This document shows positions 1 to 5,616 of a stretch of 5,616 nucleotides of DNA, piece by piece. Numbering within the stretch: the first letter of the stretch is position 1; the number at the start of each line of letters is the position of its first letter. The notes beneath the pieces were generated by a model. The model was not told the origin of the DNA. It saw only the letters and a program-made list of their open reading frames with translations, and made no database searches. This stretch comes from a virus (lineage: Duplodnaviria; Heunggongvirae; Uroviricota; Caudoviricetes), in the IMG/VR virus record IMGVR_UViG_2778261085_000003, positions 1-5,616 of that record. The stretch is one strand, 5' to 3'. A program made the position numbers and the translations under genes.

Positions 1-324
1 GGGATGCTTTAAATCACAGGAATTAATGTTGCACTCAGTAAAATGGTTTTTAAGGGGTTCTATTCGAATCCCTTTCTGTTTCATTAACAAGCCAAATCCC
101 TTATCAATGATATCCATTAATTCCATGAAGTATTTTTCATGTAAATCCTGGTTATCAGAGAGTTGCTTCTCTTCGTACAGCCCGATAAAGGCACGACGCA
201 CGTTACCGGATATAGTATCGATGGTTTCTTTTTCTACGGTACTCAGGTCAAGAGTCGCCAGTTGAGAACGAACTATATTCGCTGCCATTTCCTGGAATGG
301 TTTTGGTAAATCTTTAAATTCCAT
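1..324 (-). CDS. Hypothetical protein, partial (N-terminal 108 codons visible; continues beyond left edge)
   Basis: ATG at 324-322 (minus) preceded by GAGG about 6 nt upstream (plus 331-334 region); frame is open on the minus strand all the way to position 1 (no stop, checked triplet by triplet). Translation begins MEFKDLPKPFQEMAANIVRSQLATLDLSTVEKETIDTISGNVRRAFIGLYEEKQLSDNQDLHEKYFMELMDIIDKGF. Not in the supplied ORF track because it has no stop inside the window. Region is AT-rich (41 G+C in the first 120 nt by hand count). Function not recognised. Confidence 0.5.
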   Translation of the reverse strand, partial: MEFKDLPKPFQEMAANIVRSQLATLDLSTVEKETIDTISGNVRRAFIGLYEEKQLSDNQDLHEKYFMELMDIIDKGFGLLMKQKGIRIEPLKNHFTECNINSCDLKHP

Positions 325-346
325 TATTAGCCTCGTTGGTTAGCTA

Positions 347-565
347 TTAACGTGGGTATGTAATCATTCTGGCAATGCTTAATGCCGCTGCTTTTTCCAG
401 CCTGGTGATATCCTGCTCCAGAGCGGACAGATTTTCAGCCTGCTTAGCCCTGGCTTCATTGGCCCATTTCAAATCCTGCGCTGCATTAATTTTCTGGCGC
501 ATCCACTCATAAAGTTCATCATCGGTATAGTCTGGCGCGATGATGACGGGTTCTCGTTTCTGCAT
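347..565 (-). CDS. ydfC: YdfC-like small prophage protein (72 aa)
   Basis: ORF in track; ATG at 565-563 preceded by GAGGAA about 7 nt upstream; length and position (third small gene downstream of the dicA-like gene, same strand) match the ydfA-ydfB-ydfC arrangement of the Qin prophage as I recall it. Identity is from recalled gene order and length, not from a verified alignment. Confidence 0.7.
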   Translation of the reverse strand: MQKREPVIIAPDYTDDELYEWMRQKINAAQDLKWANEARAKQAENLSALEQDITRLEKAAALSIARMITYPR

Positions 566-594
566 ACTGATTCCTCGCGGTGCTGTTTCGCTTA

Positions 595-723
595 TCAGCC
601 GTTAGATTTTGCCGAACTGGAAAGCGCCTGTTTAAATTCGCTGAAGCTGAGAGCTTCAGCGCCTTCGGCAAGGCTTTCGAAGTATTCTTCGTAAGACTTT
701 TCCATGATTGTGTCGAAATCCAT
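595..723 (-). CDS. ydfB: YdfB-like small prophage protein (42 aa)
   Basis: Not in the ORF track (too short). Minus-strand ATG at 723-721 preceded by AGGTGA; hand translation gives MDFDTIMEKSYEEYFESLAEGAEALSFSEFKQALSSSAKSNG then TGA at 597-595. Acidic, protein-like composition; 42 aa matches the recalled length of YdfB; sits between the ydfA-like and ydfC-like genes. Confidence 0.6.
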   Translation of the reverse strand: MDFDTIMEKSYEEYFESLAEGAEALSFSEFKQALSSSAKSNG

Positions 724-724
724 A

Positions 725-880
725 TCACTCACCTGAGTTTCTTTCCAGCCAGCGACGCGCGCCAGTTTCGGTTTTAAACGTTTTGCTTTTGGTATACGTC
801 ATCGCGGTGAACGTTCCGTCATGGTTGGGAAACACGCCGTATACCAGATATTCGTTGTTACCAAGATCGATAGTATCCAT
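725..880 (-). CDS. ydfA: YdfA-like small prophage protein (51 aa, DUF1391-like)
   Basis: Track ORF 725..934 starts at a GTG; the internal ATG at 880-878 has a better ribosome-binding site (GAGG about 5 nt upstream within AAGGGGAAATGAGGTCAGC) and gives MDTIDLGNNEYLVYGVFPNHDGTFTAMTYTKSKTFKTETGARRWLERNSGE, 51 aa, the recalled length of YdfA. Stop TGA at 727-725 lies 1 nt from the ydfB-like ATG. Confidence 0.65.
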   Translation of the reverse strand: MDTIDLGNNEYLVYGVFPNHDGTFTAMTYTKSKTFKTETGARRWLERNSGE

Positions 881-957
881 GCTGACCTCATTTCCCCTTA
901 ACGCCGGGGCAGCGGAACTGTTTGCTGAGAACACCGTGCGGTGTCTTGATGTAAAGT

Positions 958-986
958 AGATTAGTCATAGCTAACGGCTTGGTCAA
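958..986 (-). promoter_or_regulatory. Candidate sigma70 promoter for the ydfA/ydfB/ydfC-like operon (dicB-operon promoter equivalent)
   Basis: On the minus strand: TTGACC (plus 981-986), 17-nt spacer, TAATCT (plus 958-963). An operator-like palindrome overlaps the spacer and -10; a second lies just upstream of -35. Predicted by eye only. Confidence 0.4.
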
Positions 987-1009
987 GTGTTTTTGTTTGT
1001 CATGGCTAA
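961..1009. promoter_or_regulatory. Pair of operator-like 14-bp palindromic sites (putative DicA-like repressor binding sites)
   Basis: TTAGTCATAGCTAA at 961-974 and TTTGTCATGGCTAA at 996-1009 share the half-site pattern TT(A/T)G(C/T)-N4-(G/A)CTAA with the two sites in the dicA/dicC intergenic region. Confidence 0.45.
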
Positions 1010-1026
1010 CATTTTTGACAGAAAAA

Positions 1027-1054
1027 AAGATAACACATTGATTGTGTTATCTTT
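1027..1054 (-). terminator. Inverted repeat overlapping the dicA-like stop codon; candidate intrinsic terminator for the repressor transcript
   Basis: AAAGATAACACA (1027-1037) / TTGAT loop / TGTGTTATCTTT (1043-1054) is a perfect 12-bp inverted repeat; on the minus strand it is followed by a run of seven T (plus 1021-1027 is a run of A). Stem is AT-rich, so terminator strength is uncertain; it could instead be a protein-binding palindrome. Confidence 0.35.
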
Positions 1055-1454
1055 TGTTTGTTCGTTGACGGGCTTTTAATAATTCTTCAAAGAGTTTGTT
1101 GAAATTTTTTACTCGGGCGCGCATCTCGGTGAGCTGAGCGTCCTGTTCTGATTCAGGCAATGCATTAAAAAGTTCAAGGAGCTCGTGTTCTTTGGGGGAT
1201 AAAGCAACTGGATCCTCAATAGGTGGTGATGGCTGCTTGTCTTCATCGCCAAATAGAATCCATGTTGGCGAGCACTGCAGTACATTGCTAAGTGCAAAAA
1301 GATTCTTCCCTGTTGGTTCGCTATCATCCCGTTCCCATTGTGAAACCGACACATGAGAAATTTTCAGGGCTTTAGCAAGAGACCTTTGGGTGTATTTGAG
1401 GTTTTTTCGGCGATATCTAATGCGTTCGCCAATGGTTAAATTTTTTGTATCCAT
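1047..1454 (-). CDS. dicA: DicA-like repressor (CI-type, XRE-family helix-turn-helix), 135 aa
   Basis: ORF in track; N-terminal helix-turn-helix segment (QRSLAKALKISHVSVSQWERDDSEPTGKNLFALSNVL); length and sequence closely match my recollection of E. coli Qin prophage DicA; divergent from a Cro-like gene across a short operator-bearing intergenic region. Confidence 0.9.
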   Translation of the reverse strand: MDTKNLTIGERIRYRRKNLKYTQRSLAKALKISHVSVSQWERDDSEPTGKNLFALSNVLQCSPTWILFGDEDKQPSPPIEDPVALSPKEHELLELFNALPESEQDAQLTEMRARVKNFNKLFEELLKARQRTNKR

Positions 1455-1536
1455 AGTTAGCCAATGCTAAATCTTATTGACTATGTTTTTGTTAACATCT
1501 ATTTTGTTAGTCATGACTAACAATTGGGTGCTTTAA
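1455..1536. promoter_or_regulatory. Divergent promoter/operator region between the repressor and Cro-like genes
   Basis: Two 14-bp palindromes: TTAGCCAATGCTAA (1457-1470, imperfect) and TTAGTCATGACTAA (1507-1520, perfect). Plus-strand candidate promoter for the Cro-like gene: TTGACT (1477-1482), 17-nt spacer, TATTTT (1500-1505), so the predicted start site falls inside the second palindrome. Minus-strand candidate -10 TAAGAT (plus 1471-1476) with a weak -35 would give the repressor a very short leader. Confidence 0.55.
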
Positions 1537-1767
1537 ATGCTTAAAACAGACGCGCTTTTGTATTTCGGTTCAAAAACAAAACTTGCACAAGCTGCTGGTA
1601 TTCGTTTGGCTTCGCTTTATAGCTGGAAAGGGGATCTAGTTCCTGAAGGTCGCGCGATGCGCCTGCAAGAGGCATCCGGCGGGGAACTTCAGTACGACCC
1701 CAAAGTTTATGACGAATATCGTAAGGCAAAGCGTGCGGGGCGGTTGAACAATGAAAATCACCCCTGA
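1537..1767 (+). CDS. dicC: DicC-like Cro-type regulator, 76 aa
   Basis: ORF in track; first gene divergent from the repressor; helix-turn-helix-like segment (GSKTKLAQAAGIRLASLYSWKG); length and sequence match my recollection of Qin DicC. Confidence 0.85.
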   Translation: MLKTDALLYFGSKTKLAQAAGIRLASLYSWKGDLVPEGRAMRLQEASGGELQYDPKVYDEYRKAKRAGRLNNENHP

Positions 1768-2284
1768 ACAGGTTTGTGAGGCTCTGGATGCCTGGGTATG
1801 CCGACCAGGAATGACACAGGAGCAGGCGACGATATTAATCACGGAAGCATTCTGGGCTCTGAAAGAACGCCCGAACATCGATGTTCAACGCGTCACGTTT
1901 GATGATGGCGCGGTTGATCAACGGGCACTGGGCGTTAACCGGGTGAAGATATTCGAACGCTGGAAAGCTATCGACACCAGGGATAAGCGGGAAAAATTCA
2001 CGGCGCTGATTCCGGCAATTATGGAGGCTATCCGGATCAGTGATTTCAGGTTGTATTGTGAAATTACTGACGGAAAAAGCATTACGTACATGATCTCCGG
2101 GTTAAACAAAGAATATGGCGATGTGGTGGAGTCCGGGCTGCTTTTTGCGGATCCAGCTGTTGTGGAACGTGAGACTGACGAGCTTATAGAAAAAGCTATT
2201 GCTTTCAAGCATGCGTATCGTCAGCAATACCAACATTACTTTGCAGATAAACAAATATCTTCCTGGGGTTCGTATGAGTATTGA
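1751..2284 (+). CDS. YdaT-family protein, 177 aa
   Basis: ORF in track; starts 17 nt before the DicC-like stop; the N-terminal MKI... and the segment REKFTALIPAIMEAIRISDFRLYCEITD resemble Rac prophage YdaT (REK..LIPAI..R..C motif) as I recall it; the position after the Cro-like gene is typical of this family. Confidence 0.7.
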   Translation: MKITPEQVCEALDAWVCRPGMTQEQATILITEAFWALKERPNIDVQRVTFDDGAVDQRALGVNRVKIFERWKAIDTRDKREKFTALIPAIMEAIRISDFRLYCEITDGKSITYMISGLNKEYGDVVESGLLFADPAVVERETDELIEKAIAFKHAYRQQYQHYFADKQISSWGSYEY

Positions 2285-3314
2285 TGCACTGCAATGGGCT
2301 AAAAAGGTGAAAACCGGCAGTTCATCAAGTAAGTCAGTATTGACCTGGCTTGCTGATATGTGCGGTGCCGATTTGTGTGCATACCCGTCAGTATCTGCAC
2401 TGGCTGAAGTAACTGAACTGAACAAAAAGACTGTTCAGGACAGCTTACGACACCTGATGGAGATTGGGTTAATTGTTGATACCGGTGAGAGAAAAGGCCG
2501 AACAAAGCAAATCGTGGTGTACCGACTTATCGGTGTAGAAGAAAGTGTTGCCGAGCCTGAATACACCCAAAAACGGGAGTCTTTAAAGGTGGGTAAAATT
2601 GGTGCTGTTAATAAAAACAGTACCGAAAACGGTTATGTTTCAGCACAAAACAGACCCAAAAACGGAACTCTTTTCTGCATGGAAAATAACCAAAGACACC
2701 CAAATTTTCCATCAAAGACACCCAAAAACGGATCACGGAACCCAAAGGAACCAAAAGATCTAAACCCCACACATAACGCACGTGAGAGTGCTCCGACCAG
2801 TGAGCTGGAGGTTTTGTCGTTACAGGCAACGCCCCCTGAATTCCTGGATGGCTTGAGCGAACCTATCGGAAAATTTCCGATGACCAATGGTTGGCATCCG
2901 TCGCCTGATTTTCGACGGCGGGCTGCACTGTGGGGAGTTGCTCTGCTGGAGCCGGAATTTACACCTGCTGAACTTGTCGCATTCCGGGATTACTGGAGTG
3001 ATGAGGGAAAAGTGTTCACGCAGGTTCAGTGGGAGCAGAAATTCGCCCGCCACGTAAATCACGTCAGGGCGCAGGTTAAACCAGTCAGCAAGGGAGTAAA
3101 CCATGCAGCAGCACCAGGTGGCACCGAATCACGGGCAGTTCAGGAAATTCGGGCAGCACGTGAGAAGTGGGAACGTGAAAACAGATTTATCAGCGACGGA
3201 AACGGCCTGGAAGCTGTGGGAACTCATGGGGGAGATTTATTCGAATCGCTGGACCCAGAAGAACGGTGCCGCGCCTACGAAGCTCTGGATTGCACAGATT
3301 GGCGCGATGACTGA
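2274..3314 (+). CDS. Phage replication initiation protein: N-terminal helix-turn-helix DNA-binding domain plus DnaT C-terminal-like domain
   Basis: Track ORF begins at 2199; I prefer the in-frame ATG at 2274, which overlaps the upstream stop (ATGAGTATTGA, stop at 2282-2284). N-terminus (SVLTWLADMCGADLCAYPSVSALAEVTELNKKTVQDSLRHLMEIGLI) looks like a winged helix-turn-helix of phage initiators. The C-terminal segment GKFPMTNGWHPSPDFRRRAALWGVALLEPEFTPAELVAFRDYWSDEGKVFTQVQWEQKFARHV resembles the C-terminal region of E. coli DnaT (..RLAALWGVAL..YW..EGKVF..VQW..) from memory. The 3' end is uncertain because of overlap with the next gene. Confidence 0.8.
   Translation: MSIDALQWAKKVKTGSSSSKSVLTWLADMCGADLCAYPSVSALAEVTELNKKTVQDSLRHLMEIGLIVDTGERKGRTKQIVVYRLIGVEESVAEPEYTQKRESLKVGKIGAVNKNSTENGYVSAQNRPKNGTLFCMENNQRHPNFPSKTPKNGSRNPKEPKDLNPTHNARESAPTSELEVLSLQATPPEFLDGLSEPIGKFPMTNGWHPSPDFRRRAALWGVALLEPEFTPAELVAFRDYWSDEGKVFTQVQWEQKFARHVNHVRAQVKPVSKGVNHAAAPGGTESRAVQEIRAAREKWERENRFISDGNGLEAVGTHGGDLFESLDPEERCRAYEALDCTDWRDD
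2563..2757. repeat. Iteron-like direct repeats inside the initiator gene (candidate replication origin)
   Basis: Exact ACCCAAAAACGG at 2565-2576, 2654-2665 and 2720-2731; variant ACCGAAAACGG at 2622-2632; CAAAGACACCCAAA at 2691-2704 and 2712-2725; GGAACC(C)AAAG doublet at 2737-2757; all in the same orientation, next to an A+T-rich stretch (about 2585-2620). Confidence 0.5.
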
Positions 3315-3768
3315 GCAGCAAATCCGGCAGGTCTGCCGCCAGTGCATGGACCGCTGCCGGGCGGGTGAAACATGGCCTCCTGACCTTGCTGAGTTTGTGG
3401 CGCTGATTTCAGAAAGCGGAGCCAATCCATTCGGTCTGACAGTGGATGCCGTGATGGAGGAGTACCGTCGCTGGCGCAATGAGTCTTGGCGATACGACGG
3501 AAGCGATAAATATCCGTGGTCTCAGCCTGTGCTGTATCACATTTGCCTCGAGATGCGTTCAAAGGGGATTGAGAGCCAGATGACCGAAGGGGAGTTAAAA
3601 CGACTTGCAGAACGGCAGCTGACGAAATGGGCAAAGCATGTTGGTAATGGACTGAGCGTTCCGCCAGTCCGGCGACAACTGGCGGCCCCCAAACGCCCGT
3701 CGGGACCAACGCCAATTGAGTTGCTGAAACAGGAGTATGAACGCCGGAAAGCAGCTGGGTTTGTTTGA
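3103..3768 (+). CDS. Lambda P-like replication protein (helicase loader), 221 aa if started at 3103
   Basis: ORF in track; the ATG at 3103 has a strong ribosome-binding site (AAGGGAG about 6 nt upstream). Recalled lambda P aligns over the body (PDLAEFVAL vs PGQFVAW; YPWSQPVLYHICLEM vs YPWKSNAHYWLVTNL; MTEGELKRLAERQL vs LTDAELRRKAADEL) and weakly from about residue 60 (KLWIAQIGAMTEQQ vs RQWVLAFRENGITTMEQ). Alternative starts are ATG 3226 and ATG 3307 (ATGACTGA overlap with the upstream stop). Confidence 0.7.
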   Translation: MQQHQVAPNHGQFRKFGQHVRSGNVKTDLSATETAWKLWELMGEIYSNRWTQKNGAAPTKLWIAQIGAMTEQQIRQVCRQCMDRCRAGETWPPDLAEFVALISESGANPFGLTVDAVMEEYRRWRNESWRYDGSDKYPWSQPVLYHICLEMRSKGIESQMTEGELKRLAERQLTKWAKHVGNGLSVPPVRRQLAAPKRPSGPTPIELLKQEYERRKAAGFV

Positions 3769-3801
3769 GTTGATAAGTAAGTTTACCGGGAGGAAATTTT
3801 A

Positions 3802-4530
3802 ATGGAGACCGTTTTTGACGCACTGAAAGCAATGGGAAAAGCCTCTTCCCAGGGAGTGGCTGCACGTCTTGGAATGACCAGGGATGAGGCGATTAACGAG
3901 CTGTGGAAACTGAAGCGTCGCGGGGAAGCTGATAACAATGGTCCGATGTGGTGGCTGATTCAGTCCGGAGAAAGCGAATCACATTCACAGGTACCGAAAG
4001 TGACAGCGCAAATGCTGATTGGTGCGATAGAGCAACATGGTCCTAAAACGGCGGATGAGCTGGCATTGATGTTCAGAATCACTTCCCGTCGGGCGAATTC
4101 ATCACTGGTAATGGCAATCAGCAAAGGACGCCTGATTCGCGTAAATCAGAACGGTAAATTTCGTTATTGTATACCTGATGAAAAAATTAACGATATGAGT
4201 GCGGAAAGCACCATGCTGGTGCAAGTAGGTTCGGACACCGACAAAAACGAAAAGCAGAGTGATCGCAATCGTTTTTTGCCAGCCAAAGAGCATGGTCAGA
4301 GAGAAGATACTGTGGCAGACATTGTGCAGCCGCTGCCATCGTTCACCGAAAAGCGAATGAATTACCAGGTTTTACCATCGCTGCATATGGCAAACCGCGA
4401 ACTGCGCCGGGCGAAAAGTCATGTCCAGAAGTGGGAGCGTGTCTGCGCCGTGCTGCGGGAGCTGAACAGGCACCGGGATATTGTCCGACAGATTGTCGAT
4501 TCCTCCAGTCGTATTGTGTCGGAAAAGTGA
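3802..4530 (+). CDS. Hypothetical prophage protein, 242 aa, with two winged-helix-like segments and a basic helical C-terminus
   Basis: ORF in track; strong ribosome-binding site (GGGAGG about 9 nt upstream); protein-like composition. Possibly a DUF1627-type prophage protein, but that assignment is from memory and not verified. Confidence 0.8.
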   Translation: METVFDALKAMGKASSQGVAARLGMTRDEAINELWKLKRRGEADNNGPMWWLIQSGESESHSQVPKVTAQMLIGAIEQHGPKTADELALMFRITSRRANSSLVMAISKGRLIRVNQNGKFRYCIPDEKINDMSAESTMLVQVGSDTDKNEKQSDRNRFLPAKEHGQREDTVADIVQPLPSFTEKRMNYQVLPSLHMANRELRRAKSHVQKWERVCAVLRELNRHRDIVRQIVDSSSRIVSEK

Positions 4531-4546
4531 TTCCTAGGGAGGGCTT

Positions 4547-5616: not shown

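What the first reader, a model, noticed from the sequence alone, without database searches (positions are those of the whole stretch)
1..346. AT-rich unknown gene occupies the slot where Qin carries dicF/dicB
In the Qin prophage, as I recall it, the operon continues after ydfC with the DicF small RNA and the cell-division inhibitor DicB. Here the ydfC-like stop (347) is followed after only 22 nt by the start of a different protein (MEFKDLPKPFQEMAANIVRSQ...), leaving no room for a DicF-like RNA. The gene is strikingly AT-rich (about 34% G+C in the first 120 nt versus about 68% in 3301-3360, by hand count), suggesting separately acquired cargo. This position in the repressor-side operon commonly carries host-modulating or phage-exclusion functions.
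Basis: partly seen in the sequence, partly recalled or inferred. Interest (0 to 1): 0.55.

Follow-up and report, generated by a model that had tools for sequence, protein, structure and literature searches.

The report
Uncharacterised accessory gene in dicBF operon
The AT-rich gene at the left edge is a real but common, uncharacterised prophage gene inserted between ydfC and the DicF/DicB cell-division inhibitors, which are still present just beyond the window, so it adds to them rather than replacing them.

Summary
A minus-strand ORF (MEFKDLPKPFQ...) starts 22 nt after the ydfC stop, has a GAGG ribosome-binding site, runs off the left edge, and is AT-rich (34.2% G+C in 1-120, against 47.5% for the window). 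The interpretation that it replaces dicF/dicB is wrong. A contig 99.96% identical to the window continues with the rest of this 124-codon gene, a conserved two-hairpin element, a convergent 148-aa ORF, a DicF identical to the K-12 copy, and then dicB. Compared with K-12 Qin, the gene is a clean insertion between ydfC and that hairpin element. Homologous DNA occurs in 1487 of 5426 complete E. coli genomes, where listed hits are annotated "hypothetical protein". The protein is PHROG 6937 (function unknown). It has no Pfam, NCBIfam, PADLOC, PDB or fold match. dN/dS of 0.17-0.41 indicates a real coding gene. The model is a small soluble three-helix protein with a disordered tail. Its N-terminal ~55 residues are shared by other lambdoid early proteins that carry different C-termini. 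It occurs without any convergent neighbour in at least 523 genomes, so it is not half of an obligate pair. The most likely role is an early-lytic, protein-binding accessory factor, but the function is untested. This is ordinary cargo of low novelty.

The parts
1..324 (-). geneX, 5' 108 of 124 codons (ATG at 324..322; the last 16 codons and the stop lie beyond the left edge). Uncharacterised lambdoid early-operon protein, PHROG 6937.
   Evidence: Translation. Full-length 124 aa in the 99.96%-identical L017 7677-8051. phrog_6937 E=1.6e-69 over 1-108 of 124. dN/dS 0.17-0.41. 38.6% G+C.
325..346 (-). 22-nt ydfC-geneX spacer with a GAGG Shine-Dalgarno (334..331) 6 nt before the ATG. There is no terminator or credible promoter, so geneX is read from the operon transcript.
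   Evidence: Sequence. The only promoter-like hit (350..323, 9/12) ends on the start codon, leaving no room for a leader.
347..565 (-). ydfC (72 aa), 71/72 identical to K-12 YdfC.
   Evidence: phrog_1744.
595..723 (-). ydfB-like small ORF (42 aa).
   Evidence: phrog_2061; annotated ydfB in relatives.
725..880 (-). ydfA-like ORF (DUF1391, 51 aa), first gene of the leftward operon.
   Evidence: PF07151 E=1.1e-26; annotation in relatives.
961..1009 (.). Two operator-like palindromes (961-974 and 996-1009, matching TTAGTCATGACTAA) in the promoter region of the leftward operon, the dicBp / pL equivalent.
   Evidence: 3 matches in the window, 0.18 expected, 0 of 200 shuffles reach 3. The third copy is at 1507-1520, between dicA and dicC.
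1047..1454 (-). dicA-type HTH repressor (135 aa).
   Evidence: annotated dicA in relatives; PF01381 in L013-L018.
1537..1767 (+). dicC (P22 Cro-like), divergent from dicA. It marks the immunity region and so identifies the operon that holds geneX as the early-left operon.
   Evidence: PF14549; annotation.

Best explanation
Positions 1-324 (-) are the first 108 codons of a 124-codon protein gene. This gene is optional cargo of the DicA-repressed early-left (dicBF) operon of a Qin/Rac-like lambdoid prophage; the near-identical contigs belong to an LT-II enterotoxin-converting prophage.

Shown. The gene is inserted cleanly between ydfC and a conserved two-hairpin element. That element precedes the dicF leader, DicF and dicB, and all of these are retained downstream. 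The gene is under purifying selection. It is widespread in E. coli prophages and also present in an isolated phage (Evi). It has no detectable relative of known function.

Inferred. It has no promoter of its own. It is therefore silent in the lysogen and is translated from the ydfA-ydfB-ydfC-X-(dicF)-dicB transcript once DicA repression is lifted. The product is a ~14 kDa, mildly acidic (pI 5.5), soluble protein, predicted as a three-helix bundle (residues 8-83) with a disordered tail. It has no membrane segment, and no DNA-binding family or fold was matched. Its N-terminal helical hairpin (~55 residues, motif KDLP..IQ.IA...NVR.AF.GLY) is shared by at least five PHROG families of lambdoid early proteins with unrelated C-terminal modules.

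My best guess is that it works by protein-protein binding during early lytic growth. The conserved hairpin would serve as a common docking or dimerisation module, and the variable C-terminal part would supply target specificity. That places it with the non-essential host-modulating or counter-defence factors of the early-left operon, alongside Kil, DicB, Ral, Gam and cIII. Confidence is about 0.9 for identity and context and about 0.35 for this functional class.
For: Context. L017 is 99.96% identical to the window. It carries geneX (124 aa), the convergent c148, DicF, dicB, DUF1482, exonuclease, xis and int. Its DicF is identical to K-12 DicF.

Clean indel against K-12 Qin, with a conserved hairpin element (dG -25.6 kcal/mol, z = -3.05) in all arrangements.

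Operon control. Operator-like palindromes flank the leftward promoter. A 22-nt spacer with an SD precedes the gene.

Prevalence. Homologous DNA is in 1487 of 5426 complete E. coli genomes. GeneX alone followed by the hairpin and dicF leader is found in at least 523 genomes, for example O26:H11 WP_000394528.1. It sits in the same slot in phage Evi and the PPompW prophages.

Coding. dN/dS is 0.17-0.41, including 0.39 for the N-domain against the 46%-identical Stx-phage PA2 gp25.

Family. phrog_6937 matches full length; the N-terminal 1-55 also matches phrog_1363, 2151, 9419 and 33007, all of unknown function. Only 44 of 1.84 billion representatives match the profile, and the named homologues are all enterobacterial.

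Structure. AF2 gives helices 8-23, 32-55 and 59-83, with pLDDT 70-83 for residues 1-60 and a tail below 50.
Against: There is no experimental or homology-based evidence for any function. Pfam, NCBIfam and PADLOC are empty. Foldseek against BFVD and PDB, and a PDB sequence profile, give nothing below E=0.02. No paper mentions the protein.

The AF2 model is only moderate (mean pLDDT 63, 12 sequences), and a three-helix bundle is not diagnostic. Conservation of the N-terminal module could partly reflect its role as a recombination flank rather than as a shared docking surface.

The window ends inside the gene, so the downstream DicF and dicB are inferred from near-identical contigs and not seen in this sequence. 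Frameshifted or truncated copies exist (for example L028, 64 aa), which shows the gene is dispensable.
Confidence: 0.6

Rival explanations
1. One reading: geneX is novel cargo that replaces DicF/DicB in this prophage and takes over their host-modulating position.
For: No DicF match inside the window. The gene starts 22 nt after ydfC, where Qin begins its long dicF leader.
Against: Contigs 99.8-99.96% identical to the window carry DicF, and L017 also carries dicB, 1.0-1.2 kb downstream of geneX. Every related arrangement with geneX retains DicF and dicB or kil.
Confidence: 0.03
2. GeneX is one half of a two-gene module with the convergent ORF that overlaps or follows its 3' end. The convergent gene would be a lysogen-expressed exclusion or defence (or toxin) protein. 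GeneX, made on induction, would be its cognate antidote or 'escape' factor, so that the prophage is not aborted by its own system, as esc is for sieB in P22 and lambda (the sieB/esc comparison is from my own knowledge).
For: The C-terminal type of geneX co-varies with the convergent gene: X124 with c73, X106/109 with c91, X133 with c92, X135 with c77. For the three pairs checked (c73, c91, c77) the 3' ends overlap by 11-23 nt, and their convergent genes share a conserved 5' platform of hairpin plus AGGAGG SD. In the window's prophage type a convergent 148-aa ORF with two hydrophobic helices follows; it has a weak PADLOC RTasSLATT match, E=0.002.
Against: GeneX stands alone, with the hairpin and dicF leader directly after its stop, in at least 523 complete genomes. 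The same X124 form is found with c73, with c148, or with nothing. c148 is in only 71 of 5426 genomes, against 1487 for geneX. c148 and c151 lie in a second slot beyond the hairpin, and c151 occurs without geneX. The co-variation is what physical linkage of overlapping genes would give anyway. The SLATT hit is weak and the c148 model is poor (pLDDT 51).
Confidence: 0.1
3. GeneX is itself a lysogeny or immunity accessory, such as a cIII-like modulator of the lysis-lysogeny decision or a superinfection-exclusion protein, rather than a host-takeover factor.
For: It sits in the immunity-proximal part of the early-left operon, where lambda carries cIII, sieB and ral (established lambda gene order, from my own knowledge). 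It is a small helical protein.
Against: No similarity to any such family. It has no membrane segment, which SieB-type proteins have (from my own knowledge). It is optional: in this non-random sample, 56 of 86 loci that have both ydfC and DicF lack it.
Confidence: 0.15
4. The ORF is not a functional gene but a chance or decaying reading frame in AT-rich filler DNA.
For: No function is known. Truncated or frameshifted copies exist. The C-terminal tail is variable and predicted to be disordered.
Against: dN/dS of 0.17-0.41 across pairs down to 46% amino-acid identity. A proper SD and ATG. Full-length conservation in over a thousand contigs. A PHROG family with full-length matches.
Confidence: 0.03

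Closest known systems
dicBF operon of cryptic prophage Qin (ydfA-ydfB-ydfC-dicF-dicB-ydfD), E. coli K-12
   Same: Same operon backbone: DicA-type repressor, DicC, ydfA, ydfB and ydfC (YdfC 71/72 identical). The near-identical contig has an identical DicF, followed by dicB and a DUF1482 gene in the ydfD position.
   Different: Qin goes from ydfC straight into the hairpin element and the untranslated dicF leader (340 nt from ydfC to dicF). This prophage type has geneX (375 nt) inserted before the hairpin and a convergent 148-aa ORF cassette (~710 nt) after it, so ydfC to dicF is about 1380 nt.
PHROG 6937 and its sister PHROGs 1363, 2151, 9419 and 33007 (all 'unknown function')
   Same: GeneX matches phrog_6937 end to end (1-108 of the 124-position profile, E=1.6e-69; the 124-aa relative from L002 matches at 3e-82). 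It shares the N-terminal ~55-residue module with the other four.
   Different: None for 6937; it is a member. The sister families have unrelated C-terminal modules (up to 212 aa). In Stx phages (PA2 gp25) the homologue sits among the accessory genes downstream of the recombination genes, not after ydfC.
Small early-left accessory proteins of lambdoid phages (Kil, DicB, cIII, Ral, Gam)
   Same: Same kind of place and regulation (repressor-controlled leftward early operon), small size, dispensability and patchy distribution. The class comparison rests on established lambda biology.
   Different: No sequence or fold similarity to any of them. No phenotype is known. The UTI89 filamentation screen covered a dicBF locus that lacks geneX, so it says nothing about it.

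Membership tests
Qin-type dicBF (early-left) operon | DicA-type repressor and DicC divergently transcribed, with repeated operators | tested here: met
   dicA-like 1047-1454 (-) and dicC 1537-1767 (+). Operator-like palindromes at 961-974, 996-1009 and 1507-1520.
Qin-type dicBF (early-left) operon | ydfA-ydfB-ydfC at the promoter-proximal end | tested here: met
   ORFs at 725-880, 595-723 and 347-565 (-). DUF1391 E=1.1e-26. YdfC 71/72 identical to K-12.
Qin-type dicBF (early-left) operon | DicF sRNA and dicB downstream on the same strand | tested here: inconclusive
   Not inside the window, because it ends within geneX. Present in the 99.96%-identical L017 (DicF 76.7 bits, identical to K-12; dicB PF05358), and DicF also in L015. 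Met by proxy only.
PHROG 6937 | Full-length match to the family profile | tested here: met
   E=1.6e-69, residues 1-108 on profile positions 1-108 of 124. The 124-aa relative from L002 gives E=3e-82 over 1-124.
Toxin-antitoxin or two-gene defence module | Obligate adjacent partner gene that co-occurs with it | tested here: not met
   GeneX is followed directly by the hairpin and dicF leader, with no partner, in at least 523 genomes. Its partners vary (c73, c77, c91, c92, c148) or are absent.
Known anti-phage defence proteins (PADLOC-DB) | Match to a defence-system profile | tested here: not met
   No PADLOC hit for geneX at E<=1.
Moron (autonomous cargo unit in a prophage) | Composition distinct from the flanking phage genes | tested here: met
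   37.1% G+C (GC3 37.6%) against 48.4% for ydfC (GC3 50.7%). Clean indel relative to Qin.
Moron (autonomous cargo unit in a prophage) | Own promoter and terminator, expressed from the repressed prophage | tested here: not met
   Same strand as the operon, 22 nt after ydfC. The only promoter-like hit ends on the start codon. Expression itself was not measured.
DicB/Kil-type cell-division inhibitors | Sequence membership (PF05358 DicB, PF27398 KilR) | tested here: not met
   No Pfam hit above noise for geneX.
DicB/Kil-type cell-division inhibitors | Filamentation on expression | not testable with these tools
   Needs an expression experiment. The published UTI89 screen covered a locus without geneX.

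The most novel reading that the evidence does not exclude
The ydfC-dicF interval may be an undescribed two-slot cargo hotspot inside the dicBF operon. Slot 1, before a conserved hairpin element, holds geneX with or without a small convergent gene that is driven from a shared antisense 'platform' (hairpin plus AGGAGG SD). Slot 2, after the hairpin, holds larger convergent genes: c148, which is 2-TM and faintly SLATT-like, or c151, which has a coiled coil and a zinc ribbon. On this reading the convergent genes are lysogen-expressed exclusion or abortive-infection effectors. GeneX, with its conserved N-terminal hairpin and swappable C-terminus, would be an induction-time adaptor that neutralises them or host defences. 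Convergent transcription would provide the switch between the two states.
Probability: 0.1. Interest if true: 0.6.

Novelty: new member of a known kind. Interest (0 to 1): 0.22.

Why it matters
The practical value is mainly corrective. The window does not show a prophage that has lost DicF and DicB; it shows one with an extended dicBF operon.

The gene belongs to a family present in roughly a quarter of complete E. coli genomes, including EHEC O26, ETEC and LT-II strains, and in Stx-phage relatives. Nothing is known about that family. A phenotype for it would therefore annotate thousands of 'hypothetical proteins'. It might also explain why the DicF leader tolerates about 1 kb of inserted cargo.

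Inserting a translated gene and a convergent gene upstream of DicF may also change how DicF is processed from the operon transcript. That bears on DicF and DicB dosage in pathogenic strains.

Tried and rejected
1. Family scans of geneX against Pfam, NCBIfam and PADLOC gave only noise (VLPT E=0.004-0.02, below cut-off).

2. An HMMER profile search of 1.84 billion representatives gave 44 hits. With two word-indexed searches of 5.8 billion proteins, only enterobacterial 'hypothetical proteins' were found, with no informative domain fusion.

3. The AF2 model with Foldseek against BFVD and PDB, plus a PDB sequence profile, gave no match below E=0.02. The best was a 52-aa homologue from phage phi191. 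The AcrIIC4, KIX and TFIIB hits at E~1 are generic helical-bundle noise and were rejected.

4. The H94-C98-C103-H107 pattern in the tail was considered as a zinc knuckle. It was rejected because C98 and C103 are each replaced in close homologues.

5. An obligate pairing with the convergent ORF was rejected on the genome counts.

6. The AF2 model of c148 was too poor (pLDDT 51) to justify a fold search. Its SLATT resemblance rests on one weak PADLOC hit.

7. Literature searches for ydfA/B/C, dicF/dicB and the peptide string found nothing on this protein. Jobling 2016 on the LT-II prophage is not in the held library.

8. An early BLAST result suggested that a remnant of the geneX start survives in 'empty' prophages. 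Direct inspection showed this was a chance extension of the alignment.

Full report
**Observation.** The window is the immunity region of a lambdoid prophage. On the minus strand it carries:
- a dicA-type repressor (1454..1047);
- ydfA (880..725), ydfB (723..595) and ydfC (565..347);
- after a 22-nt spacer with a GAGG ribosome-binding site, an ORF that starts at 324 and runs off the left edge after 108 codons (MEFKDLPKPFQEMAANIVRSQ...).

YdfC is 71/72 identical to K-12 YdfC. The first 324 nt fall in the lowest 2.4% of windows of that size. No DicF match exists inside the window. The description is therefore accurate.

**What lies beyond the edge.** An exact-protein look-up with the window's DnaT-like replication protein returned contigs that BLAST showed to be 99.8-99.96% identical to the window. 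L017 is 99.96% identical over window 1-5305. Reading down the operon, it continues with:
- the remaining 16 codons of the gene (124 aa in all, ending ...KVEANYKISINH);
- a two-hairpin element (GTTCTCCAC-N7-GTGGAGAAC, then GCCGGA-N12-TCCGGC; -25.6 kcal/mol, z = -3.05);
- a convergent 148-aa ORF on the other strand;
- the conserved dicF leader;
- a DicF that scores 76.7 bits over the full Rfam model and is identical to K-12 DicF;
- then dicB, a DUF1482 gene, an exonuclease, xis and int.

In the more distant relatives L001, L002, L006, L012 and L014, the gene is likewise followed by DicF and then dicB or kil. L022 has dicB annotated downstream and a one-piece match through the dicF leader. The gene is therefore an addition upstream of dicF and dicB, not a substitute for them. 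This conclusion is indirect for the window itself, because the window ends inside the gene.

**Anatomy of the insertion.** I aligned the ydfC-to-dicB segment of the different prophage types and of K-12 Qin. In Qin, the ydfC stop is followed by about 20 nt, then GGTTAGTAATTAAGGA, and then the same hairpin. In the window's type, the 375-nt ORF sits exactly between that spacer and the hairpin. The roughly 55-nt hairpin element is present in every arrangement.

I classified 86 loci that contain both ydfC and DicF. This sample is not random; it consists of the best YdfC matches. The result:
- 56 have the short Qin-like interval (330-340 nt);
- 28 carry a geneX form: 124 aa alone; 124 aa plus c73; 106/109 aa plus c91; 133 aa plus c92; 135 aa plus c77; 124 aa plus c148; and one frameshifted 64-aa copy;
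- 2 carry only a convergent 151-aa ORF.

The small convergent genes c73, c91 and c77 lie between geneX and the hairpin and overlap the 3' end of geneX by 11-23 nt. They share a common antisense 5' platform, the hairpin followed by ...CCTCAGGAGGGTGAAATG. c148 and c151 lie in a second slot beyond the hairpin. The interval is thus a cargo hotspot with conserved flanks.

**How common, and is it a pair?** DNA homologous to window 1-346 is found in 1487 of 5426 complete E. coli genomes, 723 of them with at least 80% coverage. RefSeq calls it 'hypothetical protein' in the listed hits (for example WP_000394537, WP_000394534, WP_000394528).

I built a synthetic junction query of the geneX 3' end, the hairpin and the dicF leader, with no convergent gene. 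It matches at 80% or more of its length in 523 genomes, and the listed hits match in one piece over the full length. The O26:H11 example confirms the order ydfA-ydfB-ydfC-geneX-(dicF)-dicB with nothing in between. c148 occurs in only 71 genomes. GeneX is therefore not half of an obligate two-gene module. The match between geneX C-terminal type and convergent-gene type is what physical linkage of overlapping genes would produce on its own.

**Is it a real gene, and what is the protein?**
- *Selection.* Nei-Gojobori dN/dS between homologues is 0.17-0.41. It is 0.39 for the N-terminal 50 codons against the 46%-identical Stx-phage PA2 gp25. This indicates purifying selection on a protein.
- *Family.* The protein matches PHROG 6937 end to end. 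Its first ~55 residues also match PHROGs 1363, 2151, 9419 and 33007; all are 'unknown function'. Alignments show near-invariance of residues 1-53 (KDLP..Q..A...NVRRAFIGLYEE), with in-frame mosaic switches after about residues 7, 32, 53 and 93 to unrelated C-termini.
- *Search results.* Pfam, NCBIfam and PADLOC give nothing. A profile search of 1.84 billion representative proteins finds only 44. The named homologues are enterobacterial, mostly E. coli, and there are no informative fusions.
- *Structure.* AlphaFold2 (12 sequences, mean pLDDT 63; 70-83 over residues 1-60) predicts three helices (8-23, 32-55, 59-83) and a disordered tail. Foldseek against BFVD and PDB, and a PDB sequence profile, return nothing significant.
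- *Properties.* The protein is 14.3 kDa with pI 5.5. I see no hydrophobic segment in the sequence. The H/C pattern in the tail is not conserved.

**Regulation (inferred).** Three copies of a TTAGTCATGACTAA-like palindrome occur. Two lie in the promoter region upstream of ydfA and one lies between dicA and dicC; 0.18 are expected by chance, and 0 of 200 shuffles reach three. GeneX has no credible promoter of its own. The dicBF operon of Qin is described as one DicA-controlled transcript from which DicF is processed (PMC5069750). GeneX should therefore be silent in the lysogen and made on derepression.

**Best explanation.** GeneX is an optional, horizontally shuffled protein gene of the early-left operon. 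Given a small soluble helical protein with a conserved N-terminal hairpin and exchangeable C-terminal modules, it most likely acts by binding another protein during early lytic growth. That would put it among the host-modulating or counter-defence accessory factors. I put about 0.9 on identity and context and about 0.35 on this functional class; nothing here tests function. The rivals are scored in the rival-explanations section: replacement of dicF/dicB (rejected), cognate partner of the convergent gene, lysogeny or exclusion accessory, and spurious ORF.

**Comparison and novelty.** The backbone is the Qin dicBF operon. The gene is a bona fide member of PHROG 6937. It fails the tests for a toxin-antitoxin or defence pair, for PADLOC families, for DicB/Kil membership, and for the 'own promoter' criterion of a moron, while it meets the compositional criterion. 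It is catalogued but uncharacterised, and no paper in the searched library mentions it. I rate it as a further member of a known kind of feature, lambdoid early-operon accessory cargo, with low surprise. The most novel reading not excluded is the two-slot hotspot with an induction-time adaptor opposed to lysogen-expressed convergent effectors (probability about 0.1).

Noticed in passing
L013 17492-19417; L015 10949-12871; L016, L018 (contigs 99.5-99.8% identical to the window): The prophage type that the window belongs to carries heat-labile enterotoxin type II genes (PF01375 Enterotoxin_a plus PF06453 LT-IIB) and a pertussis-toxin S1-like gene downstream of the antiterminator. The window therefore probably comes from an LT-II-converting Rac/Qin-like prophage of the kind that Jobling describes in PMC5917428.
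   Followed up: partly
L017 7152-7598 (+), about 130 nt beyond the window's left edge: A convergent 148-aa ORF (37% G+C) with two hydrophobic helices, phrog_6315, and a weak PADLOC RTasSLATT match (E=0.002). It is present in only 71 of 5426 E. coli genomes and sits in a second cargo slot between the hairpin element and the dicF leader. The same slot holds a 151-aa coiled-coil/zinc-ribbon ORF in L005. The AF2 model is poor (pLDDT 51).
   Followed up: partly
L002 6739-6960, L001 5705-5980, L020 4386-4619, L049 (convergent to geneX): Small convergent genes (c73, c91, c77, c92) overlap the 3' end of geneX. c73, c91 and c77 were checked and share the same antisense 5' platform, the conserved hairpin followed by CCTCAGGAGGGTGAAATG. 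c91 and c92 are 28% identical, E=4e-5. The others are unrelated by BLAST. This looks like a cassette-exchange site.
   Followed up: partly
window 4966-5385 (+): An Ead/Ea22-like ORF is split by an in-frame TGA at 5098-5100 (...VFVCQKRN*EADGVIAECH...). Both halves are in the same frame, so this is a pseudogene or a natural stop.
   Followed up: partly
window 1025-1055: A perfect 13-bp-stem palindrome (AAAAGATAACACATTGATTGTGTTATCTTTT) overlaps the 3' end of dicA and is scored as a terminator on both strands. It separates dicA from the operator and promoter region of the ydfA operon.
   Followed up: no
window 52-74 (+): A terminator-like hairpin with a T-run on the plus strand lies inside geneX (AAGGGGTTCTATTCGAATCCCTT TCTGTTT), about 180 nt downstream of the c148 stop in L017. 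It could terminate the convergent transcript, or it could be chance.
   Followed up: no
L017 1912-2094 (-), L014 2334-2516: C4 antisense RNA (RF01695) and isrK (RF01394) matches lie next to an ORF6N-domain gene near the integrase end of the same prophage. This suggests a second, P1/P7-style antirepressor control module.
   Followed up: no
window 3103-3314: A long ORF starting at 3103 overlaps the end of the DnaT-like gene (2274-3314). The lambda-P-like replication gene is called with different starts in different assemblies (180, 153 or 140 aa), so its true start is unclear.
   Followed up: no

Follow-up and report, generated by a model that had tools for sequence, protein, structure and literature searches.

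The window, that is, the whole 5,616-bp stretch of phage DNA analysed here, carries the genes of an immunity region in its left part (Table 1). Over the 1.5 kb around the sites described below, it is 91% identical to dicC-dicA-ydfA-ydfB-ydfC of the Qin cryptic prophage in E. coli K-12, and it shares 95.7% identity with a prophage of strain AVS0193 that looks complete; the intergenic DNA between the repressor gene and ydfA is ~83% identical to K-12. The genes stand in the Qin order, with dicC divergent from dicA, and then ydfA, ydfB, and ydfC on the dicA strand. The repressor shares 93% identity with K-12 DicA over 135 amino acids, and its helix-turn-helix segment, TQRSLAKALKISHVSVSQWER (residues 22-42), is identical to that of DicA. 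Only helix-turn-helix families match this 135-aa protein, in which no peptidase S24 or other self-cleavage domain was found; DicA has likewise been described as having no self-cleavage domain (PMC10448788). Homology and gene order identify the window as a lambdoid immunity region like that of Qin.

To the right of the cro-like gene, a module with an intact look extends from 1751 to 4530. At the left end, the position of the 1-324 gene is occupied in AVS0193, the closest relative, by a hypothetical gene, after which come dicB, ydfD, and genes for an exonuclease and an integrase.

Table 1. Genes and regulatory features of the window, with predicted elements placed by sequence analysis
Feature	Position	Strand	Remarks
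Next operon gene, function not assigned	1-324	-	Runs off the left end of the window
ydfC-like gene	347-565	-	Homology to K-12 locus
ydfB-like gene	595-732	-	Homology to K-12 locus
ydfA, first gene of the operon	725-880	-	DUF1391 (YdfA family)
5' untranslated region of the ydfA operon	881-949	-	Nucleotide diversity 0.026; hairpin at 945-930
Predicted transcription start of the ydfA operon	950-951	-	Placed from the -10 position; A950 within CATCAA
-10 hexamer TAATCT	958-963	-	Plus-strand agatta; TATAAT matched at 3/6
Proximal operator TTAGTCATAGCTAA	961-974		Minus-strand reading TTAGCTATGACTAA; ~-24 to -11
-35 hexamer TTGACC	981-986	-	Plus-strand ggtcaa; invariant in 53 distinct intergenic variants
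A-rich tract CAAAAACAC	987-995	-	Between distal operator and -35 hexamer
Distal operator TTTGTCATGGCTAA	996-1009		Minus-strand reading TTAGCCATGACAAA; ~-59 to -46
Intrinsic terminator, bidirectional	1025-1055	.	13-bp stem; T runs on both strands
Repressor gene, DicA ortholog, 135 aa	1047-1454	-	HTH_3 domain, 4.6e-16
Oa-like site TTAGCCAATGCTAA	1457-1470	.	Adjoins repressor start codon; only the arms in common
Oc-like operator, perfect palindrome TTAGTCATGACTAA	1507-1520	.	20-mer TTGTTAGTCATGACTAACAA at 1504-1523
dicC-like cro gene	1537-1767	+	P22_Cro family
YdaT-like protein	1751-2284		Right-hand module
DnaT-domain replication initiator	2274-3314		Right-hand module
Lambda P-like protein	3103-3768		Right-hand module
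DUF1627 protein	3802-4530		Right-hand module

Operator-like sites and the leftward promoter

Direct reading of the sequence confirmed the two repeats and the minus-strand promoter that the initial annotation had placed downstream of the repressor gene: 961-974 reads TTAGTCATAGCTAA, 996-1009 reads TTTGTCATGGCTAA, and a -35 hexamer, TTGACC (986-981), is separated by a 17-nt spacer from a -10 hexamer, TAATCT (963-958). The two sites had been said to flank this promoter. That description fits the distal site, which lies 9 nt upstream of the -35 hexamer, but not the proximal site, which overlaps the promoter itself, taking in 11 nt at the end of the spacer and 3 nt at the start of the -10 hexamer. 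The distal site has one perfect arm (TTAG) and one defective arm, which is CAAA here instead of CTAA.

The three positions at which TAATCT matches TATAAT include T1, A2, and T6. A generic sigma-70 scan, which demands at least four of six matches in the -10 hexamer, did not call TTGACC-17-TAATCT; a relaxed enumeration of -35/-10 combinations on the minus strand of 881-1060 returned it as the best pair. The CATCAA motif around A950, the predicted start, shows no change in six aligned loci. The A-rich tract between the distal site and the -35 hexamer resembles a proximal UP-element subsite and may function as one, and similar tracts are present in the heteroimmune phages mEp460 (CAAAAAACC) and PPompW (ACAAAAAGC). 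On the minus strand, the transcript of the repressor gene, the stop codon of which is 1047-1049, is ended by the terminator at 1025-1055, and the stem of this terminator carries compensatory changes in relatives (ACACA/TGTGT vs. ACGCA/TGCGT). Since this terminator separates the repressor gene from the promoter, the latter constitutes a separate transcription unit, in agreement with the earlier proposal that the operon is driven from a promoter of its own.

The degenerate pattern TTWGYNNNNRCTAA has exactly four matches in the 5,616-bp window, as against 0.03 expected, but this enrichment test is circular, as the pattern was derived from those same four sites. A less circular search was seeded with the palindrome at 1507-1520, the K-12 counterpart of which, Oc, is bound by DicA, and up to 3 mismatches were allowed. 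Besides the seed, only 961-974 and 996-1009 were recovered, with 2 mismatches each; the resulting 3 hits compare with 0.18 expected, and none of 200 shuffles reached 3. The motif search across a whole prophage that had been suggested as a check was run with TTAGYYATRRCWWA on a 50-kb locus containing an entire related prophage, where matches occurred only at the three homologous places (0.00 expected). No third operator was found at the promoter when 881-1046 was searched with TTAGYYATRRCTAA at up to 3 mismatches. A 3-mismatch operator match inside ydfC (TTAGCCCTGGCTTC, 444-457), of a kind for which 1.49 occurrences are expected by chance, was not considered a site.

The canonical operator family in the window thus has three members rather than the four initially proposed, i.e., 961-974, 996-1009, and 1507-1520. 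The fourth, at 1457-1470, is atypical: it shares only the arms, its centre, CCAATG, falls outside the YYATRR form of the other three, and it has 4 mismatches to the palindrome. The Oa-like site is nonetheless nearly invariant, centre included, since 83 of 87 loci carry TTAGCTAATGCTAA (as read on the window's plus strand); the window has a rare variant, TTAGCCAATGCTAA. The Oc-like operator immediately follows the -10 hexamer of the dicC-like promoter, TTGACT-17-TATTTT. Halfway from the Oa-like site to the Oc-like one, perhaps at the "Om" position, lies TGTTAACA (1490-1497), a palindrome in which the two extended operator arms adjoin and a centre is missing; it is invariant in relatives.

Within the 5' untranslated region, a hairpin can be drawn at 945-930 (GACACC-GCAC-GGUGUU), in place of which Citrobacter has AATCAC-ACGC-AGTGATT. 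The region as a whole folds no better than its shuffles (z = -0.40), and the consensus fold of four sequences contains only a small 4-pair helix, so that an RNA element is not claimed here. An Rfam search of the window gave no match.

Conservation of the layout and variation of the operator centres

The intergenic region between the repressor gene and ydfA was extracted from 87 loci encoding close relatives of the repressor, which yielded 53 distinct sequences. With identities to the window of 81-92%, this region is variable enough to be informative. Among the 53 variants, no change occurs in the TTGACC hexamer, the TGTTAG/CTAA arms, or the central AT of each operator, and TAATCT is nearly invariant, some variants having TAATAT. 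The arms of the proximal site are unchanged in the 39 distinct full-length variants, and the distal site always consists of one perfect and one defective arm (CAAA or CATA). Variation is free in the stretch from the -35 hexamer to the proximal site and in that from the terminator to the distal site. In every locus examined, the centres of the two operators are 35-36 bp apart.

A scan of species-representative genomes provided five loci only, among them Citrobacter (repressor 74% identical) and Serratia (65%). There, the flanks have mostly diverged and the layout is kept, with the distal site upstream of a -35 hexamer TTGCCA or TTGCAA, and the proximal site running into a -10 hexamer TAATCT or TAACAT. 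A 2.5-kb contig assigned to a Collinsella sp. MAG of the Actinomycetota (JAIIUG010000151.1; locus L003) encodes a repressor 93% identical to that of the window, next to the same intergenic region; most likely, the contig is a fragment of an E. coli prophage that was binned wrongly.

The same layout was encountered in phages of other immunity. mEp460, HannyBb, and PPompW possess a near-identical 5' untranslated region of the ydfA operon, and their homology to the window ends at 951-965, that is, at the predicted start and -10 hexamer. Their repressors are 57% (mEp460/HannyBb) and 66% (PPompW) identical to that of the window and differ in the recognition helix. In mEp460, the order is TTGAGTTTTCTCAT, 9 A-rich nucleotides, TTGACG, a 17-nt spacer with an inverted operator copy, and TAAATT. 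The operator family of mEp460 and HannyBb, TTGAG-N4-CTCAA (TTGAGTTTTCTCAA), is unlike that of the DicA type, and a perfect copy of TTGAGTTTTCTCAA is also found in the divergent repressor/cro region of mEp460. HannyBb, which is of the same immunity type as mEp460, was rejected as an independent specificity class. PPompW has an operator family of its own at the equivalent positions (1395-1445 and 1905-1975 of locus L092), in which T-rich centres are enclosed by the TTAG/CTAA arms of the DicA type. In these heteroimmune relatives, the operator family of the leftward promoter recurs in the divergent region. Both heteroimmune groups share with the window a distal operator, a 9-nt A-rich tract, a -35 hexamer, a proximal operator running into the -10 hexamer, and CATCAA, and a six-way alignment shows this geometry to be common to the window type, Citrobacter, Serratia, and the heteroimmune groups. 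The fact that the operators at both promoters co-vary with the repressor while the geometry stays fixed is the strongest computational evidence that these sites would serve as repressor operators.

A feature of the operators that represents the new point of this analysis is the hypervariability of their centres. Positions 5, 6, 9, and 10 are polymorphic in all three canonical operators (965-966, 969-970, 1000-1001, 1004-1005, 1511-1512, and 1515-1516 in the window), and only by transitions, such that the centre always reads YYATRR; about 10 of the 16 possible centres were seen at each operator. The mean nucleotide diversity of these 12 positions is 0.326, as compared with 0.117 for 122 four-fold degenerate sites of the neighbouring genes (permutation p about 6e-5) and with 0.002 for the arms and central AT. 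On a tree inferred from the remainder of the region, the centre positions underwent on average 4.7 parsimony steps, four-fold sites 0.70, and other intergenic positions 0.59, with 0 of 100,000 permutations as extreme. As the sequences are related and recombining, both tests are indicative only. They suggest that the centre bases change recurrently among otherwise near-identical prophages.

Free drift within a purine/pyrimidine constraint, a hot spot of mutation, or selection acting on operator strength could each account for such recurrent change. It is conceivable, although we incline against it, that selection or repressor-dependent mutation keeps re-tuning the strength or specificity of the operators through their centre bases; if so, the set-point of the DicA/DicC switch, or partial cross-immunity, would vary among related prophages. 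PPompW, with the same TTAG/CTAA arms and another centre, hints that the centre could define immunity, and it may be the centre, rather than the arms, that sets the specificity between PPompW and the DicA type.

Proposed repression of the promoter and alternative readings

In K-12, DicA represses dicBp, the promoter upstream of ydfA, and deletion of dicA raises the activity of a dicBp-lacZ fusion 22-fold (PMC10448788); repression of K-12 dicBp by DicA is therefore established. The fused fragment comprises 113 bp (primers O-PR241/O-PR242), beginning within the dicA terminator and ending where the 5' untranslated region starts (PMC10448788). Located in the K-12 locus and then aligned, it maps to 934-1046 of the window and holds both homologous sites together with TTGACC-17-TAATCT, the hexamers and operator arms being conserved. 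The junction of the dicBp-lacZ fusion made within the locus (primer O-PR124) follows TAATCTTGTTTGCA, which corresponds to A950 in the window. The DicA operators of Qin at dicBp are credited to Bejar et al. (1988), as cited in PMC10448788, and each promoter is said to have three operators (Ragunathan et al. 2023, PMC10448788), as against the two found within 3 mismatches at the promoter of the window. In vivo, the 20-mer Oc (TTGTTAGTCATAACTAACAA) is bound by DicA, and binding is lost when one A in an arm is replaced by C (Yun et al. 2012, PMC3441716). By alignment with K-12, Oc is 1504-1523 of the window and Oa is 1457-1470. Oc carries the same arms as the operators of the window, where the proximal and distal sites are each 2 mismatches from the Oc-like palindrome.

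The initial annotation held that the arrangement mirrors the control of dicB by DicA. The relation goes beyond a mirror, as the locus is the ortholog of the dicA-ydfA intergenic region of K-12 Qin, and the suggestion that the repressor controls an early-left-type operon gains support from the orthology of DicA and from the 22-fold response of the K-12 dicBp fragment. We consider it highly probable that the element is the PL-type early-left promoter of a Qin-like prophage, orthologous to dicBp, with two operators for a DicA-type repressor. The regulatory logic itself, that of the DicA/dicB switch, has already been published for E. coli K-12. The elements themselves, their conservation, and their co-variation with the repressor type are documented here, and binding at 961-974 and 996-1009 and a start at 950 are predicted.

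In the mechanism proposed, a repressor dimer would bind 14-bp sites of the form TTAG-YYATRR-CTAA. With A950 taken as +1, the proximal site would extend from -24 to -11, the -10 hexamer from -13 to -8, the -35 hexamer from -36 to -31, and the distal site from -59 to -46. Because the proximal site extends from the spacer into the -10 hexamer, where it covers the first three bases, a dimer bound there would overlap the footprint of RNA polymerase and keep the enzyme off the promoter, and repression is most likely exerted by such occlusion. The distal site most likely aids occupancy, either by binding cooperatively or by denying the polymerase its upstream contacts on the A-rich tract, and it probably also serves the Cro-like DicC. 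At 35 bp, or ~3.3 helical turns, the spacing departs from the same-face arrangement that is classical for cooperative dimers, so that the distal site may act through cooperativity or through hindrance. Upon loss or inactivation of the repressor, transcription would proceed from near 950 through ydfA, ydfB, and ydfC and into the leftward genes, which in relatives include dicF, dicB, ydfD, an exonuclease gene, and an integrase gene.

It might be argued that only the proximal site works as a repressor operator and that the distal site is mainly a DicC target or a weak auxiliary site that contributes little to repression. The conserved defective arm of the distal site (CAAA/CATA) and a spacing that is off-phase for cooperative binding would suit this reading, as would the report that K-12 Oa and Om, both of which depart from the Oc form, are unbound by DicA in vivo (PMC3441716). 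ChIP-seq of DicC, described in a 2024 preprint, led moreover to sites being inferred on either side of dicA, one of them downstream of the gene, with the palindromic motif TT(A/C/T)G ... C(G/A/T)AA (PMC11430063); the match of this motif to the operators fits the favoured reading as well. We regard this reading as doubtful, because the distal site is invariant in its perfect arm TGTTAG, its central AT, and its 9-nt distance from the -35 hexamer, because Citrobacter, Serratia, and the two heteroimmune groups have retained these features, and because deletion of dicC leaves dicBp activity unchanged in K-12 (PMC10448788).

The possibility that the sites are bound by DicC or a host factor, with the DicA-type repressor acting indirectly, is remote. 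Compared with Oc, which DicA binds, the sites are altered solely in one arm or at centre positions where change is tolerated, the 113-bp K-12 fragment responds 22-fold to deletion of dicA and not to that of dicC, and in heteroimmune phages the operator changes together with the recognition helix of the repressor. What speaks for it is that the sole direct in vivo binding evidence on that side of dicA concerns DicC (PMC11430063), and that YjdC was reported as a regulator of DicA targets when DicA is absent (PMC11430063). The Reg-Seq paper, moreover, rates the DicA site for dicB as low-evidence and its location as unknown. Another source gives the dicB operon as the sole DicA target and provides no coordinates (PMC8249747). 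When the literature was searched for ChIP peaks of DicA at ydfA, the data described in text were those for DicC only.

An unused TTGACC-17-TAATCT, with the real ydfA promoter elsewhere or with read-through from the repressor gene, is also very improbable. In its favour, the -10 hexamer is weak (3/6) and the generic scan missed the promoter, yet this is the best minus-strand candidate in 881-1060, its -35 hexamer is invariant and its -10 hexamer nearly so, a strong terminator precedes it, and the K-12 fragment that starts inside the terminator still has promoter activity. Finally, apart from the shortness of the sites, nothing favours the notion that the repeats are chance matches or functionless relics, which is effectively refuted by the comparative data, given the motif statistics, an arm diversity of 0.002 beside highly variable positions, and an architecture conserved across genera and immunity types.

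Significance and comparison with known systems

With a repressor-controlled leftward promoter as the favoured reading, the window carries a complete DicA/DicC-type switch including its left promoter, which helps to predict the prophage genes that are silent in a lysogen, among them cell-division inhibitors located further left in relatives. To the published logic, the present analysis adds the position, to the base, of both operators with respect to the promoter, backed by Citrobacter, Serratia, and two heteroimmune groups, evidence that this architecture is a fixed feature of DicA-family immunity modules, and the hypervariable operator centres, a possible way for prophages to tune the switch.

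The closest known system is dicBp of K-12 Qin, which has the same order (dicC, dicA, terminator, promoter, and ydfA-ydfB-ydfC) and the same hexamers, arms, and spacing. The two are unlike in their operator centres and in the defective distal arm, which reads CAAA in the window and CATA in K-12. In addition, the replication module on the right of dicC looks intact in the window, whereas K-12 Qin is truncated there (ydfX pseudogene), and the window thus probably comes from a less decayed prophage.

The PL/OL regions of lambda and P22 likewise contain a repressor-controlled leftward early promoter beside the immunity genes, with the proximal operator between the -35 and -10 hexamers. OL has three adjacent operators, one of them over the -35 hexamer, and the same operator family recurs at the rightward cro promoter; a Cro-like protein acts as a second repressor, the repressor bears a C-terminal self-cleavage (peptidase S24) domain, and nutL and N follow the promoter. 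The window resembles these phages in having a leftward early promoter by the immunity genes, a proximal operator between the hexamers, a shared operator family, and a Cro-like protein. It departs from them in that its two operators are 35 bp apart with neither over the -35 hexamer, its repressor gene points towards the promoter with a terminator in between, and its 135-aa repressor has no self-cleavage domain. Neither an N gene nor a nut site was recognised after the promoter, where the first genes are ydfA, ydfB, and ydfC and a conserved 5' hairpin, with no Rfam match, is present.

The operators of phage 434 are 14 bp long, with a conserved outer 4 bp (ACAA/TTGT) and a variable centre that is not contacted. 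Those of the window are similarly palindromic sites of 14 bp, in which the outer tetranucleotides (TTAG/CTAA) do not vary and the 6-bp centre does. Unlike the 434 operators, to which they are unrelated in sequence, they keep a strict pyrimidine-pyrimidine-A-T-purine-purine pattern in their centres.

Follow-up and report, generated by a model that had tools for sequence, protein, structure and literature searches.

A near-copy of the Qin prophage DicA/DicC repressor switch with a candidate operator at the repressor start

Genes and regulatory elements of the locus

The window, meaning the whole stretch of 5,616 nucleotides that was analysed, carries two divergent genes whose products correspond to the repressor DicA and the Cro-like protein DicC of the Qin (Kim) prophage of Escherichia coli K-12 (Table 1). 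The repressor is 93% identical to K-12 DicA across 135/135 residues, and DicC and the Cro-like protein share 99% identity. In a Pfam search the 135-aa repressor matched HTH families only (HTH_3, 4.6e-16, and Phage_CI_repr), and an S24 peptidase or autocleavage domain was absent. These identities support the divergent switch of the CI/Cro type that the first-pass annotation had proposed from the letters alone, and they place it among known systems, as it differs little from the DicA/DicC (CI/Cro-like) repressor switch of E. coli Qin, a pair reported to be bistable (PMC10448788). The gene order ydfC-ydfB-ydfA, dicA, dicC and a YdaT-like gene agrees with that of K-12, and the 69-bp stretch that runs from the repressor ATG through the operator Oc aligns to K-12 with four substitutions and no indels. 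Taken as a whole and together with the mechanism set out below, the region is very probably the regulatory core of a lambdoid prophage immunity switch of the DicA/DicC type that belongs to the specificity class of K-12 Qin.

Table 1. Positions of genes, operators and promoter elements in the window
Feature	Position	Strand	Description
ydfA (DUF1391), ydfB, ydfC-like genes	347..880	-	Pfam DUF1391 1.1e-26; K-12 order ydfA-ydfB-ydfC
Putative leftward -10 TAATCT	958..963	-	17 nt from the -35; read from the sequence
OL1-like operator TTAGTCATAGCTAA	961..974		Between leftward -35 and -10, overlapping the -10
Putative leftward PL/dicBp-like -35 TTGACC	981..986	-	Read from the sequence; conserved in K-12
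OL2-like operator TTTGTCATGGCTAA	996..1009		Upstream of the leftward-promoter -35
Terminator-like hairpin	1025..1055		Bidirectional, 13-bp stem, T-runs on both strands
dicA-like immunity repressor gene	1047..1454	-	ORF; product 135 aa, N-terminal HTH
Predicted repressor mRNA start	1457	-	5'-ACU-AUG, 3-nt leader; from K-12 TSS via gap-free alignment
Oa	1457..1470		Imperfect 14-bp palindrome TTAGC-CAAT-GCTAA; -13 to +1 of repressor promoter
Predicted repressor -10 TAGCAT	1464..1469	-	-12 to -7; position derived from K-12 TSS
dicC promoter -35 TTGACT	1477..1482	+	Consensus scan; K-12 assignment with 5' RACE support
Om	1482..1495		Degenerate middle site TATGTTTTTGTTAA; between dicC promoter -35 and -10
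dicC promoter -10 TATTTT	1500..1505	+	Consensus scan; predicted +1 ~1512, transferred by alignment
Oc	1504..1523 (core 1507-1520)		Perfect 20-bp palindrome TTGTTAGTCATGACTAACAA; ~-8 to +12 of dicC promoter
dicC (Cro-like) gene	1537..1767	+	76 aa; Pfam P22_Cro 1.7e-11

To the right of dicC the window differs from Qin, as YdaT-like, DnaT-domain O-like and lambda-P-like replication genes are found here where Qin has the ydfX pseudogene. An Rfam scan across the window returned no RNA families, and a BLAST search with the whole window found no complete E. coli genome that is colinear with 80% or more of it. The window also shows signs of prophage decay, namely an IS629 end and an in-frame stop in an Ead/Ea22 gene, so that the switch may control only a cryptic element.

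Operators and promoters around the repressor gene

The perfect palindrome TTAGTCATGACTAA lies at 1507-1520, as first read, and in full it extends to 20 bp (1504-1523, TTGTTAGTCA/TGACTAACAA). It is identical at 19/20 positions to the K-12 operator Oc (TTGTTAGTCATAACTAACAA) and occupies the equivalent position; the symmetry is perfect in the window, with the centre CATG, whereas the K-12 site has TATG/CATA, and the core equals the class consensus built from 27 Oc/OL sites. The hexamers TTGACT and TATTTT, the latter TATCTT in K-12, were recovered at 1477-1482 and 1500-1505 both by reading and by a consensus scan, as the promoter of the Cro-like gene had been annotated; they are separated by 17 nt and form the sole sigma-70-like match within 880-1620. 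TTGACT is invariant, and the spacer exactly 17 nt, across the members of the switch family described below. The first-pass statement that the palindrome overlaps this -10 holds for the 20-mer but not for the 14-mer, which starts 2 nt past it.

The function of Oc has been established in K-12, where the dicC start was mapped by 5' RACE to eleven nt past the -11 A, where Oc is bound by DicA in vivo and in crude-extract EMSA, where a single CTAA to CTCA change in Oc abolishes binding, and where a 10-fold decrease of dicA raises dicC 700-fold (PMC3441716). Since the spacer is nearly identical, these experiments bear out the earlier placement of a repressor operator over the -10 and +1 of the Cro promoter. 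Binding and start sites are thus assigned to the window by homology to K-12. DicA binding of the window sites is deduced from the recognition helix ISHVSVSQWE, which is identical in both proteins and implies the same immunity specificity, and Oc is by this transfer the predicted high-affinity DicA operator of the window.

The operators form a set that exceeds chance. A search of the window with the pattern TTAGYNNNNRCTAA, allowing at most one mismatch, found 4 sites against 0.45 expected, a number reached in 0/200 shuffles, and the perfect 14-mer with up to three mismatches gave 3 matches against 0.18 expected. The imperfect copy TTAGCCAATGCTAA, termed Oa, was confirmed at 1457-1470 beside the repressor start codon, with two bases (1455-1456) between the palindrome and the ATG. 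It shows four mismatches to the perfect palindrome, yet both 5-bp half-sites are common to the two (TTAGY / RCTAA), and the centres of Oa and Oc, at 1463.5 and 1513.5, are 50 bp apart, in line with the earlier estimate. A third, degenerate site lies exactly 25 bp from each of them; this frame, 1482-1495, appears to be the published Om, the names Oa, Om and Oc dating from the 1980s. Within the Qin class Om is a poor site, with a score of 0.61; in relatives the site is good, and the same frame carries a class-specific half or full site, such as TTAGGTTTCCCTAA in L059 or TTGAG.. in RM10466. The two operators first counted, Oa and Oc, are therefore both present but not the full number, since the spacer has three sites 25 bp apart and two more are found at the leftward promoter.

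That promoter lies downstream of dicA and before the ydfA/B/C-like genes, and its operators are present as in the Qin type, dicF and dicB lying beyond the window. Around OL2 the likeness to the Oc region extends over 991-1014, at 88% identity. The leftward -10 is assigned from position and conservation, because it falls below the consensus-scan threshold. In K-12 the dicBp region is repressed 22-fold by DicA, and by their arrangement the ydfA/B/C-like genes are predicted to be the first genes of a leftward operon under OL1/OL2 control. A third OL site was not found within 25-35 bp on either side of 961-1009, where the next palindrome is the terminator-like hairpin; this hairpin, which extends over the dicA stop codon and stands between dicA and the leftward promoter, is kept in K-12 and RM11911.

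The repressor promoter and the site at its start

The repressor gene, which starts with ATG, had been described as having no Shine-Dalgarno sequence and a transcript that may be leaderless or nearly so, and both statements withstand closer analysis. The best pairing with the anti-Shine-Dalgarno sequence within the 20 nt before the AUG amounts to -1.5 kcal/mol, compared with -3.3 to -12.1 kcal/mol at the eight other gene starts tested in the window; the Cro-like start has a weak Shine-Dalgarno sequence (GGGTG, -3.7 kcal/mol). Across the family the mean is -0.23 kcal/mol before the repressor (zero in 30/33 spacers) and -7.58 kcal/mol before cro. In K-12 the dicA start was placed at 1645954, 3 nt upstream of the AUG (ORF start 1645957), by dRNA-seq and RLM-RT-PCR (PMC4681348 Table S3), and Rend-seq counts dicA among the known leaderless genes (PMC8794815). 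With the start transferred from K-12, the repressor mRNA of the window is predicted to be near-leaderless in the same way.

The -10 element implied by this start reads TAGCAT, TAGTAT or TAGAAT in every class of the family, and a recognisable -35 is absent from the repressor promoter. TAAGAT (1471-1476, minus strand) was considered as an alternative -10 and rejected, as it implies a leader of ~10 nt while the K-12 start is only 3 nt from the AUG. The consensus scan of 880-1620 found no minus-strand promoter, Yun et al. likewise found no consensus dicA promoter (PMC3441716), and Reg-Seq detected no RNA polymerase site for dicA within its construct, which suggests that the promoter is weak or context-dependent. 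A weak promoter together with leaderless translation in the absence of a Shine-Dalgarno sequence agrees with the very low copy number of DicA, ~20-25 per cell.

The failure of the scan and of Reg-Seq to detect a promoter could also be read to mean that the ATG at 1454 is not the true start, or that translation proceeds mainly from a longer, leadered transcript, and that the gene is not functionally leaderless. This is highly improbable. K-12 DicA and all relatives are homologous from the methionine of 1454 onwards, the primary 5' end in K-12 lies 3 nt upstream by two methods, the ATG is 1-2 nt from Oa in all 40 family sequences, a Shine-Dalgarno sequence is lacking family-wide, and an upstream start would fall inside or beyond the divergent dicC promoter.

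A point missed in the earlier annotation is that Oa encloses the predicted repressor -10 (TAGCAT) as well as the predicted start site, which raises the question of what else the palindrome is. The family that bears on it consists of 40 distinct sequences with related switches. A pattern scan of viral contigs gave 121 matches, mostly chance, which were kept only with a CAT 1-2 nt upstream and an HTH repressor ORF, and a protein scan of genome contigs with DicA yielded five loci, of which those of Citrobacter and Serratia were useful and one, on a contig of a Collinsella MAG, is clearly E. coli-like. Another of the five, in Christensenella (39%), was set aside as too distant, and so was Cronobacter phage phiES15 (repressor 51% identical) for its layout, which is a different one with CTAAC-N4-GTTAG-like palindromes elsewhere and was excluded from the covariation table.

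Within the family the distance from the ATG to Oa is fixed at 1-2 nt in 40/40 sequences, and the two-fold symmetric half-sites of Oa are kept in every member. Repressors with the helix ISHVSVS are paired with TTAGY..RCTAA (Oa 17/17, Oc 17/17, OL 26/26) and those with VAHVTIS with TTAGR..YCTAA (Oa 19/19, Oc 18/19, OL 32/39), and a third class, with the helix VSGSSIS, has TTGAG..CTCAA, its Oa scoring 0.77 against its own class and 0.49 and 0.54 against the others. Oa thus scores best against the Oc/OL consensus of its own class. The covariation represents few independent events, namely two large classes and one class with a single member; sequences that are related do not count as independent samples. 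Read from the sequence, the two bases of Oa that vary with class fall at -4 and -9 relative to the dicA start, where promoter function imposes only a weak constraint, so that their change with class favours an operator role. The covariation among these 40 switches supports the view that Oa behaves as a true operator.

Such a role is not self-evident for DicA, which in the one direct test reported, an in vivo assay in K-12, bound neither isolated Oa nor isolated Om (data not shown in PMC3441716). For this reason the first-pass claim of two operator palindromes stands in full for Oc, while the second, Oa, is a candidate operator as far as DicA occupancy is concerned; occupancy by DicA may require cooperativity or a higher concentration. 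The negative binding result could also mean that Oa is no operator at all and serves just as -10, discriminator and start site, its resemblance to Oc being a coincidence or a remnant of an old duplication, with Oc as the sole operator of the spacer. Oa occupies precisely -13..+1 relative to the mapped dicA start, and its centre (CAAT here, TAAT in K-12) is unlike the YATR of all 27 Oc/OL sites in the class, both of which would suit a pure promoter element. Against this, the symmetric half-sites are kept family-wide, position 5 of Oa follows the recognition helix, as well as Oc and OL, in switching from Y to R (17/17 and 19/19) and differs again in the third class, and these bases, at -4 and -9, are unconstrained by the promoter. 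Furthermore, DicC, which represses dicA 48- to 84-fold upon induction, prefers exactly such palindromes. A purely promoter-bound role of Oa is hence unlikely.

Oa is probably a low-affinity DicA site and/or the DicC site through which dicA is shut off, and the covariation supports its being a genuine protein-binding operator, possibly mainly for DicC. In K-12, ChIP-seq of DicC gave peaks that flank dicA on both sides and a palindromic motif, TT(A/C/T)G..C(G/A/T)AA, at a resolution too coarse to separate Oa from Oc (50 bp apart), and in O157:H7 the overexpression of dicC lowers dicA. Site-resolved footprints of DicC or DicA were not found in the literature. The location of the dicA -10 and +1 within Oa, together with the covariation, helps to reconcile the negative DicA-Oa binding with the strong shut-off of dicA by DicC.

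Working of the switch and its relatives

The proposed mechanism combines processes demonstrated in K-12, namely the binding of DicA to Oc, the repression of dicC and dicBp, the requirement of DicA for dicA transcription, the 3-nt leader, the binding of DicC at both regions and the repression of dicA by DicC, with parts that we infer for the window, namely the transfer from K-12 itself, the -10 assignment, the relief of occlusion and the occupants of Oa and Om. In the repressed state a DicA dimer on Oc (1504-1523) would block the strong Cro-like promoter and hence dicC, and DicA on OL1/OL2 (961-1009) would block the leftward, dicBp-like promoter of ydfABC. The repressor itself would be transcribed from a weak, -35-less promoter with -10 and start inside Oa, active only when DicA is present, and its mRNA would be translated as a leaderless message with 3 nt before the AUG and no Shine-Dalgarno sequence. 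At high DicA concentrations Oa, and perhaps Om, may act as low-affinity autorepression sites like OR3 of lambda. Having no RecA-cleavable domain, DicA would be inactivated as in Qin, by the antirepressor Rem or by instability, whereupon dicC would fire; DicC, which would recognise the same TTAG..CTAA sites, would then occupy Oa (-13 to +1), shut off dicA and lock the other state. For K-12, a Rem antirepressor of DicA and bistability are documented; an Ala-Gly site is absent from DicA, and recA is not needed for spontaneous switching.

The dependence of the repressor promoter on DicA can be explained in two ways. The starts of dicA and dicC are only ~55 bp apart, so that the RNA polymerase footprints overlap, and much of the DicA 'autoactivation' may consist in lifting the occlusion that the dicC promoter causes, with possible help from a DicA contact at Oc (centre -56.5). 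Alternatively, DicA at Oc could activate the repressor promoter directly through contact with RNA polymerase, in the manner of lambda CI at OR2 and PRM, rather than mainly by removing the competition of the dicC promoter. The K-12 dicA promoter is silent in a dicA deletion and regains activity with plasmid DicA (PMC3441716), the K-12 authors proposed a CI-like activation, a -35-less promoter is typical of activator dependence, and Oc, with its centre at -56.5, could be near enough for a contact with the alpha C-terminal domain. A centre at -56.5 is neither a canonical class I nor a class II position, however, and the geometry is unlike that of lambda, where the centre of OR2 lies near -42. In addition, dicC is derepressed in the dicA deletion, so that RNA polymerase at the overlapping promoter and the DicC protein could explain the silence, and more DicA leads to less expression (IC50 36 vs 73) (PMC3441716). 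Direct activation is a possibility to be taken seriously, but one we would not favour.

Only tentatively, then, do we combine relief of occlusion with the data on Oa into the proposal that Oa might perform a triple duty, as -10 element, as start of an mRNA with a 3-nt leader and as operator for DicC or excess DicA, with autoactivation being mostly relief of occlusion, and that this arrangement would be conserved in at least three specificity classes. If so, specificity would depend on a small number of recognition-helix residues and, in each half-site, on a single base (Y vs R, position 5), and the family would be a natural set of orthogonal minimal switches.

The window shares with K-12 Qin dicA-dicC the spacer layout, the -35 and 17-nt spacer, the ATG-proximal Oa, the terminator hairpin, the downstream operators and the ydfABC order. 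Its discovery value is therefore small, as the switch, Oa, Om and Oc, the DicA-Oc interaction and the leaderless dicA mRNA have all been published for the K-12 orthologue; what the comparison validates is the sequence-only reading, which recovered operator, promoter and leaderless status from the raw letters. The likeness to lambda cI-cro is one of design: the genes diverge, the cro-proximal operator overlaps the lytic promoter, two clear sites and a candidate middle one follow a spacing of ~24-25 bp, a second operator cluster lies at the leftward promoter, the repressor is required for its own promoter and has a (nearly) leaderless mRNA, and Cro shuts off the repressor promoter. The operators, in contrast, are unrelated in sequence (14-20 bp TTAG..CTAA vs 17-bp lambda sites), the repressor here lacks an S24 autocleavage domain, the middle site is degenerate, the starts are ~55 bp apart instead of ~80 bp and the leader has 3 nt instead of 0. 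The sites, furthermore, are centred at -6.5, -31.5 and -56.5, and the ATG-proximal one lies over -10/+1 and not between -35 and -10.

Early work compared the locus with c2/cro of phage P22; the N-terminal HTH of DicA is 57% identical to P22 C2 over the residues aligned to 8-70, and DicC matches Pfam P22_Cro. C2, however, has 216 aa with a RecA-sensitive C-terminal domain, compared with the 135 aa of DicA, and the operator sequences differ. In its regulation DicA resembles GfoR/GfhR of Gifsy-1/Gifsy-3, which are short, have no cleavage site and are inactivated by a small antirepressor, as DicA is by Rem, and not by RecA. Within the 5.6-kb window an antirepressor gene was not seen; in Qin, Rem lies 3.6 kb from the dicBF operon. 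Leaderless repressor mRNAs are also known for other K-12 prophages, namely racR (Rac) and ymfK/cohE (e14), with leaders of 0 nt compared with 3 nt for dicA and with unrelated proteins and operators. The DicA/DicC family itself, judged by its covariation, would provide at least three operator/repressor classes that are naturally orthogonal yet share a fixed scaffold, a possible resource for builders of synthetic switches.

The dicA-dicC locus and its operators

Segment 900-1800 of the window shows 88% identity to the dicA-dicC locus of the cryptic E. coli K-12 prophage Qin and matches 850 complete E. coli genomes, each over at least 80% of the segment length. At the protein level, the repressor shares 93% identity with DicA and the Cro-like protein 99% with DicC, and from the repressor ATG to the palindrome end the K-12 spacer shows four differences from that of the window and no indels. 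The published K-12 Oc, TTGTTAGTCATAACTAACAA, is the site found here with one base changed. Leftward lie ydfC, ydfB, ydfA (DUF1391) and a terminator hairpin, followed by dicA, and rightward of dicC a YdaT-like gene, a DnaT-domain O-like gene and a lambda-P-like gene, the same order as in Qin and its intact relatives. The locus is the already known DicA/DicC switch and nothing new as a system. The first-pass annotation had described a divergent immunity switch with two palindromic operators, a reading that the K-12 counterpart supports in all main points, with three corrections; checked against the sequence, all its coordinates, for both palindromes and for the -35 and -10 elements, are correct.

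Features of the switch region in the window
Feature	Position	Strand	Description	Centre from repressor start	Extent from inferred dicC start (about 1512)
Repressor (dicA) ORF	1454..1047	minus	135 aa, HTH
Cro-like (dicC) ORF	1537..1767		76 aa
dicC promoter	1477-1482, 1500-1505		TTGACT, 17 nt, TATTTT
Oa	1457-1470		imperfect palindrome TTAGCCAATGCTAA, read from sequence	-6.5	-55..-42
Om	1482-1495		operator-like	-31.5	-30..-17
Oc core	1507-1520		perfect palindrome TTAGTCATGACTAA, read from sequence
Oc	1504-1523		full 20-bp extent of the perfect palindrome	-56.5	-8..+12
Inferred leftward promoter	981-986, 958-963		TTGACC, 17 nt, TAATCT; from sequence and conservation
OL1	961-974		operator-like
OL2	996-1009		operator-like

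Both palindromes are present, but the count of two operators was too low, as there are three sites in the spacer and a further two at the leftward promoter. The operator motif TTAGYNNNNRCTAA is beyond chance, with four sites at no more than one mismatch against 0.45 expected, a number reached in none of 200 shuffles. Two of the four, OL1 and OL2, fall outside the feature first annotated, downstream of the repressor gene, where OL1 covers the spacer and -10 of the putative PL/dicBp-like promoter and OL2 sits on the upstream side of the -35. The promoter itself scores below the threshold of the consensus scan, in which the dicC promoter was the only sigma-70-like match within 880-1620. The dicA stop codon (1047-1049) falls within a hairpin at 1025-1055 that has a 13-bp stem and a T-run on either strand; this hairpin is likely a bidirectional terminator insulating dicA from the leftward promoter.

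The predicted repressor promoter within Oa and its conservation

In K-12, dicA transcription begins at 1645954, 3 nt ahead of the ORF start at 1645957, a leader length that RLM-RT-PCR confirmed (Romero et al., PMC4681348), and a Rend-seq based list agrees on this start (PMC8794815); the proposal of a near-leaderless repressor mRNA is thereby borne out for the counterpart. Transferred by alignment, the start falls at minus-strand position 1457 of the window, and the repressor transcript would begin 5'-ACU-AUG. On this strand Oa reads TTAGCATTGGCTAA, and because the transferred start places TAGCAT at -12 to -7 (1469-1464), with the last A at +1, the repressor promoter has its -10 and start site within Oa. 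It lacks a recognisable -35, in agreement with Yun et al. (PMC3441716). The imperfect palindrome, first proposed as an operator, stands in its coordinates and symmetry, but it also contains the core of the repressor promoter, and DicA and DicC are candidates for binding it. As the dicA and dicC start sites lie about 55 bp apart, geometry implies that the polymerase footprints must overlap.

Relatives were gathered by protein search, from E. coli mosaics differing only in the immunity module, and by a viral-contig scan whose pattern was the Oa-to-(-35) module with specificity positions left free. Filtering left 40 distinct repressor-plus-spacer sequences, all built on a single rigid layout: CAT (repressor start), 1-2 nt, a 14-bp palindrome, 6 nt, TTGACT, 17 nt, the -10, 0-2 nt, a second 14-bp palindrome and the cro gene. 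Across 33 distinct spacers, the best anti-SD pairing in the 20 nt before the repressor AUG has a mean of -0.23 kcal/mol, with a value of zero in 30 of them, versus a mean of -7.58 kcal/mol upstream of cro, which upholds the claim that the repressor gene has no Shine-Dalgarno sequence. Since this element is absent and the Oa-ATG distance is fixed at 1-2 nt in all classes, leaderless repressor expression appears, from sequence, to be a family-wide trait and not a K-12 peculiarity.

By specificity class, recognition helix ISHVSVSQWE (17 distinct) goes with TTAGY-N4-RCTAA (Oa 17/17, Oc 17/17, OL 26/26), VAHVTISQWE (19 distinct) with TTAGR-N4-YCTAA (Oa 19/19, Oc 18/19, OL 32/39) and VSGSSISLWE (one distinct) with TTGAG-N4-CTCAA, counts that overstate the statistical weight because the classes represent few independent evolutionary events. 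Class consensuses were derived from the Oc and OL sites alone and read TTAGTCATGACTAA, which is also the Oc core of the window, TTAGAAAAATCTAA and TTGAGAAAACTCAA; each of the seven Oa variants and eight Om-frame variants scored best against that of its own class. The Oa bases that distinguish the classes occupy repressor promoter positions -4 and -9, which promoter function constrains little. The Oa centre is TAAT or CAAT, versus YATR in 27 of 27 Oc and OL sites of the same class, and is fixed by the -10. We read this as dual selection on Oa, as promoter core and as protein-binding palindrome; because its centre is non-optimal, DicA affinity for Oa would be low.

The third class comes from E. 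coli RM10466, where the spacer and the region downstream of the repressor carry its sites on the same scaffold; its flanking genes (YdaT, DUF1391) differ hardly at all from the window's, which makes it a clean immunity-module swap. Cronobacter phage phiES15 encodes a 51%-identical DicA-like repressor, has no ATG-proximal palindrome and appears to use inverted half-sites, CTAAC-N4-GTTAG, at other positions, a different architecture in the same protein family. BUCT708, a phage reported from Stenotrophomonas, carries a switch laid out as in the enterobacterial family. A metagenome-assembled contig labelled Collinsella sp. carries a Qin-identical dicA locus and is probably mis-binned E. coli DNA.

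Known and proposed regulation by DicA and DicC

In K-12, multicopy clones of the spacer could be kept only when Oc carried point mutations, crude DicA extract shifted the 90-bp spacer, and Oc mediated DicA repression of a reporter in vivo, which a single CTAA to CTCA change in Oc abolished (Yun et al., 2012, PMC3441716). The same study mapped the dicC +1 by 5' RACE, with the -11 A exactly at -11, found dicC up 700-fold when dicA was down 10-fold, and stated, on data not shown, that DicA failed to bind Om and Oa, two further operators predicted from sequence, when these were cloned in isolation. Three operators each were later described in the dicA-dicC and dicA-dicBp regions, with dicBp repressed 22-fold by DicA and relieved by the antirepressor Rem, and bistable switching was recA-independent and required DicC (Ragunathan et al., 2023, PMC10448788). 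DicC ChIP-seq peaks flank dicA on both sides, the DicC motif is palindromic, TT(A/C/T)G...C(G/A/T)AA, and DicC induction represses dicA 48- to 84-fold (2024 preprint, PMC11430063). A literature search for site-resolved DicA or DicC footprints found none.

As in K-12, DicA at Oc would block the dicC promoter in the window, and the leftward operon, repressed by DicA in K-12, would be controlled from OL1 and OL2. A weak, -35-less promoter within Oa would yield a repressor mRNA with a 3-nt leader, translated without a Shine-Dalgarno sequence, and therefore low DicA, cited at about 20-25 copies per cell. The dicA promoter of K-12 lacks a consensus and is silent without DicA (PMC3441716). We think such dependence more likely reflects DicA lifting the occlusion imposed by the strong, overlapping dicC promoter; activation of the repressor promoter by direct contact from DicA at Oc is a less likely but realistic alternative. 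DicA has no S24 domain, and in Qin it is neutralised by Rem or switches spontaneously (PMC10448788). DicC would then bind the same site family and repress dicA, locking the other state, a repression most economically explained by DicC occupying Oa over the -10 and +1. One reading, plausible though somewhat on the unlikely side, gives Oa three duties within a very compact switch that would work by promoter occlusion across the family.

Neighbouring genes and prophage state

The YdaT-family protein (177 aa, 1751-2284) overlaps the end of dicC by 17 nt; its gene takes the position held by cII in lambda and is a truncated pseudogene, ydfX, in K-12 Qin. Within the O-like gene with its DnaT domain, a direct repeat of about 19-25 nt (core ACCCAAAAACGG) occurs three to four times (2560-2739), and the copies resemble origin iterons placed in the initiator gene, the arrangement of lambda ori. 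For the lambda-P-like gene, the ATG at 3307, translationally coupled to the O-like stop through an overlapping ATGA (3307-3314), is the most likely start rather than the ORF's first ATG (3103), and the RM11911 annotation agrees with 3307. A single in-frame TGA (5098-5100) splits the Ead/Ea22-like gene (4966-5385) into an N-terminal piece covering Pfam model positions 1-42 and a C-terminal piece covering 46-97; the gene is probably a pseudogene, which points to prophage decay. Among complete E. coli genomes, none is colinear with at least 80% of window 1-5616, the best covering 68-77% at 93-95% identity, and the window is therefore a mosaic variant. At about 5479-5616 (BLAST match 5460-5616), the prophage sequence is interrupted by the terminus of an IS3-family element, IS629-like and 98% identical, a sequence that single E. 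coli genomes carry up to 50 times and that many plasmids also contain.

Follow-up and report, generated by a model that had tools for sequence, protein, structure and literature searches.

A prophage replication initiator that joins a winged helix to a DnaT-type domain and is paired with a lambda P-type helicase loader

Introduction

DopC and DopE, found in Cellvibrionales and Oceanospirillales, are a protein that combines an HTH_36 domain with a DnaT C-terminal motif and, encoded after it, a P-like protein of the PF06992 family (Brezellec et al. 2017, PMC5509034). Both genes are chromosomal and host-resident, in bacteria without dciA and dnaC, no iterons were reported, and the DnaT_C domain was treated by the authors as a substitution in DopC. 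In the same work the domain cited for O is the "Conserved phage C-terminus" PF09524 (PMC5509034). In the lambda O/P system, the initiator has an N-terminal iteron-binding domain, a flexible linker and a C-terminal half that is specific for the P-type DnaB loader encoded downstream; the origin iterons, with an A-tract core, lie in the initiator gene itself, and the pair follows cro- and cII-like genes.

The host protein DnaT of E. coli (179-181 aa) is made of an N-terminal oligomerisation domain, an acidic PriB-binding linker and a three-helix C-terminal domain (CTD); it works at forks via PriA/PriB and has the AAA+ loader DnaC as its partner. Its CTD forms filaments on lagging-strand ssDNA that mark the helicase-loading site, its acidic linker sits in the PriB groove, and its N-terminal domain has been proposed to recruit DnaB/DnaC (PMC13377028). 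Alanine mutants of K133, K143, R146, Y127, W128 and F135 lose ssDNA binding (PMC4132743). Our literature search on PF17948 and the DnaT domain returned DnaT structure papers only and none on DnaT-like proteins, and no experiments were found on any member of the initiator class described below.

The window analysed here is a stretch of 5,616 nucleotides of a tailed-phage record, and its central gene had been read, in an original prediction made from the letters alone, as a modular fusion that joins a phage-type helix-turn-helix origin binder to a domain of the DnaT C-terminal type (2274-3314). Pfam and PDB matches together with an AlphaFold2 model bear this out, and the fusion of an origin-binding winged helix with a DnaT ssDNA-binding domain is confirmed as real. 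The pair of genes has the domain composition and order of DopC/DopE, but it lies in a prophage immunity/replication operon (dicA-dicC-ydaT) and has iterons within the gene. All the features of lambda O/P listed above are shared, the iteron-binding function of the N-terminal domain being presumed here; in contrast to lambda, the C-terminal half of the initiator is a DnaT-type bundle plus a tail, and the P-like gene appears to share 212 nt with the initiator gene in a different reading frame. With DnaT it shares the three-helix domain and a helicase-loader gene directly downstream, whereas in bona fide dnaT loci a gene of 179-181 aa precedes an IstB-like ORF of 245-247 aa, and the window has a 346-aa gene followed by the P-like one. 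The RefSeq/PGAP "DnaT-like ssDNA-binding" proteins from prophages of E. coli, Klebsiella and Enterobacter (phrog_1032, phrog_3992) have 49-98% identity and the same length and neighbours, without any substantive difference from the window save the length of the neighbouring P protein (140-153 vs 221 aa).

Results

The initiator gene and its N-terminal domain

The features of the locus are collected in Table 1. The initiator ORF extends from ATG 2274 to TGA 3312-3314, and in the alignment MSIDA(L/M)(Q/R)WAKK is the N-terminal start of all the initiator homologues. A TTG at 2199 was rejected as the start, since every homologue begins at the methionine of MSIDA. Proteins 93-98% identical to the initiator carry the database name "DnaT-like ssDNA-binding domain-containing protein", and the PHROGs matched are replication-initiator families (for example phrog_1032, 9.7e-86, and the O-like phrog_391, 1.8e-12). 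Compared with other genera the identity is 49-57%, with all indels in-frame.

Table 1. Features of the replication module and its upstream region (window coordinates).
Feature	Position	Strand	Description	Evidence
Upstream context	1047..2284	.	immunity region as in Qin/Rac-type prophages; feeds the replication operon	Pfam HTH_3, P22_Cro, YdaT_toxin; phrog_163
DicA-like repressor	1047-1454	-		
DicC/Cro-like	1537-1767	+		
YdaT/CII-like	1751-2284	+		YdaT_toxin (Pfam); phrog_163, CII-like
Initiator gene	2274..3314	+	346 aa; winged HTH, iteron-encoded linker, DnaT-CTD-like domain, tail	ORF, Pfam, NCBIfam, PHROGs
Winged helix-turn-helix, aa 1-88	2274..2537	+	presumed iteron-binding domain	AlphaFold2, HTH_36 below threshold, O-like PHROGs
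Iteron cluster	2560..2752	.	putative origin, in the linker-coding region	repeat family D1/D3/D6, motif listing
Joint KDLNPTHNA, aa 161-169	2754..2780	+	conserved; start of the shared C-terminal cassette	alignment A1, DNA similarity
DnaT C-terminal-type three-helix bundle, aa 197-268	2862..3077	+	predicted ssDNA-binding/filament module	PF17948, PDB matches, fold
Initiator tail, aa 269-346	3078..3311	+	helix SRAVQEIRAAREKWERE (aa 286-302), then disordered acidic end ...LDCTDWRDD	
Shine-Dalgarno AAGGGAG of the P-like gene	3090..3096	+	inside the initiator CDS	6 nt upstream of ATG 3103
Probable dual-coding overlap, 212 nt	3103..3314	+	frame 0, initiator aa 277-346; frame +1, P-like aa 1-70	
Lambda P-type DnaB helicase loader, favoured 221-aa long form	3103..3768	+		PF06992, phrog_109, Klebsiella identity

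At the N-terminus, AlphaFold2 places helices at 3-11, 17-30, 40-47 and 51-64 and strands at 67-69 and 83-85, with pLDDT of 73-86, and weak fold matches to winged-helix and plasmid-initiator structures were detected. The profile searches bore out one half of the expected pair of domain hits: the DnaT domain was found at the C-terminus (E 9.5e-18), whereas HTH_36 (PF13730) at the N-terminus scored 20.7 bits, below its cut-off of 25. Initiator homologues of 53-85% identity do carry a precomputed PF13730 match, and O-like PHROG matches cover aa 1-175 of the initiator. The N-terminal family of lambda O, PF04492, remained under its threshold (12.4 vs 28.7 bits), and the lambda O C-terminal domain PF09524 gave no Pfam match on the initiator at E up to 1.

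The DnaT-type three-helix bundle

The Pfam family PF17948, "DnaT DNA-binding domain", matches aa 201-267 with 64.1 bits (cut-off 25) and spans profile positions 1-63 of 69, which corresponds to nt 2874-3074, practically where the DnaT-like part had been placed beforehand (about 2880-3070). Searches with phmmer against PDB chains gave E values from 2.8e-19 to 7.7e-16 to the DnaT C-terminal structures 6aep, 4ou6, 4ou7, 2ru8, 9zbt and 9zbu. As for the structure itself, aa 196-268 are modelled by AlphaFold2 with a pLDDT of about 90, and superposition of the bundle on 4ou6 and 6aeq with Foldseek gave a target TM of 0.85-0.93 and an rmsd of 0.8-0.9 Å, with 56-57% identity over 68-72 columns, in agreement with the predicted DnaT-like fold, a three-helix bundle that includes the N-terminal loop seen in 4OU6. 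The similarity of the initiator to the DnaT domain is far beyond chance.

This similarity is restricted to the C-terminal part of DnaT. With NF002770, the NCBIfam equivalog for DnaT, only DnaT 81-159 could be aligned, to aa 193-272 and with 91.5 bits against a cut-off of 201, by which the initiator was rejected as a full DnaT. Neither NF002770 nor phmmer against the PDB revealed similarity to DnaT upstream of its position 81, and the Phd/YefM-like oligomerisation domain of DnaT (residues 1 to ~60) is absent, with the winged helix in its place.

All six DnaT residues whose alanine mutants lose ssDNA binding are identical in the initiator (K133, K143, R146, Y127, W128 and F135 correspond to K246, K256, R259, Y240, W241 and F248), and across 39 initiator homologues these positions are invariant or at least 90% conserved. 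F124 of DnaT is also identical, as F237, and its position is conserved to the same level. From this conservation we infer that the phage domain probably binds ssDNA. On one side of the filament interface, seven out of eight residues are identical to those of DnaT (K200, L219, W220, G221, V251, Q252 and Q255). Changes were found at lesser DNA or interface positions (DnaT S147 to H260, I150 to H263, G151 to V264 and H136 to T249) and on the alpha-2 side of the interface (A122 to V, A126 to D and A130 to D), so that the geometry of the filament in the phage domain may differ from that of DnaT. The initiators share the signature QWEQKFARH, vs QWQQKLARS in DnaT.

A cassette behind unrelated N-termini

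Identity to proteins with unrelated N-termini begins at KDLNPTHNA, and similarity at the DNA level to Rac-SA53 and to an Actinobacillus phage sets in at query base 480-485 (window nt 2753-2758). On N-termini of the HTH_36, DUF1376, DUF1376 plus T5orf172/MUG113 and "replisome organizer" types, the C-terminal half keeps 80-85% identity, and co-domains were surveyed across 127 cluster representatives. As judged from these alignments, the C-terminal module is a cassette carried on at least four unrelated N-termini, a detail that is new, and it is the unit "DnaT-like domain plus tail plus loader" that travels together behind them.

In the tail, AlphaFold2 predicts a helix at 287-302, the remainder having pLDDT below 50. 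V289 is invariant and A285, R287, A288, Q290, I292, A295 and R301 are nearly so, and phrog_3992 and phrog_1408 match this region. One relative, L022, is tail-less and is still paired with a canonical P.

Iterons inside the initiator gene

The linker between the winged helix and the bundle is disordered, and its coding DNA holds the iterons, an A-tract repeat CCCAAAAACGG with 3 exact and 2-3 degenerate copies. Exact 12-mers of ACCCAAAAACGG were located at 2565, 2654 and 2720, CCGAAAACGG at 2623, and degenerate copies at 2699 and 2741. The G+C content of the iteron region is 0.35-0.45, with flanks of 0.5-0.6, and its plus strand is A-rich, with an AT skew up to 0.76. In the Klebsiella homologue L004, 53% identical, the corresponding position of the gene holds AACnnnCCCAAAAACGGGA in five 25-nt copies; exact iterons are thus fewer in the window (3) than in Klebsiella (5 copies). 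By contrast, no iterons were detected by the repeat finder in ydaU of Rac-SA53, a DUF1376-type relative, supporting that the iterons in the gene belong to the HTH_36-type N-terminus and not to the DnaT-like cassette. These repeats are putative initiator-binding sites beside A+T-rich DNA, as in the iteron initiators of lambda O type.

The P-like loader and its start

The gene that adjoins the initiator had been predicted to encode a lambda P-type loader, and this is what was found, with PF06992 scores of 58.8-60.9 bits (cut-off 26), the highest value with the long form. The start codon matters for the extent of the matches: with the long form PF06992 covers profile positions 27-161 and phrog_109 positions 22-235 (213 bits), vs 50-161 and 74-235 (186 bits) with the short one. 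The long form is 65% identical over 220 aa to a Klebsiella product of 223 aa, N-terminal extension included.

In all 18 loci compared, from at least 10 genera, the initiator and P-like frames overlap by 212-215 nt (227 in Pseudomonas), and a GGAGG, GGGAG or AGGAG motif lies 6-9 nt upstream of the aligned P-like ATG in every one of them. Between nt 3193 and 3312 the mean pairwise identity is 0.66-0.84 in the P frame vs 0.41-0.59 in the initiator frame, and the reverse pattern holds at nt 3111-3170, where the initiator frame is the better conserved one. A codon-permutation test gave per-locus probabilities of 0.01-0.54 for the +1 frame being open by chance, and therefore its openness alone proves nothing; it is the conserved ATG with its Shine-Dalgarno sequence, the higher conservation of the P frame and the extended profile matches that favour the long P. 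Two internal starts were judged less likely than 3103: ATG 3307, chosen by PGAP, has no Shine-Dalgarno sequence and lies downstream of conserved P-frame sequence, which also extends upstream of ATG 3226. In the GenBank/RefSeq records examined, the P-like gene is annotated as 140-153 aa, with its start at 3307 or later. The evidence from sequence comparison favours a P-like gene of 221 aa that starts at 3103, inside the initiator gene, the annotated form probably being too short. In the annotated forms of 140-153 aa, domain I and half of domain II would be missing, which is relevant for work on loader expression.

Pairing and prophage context

In a scan of one genome per species, 19 loci of the initiator type were collected, and a P-like ORF was found next to the initiator-type gene in all of them; 17 of these P-like ORFs were called by conserved size and position, and five of the 17 plus the exceptions L018 and L022 were checked against Pfam. 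In E. coli prophages PGAP likewise annotates a DnaT-like ssDNA-binding protein followed by a "replication protein P". The pairing of a DnaT-like initiator with a P-like loader, which had been singled out as notable, is instead the norm, already annotated and already published as DopC/DopE. The architecture and its pairing with a P-type loader are common, and the window is one more member of this family. These phage loci show that the DnaT_C-type domain is already present in phage initiators. Relatives also occur in Enterobacteriaceae that have dnaT-dnaC, as in Klebsiella pneumoniae ATCC 13883, where L016 and L047 lie on one scaffold.

In a 95%-identical E. coli locus the immunity genes appear in the PGAP annotation as dicA and dicC, followed by a "toxin YdaT family protein", and the same replication module is present in complete phage genomes of the Stx and PPompW types. 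Near the module, an ead/Ea22-like ORF has an in-frame stop and a transposase-like end lies at the window edge, which shows that there has been some decay. The element may be a cryptic prophage.

Discussion

Our preferred reading, to which we give a probability of roughly 0.55, is that the genes form the replication module of a lambdoid prophage of the Qin/Rac type and work much as lambda O/P does, the DnaT-type bundle being the part that holds ssDNA and couples it to the loader. Dimers of the initiator would bind the iterons within its own gene and form an array similar to the O-some, upon which the adjacent A-rich stretch of low G+C would melt. The arrayed DnaT-like domains, at a high local concentration, would then bind the exposed strand cooperatively, each occupying ~2 nt as in the filaments of DnaT, in such a way that the bubble would be kept open against re-annealing and SSB and the loading site would be marked. 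This site would be passed by the C-terminal module to the P-like protein carrying the host DnaB. The bundle would thus play at the phage origin the role of the DnaT CTD filament at a restarted fork, with no need for PriA/PriB. A relative in Pseudomonas lundensis (L058), which belongs to a genus that is not known to have dnaT, counts for this reading.

That the bundle makes no use of ssDNA binding and only docks the P-like loader, standing in functionally for the C-terminal domain of lambda O, appears rather unlikely. Its strict co-occurrence with P-like loaders and their co-inheritance as a cassette would fit such a docking role. The tail-less L022 still has its P, so the contact may lie in the bundle; in the host, too, a loader gene, dnaC, comes after dnaT and is genetically linked to it (PMC13377028). 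However, the residues that are invariant across diverged homologues are those in contact with ssDNA, which is unexpected for a protein-protein surface alone. Docking and ssDNA binding are not mutually exclusive roles for the bundle.

Mimicry of DnaT, by which the DnaT-like domain and an acidic segment would dock host PriA/PriB and nucleate a preprimosome of the restart type at the phage origin, is quite improbable. The 56-57% identity to the CTD of E. coli and Salmonella DnaT could suffice to preserve the hydrophobic surface by which DnaT docks on PriA HD2/CTD. Acidity is also seen in the 30 aa before the bundle (net charge -4, with a median of -3 among 57 initiator-type representatives), which recall the DnaT linker in the PriB groove (PMC13377028), but this segment could not be aligned with that linker, whose D66 and D70 have no alignable counterpart in the initiator. 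Furthermore, the N-terminal domain of DnaT is missing and the signature of the class is a different one; every locus has its own DnaB loader, so the PriA route is not needed, and the docking of DnaT on PriA requires a rearrangement of PriA induced by the fork, which an origin bubble need not supply. Since what has been retained is the ssDNA-filament element of DnaT, the domain is better read as a module that holds ssDNA at the origin and couples it to the loader.

Finally, a decaying gene of a cryptic prophage, whose combination of domains has no present role, would agree with a context like that of the defective Qin/Rac prophages, with the interrupted ead/Ea22-like ORF and the transposase-like edge and with the fewer exact iterons than in Klebsiella, but is very improbable given that both reading frames are intact, that identities across genera of 49-57% (initiator) and 65% (loader) are kept with in-frame indels only, and that complete phages of the Stx and PPompW types carry the same module.

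By itself the finding is a small one, a further member of a family that is already annotated; what gives it value is that it points to a class that joins the ssDNA-filament domain of DnaT to a sequence-specific origin binder, an arrangement that the preprimosome structures of 2026 proposed by analogy between DnaT and DnaA. The system bears on whether a DnaT-type filament can prepare a helicase-loading site without PriA/PriB, on the loader-side contacts of the CTD, and on whether dnaT-dnaC came from phages.

With respect to this last point, the host dnaT-dnaC pair mirrors the initiator-loader pair of the phages, and the direction of the "mimicry" may be the reverse one, from phage to host. We tentatively consider it possible, with the odds against it, that enterobacterial dnaT-dnaC is a domesticated copy of a phage cassette composed of the initiator C-terminal module and a helicase loader. 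If so, the DnaT-type bundle would have been first an origin device, whose cooperative ssDNA filament, laid by iteron-bound initiators of phages on the melted DNA of the origin, would have served as the landing pad for loader-bound DnaB, and the restart pathway of the host would have later re-used it behind PriA/PriB. The 212-nt overlap would weld the initiator tail to domain I and half of domain II of the loader, in such a way that N-termini would swap freely at the NPTHNA joint and cognate tail and loader partners would be inseparable by recombination. An unrooted neighbour-joining tree of the 73-aa domain, too weak to be rooted, is consistent with DnaT as one branch of a wider family, and among the cluster representatives 57 were of the initiator type and 15 were DnaT-size proteins.

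Domain architecture of the initiator

The initiator and the P-like helicase loader gene that follows it are best read as a lambda-O/P-like module, in which the C-terminal half of the initiator would be a device of the DnaT C-terminal domain type for holding ssDNA and coupling the loader. The protein had been predicted to be a fusion of an N-terminal helix-turn-helix and a DnaT-like domain encoded at about 2880-3070. The latter was recovered by profile search, as residues 201-267 (nt 2874-3074) match the DnaT DNA-binding domain of Pfam (PF17948; 64 bits where the cut-off is 25, E 9.5e-18), and phmmer against PDB sequences matched DnaT C-terminal domain structures at E about 1e-16 to 1e-19, among them 9zbt and 9zbu, the preprimosome entries of 2026. 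As shown in the Table, AlphaFold2, with 39 homologues as input, models a three-helix bundle, which superposes on 4OU6 and 6AEQ at 0.8-0.9 Å with 56-57% identity. Regarding the N-terminus, the original prediction stands at the level of the modelled fold and of the PHROGs replication-initiator families into which the protein falls, but not by the HTH_36 profile, which is slightly under threshold in the initiator itself (20.7 against 25 bits) and passes it in homologues.

Table. Features of the window and of the initiator
Feature	Position	Strand	Remarks
DicA-like repressor	1047-1454	-	
DicC/Cro-like	1537-1767		
YdaT/CII-like	1751-2284		
Initiator ORF	2274-3314	+	346 aa
Winged helix-turn-helix	aa 1-88		AlphaFold2, confident
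Disordered stretch	aa 90-195		AlphaFold2
Three-helix bundle	aa 196-268		AlphaFold2, pLDDT about 90
Further single helix	aa 287-302		AlphaFold2; then disordered acidic end
Loader SD AAGGGAG	3090-3096		Strong; inside initiator gene
Loader start ATG	3103		Product 221 aa
DUF1627 gene	3802-4530		
DUF977/Ren-like gene	4547-4969		

Pairing and overlap with the loader gene

A genome scan with one genome per species returned 80 loci, which separate cleanly into dnaT genes (179-181 aa) followed by an IstB-type ORF of 245-247 aa, dnaC, and initiator-type genes (250-376 aa), all 19 of which have a P-like ORF next downstream. The P-like calls come from conserved size and position in 17 of these, and Pfam confirmed five of the 17 as well as the exceptions, L018 and L022. 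The pairing of a DnaT-like initiator with a P-like loader, singled out beforehand as notable, is thus the rule and not an oddity.

The P-like ORF begins within the initiator gene, and out of frame with it, in 18 loci: that of the window and 17 more (L004, L007-L021 and L058) from Kluyvera, E. albertii, Scandinavium, Enterobacter, Salmonella, Citrobacter, Klebsiella, Pluralibacter, Phytobacter and Pseudomonas. The overlap measures 212-215 nt, or 227 nt in Pseudomonas, and the start is in every case an ATG with GGAGG, GGGAG or AGGAG 6-9 nt ahead. Conservation at nt 3193-3312 is higher in the P frame (0.66-0.84) than in the initiator frame (0.41-0.59), whereas at nt 3111-3170, corresponding to helix 286-302, the initiator frame is the more conserved; openness of the P frame across the overlap, taken alone, is not significant. 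The N-terminal extension of the long form is conserved (ETAWKLWELMGEIYSNRWTQKNG...LWIAQIG), and widens the Pfam P match from profile positions 50-161 to 27-161 and the PHROG P-like match from 74-235 to 22-235. In the GenBank and RefSeq records examined the product is annotated at 140-153 aa only and, since domains I and II of lambda P span residues 1 to about 119 (PMC12661323), such forms would miss all of domain I and half of II.

In Superficieibacter electus (L022:3001-4517), a short initiator of 250 aa, with HTH_36 and the DnaT domain and without the long tail, overlaps by just 19 nt the gene of a 260-aa protein, a canonical lambda P of full length (PF06992, 192 bits). The module may have looked like this ancestrally, before the long overlap.

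Iterons within the initiator gene

Three exact copies of ACCCAAAAACGG were found in the linker-coding DNA of the initiator (2565, 2654 and 2720). One further copy, at 2623, is nearly exact, and those at 2699 and 2741 are degenerate; the segment has 35-45% G+C and an extreme A excess on the plus strand. A Klebsiella homologue (only 53% protein identity) carries the same motif in five 25-nt copies at the same gene position. The location recalls lambda, whose origin is also within the initiator gene, and differs from DopC of the DopC/DopE pair, in which no iterons were found. Inside the phage Rac-SA53 ydaU gene (L002:2498-3568), which encodes a DUF1376-type initiator with the same C-terminal cassette, no iteron-like repeats were seen, so its origin would be elsewhere or of a different kind.

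Extent of the likeness to DnaT and proposed mechanism

Only positions 81-159 of DnaT can be aligned to the initiator, which reaches 91.5 bits with the full-length DnaT model, where 201 are required. This piece of DnaT holds ssDNA between adjacent protomers, each taking about 2 nt; the residues responsible are K133, K143, R146, Y127, W128 and F135, and binding is lost in their alanine mutants (PMC4132743), and in the mature preprimosome the C-terminal piece forms a filament on lagging-strand ssDNA (PMC13377028). All six mutation-validated residues, plus F124, are identical in the initiator and invariant or nearly so among the 39 homologues. One face of the filament interface is shared with DnaT (7 of 8 residues identical), and the alpha-2 face is altered.

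DnaT also has a separate N-terminal domain, which oligomerises and is the proposed recruiter of DnaB/DnaC, and an acidic linker (D66, D70) located in PriB (PMC13377028). The former is missing from the initiator, and the 30 residues preceding its bundle, acidic as well (net -4), do not align to the latter. The proposal that the initiator mimics DnaT to recruit PriA/PriB may still be right but is not favoured, as the recruiting parts are absent or unalignable, the module brings its own loader, and a relative is present in Pseudomonas. In the O/P-like module, the initiator would bind the iterons, the adjoining A-rich DNA would melt, arrayed bundles would capture the single strand cooperatively, and P-bound DnaB would be delivered. 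Only the anatomy is seen directly here; from it we infer ssDNA binding, melting and loader contact.

A mobile C-terminal cassette

The C-terminal half of the initiator is a mobile cassette that begins at the joint KDLNPTHNA (aa 161-169) and takes in the rest of the protein. E. coli database proteins share it at 80-85% identity, behind unrelated N-termini: HTH_36, DUF1376 (YdaU type), DUF1376 with a T5orf172/MUG113 insertion, and a "replisome organizer" type. DNA similarity to phage Rac-SA53 starts at this same joint. An exhaustive search with the bundle alone returned just 127 clusters (50% identity). Of 127 members scanned, namely 126 from these clusters and the window's protein, all but one match PF17948, with partner domains that include HTH_36, DUF1376, DnaD_N, RP-C and Phage_rep_O. 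By size and domain position, 57 cluster members are initiator-like and 15 DnaT-like, and the initiator class is the more diverse. This diversity, and the way in which the gene order dnaT-dnaC mirrors that of initiator and loader, leave room for a descent of host DnaT from a phage module of this type. Five relatives (P0225, P0229, P0240, P0241 and P0245) carry tandem DnaT-like repeats, two or three per polypeptide, which would embed part of the "filament" in one chain.

The DnaT-like initiator as such is already known, since RefSeq names the family "DnaT-like ssDNA-binding domain-containing protein" and its neighbour "replication protein P", GenBank uses "primosomal protein I" or "phage replication protein", and the same architecture was reported for DopC/DopE (Brezellec et al. 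2017; PMC5509034). A literature search found no experimental work on these phage initiator proteins. The refinements to be recorded are the iterons, the joint at which the cassette begins, the obligatory pairing with P and the conserved dual-coding overlap.

Genomic neighbourhood

The window is the early region of a Qin/Rac-type lambdoid prophage, with the lambda-P-like gene between the initiator ORF and DUF1627, and nucleotide search showed identities of 93-95% with numerous E. coli prophages and of 93.7% with PPompW/Stx2a phages. Three small ORFs on the minus strand (347-565, 595-732 and 725-934), upstream of the dicA-like repressor, match the place of ydfC, ydfB and ydfA (DUF1391) in a 95%-identical E. 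coli locus. An ead/Ea22-like frame (4976-5385, plus strand) is interrupted by one in-frame TGA at 5098-5100 (...VCQKRN*EADGVIAECH...) and is probably a nonsense-mutated pseudogene. Finally, a minus-strand ORF at 5523-5616 extends past the 3' end of the window and terminates in ...NRRLLERLGHTPPAEAEKAYYASIGNDDLAA and a stop, which we take to resemble the C-terminus of an IS3-type transposase; if so, it would account for the multi-copy and plasmid matches that the whole-window search gave in their thousands.

What the first reader, a model, noticed from the sequence alone, without database searches (positions are those of the whole stretch)
2563..2757. Iteron-like direct repeats embedded in the replication initiator gene: candidate prophage origin
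The 12-mer ACCCAAAAACGG occurs exactly three times in direct orientation (2565-2576, 2654-2665, 2720-2731), with a one-off variant at 2622-2632, a longer shared unit CAAAGACACCCAAA at 2691-2704 and 2712-2725, and a GGAACC(C)AAAG doublet at 2737-2757. They sit in the low-complexity linker of the initiator (protein segment rich in PKNG/TPKNG) between its DNA-binding domain and its DnaT-like domain, beside an A+T-rich stretch. In phage lambda the origin is a set of iterons plus an AT-rich region inside gene O, bound by the O N-terminal domain; the same logic would apply here. Spacing is irregular (57, 32 and 66 bp between unit starts), unlike the tightly phased lambda iterons, so the architecture may be distinct.
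Basis: partly seen in the sequence, partly recalled or inferred. Interest (0 to 1): 0.6.

Follow-up and report, generated by a model that had tools for sequence, protein, structure and literature searches.

The report
Prophage replication origin inside initiator gene
The repeats are very probably the replication origin of a lambda-like prophage, written inside the gene of the protein that should bind it; this design is well known from phage lambda, so this is a well-supported new example, not a new kind of system.

Summary
ACCCAAAAACGG occurs exactly three times (2565, 2654, 2720), with a variant at 2622, an AT-centred variant at 2699 and a GGAACC doublet at 2737-2757. All lie in the disordered linker of an O-type initiator (winged-helix N-domain, DnaT-like C-domain), upstream of a lambda-P-like loader.

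The repeats are a DNA element, not a peptide repeat. The same 11-mer is read in different frames within this gene and at the matching site in Edwardsiella phage EPP-1. Only 1 of 20,000 synonymous recodings reproduces the repetition. In 82 homologous loci the motif is about 200 times denser in the linker than outside, always on the coding strand and in all three frames. In nine enterobacterial homologues only 8.8% of third codon positions are invariant, yet the last iteron is 11/11 invariant.

The layout resembles lambda ori, and a true Phage_rep_O initiator uses the same core. A conserved 10-13 bp GAAYC repeat sits where lambda has its AT-rich region. The mosaic junction with Rac-type genes falls just after the array.

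Caveats: binding and origin activity are untested, close E. coli copies show no extra conservation, and this window lacks a strong AT-rich element. Verdict: interpretation supported; new member of a known kind.

The parts
2274..3314 (+). O-type replication initiator gene (346 aa) that contains the array
   Evidence: ORF. Pfam DnaT domain residues 201-267 (E 9.5e-18) and a sub-threshold HTH_36 hit. RefSeq relatives are annotated 'DnaT-like ssDNA-binding domain-containing protein'.
2274..2546 (+). Coding region of the N-terminal winged helix-turn-helix domain (residues 1-91), the presumed iteron-binding domain
   Evidence: AlphaFold2 model: mean pLDDT 83.6, four helices plus a beta-hairpin wing; the near-invariant DTGERKGxTKQ lies at the wing, residues 69-79. 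Foldseek top hits are MarR/ArsR-type winged helices, TM about 0.5.
2560..2583 (+). Iteron 1 (AATACACCCAAAAACGGGAGTCTT; core 2566-2576), read as T-Q-K-R
   Evidence: A 27-nt block around it is identical in Edwardsiella phage EPP-1, which is only 67% identical across the N-terminal half of the gene.
2586..2609 (+). Decayed iteron copy (core-equivalent GGTAAAATTGG, 2592-2602), the 'AT-rich stretch'
   Evidence: It aligns with intact ACACCCAAAAACGG in EPP-1, L009, L010 and L011. It overlaps the least stable 30-mer of the gene, 2594-2623.
2616..2639 (+). Iteron 2 (AACAGTACCGAAAACGGTTATGTT; core 2623-2632), read as T-E-N-G; ACCGAAAACGGT has 4-bp inverted-repeat arms (ACCG/CGGT) around the AAAA centre
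   Evidence: CCGAAAACGG is the second commonest core in the family. Position 2630 is C>T in 26 of 41 distinct close relatives.
2649..2672 (+). Iteron 3 (AACAGACCCAAAAACGGAACTCTT; core 2655-2665), read as P-K-N-G
2693..2716 (+). AT-centred variant element (AAGACACCCAAATTTTCCATCAAA; core 2699-2710), next to last in the array
   Evidence: A T-tract or AAATTT-centred variant lies 22-24 bp upstream of the last iteron in 20 of 75 related loci (21 within 45 nt), against 1 of 75 in a control window. Lambda's next-to-last iteron ITN3 also has an AAATT centre.
2715..2738 (+). Final iteron (AAGACACCCAAAAACGGATCACGG; core 2721-2731), read as P-K-N-G here but as P-Q-K-R at the same site in EPP-1
   Evidence: The core is 11/11 invariant in nine enterobacterial homologues whose third codon positions are 8.8% invariant. 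It has 0 variable columns among 41 distinct close relatives.
2737..2757 (+). GGAACC(C)AAAG doublet, the local form of a family-wide GAAYC repeat with 10-13 bp period; candidate unwinding or single-strand loading element
   Evidence: Of the 75 loci (out of 82) with a terminal element, 70 have 2-4 GAAYC within 62 nt after the last iteron (background 0.11). Spacing is 10-13 bp and the element is read in all three frames. A 10-bp GGAACCCAAA duplication occurs in 2 relatives. It sits where lambda has its AT-rich region.
2753..2762 (.). Mosaic junction: similarity to Rac-type ydaU (DUF1376 N-domain, same DnaT-like C-half) begins here
   Evidence: BLAST hits to Rac-SA53 and many E. coli prophages cover only query positions 480-1041.
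2874..3074 (+). Coding region of the DnaT-like single-strand DNA-binding domain (residues 201-267)
   Evidence: Pfam PF17948. PDB DnaT C-terminal domains 6aep, 4ou6 and 2ru8, E 1e-16 to 3e-19.
3307..3768 (+). Lambda-P-like helicase loader gene (the start may lie upstream at 3226 or 3103)
   Evidence: Pfam Phage_lambda_P, E 1.7e-16. Annotated 'replication protein P' in RefSeq.
1047..1767 (.). Immunity switch (dicA-like repressor 1047-1454 on the minus strand, dicC/Cro-like gene 1537-1767 on the plus strand). The rightward operon runs through ydaT-like, O and P, and therefore through the array
   Evidence: Pfam HTH_3 and P22_Cro hits. Annotations dicA and dicC in PPompW phages.

Best explanation
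Window 2560-2757 is the replication origin of a Qin/PPompW-type lambdoid prophage, embedded in the linker-coding part of its O-type initiator gene. It holds four A-tract iterons, one decayed copy and one AT-centred variant, all in direct orientation. Each unit is an imperfect palindrome (NNCCC-AAAAAC-GGGNN) preceded by AA. The array ends in a GGAACC doublet. Proposed mechanism, inferred by analogy with lambda: dimers of the N-terminal winged-helix domain bind the iterons and, helped by the phased A-tracts, wrap the DNA into an O-some-like complex. The adjacent GAAYC region is strained and opened. The DnaT-like C-terminal domain and the downstream P-like protein bring host DnaB helicase to the opened DNA. 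Transcription from the cro-side promoter passes through the origin, as in lambda. The peptide motifs TQKR, TENG and PKNG are by-products of translating the origin in a disordered linker that tolerates frame changes. Shown here: the repeat anatomy, DNA-level (not peptide-level) conservation, linkage to the N-domain, the domain folds and the lambda-like layout. Inferred: binding, unwinding and origin activity.
For: The repeats are exact and non-random. Given the protein, only 1 of 20,000 synonymous recodings gives three copies of a 12-mer, and only 1 of 20,000 gives four motif matches. Copy 1 is read in a different frame from copies 3 and 4, and the final copy is read in a different frame in EPP-1. 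In 82 homologous loci CC[CG]A4-5CGG occurs 123 times in 29.5 kb of linker against 8 times in 390 kb outside. All linker hits are on the coding strand, in frames 52/59/12. Among nine enterobacterial homologues third codon positions are 8.8% invariant, but the last core is 11/11 invariant. Relatives have regular 24-bp arrays (Proteus, Providencia, Superficieibacter). The arms covary to keep the palindrome. A motif-first scan of viral contigs found 120 contigs with a motif pair, and 111 of them have the family N-domain within 520 nt upstream on the same strand. One exception is a Phage_rep_O (lambda O family) gene with TTACCCAAAAACGGGTA iterons followed by an AT-rich tract. Lambda ori has the same order: iterons, an AAATT-centred next-to-last iteron, a last iteron, GGGGGACAC and an A-rich tract. 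The mosaic junction lies directly 3' of the array. The N-domain is a winged helix with an invariant wing motif, the C-domain is DnaT-like and a P-like loader follows. A deposited 8,461-bp circular E. coli record carries only dicA-cro-ydaT-O-P plus a few accessory genes, with the same array.
Against: There is no experimental evidence for binding or origin firing. Among 41 distinct close relatives, mostly E. coli prophages, the repeat region has more variable columns (0.26) than the N-domain (0.13). Cores 1-3 are not spared, and core 2 carries C>T at 2630 in 26 of 41. Only the final core is invariant. In this window the segment at the lambda AT-rich position (2737-2766) is about 57% A+T by direct count and is not among the four least stable 30-mers of the gene, unlike lambda, EPP-1 and Acinetobacter. 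Sequence homology of the N-domain to lambda O was not demonstrated here (hhalign probability 19%). Six viral contigs carry the array in non-coding DNA with no family N-domain nearby, so the linkage to this N-domain is not absolute. The circular 8.5-kb record could be an assembly artefact.
Confidence: 0.8

Rival explanations
1. The origin is there by descent but is inactive or weakened in this prophage. One copy has decayed, close relatives accumulate core mutations, and no strong AT-rich unwinding element follows the last iteron.
For: The decayed copy is at 2586-2609. There is no excess conservation of cores in the shallow E. coli sample, and 2630 C>T is common. The position equivalent to the lambda AT-rich region is about 57% A+T by direct count and is not among the least stable 30-mers of the gene. 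Many Qin-type prophages are cryptic (established knowledge).
Against: The O and P reading frames are intact. Four units match the family consensus, including the AA flank. The final iteron and the GGAACC doublet are intact and invariant. The same array occurs in an 8.5-kb circular record whose only replication genes are this O/P pair.
Confidence: 0.2
2. The repeats are binding sites for the initiator or another protein but serve regulation (autoregulation, copy control, handcuffing) and not initiation; the true origin lies elsewhere.
For: Iterons in plasmids also act in copy control (established knowledge). No strong AT-rich element is adjacent in this window.
Against: No further copies occur in the promoter region or elsewhere in the window, and only 8 occur in 390 kb of flanks across 82 loci. 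The layout and position match lambda ori. In lambda, EPP-1 and Acinetobacter relatives the least stable DNA of the gene lies directly 3' of the last iteron.
Confidence: 0.07
3. The repeats exist because the protein needs a repetitive PKNG-type flexible linker; the DNA repetition is a consequence of peptide repetition.
For: The region codes low-complexity peptide (PKNG, TENG, TQKR), and AlphaFold predicts disorder from residue 91.
Against: The same DNA core is translated in three frames across the family (52/59/12) and in two frames within this gene. The matching copy is read in a different frame in EPP-1. Synonymous recoding almost never reproduces the DNA repeats. Six contigs carry the array in non-coding DNA.
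Confidence: 0.03
4. The repeats are a by-product of slippage or recombination at a mosaic junction (a module-exchange hot spot) with no sequence-specific function.
For: The junction with Rac-type genes lies at about 2753. A-runs are slippage-prone. A 10-bp duplication and frame-shifted database variants exist.
Against: A by-product would not keep an 11-nt core invariant across Alpha-, Beta- and Gammaproteobacterial phages, with covarying palindromic arms, fixed orientation and a fixed order of element types.
Confidence: 0.03

Closest known systems
Phage lambda ori inside gene O (four 18-19 bp iterons plus an AT-rich region, bound by the O N-terminal domain; P loads DnaB)
   Same: The origin lies in the linker-coding middle of the initiator gene. 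The repeats are direct and are imperfect palindromes around an A-tract (lambda ATCCCTCAAAACGAGGGA; here ACACCCAAAAACGGGAGT). The next-to-last unit is AT-centred. After the last unit lambda has GGGGGACAC, the wider family has GGGACACGG, and this window has GGATCACGG. A P-family loader gene follows, and the N-domain plus iterons behave as one exchange module (PMC7466680). A Phage_rep_O initiator with the same ACCCAAAAACGGGT core exists.
   Different: The N-domain is HTH_36-like, not Pfam Phage_rep_O, and homology was not shown here. The C-domain is DnaT-like, not Phg_2220_C. Spacing is wider and uneven (22-44 bp against 20-24). A short GGAACC doublet replaces the 80% A+T tract.
P22 gene 18 and phage L gene 18 origins (repeats inside the O-analogue gene; L has six copies of TGTCCAACGGA, predicted origin)
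   Same: These are iterons of distinct sequence inside the coding region of distantly related O-type initiators, predicted from sequence in the same way. The L repeat resembles the GTCC...CGGA arms seen here (PMC8022706).
   Different: These phages pair the initiator with a DnaB-type helicase (gene 12), not a P-type loader. Their initiators were not detected by tblastn with this N-domain.
DopC/DopE, a domesticated O-like/P-like pair of Cellvibrionales and Oceanospirillales
   Same: The domain make-up is the same: an HTH_36 N-domain plus a DnaT C-terminal motif, followed by a lambda-P-like protein (PMC5509034).
   Different: The authors found no iteron-like sequences in dopC. Here the iterons are present and the context is a prophage immunity and replication module.
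Iteron plasmid origins (RK2 oriV/TrfA, pPS10, R6K) with winged-helix Rep proteins and 13-mer repeats in the unwinding element
   Same: A winged-helix initiator, direct repeats and an adjacent short-period repeat where strands open and the initiator contacts single-stranded DNA (PMC4081077, listed and not read in detail; otherwise established knowledge).
   Different: In those plasmids the iterons lie outside the rep gene, DnaA boxes are usual (none here), and the Rep fold is WH1-WH2, not a single winged helix plus a DnaT-like domain.

Membership tests
Lambda-type origin embedded in the initiator (O) gene | Three or more direct repeats within the initiator reading frame, between the N-terminal DNA-binding and C-terminal domains | tested here: met
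   Four A-tract units, one variant and one decayed copy at 2560-2738, residues 98-162, between the winged helix (1-90) and the DnaT domain (201-267).
Lambda-type origin embedded in the initiator (O) gene | Each repeat is an imperfect inverted repeat, consistent with dimer binding | tested here: met
   The core is CC(C)-A4-5-C-GG(G). Flanking arm positions are complementary more often than column frequencies predict (0.61 against 0.38, and 0.56 against 0.29). ACCGAAAACGGT at 2622-2633 has 4-bp inverted-repeat arms.
Lambda-type origin embedded in the initiator (O) gene | Repeats conserved at the DNA level beyond what the protein requires | tested here: met
   This holds at deep divergence. It does not hold in the shallow E. 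coli sample except for the last core.
Lambda-type origin embedded in the initiator (O) gene | A+T-rich unwinding region directly 3' of the last iteron | tested here: inconclusive
   In lambda, EPP-1 and Acinetobacter L019 the least stable 30-mer of the gene is at that position. In the window 2737-2766 is about 57% A+T by direct count, and the minimum is inside the array at 2594-2623. A conserved GAAYC repeat occupies the position.
Lambda-type origin embedded in the initiator (O) gene | The initiator N-terminal domain binds the repeats specifically | not testable with these tools
   Only indirect evidence is available: the winged-helix fold, the invariant wing motif and the co-occurrence of domain and motif.
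Lambda-type origin embedded in the initiator (O) gene | The fragment supports replication with O and P supplied in trans | not testable with these tools
   The only hint is a deposited 8,461-bp circular record, NZ_CP148379.1, carrying dicA-cro-ydaT-O-P.
Lambda-type origin embedded in the initiator (O) gene | A helicase-loader gene of the lambda P family immediately downstream | tested here: met
   PF06992, E 1.7e-16, for 3103/3307-3768.
Pfam Phage_rep_O (lambda O N-terminal domain family) | The N-terminal domain matches PF04492 above threshold | tested here: not met
   The window protein has no PF04492 hit and only a sub-threshold HTH_36 hit of 20.7 bits. Lambda O hits PF04492 at 5.7e-36. The hhalign probability between the family profile and lambda O is 19%. 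The literature reports HTH_36 in lambda O by HHpred (PMC5509034).
Iteron plasmid origins (Rep_3/RepA/TrfA type) | Iterons in non-coding DNA beside the rep gene, usually with DnaA boxes | tested here: not met
   The array is inside the initiator reading frame. There is no TTWTNCACA match in the window.
DopC/DopE domesticated pair | Chromosomal, host-congruent, without iterons | tested here: not met
   The context is a prophage (dicA/dicC immunity, DUF1627, DUF977, Ead/Ea22) and iterons are present.

The most novel reading that the evidence does not exclude
The ACCCAAAAACGGGT iteron, with its fixed order of element types and the terminal 10-13 bp GAAYC repeat, may be one ancient origin design. 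It would be shared by at least two initiator N-domain families (HTH_36-type and Phage_rep_O-type) in phages of Alpha-, Beta- and Gammaproteobacteria. If so, many unrelated prophages carry origins with near-identical initiator sites and could cross-activate or interfere with each other. The GAAYC repeat would then be an undescribed unwinding or single-strand loading element that can replace a classical AT-rich tract. The initiator linker would be a translated origin whose reading frame is free to drift.
Probability: 0.35. Interest if true: 0.6.

Novelty: new member of a known kind. Interest (0 to 1): 0.4.

Why it matters
It gives a concrete, testable origin for a very common class of E. coli prophages; at least 907 of 5426 complete genomes carry this gene nearly full-length. 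It also gives a simple sequence signature: CC[CG]A4-5CGG arrays ending in GAAYC repeats. That signature locates the presumed origin in many phages and prophages across Proteobacteria whose initiators are annotated only as 'helix-turn-helix' or 'DnaT-like' proteins. It also explains an odd low-complexity linker (PKNG, TENG, QKR) as a translated DNA element. The near-identical core across distant initiators raises the testable question of cross-talk between co-resident prophage origins.

Tried and rejected
- Profile comparison of the family N-domain with lambda O gave only 19% probability, so I do not claim homology from my own data.
- A sequence search of the PDB with lambda O found nothing, so no structural comparison with lambda O was possible.
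- The Rac-SA53 ydaU gene (DUF1376 N-domain, same C-half) showed no comparable repeats. The 'N-domain plus own iterons' rule could therefore not be extended to that family.
- The shallow population test on 41 distinct close relatives did not show extra conservation of the repeat region or of cores 1-3. I report this as evidence against.
- Clustering N-domains to look for covariation between initiator and iteron was inconclusive. Acinetobacter loci often use CCAACAAYGG or CCCAACGTTGG centres, but the clusters mixed core types.
- There were no DnaA boxes, no Rfam family and no promoter-like or terminator-like sites in 2200-3400. The two GATC sites flanking the doublet are not more than chance for the window.
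- A full-text search for the motif found only unrelated primer sequences. Searches for iterons in this initiator type found only lambda/Stx, phage L/P22 and DopC papers.
- I considered programmed frameshifting on CCCAAAA and rejected it, because the motif occurs in all three frames.
Full report
**Context.** The window is the immunity and replication region of a Qin/PPompW-type lambdoid prophage. It holds:
- a dicA-like repressor (1047-1454, minus strand)
- a dicC/Cro-like gene (1537-1767)
- a YdaT-like gene (1751-2284)
- an O-type initiator (2274-3314)
- a lambda-P-like loader (to 3768)
- DUF1627, DUF977 and Ead/Ea22-like genes

The initiator has a sub-threshold HTH_36 hit at residues 36-67 and a clear DnaT domain at residues 201-267. 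That domain matches solved DnaT C-terminal single-strand DNA-binding domains at E 1e-16 to 3e-19. An AlphaFold2 model of residues 1-101 gives a confident winged helix for residues 1-90 (mean pLDDT 83.6). The family's near-invariant DTGERKGxTKQ lies at the beta-hairpin wing, and residues 91 onward are disordered. The nearest solved folds are MarR/ArsR-type winged helices. The exact protein occurs in several NCBI assemblies. About 94%-identical copies of the gene, nearly full-length, occur in at least 907 of 5426 complete E. coli genomes.

**Observation.**
- No shuffle of the window gave any 12-mer three times (0 of 2000).
- With the protein sequence held fixed, only 1 of 20,000 synonymous recodings gave a 12-mer three times, and only 1 of 20,000 gave four matches to CC[CG]A4-5CGG.
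- Copy 1 is translated T-Q-K-R, the variant T-E-N-G, and copies 3 and 4 P-K-N-G. One DNA word is therefore read in more than one frame within a single gene.

**Related sequences.** Edwardsiella phage EPP-1 is an isolated phage. Over the N-terminal half of the gene it is 67% identical at the nucleotide level.
- It keeps a 27-nt block around iteron 1 unchanged.
- It has five A-tract units plus one AT-centred element; one unit is close to a perfect palindrome (ACACCCAAAAACGGGTGT).
- It reads the last unit as D-P-Q-K-R-D where the window reads T-P-K-N-G-S.

I fetched 80 further loci encoding homologous N-domains from one-per-species genomes. They come from Enterobacterales, Morganellaceae, Acinetobacter, Burkholderiales, Sphingomonadales and others. 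I also fetched 80 near-identical viral contigs.
- Across 82 loci the motif occurs 123 times in 29.5 kb of linker and 8 times in 390 kb elsewhere (both strands counted), about 200-fold denser.
- Every linker hit is on the coding strand, in frames 52/59/12. This yields the peptides PKNG, QKR/TENG/PENG and PKT.
- Thirty-nine of the 82 loci carry this exact motif. Most of the rest are Acinetobacter loci that use centres such as CCAACAAYGG or CCCAACGTTGG.
- Proteus, Providencia, Superficieibacter and Phaseolibacter relatives have regular 24-bp arrays.
- In nine enterobacterial homologues the N-domain aligns without gaps and only 8.8% of third codon positions are invariant. The final iteron core CCCAAAAACGG is nevertheless invariant at all 11 positions.

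The refuting outcome, freely varying synonymous sites with no repeat conservation, was not seen at deep divergence.

**Anatomy of the unit and the array.** From 59 distinct instances, the unit has AA at positions -6/-5 (97-98%), then N4, then CCC-AAAAA-C-GG, usually followed by G-A-C, and a T at +16. The two positions outside the CCC/GGG arms are complementary more often than expected (0.61 against 0.38; 0.56 against 0.29). The unit is therefore an imperfect palindrome with a directional A-tract centre. All five units in the window fit this consensus, including the AA flank.

The AT-rich patch at 2586-2609 aligns with an intact unit in EPP-1 and others, so it is a decayed copy. That removes most of the apparent irregularity in spacing.

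Two more features recur across the family.
- In 20 of 75 loci a T-tract or AAATTT-centred variant lies 22-24 bp upstream of the last unit (21 have one within 45 nt), against 1 of 75 in a control window. The window's ACCCAAATTTTCC at 2699 is one of these.
- After the last unit, 75 of 82 loci have (G)GGACACGGAAYC or a close variant. In 70 of those 75 it is followed by 2-4 GAAYC words in all, spaced 10-13 bp apart (background 0.11 per 62 nt). These too are read in all three frames.

Two close relatives carry a 10-bp duplication that adds a third unit.

**Comparison with lambda.** Lambda ori reads ATCCCTCAAAACGAGGGA, ATCCCCTAAAACGAGGGA, ATCCCTCAAATTGGGGGA, ATCCCTCAAAACAGGGGGA, then CACAAAAGACAC and an 83% A+T tract. 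It shares these features with the window:
- placement in the linker-coding part of the gene
- palindromes centred on an A-tract
- an AT-centred next-to-last unit
- a GGGACAC-like sequence after the last unit

Of these, 111 have the family N-domain within 520 nt upstream on the same strand. One exception, L210, is a Phage_rep_O protein (PF04492, E 1.2e-31) with TTACCCAAAAACGGGTA units followed by an AT-rich tract. The same core is therefore used by a member of lambda O's own family. Six other exceptions carry the array, inverted relative to its GAAYC end, in DNA with no long reading frame and no family N-domain nearby. This shows that the array exists independently of being translated. It also shows that the link to this N-domain is strong but not absolute.

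**Modularity.** Similarity to Rac-type ydaU genes (DUF1376 N-domain, same DnaT-like C-half) starts at window 2753, directly after the GGAACC doublet. EPP-1 carries the same N-domain and array fused to a Phg_2220_C C-domain. So the winged helix, the iterons and the GAAYC repeat travel together as one module. The classic lambdoid hybrid phages behave the same way: O N-domain and ori specificity go together (established knowledge).

**Evidence against, and limits.**
- Among 41 distinct close relatives the repeat region is more variable than the N-domain (0.26 against 0.13 variable columns).
- Cores 1-3 are not spared, and core 2 carries C>T at 2630 in 26 of 41. Only the final core is invariant. 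This fits relaxed selection in cryptic prophages or dispensable outer iterons, but it does not support constraint at that depth.
- The least stable DNA of the gene lies directly 3' of the last iteron in lambda, EPP-1 and Acinetobacter L019. In the window that segment is about 57% A+T (direct count) and the minimum lies in the decayed copy.
- Homology of the N-domain to lambda O was not shown here. It rests on the HHpred statement in PMC5509034.
- There are no DnaA boxes, Rfam families, promoters or terminators in the region.
- Nothing here tests binding or firing. The only functional hint is an 8,461-bp circular E. coli record with dicA-cro-ydaT-O-P, a few accessory genes and the same array, reminiscent of lambda-dv. 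It could be an assembly artefact.

**Literature and novelty.**
- The origin-inside-O design is textbook for lambda and the Stx phages (PMC7466680).
- P22 gene 18 and phage L gene 18 have been described as carrying their own iterons. For L this was a sequence-based prediction of six TGTCCAACGGA repeats (PMC8022706).
- The HTH_36 plus DnaT-C plus P-like arrangement was described for the domesticated DopC/DopE pair, in which no iterons were found (PMC5509034).
- I found no paper that describes this iteron, its spread or the GAAYC repeat. The library is limited to open-access texts.

I therefore rate it a new member of a known kind. It comes with a useful family-wide generalisation, but it is not a new kind of system.

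**Verdict.** My confidence that this is the initiator-binding iteron array of the prophage origin is about 0.8. I put about 0.2 on the origin being weakened or inactive in this particular prophage.

Noticed in passing
window 3103-3314: The reading frame of the P-like gene is open from 3103 in the window and from the equivalent position, or further upstream, in three relatives. It overlaps the 3' end of the initiator gene by up to 212 nt. Gene callers disagree on the start (3226 or 3307). The Pfam P match begins before the annotated ATG at 3307. Of 15 substitutions against Rac-SA53 in the overlap, 8 fall on third positions of the P frame, which suggests the P frame is the constrained one.
   Followed up: partly
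window 4966-5385: An Ead/Ea22-like reading frame is interrupted by a single in-frame TGA at 5098-5100 (...VFVCQKRN*EADGVIAECH...). This is a likely nonsense mutation or pseudogene in this prophage copy.
   Followed up: partly
L170 (NZ_CP148379.1, whole record): An 8,461-bp record deposited as a circular E. coli plasmid. It consists of the dicA-like repressor, cro, ydaT, O and P of this prophage type plus hokD, rem, an ATPase/HNH pair and a DUF5677 gene, and it has the same iteron array. It looks like a natural lambda-dv-like replicon, or it may be an assembly artefact.
   Followed up: partly
L199:2260-2400 (also L243, L253, L259, L265, L273): The same iteron and GAAYC array, with 24-bp phasing, lies in DNA without a long reading frame. 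It is inverted relative to its GAAYC end, and no family N-domain was found nearby; in L243 one lies 7.7 kb away. In L199 the neighbours are an AAA+ ATPase with a C-terminal HTH and small unknown ORFs. The initiator used there is unknown.
   Followed up: partly
L210:2740-2880: A Phage_rep_O (lambda O family) initiator gene carries TTACCCAAAAACGGGTA and TTACCCAAATTCGGGTAAC units followed by an AT-rich tract. This is the same iteron core as in the window, in a different initiator N-domain family.
   Followed up: partly
proteins P0016, P0020, P0022 (Klebsiella relatives): Database variants of the initiator change reading frame inside the A-runs of the iterons (...IPKTGSG..., ...RFFRQT...) and end early. 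The A-tracts therefore look like indel hot spots, unless these are sequencing errors.
   Followed up: no
window 2679-2712: A perfect 9-bp inverted repeat, ATGGAAAAT / ATTTTCCAT with 16 nt between the arms, overlaps the AT-centred variant element. The left arm lies in an 11-15 nt segment that is absent from EPP-1 and accounts for the wider 44-bp spacing here.
   Followed up: no
window 2736/2737 (relatives; H46): Two close relatives carry a 10-bp GGAACCCAAA duplication that adds a third GGAACC unit, so the copy number of the terminal repeat varies within E. coli.
   Followed up: no
L001:3490-3520 (EPP-1, also L009-L012): In the Phg_2220_C-type relatives the GAAYC/A-rich segment is followed by a G+C-rich inverted repeat (CCCCCTAGCCCCCAAGGGGGAGGGG). 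It recalls the palindrome to the right of the lambda AT-rich region and is absent from the window.
   Followed up: no

Follow-up and report, generated by a model that had tools for sequence, protein, structure and literature searches.

A tailed virus (Caudoviricetes), a prophage, recorded in IMG/VR as IMGVR_UViG_2778261085_000003 carries, in the 5,616-nucleotide stretch analysed here (positions 1 to 5,616, referred to as the window), a replication-initiator gene followed by a gene for a lambda-P-like helicase loader, and the locus raises the question of whether the end of the first and the beginning of the second are read from the same DNA. The first-pass annotation noted a 212-nt out-of-frame overlap and offered three explanations: two proteins encoded in different frames over about 70 codons, a loader that starts late, at 3226 or 3307, or an initiator extended by a frameshift. 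Its reading of the letters is accurate. The initiator frame, entered at ATG 2274, meets its first stop at TGA 3312-3314; ATG 3103-3105 is preceded, at a spacing of six bases, by the strong ribosome-binding site AAGGGAG; further loader-frame ATGs are present at 3226 and 3307; and lambda O (38686-39585) and P (39582-40283) do overlap by only 4 nt. The loader frame opens at 3100 and, because an in-frame TAA occupies 3097-3099, ATG 3103 is the earliest possible start. The window alone does not rise above chance, since the first 35 codons of the loader frame were open in ~70% of synonymous-codon simulations conditioned on the initiator amino acids, so the reality of the overlap rests on comparative evidence. 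This evidence makes it probable that the overlap is genuine and evolutionarily maintained, that the loader is initiated independently at 3103 and that constraint is split between the two frames. The loader is most likely a protein of 221 residues and the initiator one of 346 residues (Table 1).

Table 1. Features of the initiator-loader locus, in window coordinates.
Feature	Position	Strand	Basis
Replication initiator CDS, 346 aa	2274..3314	+	ORF; RefSeq gives the same extent in EDL933
Iteron-like direct repeats within the initiator gene	2560..2739	+	Repeat copies in sequence
DnaT-like ssDNA-binding domain of the initiator, aa 201-267	2874..3074	+	Pfam, NCBIfam, AF2
Loader Shine-Dalgarno sequence, AAGGGAG	3090..3096	+	Inside initiator codons 273-275
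Lambda-P-like helicase loader CDS, proposed 221 aa	3103..3768	+	ORF, family matches, full-length homologues
Dual-coding overlap, 212 nt	3103..3314	+	Loader frame is +1 relative to the initiator frame
Loader N-terminal leader, aa 1-26	3103..3180	+	AF2 pLDDT below 50; alignments
Initiator C-terminal helix, aa 287-302, RAVQEIRAAREKWERE	3132..3179	+	AF2 pLDDT 63-71
Initiator acidic C-terminal tail, aa 303-346	3180..3311	+	Predicted disordered, AF2 pLDDT below 50
Loader N-terminal helical domain, aa 29-67 (AWxLWExMGEIYSNRWxxKNG...)	3187..3303	+	AF2, pN/pS
In-frame ATG, loader Met42	3226..3228	+	Internal helix residue; possible minor internal start
ATGACTGA, loader Met69 (RefSeq start) overlapping the initiator TGA	3307..3314	+	Sequence, RefSeq annotation

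From N- to C-terminus, the initiator consists of a putative HTH, a central linker bearing the iteron-like repeats, a DnaT-like domain, a C-terminal helix and a tail. The N-terminus matches HTH_36 at 20.7 bits, below the cutoff of 25, and the DnaT-like domain passes the threshold of Pfam DnaT PF17948 over residues 201-267 (64.1 bits, cutoff 25), with a partial match to the NCBIfam DnaT model and an AF2 pLDDT of ~90. PHROG replication-initiation families match residues 1-298 (E = 1e-85). The repeats inside the gene comprise a 25-nt unit present three times, with the core ACCCAAAAACGG, and a 14-nt unit, CAAAGACACCCAAA, present twice; by analogy with lambda, whose iterons lie inside O, they are a probable origin of replication. 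The motif of the C-terminal helix is common to every initiator type paired with this loader, and the sequence of the acidic tail that follows is dictated by the loader frame. A search for homologues of the initiator C-terminus returned mainly partial E. coli entries and yielded the alternative-tail initiators P0157 and P0163.

The loader passes the threshold of Pfam PF06992 over residues 55-188 (60.9 bits, cutoff 26) and matches the P-like helicase loaders of phrog_109 over residues 19-220 (E = 8.6e-63); NCBIfam holds no model for it. Its profile aligns with solved structures showing the C-terminal, DnaB-binding part of lambda P, 8v9t chain V (lambda P residues 84-202, E = 4.3e-6) and 8v9s (E = 7.9e-6), from about profile position 69, and BLASTP aligns residues 86-193 with lambda P at E = 4e-7. 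The suggestion that resemblance to lambda P reaches upstream of 3307 holds only marginally: the PF06992 match does start there, at residue 55 (nt 3265), but BLASTP and hhalign with lambda P itself start at residues 83-86, and the structure profile at ~69. Because the similarity begins only at residues 83-86, lambda P is unable to place the loader N-terminus. Homologues of 215-223 residues, down to 50% identity, cover 99-100% of the 221-residue form. Its first 26 residues are predicted to be disordered, weakly conserved and variable in length. They lead into three helices predicted by AF2 (residues 29-46, 48-54 and 60-67, pLDDT 74-85), all of which precede Met69. Residues W50, K53, N54, G55, P58 and W62 are invariant among the aligned homologues, and conservation extends upstream of Met42 to A36, W37, L39, W40 and E41, including in two Erwinia loader genes that lack an upstream initiator.

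The same architecture, with a frame offset of 1 and an overlap of 149-227 nt, is found in 34 loci from ~20 genera of Enterobacterales. This set is made up of 29 non-redundant loci and five more distant ones (Erwinia, Rahnella, Dryocola, Yersinia and Limnobaculum), which overlap by 161-227 nt and keep the first ATG at the 3103-equivalent position. Throughout the 29 loci the initiator frame stops 8-32 codons (mostly 15-20) before WPPDLAEF, always at offset 1, and no stop interrupts the loader frame as far back as an ATG located 80-91 codons upstream. A Shine-Dalgarno sequence (GGAGG, GGGAG or GAGG, 5-9 nt ahead) accompanies the ATG equivalent to 3103 in 29/29 loci scored. The mean anti-Shine-Dalgarno pairing energy is -9.7 kcal/mol at this first ATG, -5.4 at Met42 and -2.0 at Met69, against a background with a mean of -2.4 and a first percentile of -9.3 kcal/mol. 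The initiator residues that lie across the loader ATG vary (H-A, N-A, Y-V, D-A, H-E), and their codons always read xAT-Gxx. Two patterns named beforehand as pointing to another explanation did not appear: homologous initiators do not end near 3105, the extended form being the rule in every lineage, and loader homologues do not start uniformly at the 3307 equivalent, an ATG that is missing in distant relatives.

The distribution of constraint was followed in 15 related loci by simple counting methods, from which all pN/pS and phase figures derive. In the initiator-only zone (2830-3089), pN/pS is 0.38 in the initiator frame and 1.30 in the loader frame; the corresponding values are 0.60 versus 0.83 over 3106-3204, 1.97 versus 0.15 over 3205-3311, and 2.25 versus 0.19 in the loader-only zone. 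Phase-specific variability changes frame at 3190-3205. Over 3116-3169 it amounts to 0.22/0.18/0.47-0.49, an initiator-frame pattern, and throughout the loader leader (3103-3180) the codon-phase pattern tracks the initiator frame. In these loci no stretch showed both frames under purifying selection at once, the constraint being split; the sole hint of double constraint is a lower variability of loader third positions (0.39 vs 0.49-0.52). The first ~35 loader residues gave no clear sign of purifying selection at the amino-acid level, and the openness of the loader frame over this part is only mildly improbable, at ~0.6 per locus in simulations given the initiator protein.

After residue ~306, the initiator tail evolves like an unconstrained off-frame. 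In nearly all loci the initiator frame remains open ~12 codons past the simulated expectation, a stop avoidance of ~0.22 per locus among lineages that are not independent; this is the one sign, and a weak one, that the tail after residue ~306 is functionally important. The raw count of T (0/112) at sites where a synonymous T would produce a stop in the initiator frame was discarded as circular, given that the initiator is defined as ending at its first stop; weight was given only to the simulated stop positions and to the variation among the non-T bases at these sites, which gives, crudely, p ~0.03.

These data are consistent with the following scheme. Translation of the initiator would run from ATG 2274 as far as TGA 3312-3314, and the loader would be started at ATG 3103 from its own Shine-Dalgarno sequence, yielding the 221-residue product; that ribosomes start at 3103 we infer from the sequence. 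The Shine-Dalgarno sequence would be written into a flexible linker of the initiator, 3' of the DnaT-like domain. In the 5' part of the overlap, up to ~3190, the initiator frame is the selected one, encoding the short conserved helix, and what the loader reads there is a leader predicted to be disordered and open to sequence change. From ~3190-3205 on, in the 3' part, selection acts on the loader frame and its helical N-terminal domain, and the initiator reads an acidic tail with predicted disorder. Judged from the predicted structures, the floppy end of each protein is most likely the other frame of the structured part of its partner. The first of the three explanations, two proteins in different frames, is the one that gains support, from the conserved Shine-Dalgarno sequence and ATG and from the loader-frame purifying selection and predicted helix upstream of both later ATGs.

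A loader that starts late is harder to reconcile with the data, and the later starts given by RefSeq and DDBJ are a point against 3103. Initiation at ATG 3226 would yield 180 residues from Met42 and an overlap of 89 nt, the upstream ORF being an untranslated by-product of initiator codons. Met42 is nearly universal in the homologues, PGAP annotates forms of 177-181 residues in Salmonella, Citrobacter, Klebsiella and others, and the SD-like TGGGAG ahead of this codon accounts for its intermediate pairing energy (-5.4 kcal/mol); in addition, the first 35 loader residues are weakly conserved and their open frame is not individually significant. However, the codon is CTG in locus L023 and encodes Leu in L025, and the SD-like sequence has a spacing of only 3-4 nt to the ATG and follows from the W-E codons, whereas a far stronger Shine-Dalgarno sequence and ATG are present at the first ATG of every locus. 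The site also falls mid-way in the confidently predicted helix 29-46, and the pattern of loader-frame selection sets in ~20-35 nt before it is reached. W37 and W40 retain their TGG codons even as the initiator-frame residues over these bases vary. We therefore consider Met42 an unlikely start of the gene; since the residue hardly ever varies and a moderate SD-like sequence precedes it, some internal initiation could occur there. Termination-reinitiation at ATGACTGA, with a 153-residue loader starting at Met69 (ATG 3307) and an 8-nt overlap resembling that of lambda O-P, is very improbable. In its favour, RefSeq PGAP places the start here in EDL933 and ~1000 contigs, copies from the Escherichia-Klebsiella-Salmonella group preserve the ATGAnTGA motif, and detectable homology to the lambda P structures begins nearby. 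A lambda-type junction is nonetheless not conserved among the distant relatives: the ATG is lost in copies from Citrobacter sp. ANG330, Serratia, Rouxiella, Pectobacterium and Samsonia, TTG, CTG, TTC, TGC, TGT or CTC taking its place in distant relatives, and Shine-Dalgarno pairing is at background. Moreover, the 33 codons upstream are under loader-frame selection like the rest of the gene (pN/pS 0.15) and encode the three predicted helices with their six invariant residues.

Two further explanations would join the frames by a shift, either in the ribosome or in the DNA. The selected frame switches at one point, which is also where fused ORFs in database entries join the two frames, and phrog_15931 has matches to the initiator as well as to the loader, as would be expected if the loader domain arose, in whole or in part, from programmed +1 frameshifting near 3180-3205 that fuses it to the initiator. 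Against this, reading 3180-3210 by eye revealed no slippery or shift-prone motif, and the conserved independent Shine-Dalgarno sequence and ATG make the mechanism unnecessary. Folding of 3050-3150, which contains the loader ribosome-binding site, gave no significant RNA structure (z = 0.24) that could sequester that site. P0118, P0105 and phrog_15931 were rejected as evidence for natural fusion or frameshifting, as they carry further frameshifts typical of decaying prophages; because of these additional frameshifts, the fused ORFs look like pseudogenes. We give programmed frameshifting hardly any credence. Frameshifted fusions of this kind from decaying prophages (P0118, P0105; L036, L040) could also suggest that the overlap is a lesion of this copy, with an initiator lengthened by a frameshift or by loss of its stop, or with the prophage in decay. 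Yet no indel was found across 3080-3320 in the comparison with the E. coli, E. albertii and Rac-SA53 copies, the same termini recur in the 34 loci from ~20 genera, and both ORFs are intact and under purifying selection; the frameshift-extended initiator is refuted by the lack of an indel relative to close relatives and by the presence of the extension in every lineage, and a lesion in any form is next to inconceivable.

An independently initiated loader, overlapping the initiator by 212 nt, also bears on how the two proteins may be matched. A common tail, which begins at the loader's Shine-Dalgarno sequence, is attached to at least five unrelated initiator bodies: Phage_rep_O, HTH_36 with a lambda-O-like C-domain, DUF1376 and several DnaT types. 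Because different bodies share the tail from this point on, tail and loader move as one recombination unit. In the opposite combination, a DnaT-type initiator paired with a lambda-type P has a lambda-O-like tail, NTDWIEGV, compared with NTDWIYGVDL in lambda. The C-terminus of lambda O contacts the N-terminal region of P. By analogy, the initiator helix and tail, which invariably accompany this loader type, may form a loader-specific docking end. We tentatively suggest, as a possibility that falls short of an expectation, that the 5' end of the loader gene, read in the -1 frame, supplies initiators with a portable C-terminal adaptor, made of the conserved helix and the acidic tail. If so, the module boundary would lie exactly at the loader Shine-Dalgarno sequence, from which it follows that recombination placing the loader behind a new initiator body would re-tail that initiator with the matching docking peptide. 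With the interacting ends on the same nucleotides, the initiator-loader interface would be inseparable by recombination, a physical means of keeping partners matched in mosaic phage genomes. A tail that cannot be separated from the loader gene may explain how at least five unrelated initiator bodies work with one loader.

The locus resembles lambda O-P in its gene order (repressor, cro, cII-like gene, initiator, loader), in the position of the probable origin repeats inside the initiator gene, where lambda has its iterons inside O, and in a loader core homologous to lambda P (PF06992, PDB 8v9t); the C-terminal end of the initiator co-varies with the N-terminal type of the loader, which fits the O-P contact. 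It differs from lambda in the length of the overlap (212 nt, compared with 4 nt at ATGA), in an initiator with a DnaT-like domain instead of the lambda O C-domain, and in loader residues 1-85, which have no similarity to lambda P detectable by BLASTP or hhalign. The lambda O frame itself is open for 35 codons beyond its UGA. In PMC3640518, citing Yates et al. 1977, O' is described as a minor stop-codon read-through product of unknown function, which is likewise an initiator polypeptide that keeps to the O frame and runs on into the beginning of the P gene. Unlike O', the 70-codon extension described here is on every initiator molecule, because there is no stop, and selection acts on the helix that makes up its first part.

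A domesticated lambda O/P-like pair, DopC/DopE of Cellvibrionales and Oceanospirillales, likewise consists of a protein with HTH_36 and a DnaT C-terminal motif followed by a PF06992 P-like protein, but is chromosomal, and DopC lacks iterons (PMC5509034); the word overlap is absent from that paper. Overlaps above 60 nt are rare and selected against in prokaryotes (PMC8227390, PMC6195259, PMC3887535), and long same-strand overlaps are often dismissed as annotation errors (PMC3887535). As in overprinted and other long same-strand overlapping genes, one stretch of DNA here specifies two proteins in different frames. In contrast to overprinted genes, neither protein is de novo, the overlap is confined to the flexible ends of two old genes that lie side by side and interact, and constraint acts on just one frame in each half. 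The long overlap kept across ~20 genera may be tolerated by setting each disordered end over a structured element of the partner. Literature searches on the loader RefSeq accessions and on the overlap returned no description of either, and no ribosome-profiling or proteomic results turned up.

Standard annotation most likely misses the overlap by placing the loader start too late. Loader lengths of 140, 153, 177-181 and 221-223 residues coexist in the databases, RefSeq giving 153 residues in EDL933 and 177-181 in other genera. The RefSeq starts would strip a conserved 40-residue helical N-terminal domain from a widespread loader subfamily, and the annotated 153-residue protein, if expressed, would probably lack the presumed initiator-binding part. 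The copy of the module in E. coli O157:H7 EDL933 is 94% identical to that in the window. A match to the loader subfamily is present in 1257 of 5426 complete E. coli genomes, and also in many other Enterobacterales.

The window covers the immunity-replication region of a lambdoid prophage. Its nearest relatives, at 90-95% nucleotide identity, are prophages of E. coli O157:H7, O145 and O103, the 'PPompW' phages and Rac-SA53, and a match is present in 1257 of 5426 complete E. coli genomes. Across the initiator-loader region, the top match among these genomes is only 94.6% identical; a 97%-identical entry for the loader protein is on record. The window thus comes from a neighbouring species or from a variant not yet sampled. 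Same-strand overlaps of 17 nt (1751-1767) and 11 nt (2274-2284) join the cro-like to the YdaT/cII-like gene and the latter to the initiator, and the N-terminus of the DUF1627 protein weakly matches a Ren-like exclusion PHROG (E = 5e-4).

Genes and translation signals of the replication region
Feature	Position	Strand	Remark
cI-like repressor	1047-1454	minus	
cro-like gene	1537-1767	plus	
YdaT/cII-like gene	1751-2284	plus	
Initiator with DnaT-like domain	2274-3314	plus	PF17948, 64 bits
Loader Shine-Dalgarno (SD) AAGGGAG	3090-3096		
In-frame TAA, loader frame	3097-3099		
Lambda-P-family protein (loader)	open 3100-3768	plus	+1 frame; PF06992, 61 bits
First loader ATG	3103		
Met42 ATG	3226		
Met69 ATG	3307		
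Initiator TGA	3312-3314		
DUF1627 gene	3802-4530		downstream of loader; function unassigned
DUF977 gene	4547-4969		downstream of loader; function unassigned

The initiator and the P-like helicase loader overlap by 212 nt, as the first-pass annotation had claimed, with coordinates that were right throughout. The overlap finding is genuine, and of the explanations offered at the time, two proteins encoded in different frames is the one that held: the loader most likely reads from 3103, and the overlap is conserved in relatives. A frameshift that had extended the initiator would make the overlap a lesion of this copy, which is ruled out by indel-free alignment with relatives and by the same architecture elsewhere. 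Across 3080-3320, no indel separates the window from the E. coli, E. albertii or Rac-SA53 copies, and the sole indel-type difference in the Salmonella and Klebsiella copies is 3 nt. From GTDB genomes, 37 loci were fetched, one per species, and the architecture was scored in the 29 non-redundant loci in which WPPDLAEF, a loader motif downstream of the initiator stop, is intact. In 29/29, the initiator ORF stops 8-32 codons (mostly 15-20) before this motif and the frame offset is 1; the loader frame can be followed upstream without a stop to an ATG 80-91 codons away, giving overlaps of 149-224 nt. Five more distant loci, from Erwinia, Rahnella, Dryocola, Yersinia and Limnobaculum, overlap by 161-227 nt. 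Departures from this pattern are two copies with evident frameshifts (L036 and L040) and two Erwinia loader genes that lack an upstream initiator (L029 and L038). This loader subfamily has the overlap as a conserved trait.

A late loader start, at 3226 or 3307, was the remaining explanation. Similarity to lambda P, said to begin upstream of 3307, proved marginal there: the Pfam alignment begins at residue 55, direct BLASTP and hhalign detect similarity only from residues 83-86, and profile-based comparison with solved chains of lambda P aligns from about profile position 69. Annotators differ as well, with RefSeq giving a 153-aa 'replication protein P' that starts at ATGACTGA and a DDBJ record starting later still. 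Five lines favour the start at 3103. GGAGG, GGGAG or GAGG lies 5-9 nt before the first loader ATG in every locus, and mean anti-SD pairing there is -9.7 kcal/mol, against -5.4 at Met42, -2.0 at the Met69 position and a background mean of -2.4 (first percentile -9.3). The initiator residues over this ATG vary (H-A, N-A, Y-V, D-A, H-E) while the codons are invariably xAT-Gxx, so that what is conserved is the loader ATG and not the initiator amino acids. Neither later methionine is universal: the Met69 codon is TTG, CTG, TTC, TGC, TGT or CTC in distant relatives, and Met42 gives way to CTG in L023 and to Leu in L025. Conservation reaches upstream of Met42, to loader residues A36, W37, L39, W40 and E41, even in the two Erwinia genes without an overlapping frame. 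An AlphaFold2 loader model built with a 26-sequence alignment has residues 1-26 disordered (pLDDT below 50), followed by helices at 29-46, 48-54, 60-67 and 71-86; a start at Met42 would sever the first helix, and one at Met69 would remove three. The most likely products are a loader of 221 aa from 3103 and an initiator of 346 aa to 3314; translation of the first 35 or so loader codons is the least certain point, and a minor internal loader start at Met42 is possible.

Constraint within the overlap is split between the frames and not doubled, as variability by codon phase and pN/pS by zone together indicate. In 15 alignable loci, the mean pairwise nucleotide difference at initiator codon positions 1/2/3 is 0.29/0.28/0.54 in the initiator-only zone, 0.22/0.18/0.47-0.49 at 3116-3169, 0.39/0.12/0.10 at 3208-3311 and 0.49-0.52/0.13-0.19/0.10-0.11 in the downstream loader-only zone; the loader third position is the most variable site in the last two, and the switch falls at ~3190-3205. 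Nei-Gojobori pN/pS for the initiator and loader frames, respectively, is 0.38 and 1.30 in the initiator-only zone, 0.60 and 0.83 at 3106-3204, 1.97 and 0.15 at 3205-3311, and 2.25 and 0.19 in the loader-only zone. In agreement with this split, the AlphaFold2 initiator C-terminus comprises a confident DnaT domain, a low-confidence linker (aa 271-280) carrying the loader SD and ATG, a helix (aa 287-302, nt 3132-3179) and a disordered tail (aa 303-346). The loader's disordered leader is predicted to end where the initiator helix ends, at nt 3180, and its first helix to begin at nt 3187, where the initiator turns disordered.

Maintenance of the open frames was compared with chance by resampling synonymous codons per locus with the partner protein held fixed. 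With the initiator protein fixed, ~60% of the simulations for a locus leave the loader leader open; with the loader protein fixed, ~22% bring the initiator frame to its observed stop, the simulated stop lying on average ~22 codons past the switch versus 34-39 observed. Neither figure is significant at single-locus level, and open frames across many genera are suggestive of an excess over chance among lineages that are non-independent. The strongest arguments are therefore the conserved SD and ATG, and the fact that both selection on the loader frame and predicted structure extend ahead of the later ATGs. The raw lack of T at at-risk sites was rejected as evidence of stop avoidance because it is circular.

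At least five unrelated initiator bodies precede this loader type: Phage_rep_O (L019), HTH_36 with a lambda-O-like C-domain (L020, L039), DUF1376 (L023) and several types with a DnaT domain and differing N-termini. All end in a common helix-plus-tail, with similarity starting directly after the loader SD and ATG; window initiator residues 285-346 match L020 residues 315-369 (E = 4e-7), the middles of both proteins being unrelated. Conversely, in L041 (2501-4079, E. coli contig ABLKBM010000027) a DnaT-type initiator, matching that of the window as far as '...HVNHIRGKSKNVGKSD', has a lambda-type P as its partner, overlaps it by only 29 nt and bears a different tail, 'NTDWIEGV...', resembling the lambda O C-terminal NTDWIYGVDL. 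A shared tail on unrelated bodies and a swapped tail in L041 suggest that the tail type tracks the loader and not the initiator body. In lambda, the O C-terminus contacts P, and such co-travel would fit this contact. The overlap also prompts a testable idea on how mosaic genomes may keep interacting ends together.

The overlap is a variant of known themes, namely phage gene overlap, O-P coupling and modular initiators. The window pair is functionally of the same initiator-loader type as lambda O/P, whose overlap is 4 nt, as first noted, versus 212 nt here. For an initiator tail that is read from the 5' end of P, lambda offers a partial precedent: its minor read-through protein O' continues in the O frame for 35 codons of P, according to a passage in PMC3640518 citing Yates 1977. 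The pair is also the phage counterpart of DopC/DopE, which combines an HTH_36, DnaT C-motif protein with a P-like protein (PMC5509034). Prokaryotic same-strand overlaps >60 nt are rare and apparently selected against (PMC3887535); a literature search found no paper describing this initiator-loader overlap. The stand-alone Erwinia loaders (L038 2974-3543, L029 2926-3552) have host-type neighbours, a PTS transporter-like and a ttcA-like ORF, respectively, and short leaders of 9-25 aa before a conserved P[AV]WxLWDxM; by analogy, they may be domesticated, DopE-style genes.

The result has a practical bearing on annotation of the subfamily, for which protein databases hold coexisting forms of 221-223, 177-181, 153 and 140 aa. 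Two database proteins, P0118 (298 aa) and P0105 (385 aa), are ORFs in which the initiator and loader frames are fused at the exact place of the selection switch (…TEWERQSGGSPPPQEWALWELM…); additional frameshifts close to the loader C-terminus make them look like decaying prophages. The 482-position PHROG profile phrog_15931 matches both window proteins over overlapping profile ranges.

Iteron-like direct repeats occupy 2560-2739, inside the initiator gene between the HTH and DnaT-like domains. Three of them (2560, 2649, 2715) are copies of a 25-nt unit whose core is ACCCAAAAACGG, and two are copies of CAAAGACACCCAAA. Positioned as in lambda O, they are probably the origin. In the L020 initiator (2085-3230, Citrobacter sp. 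ANG330), a 23-residue segment, GSAPDSLPPSAPGATGVVHQIHQ, occurs three times in tandem, presumably reflecting DNA iterons at the protein level.
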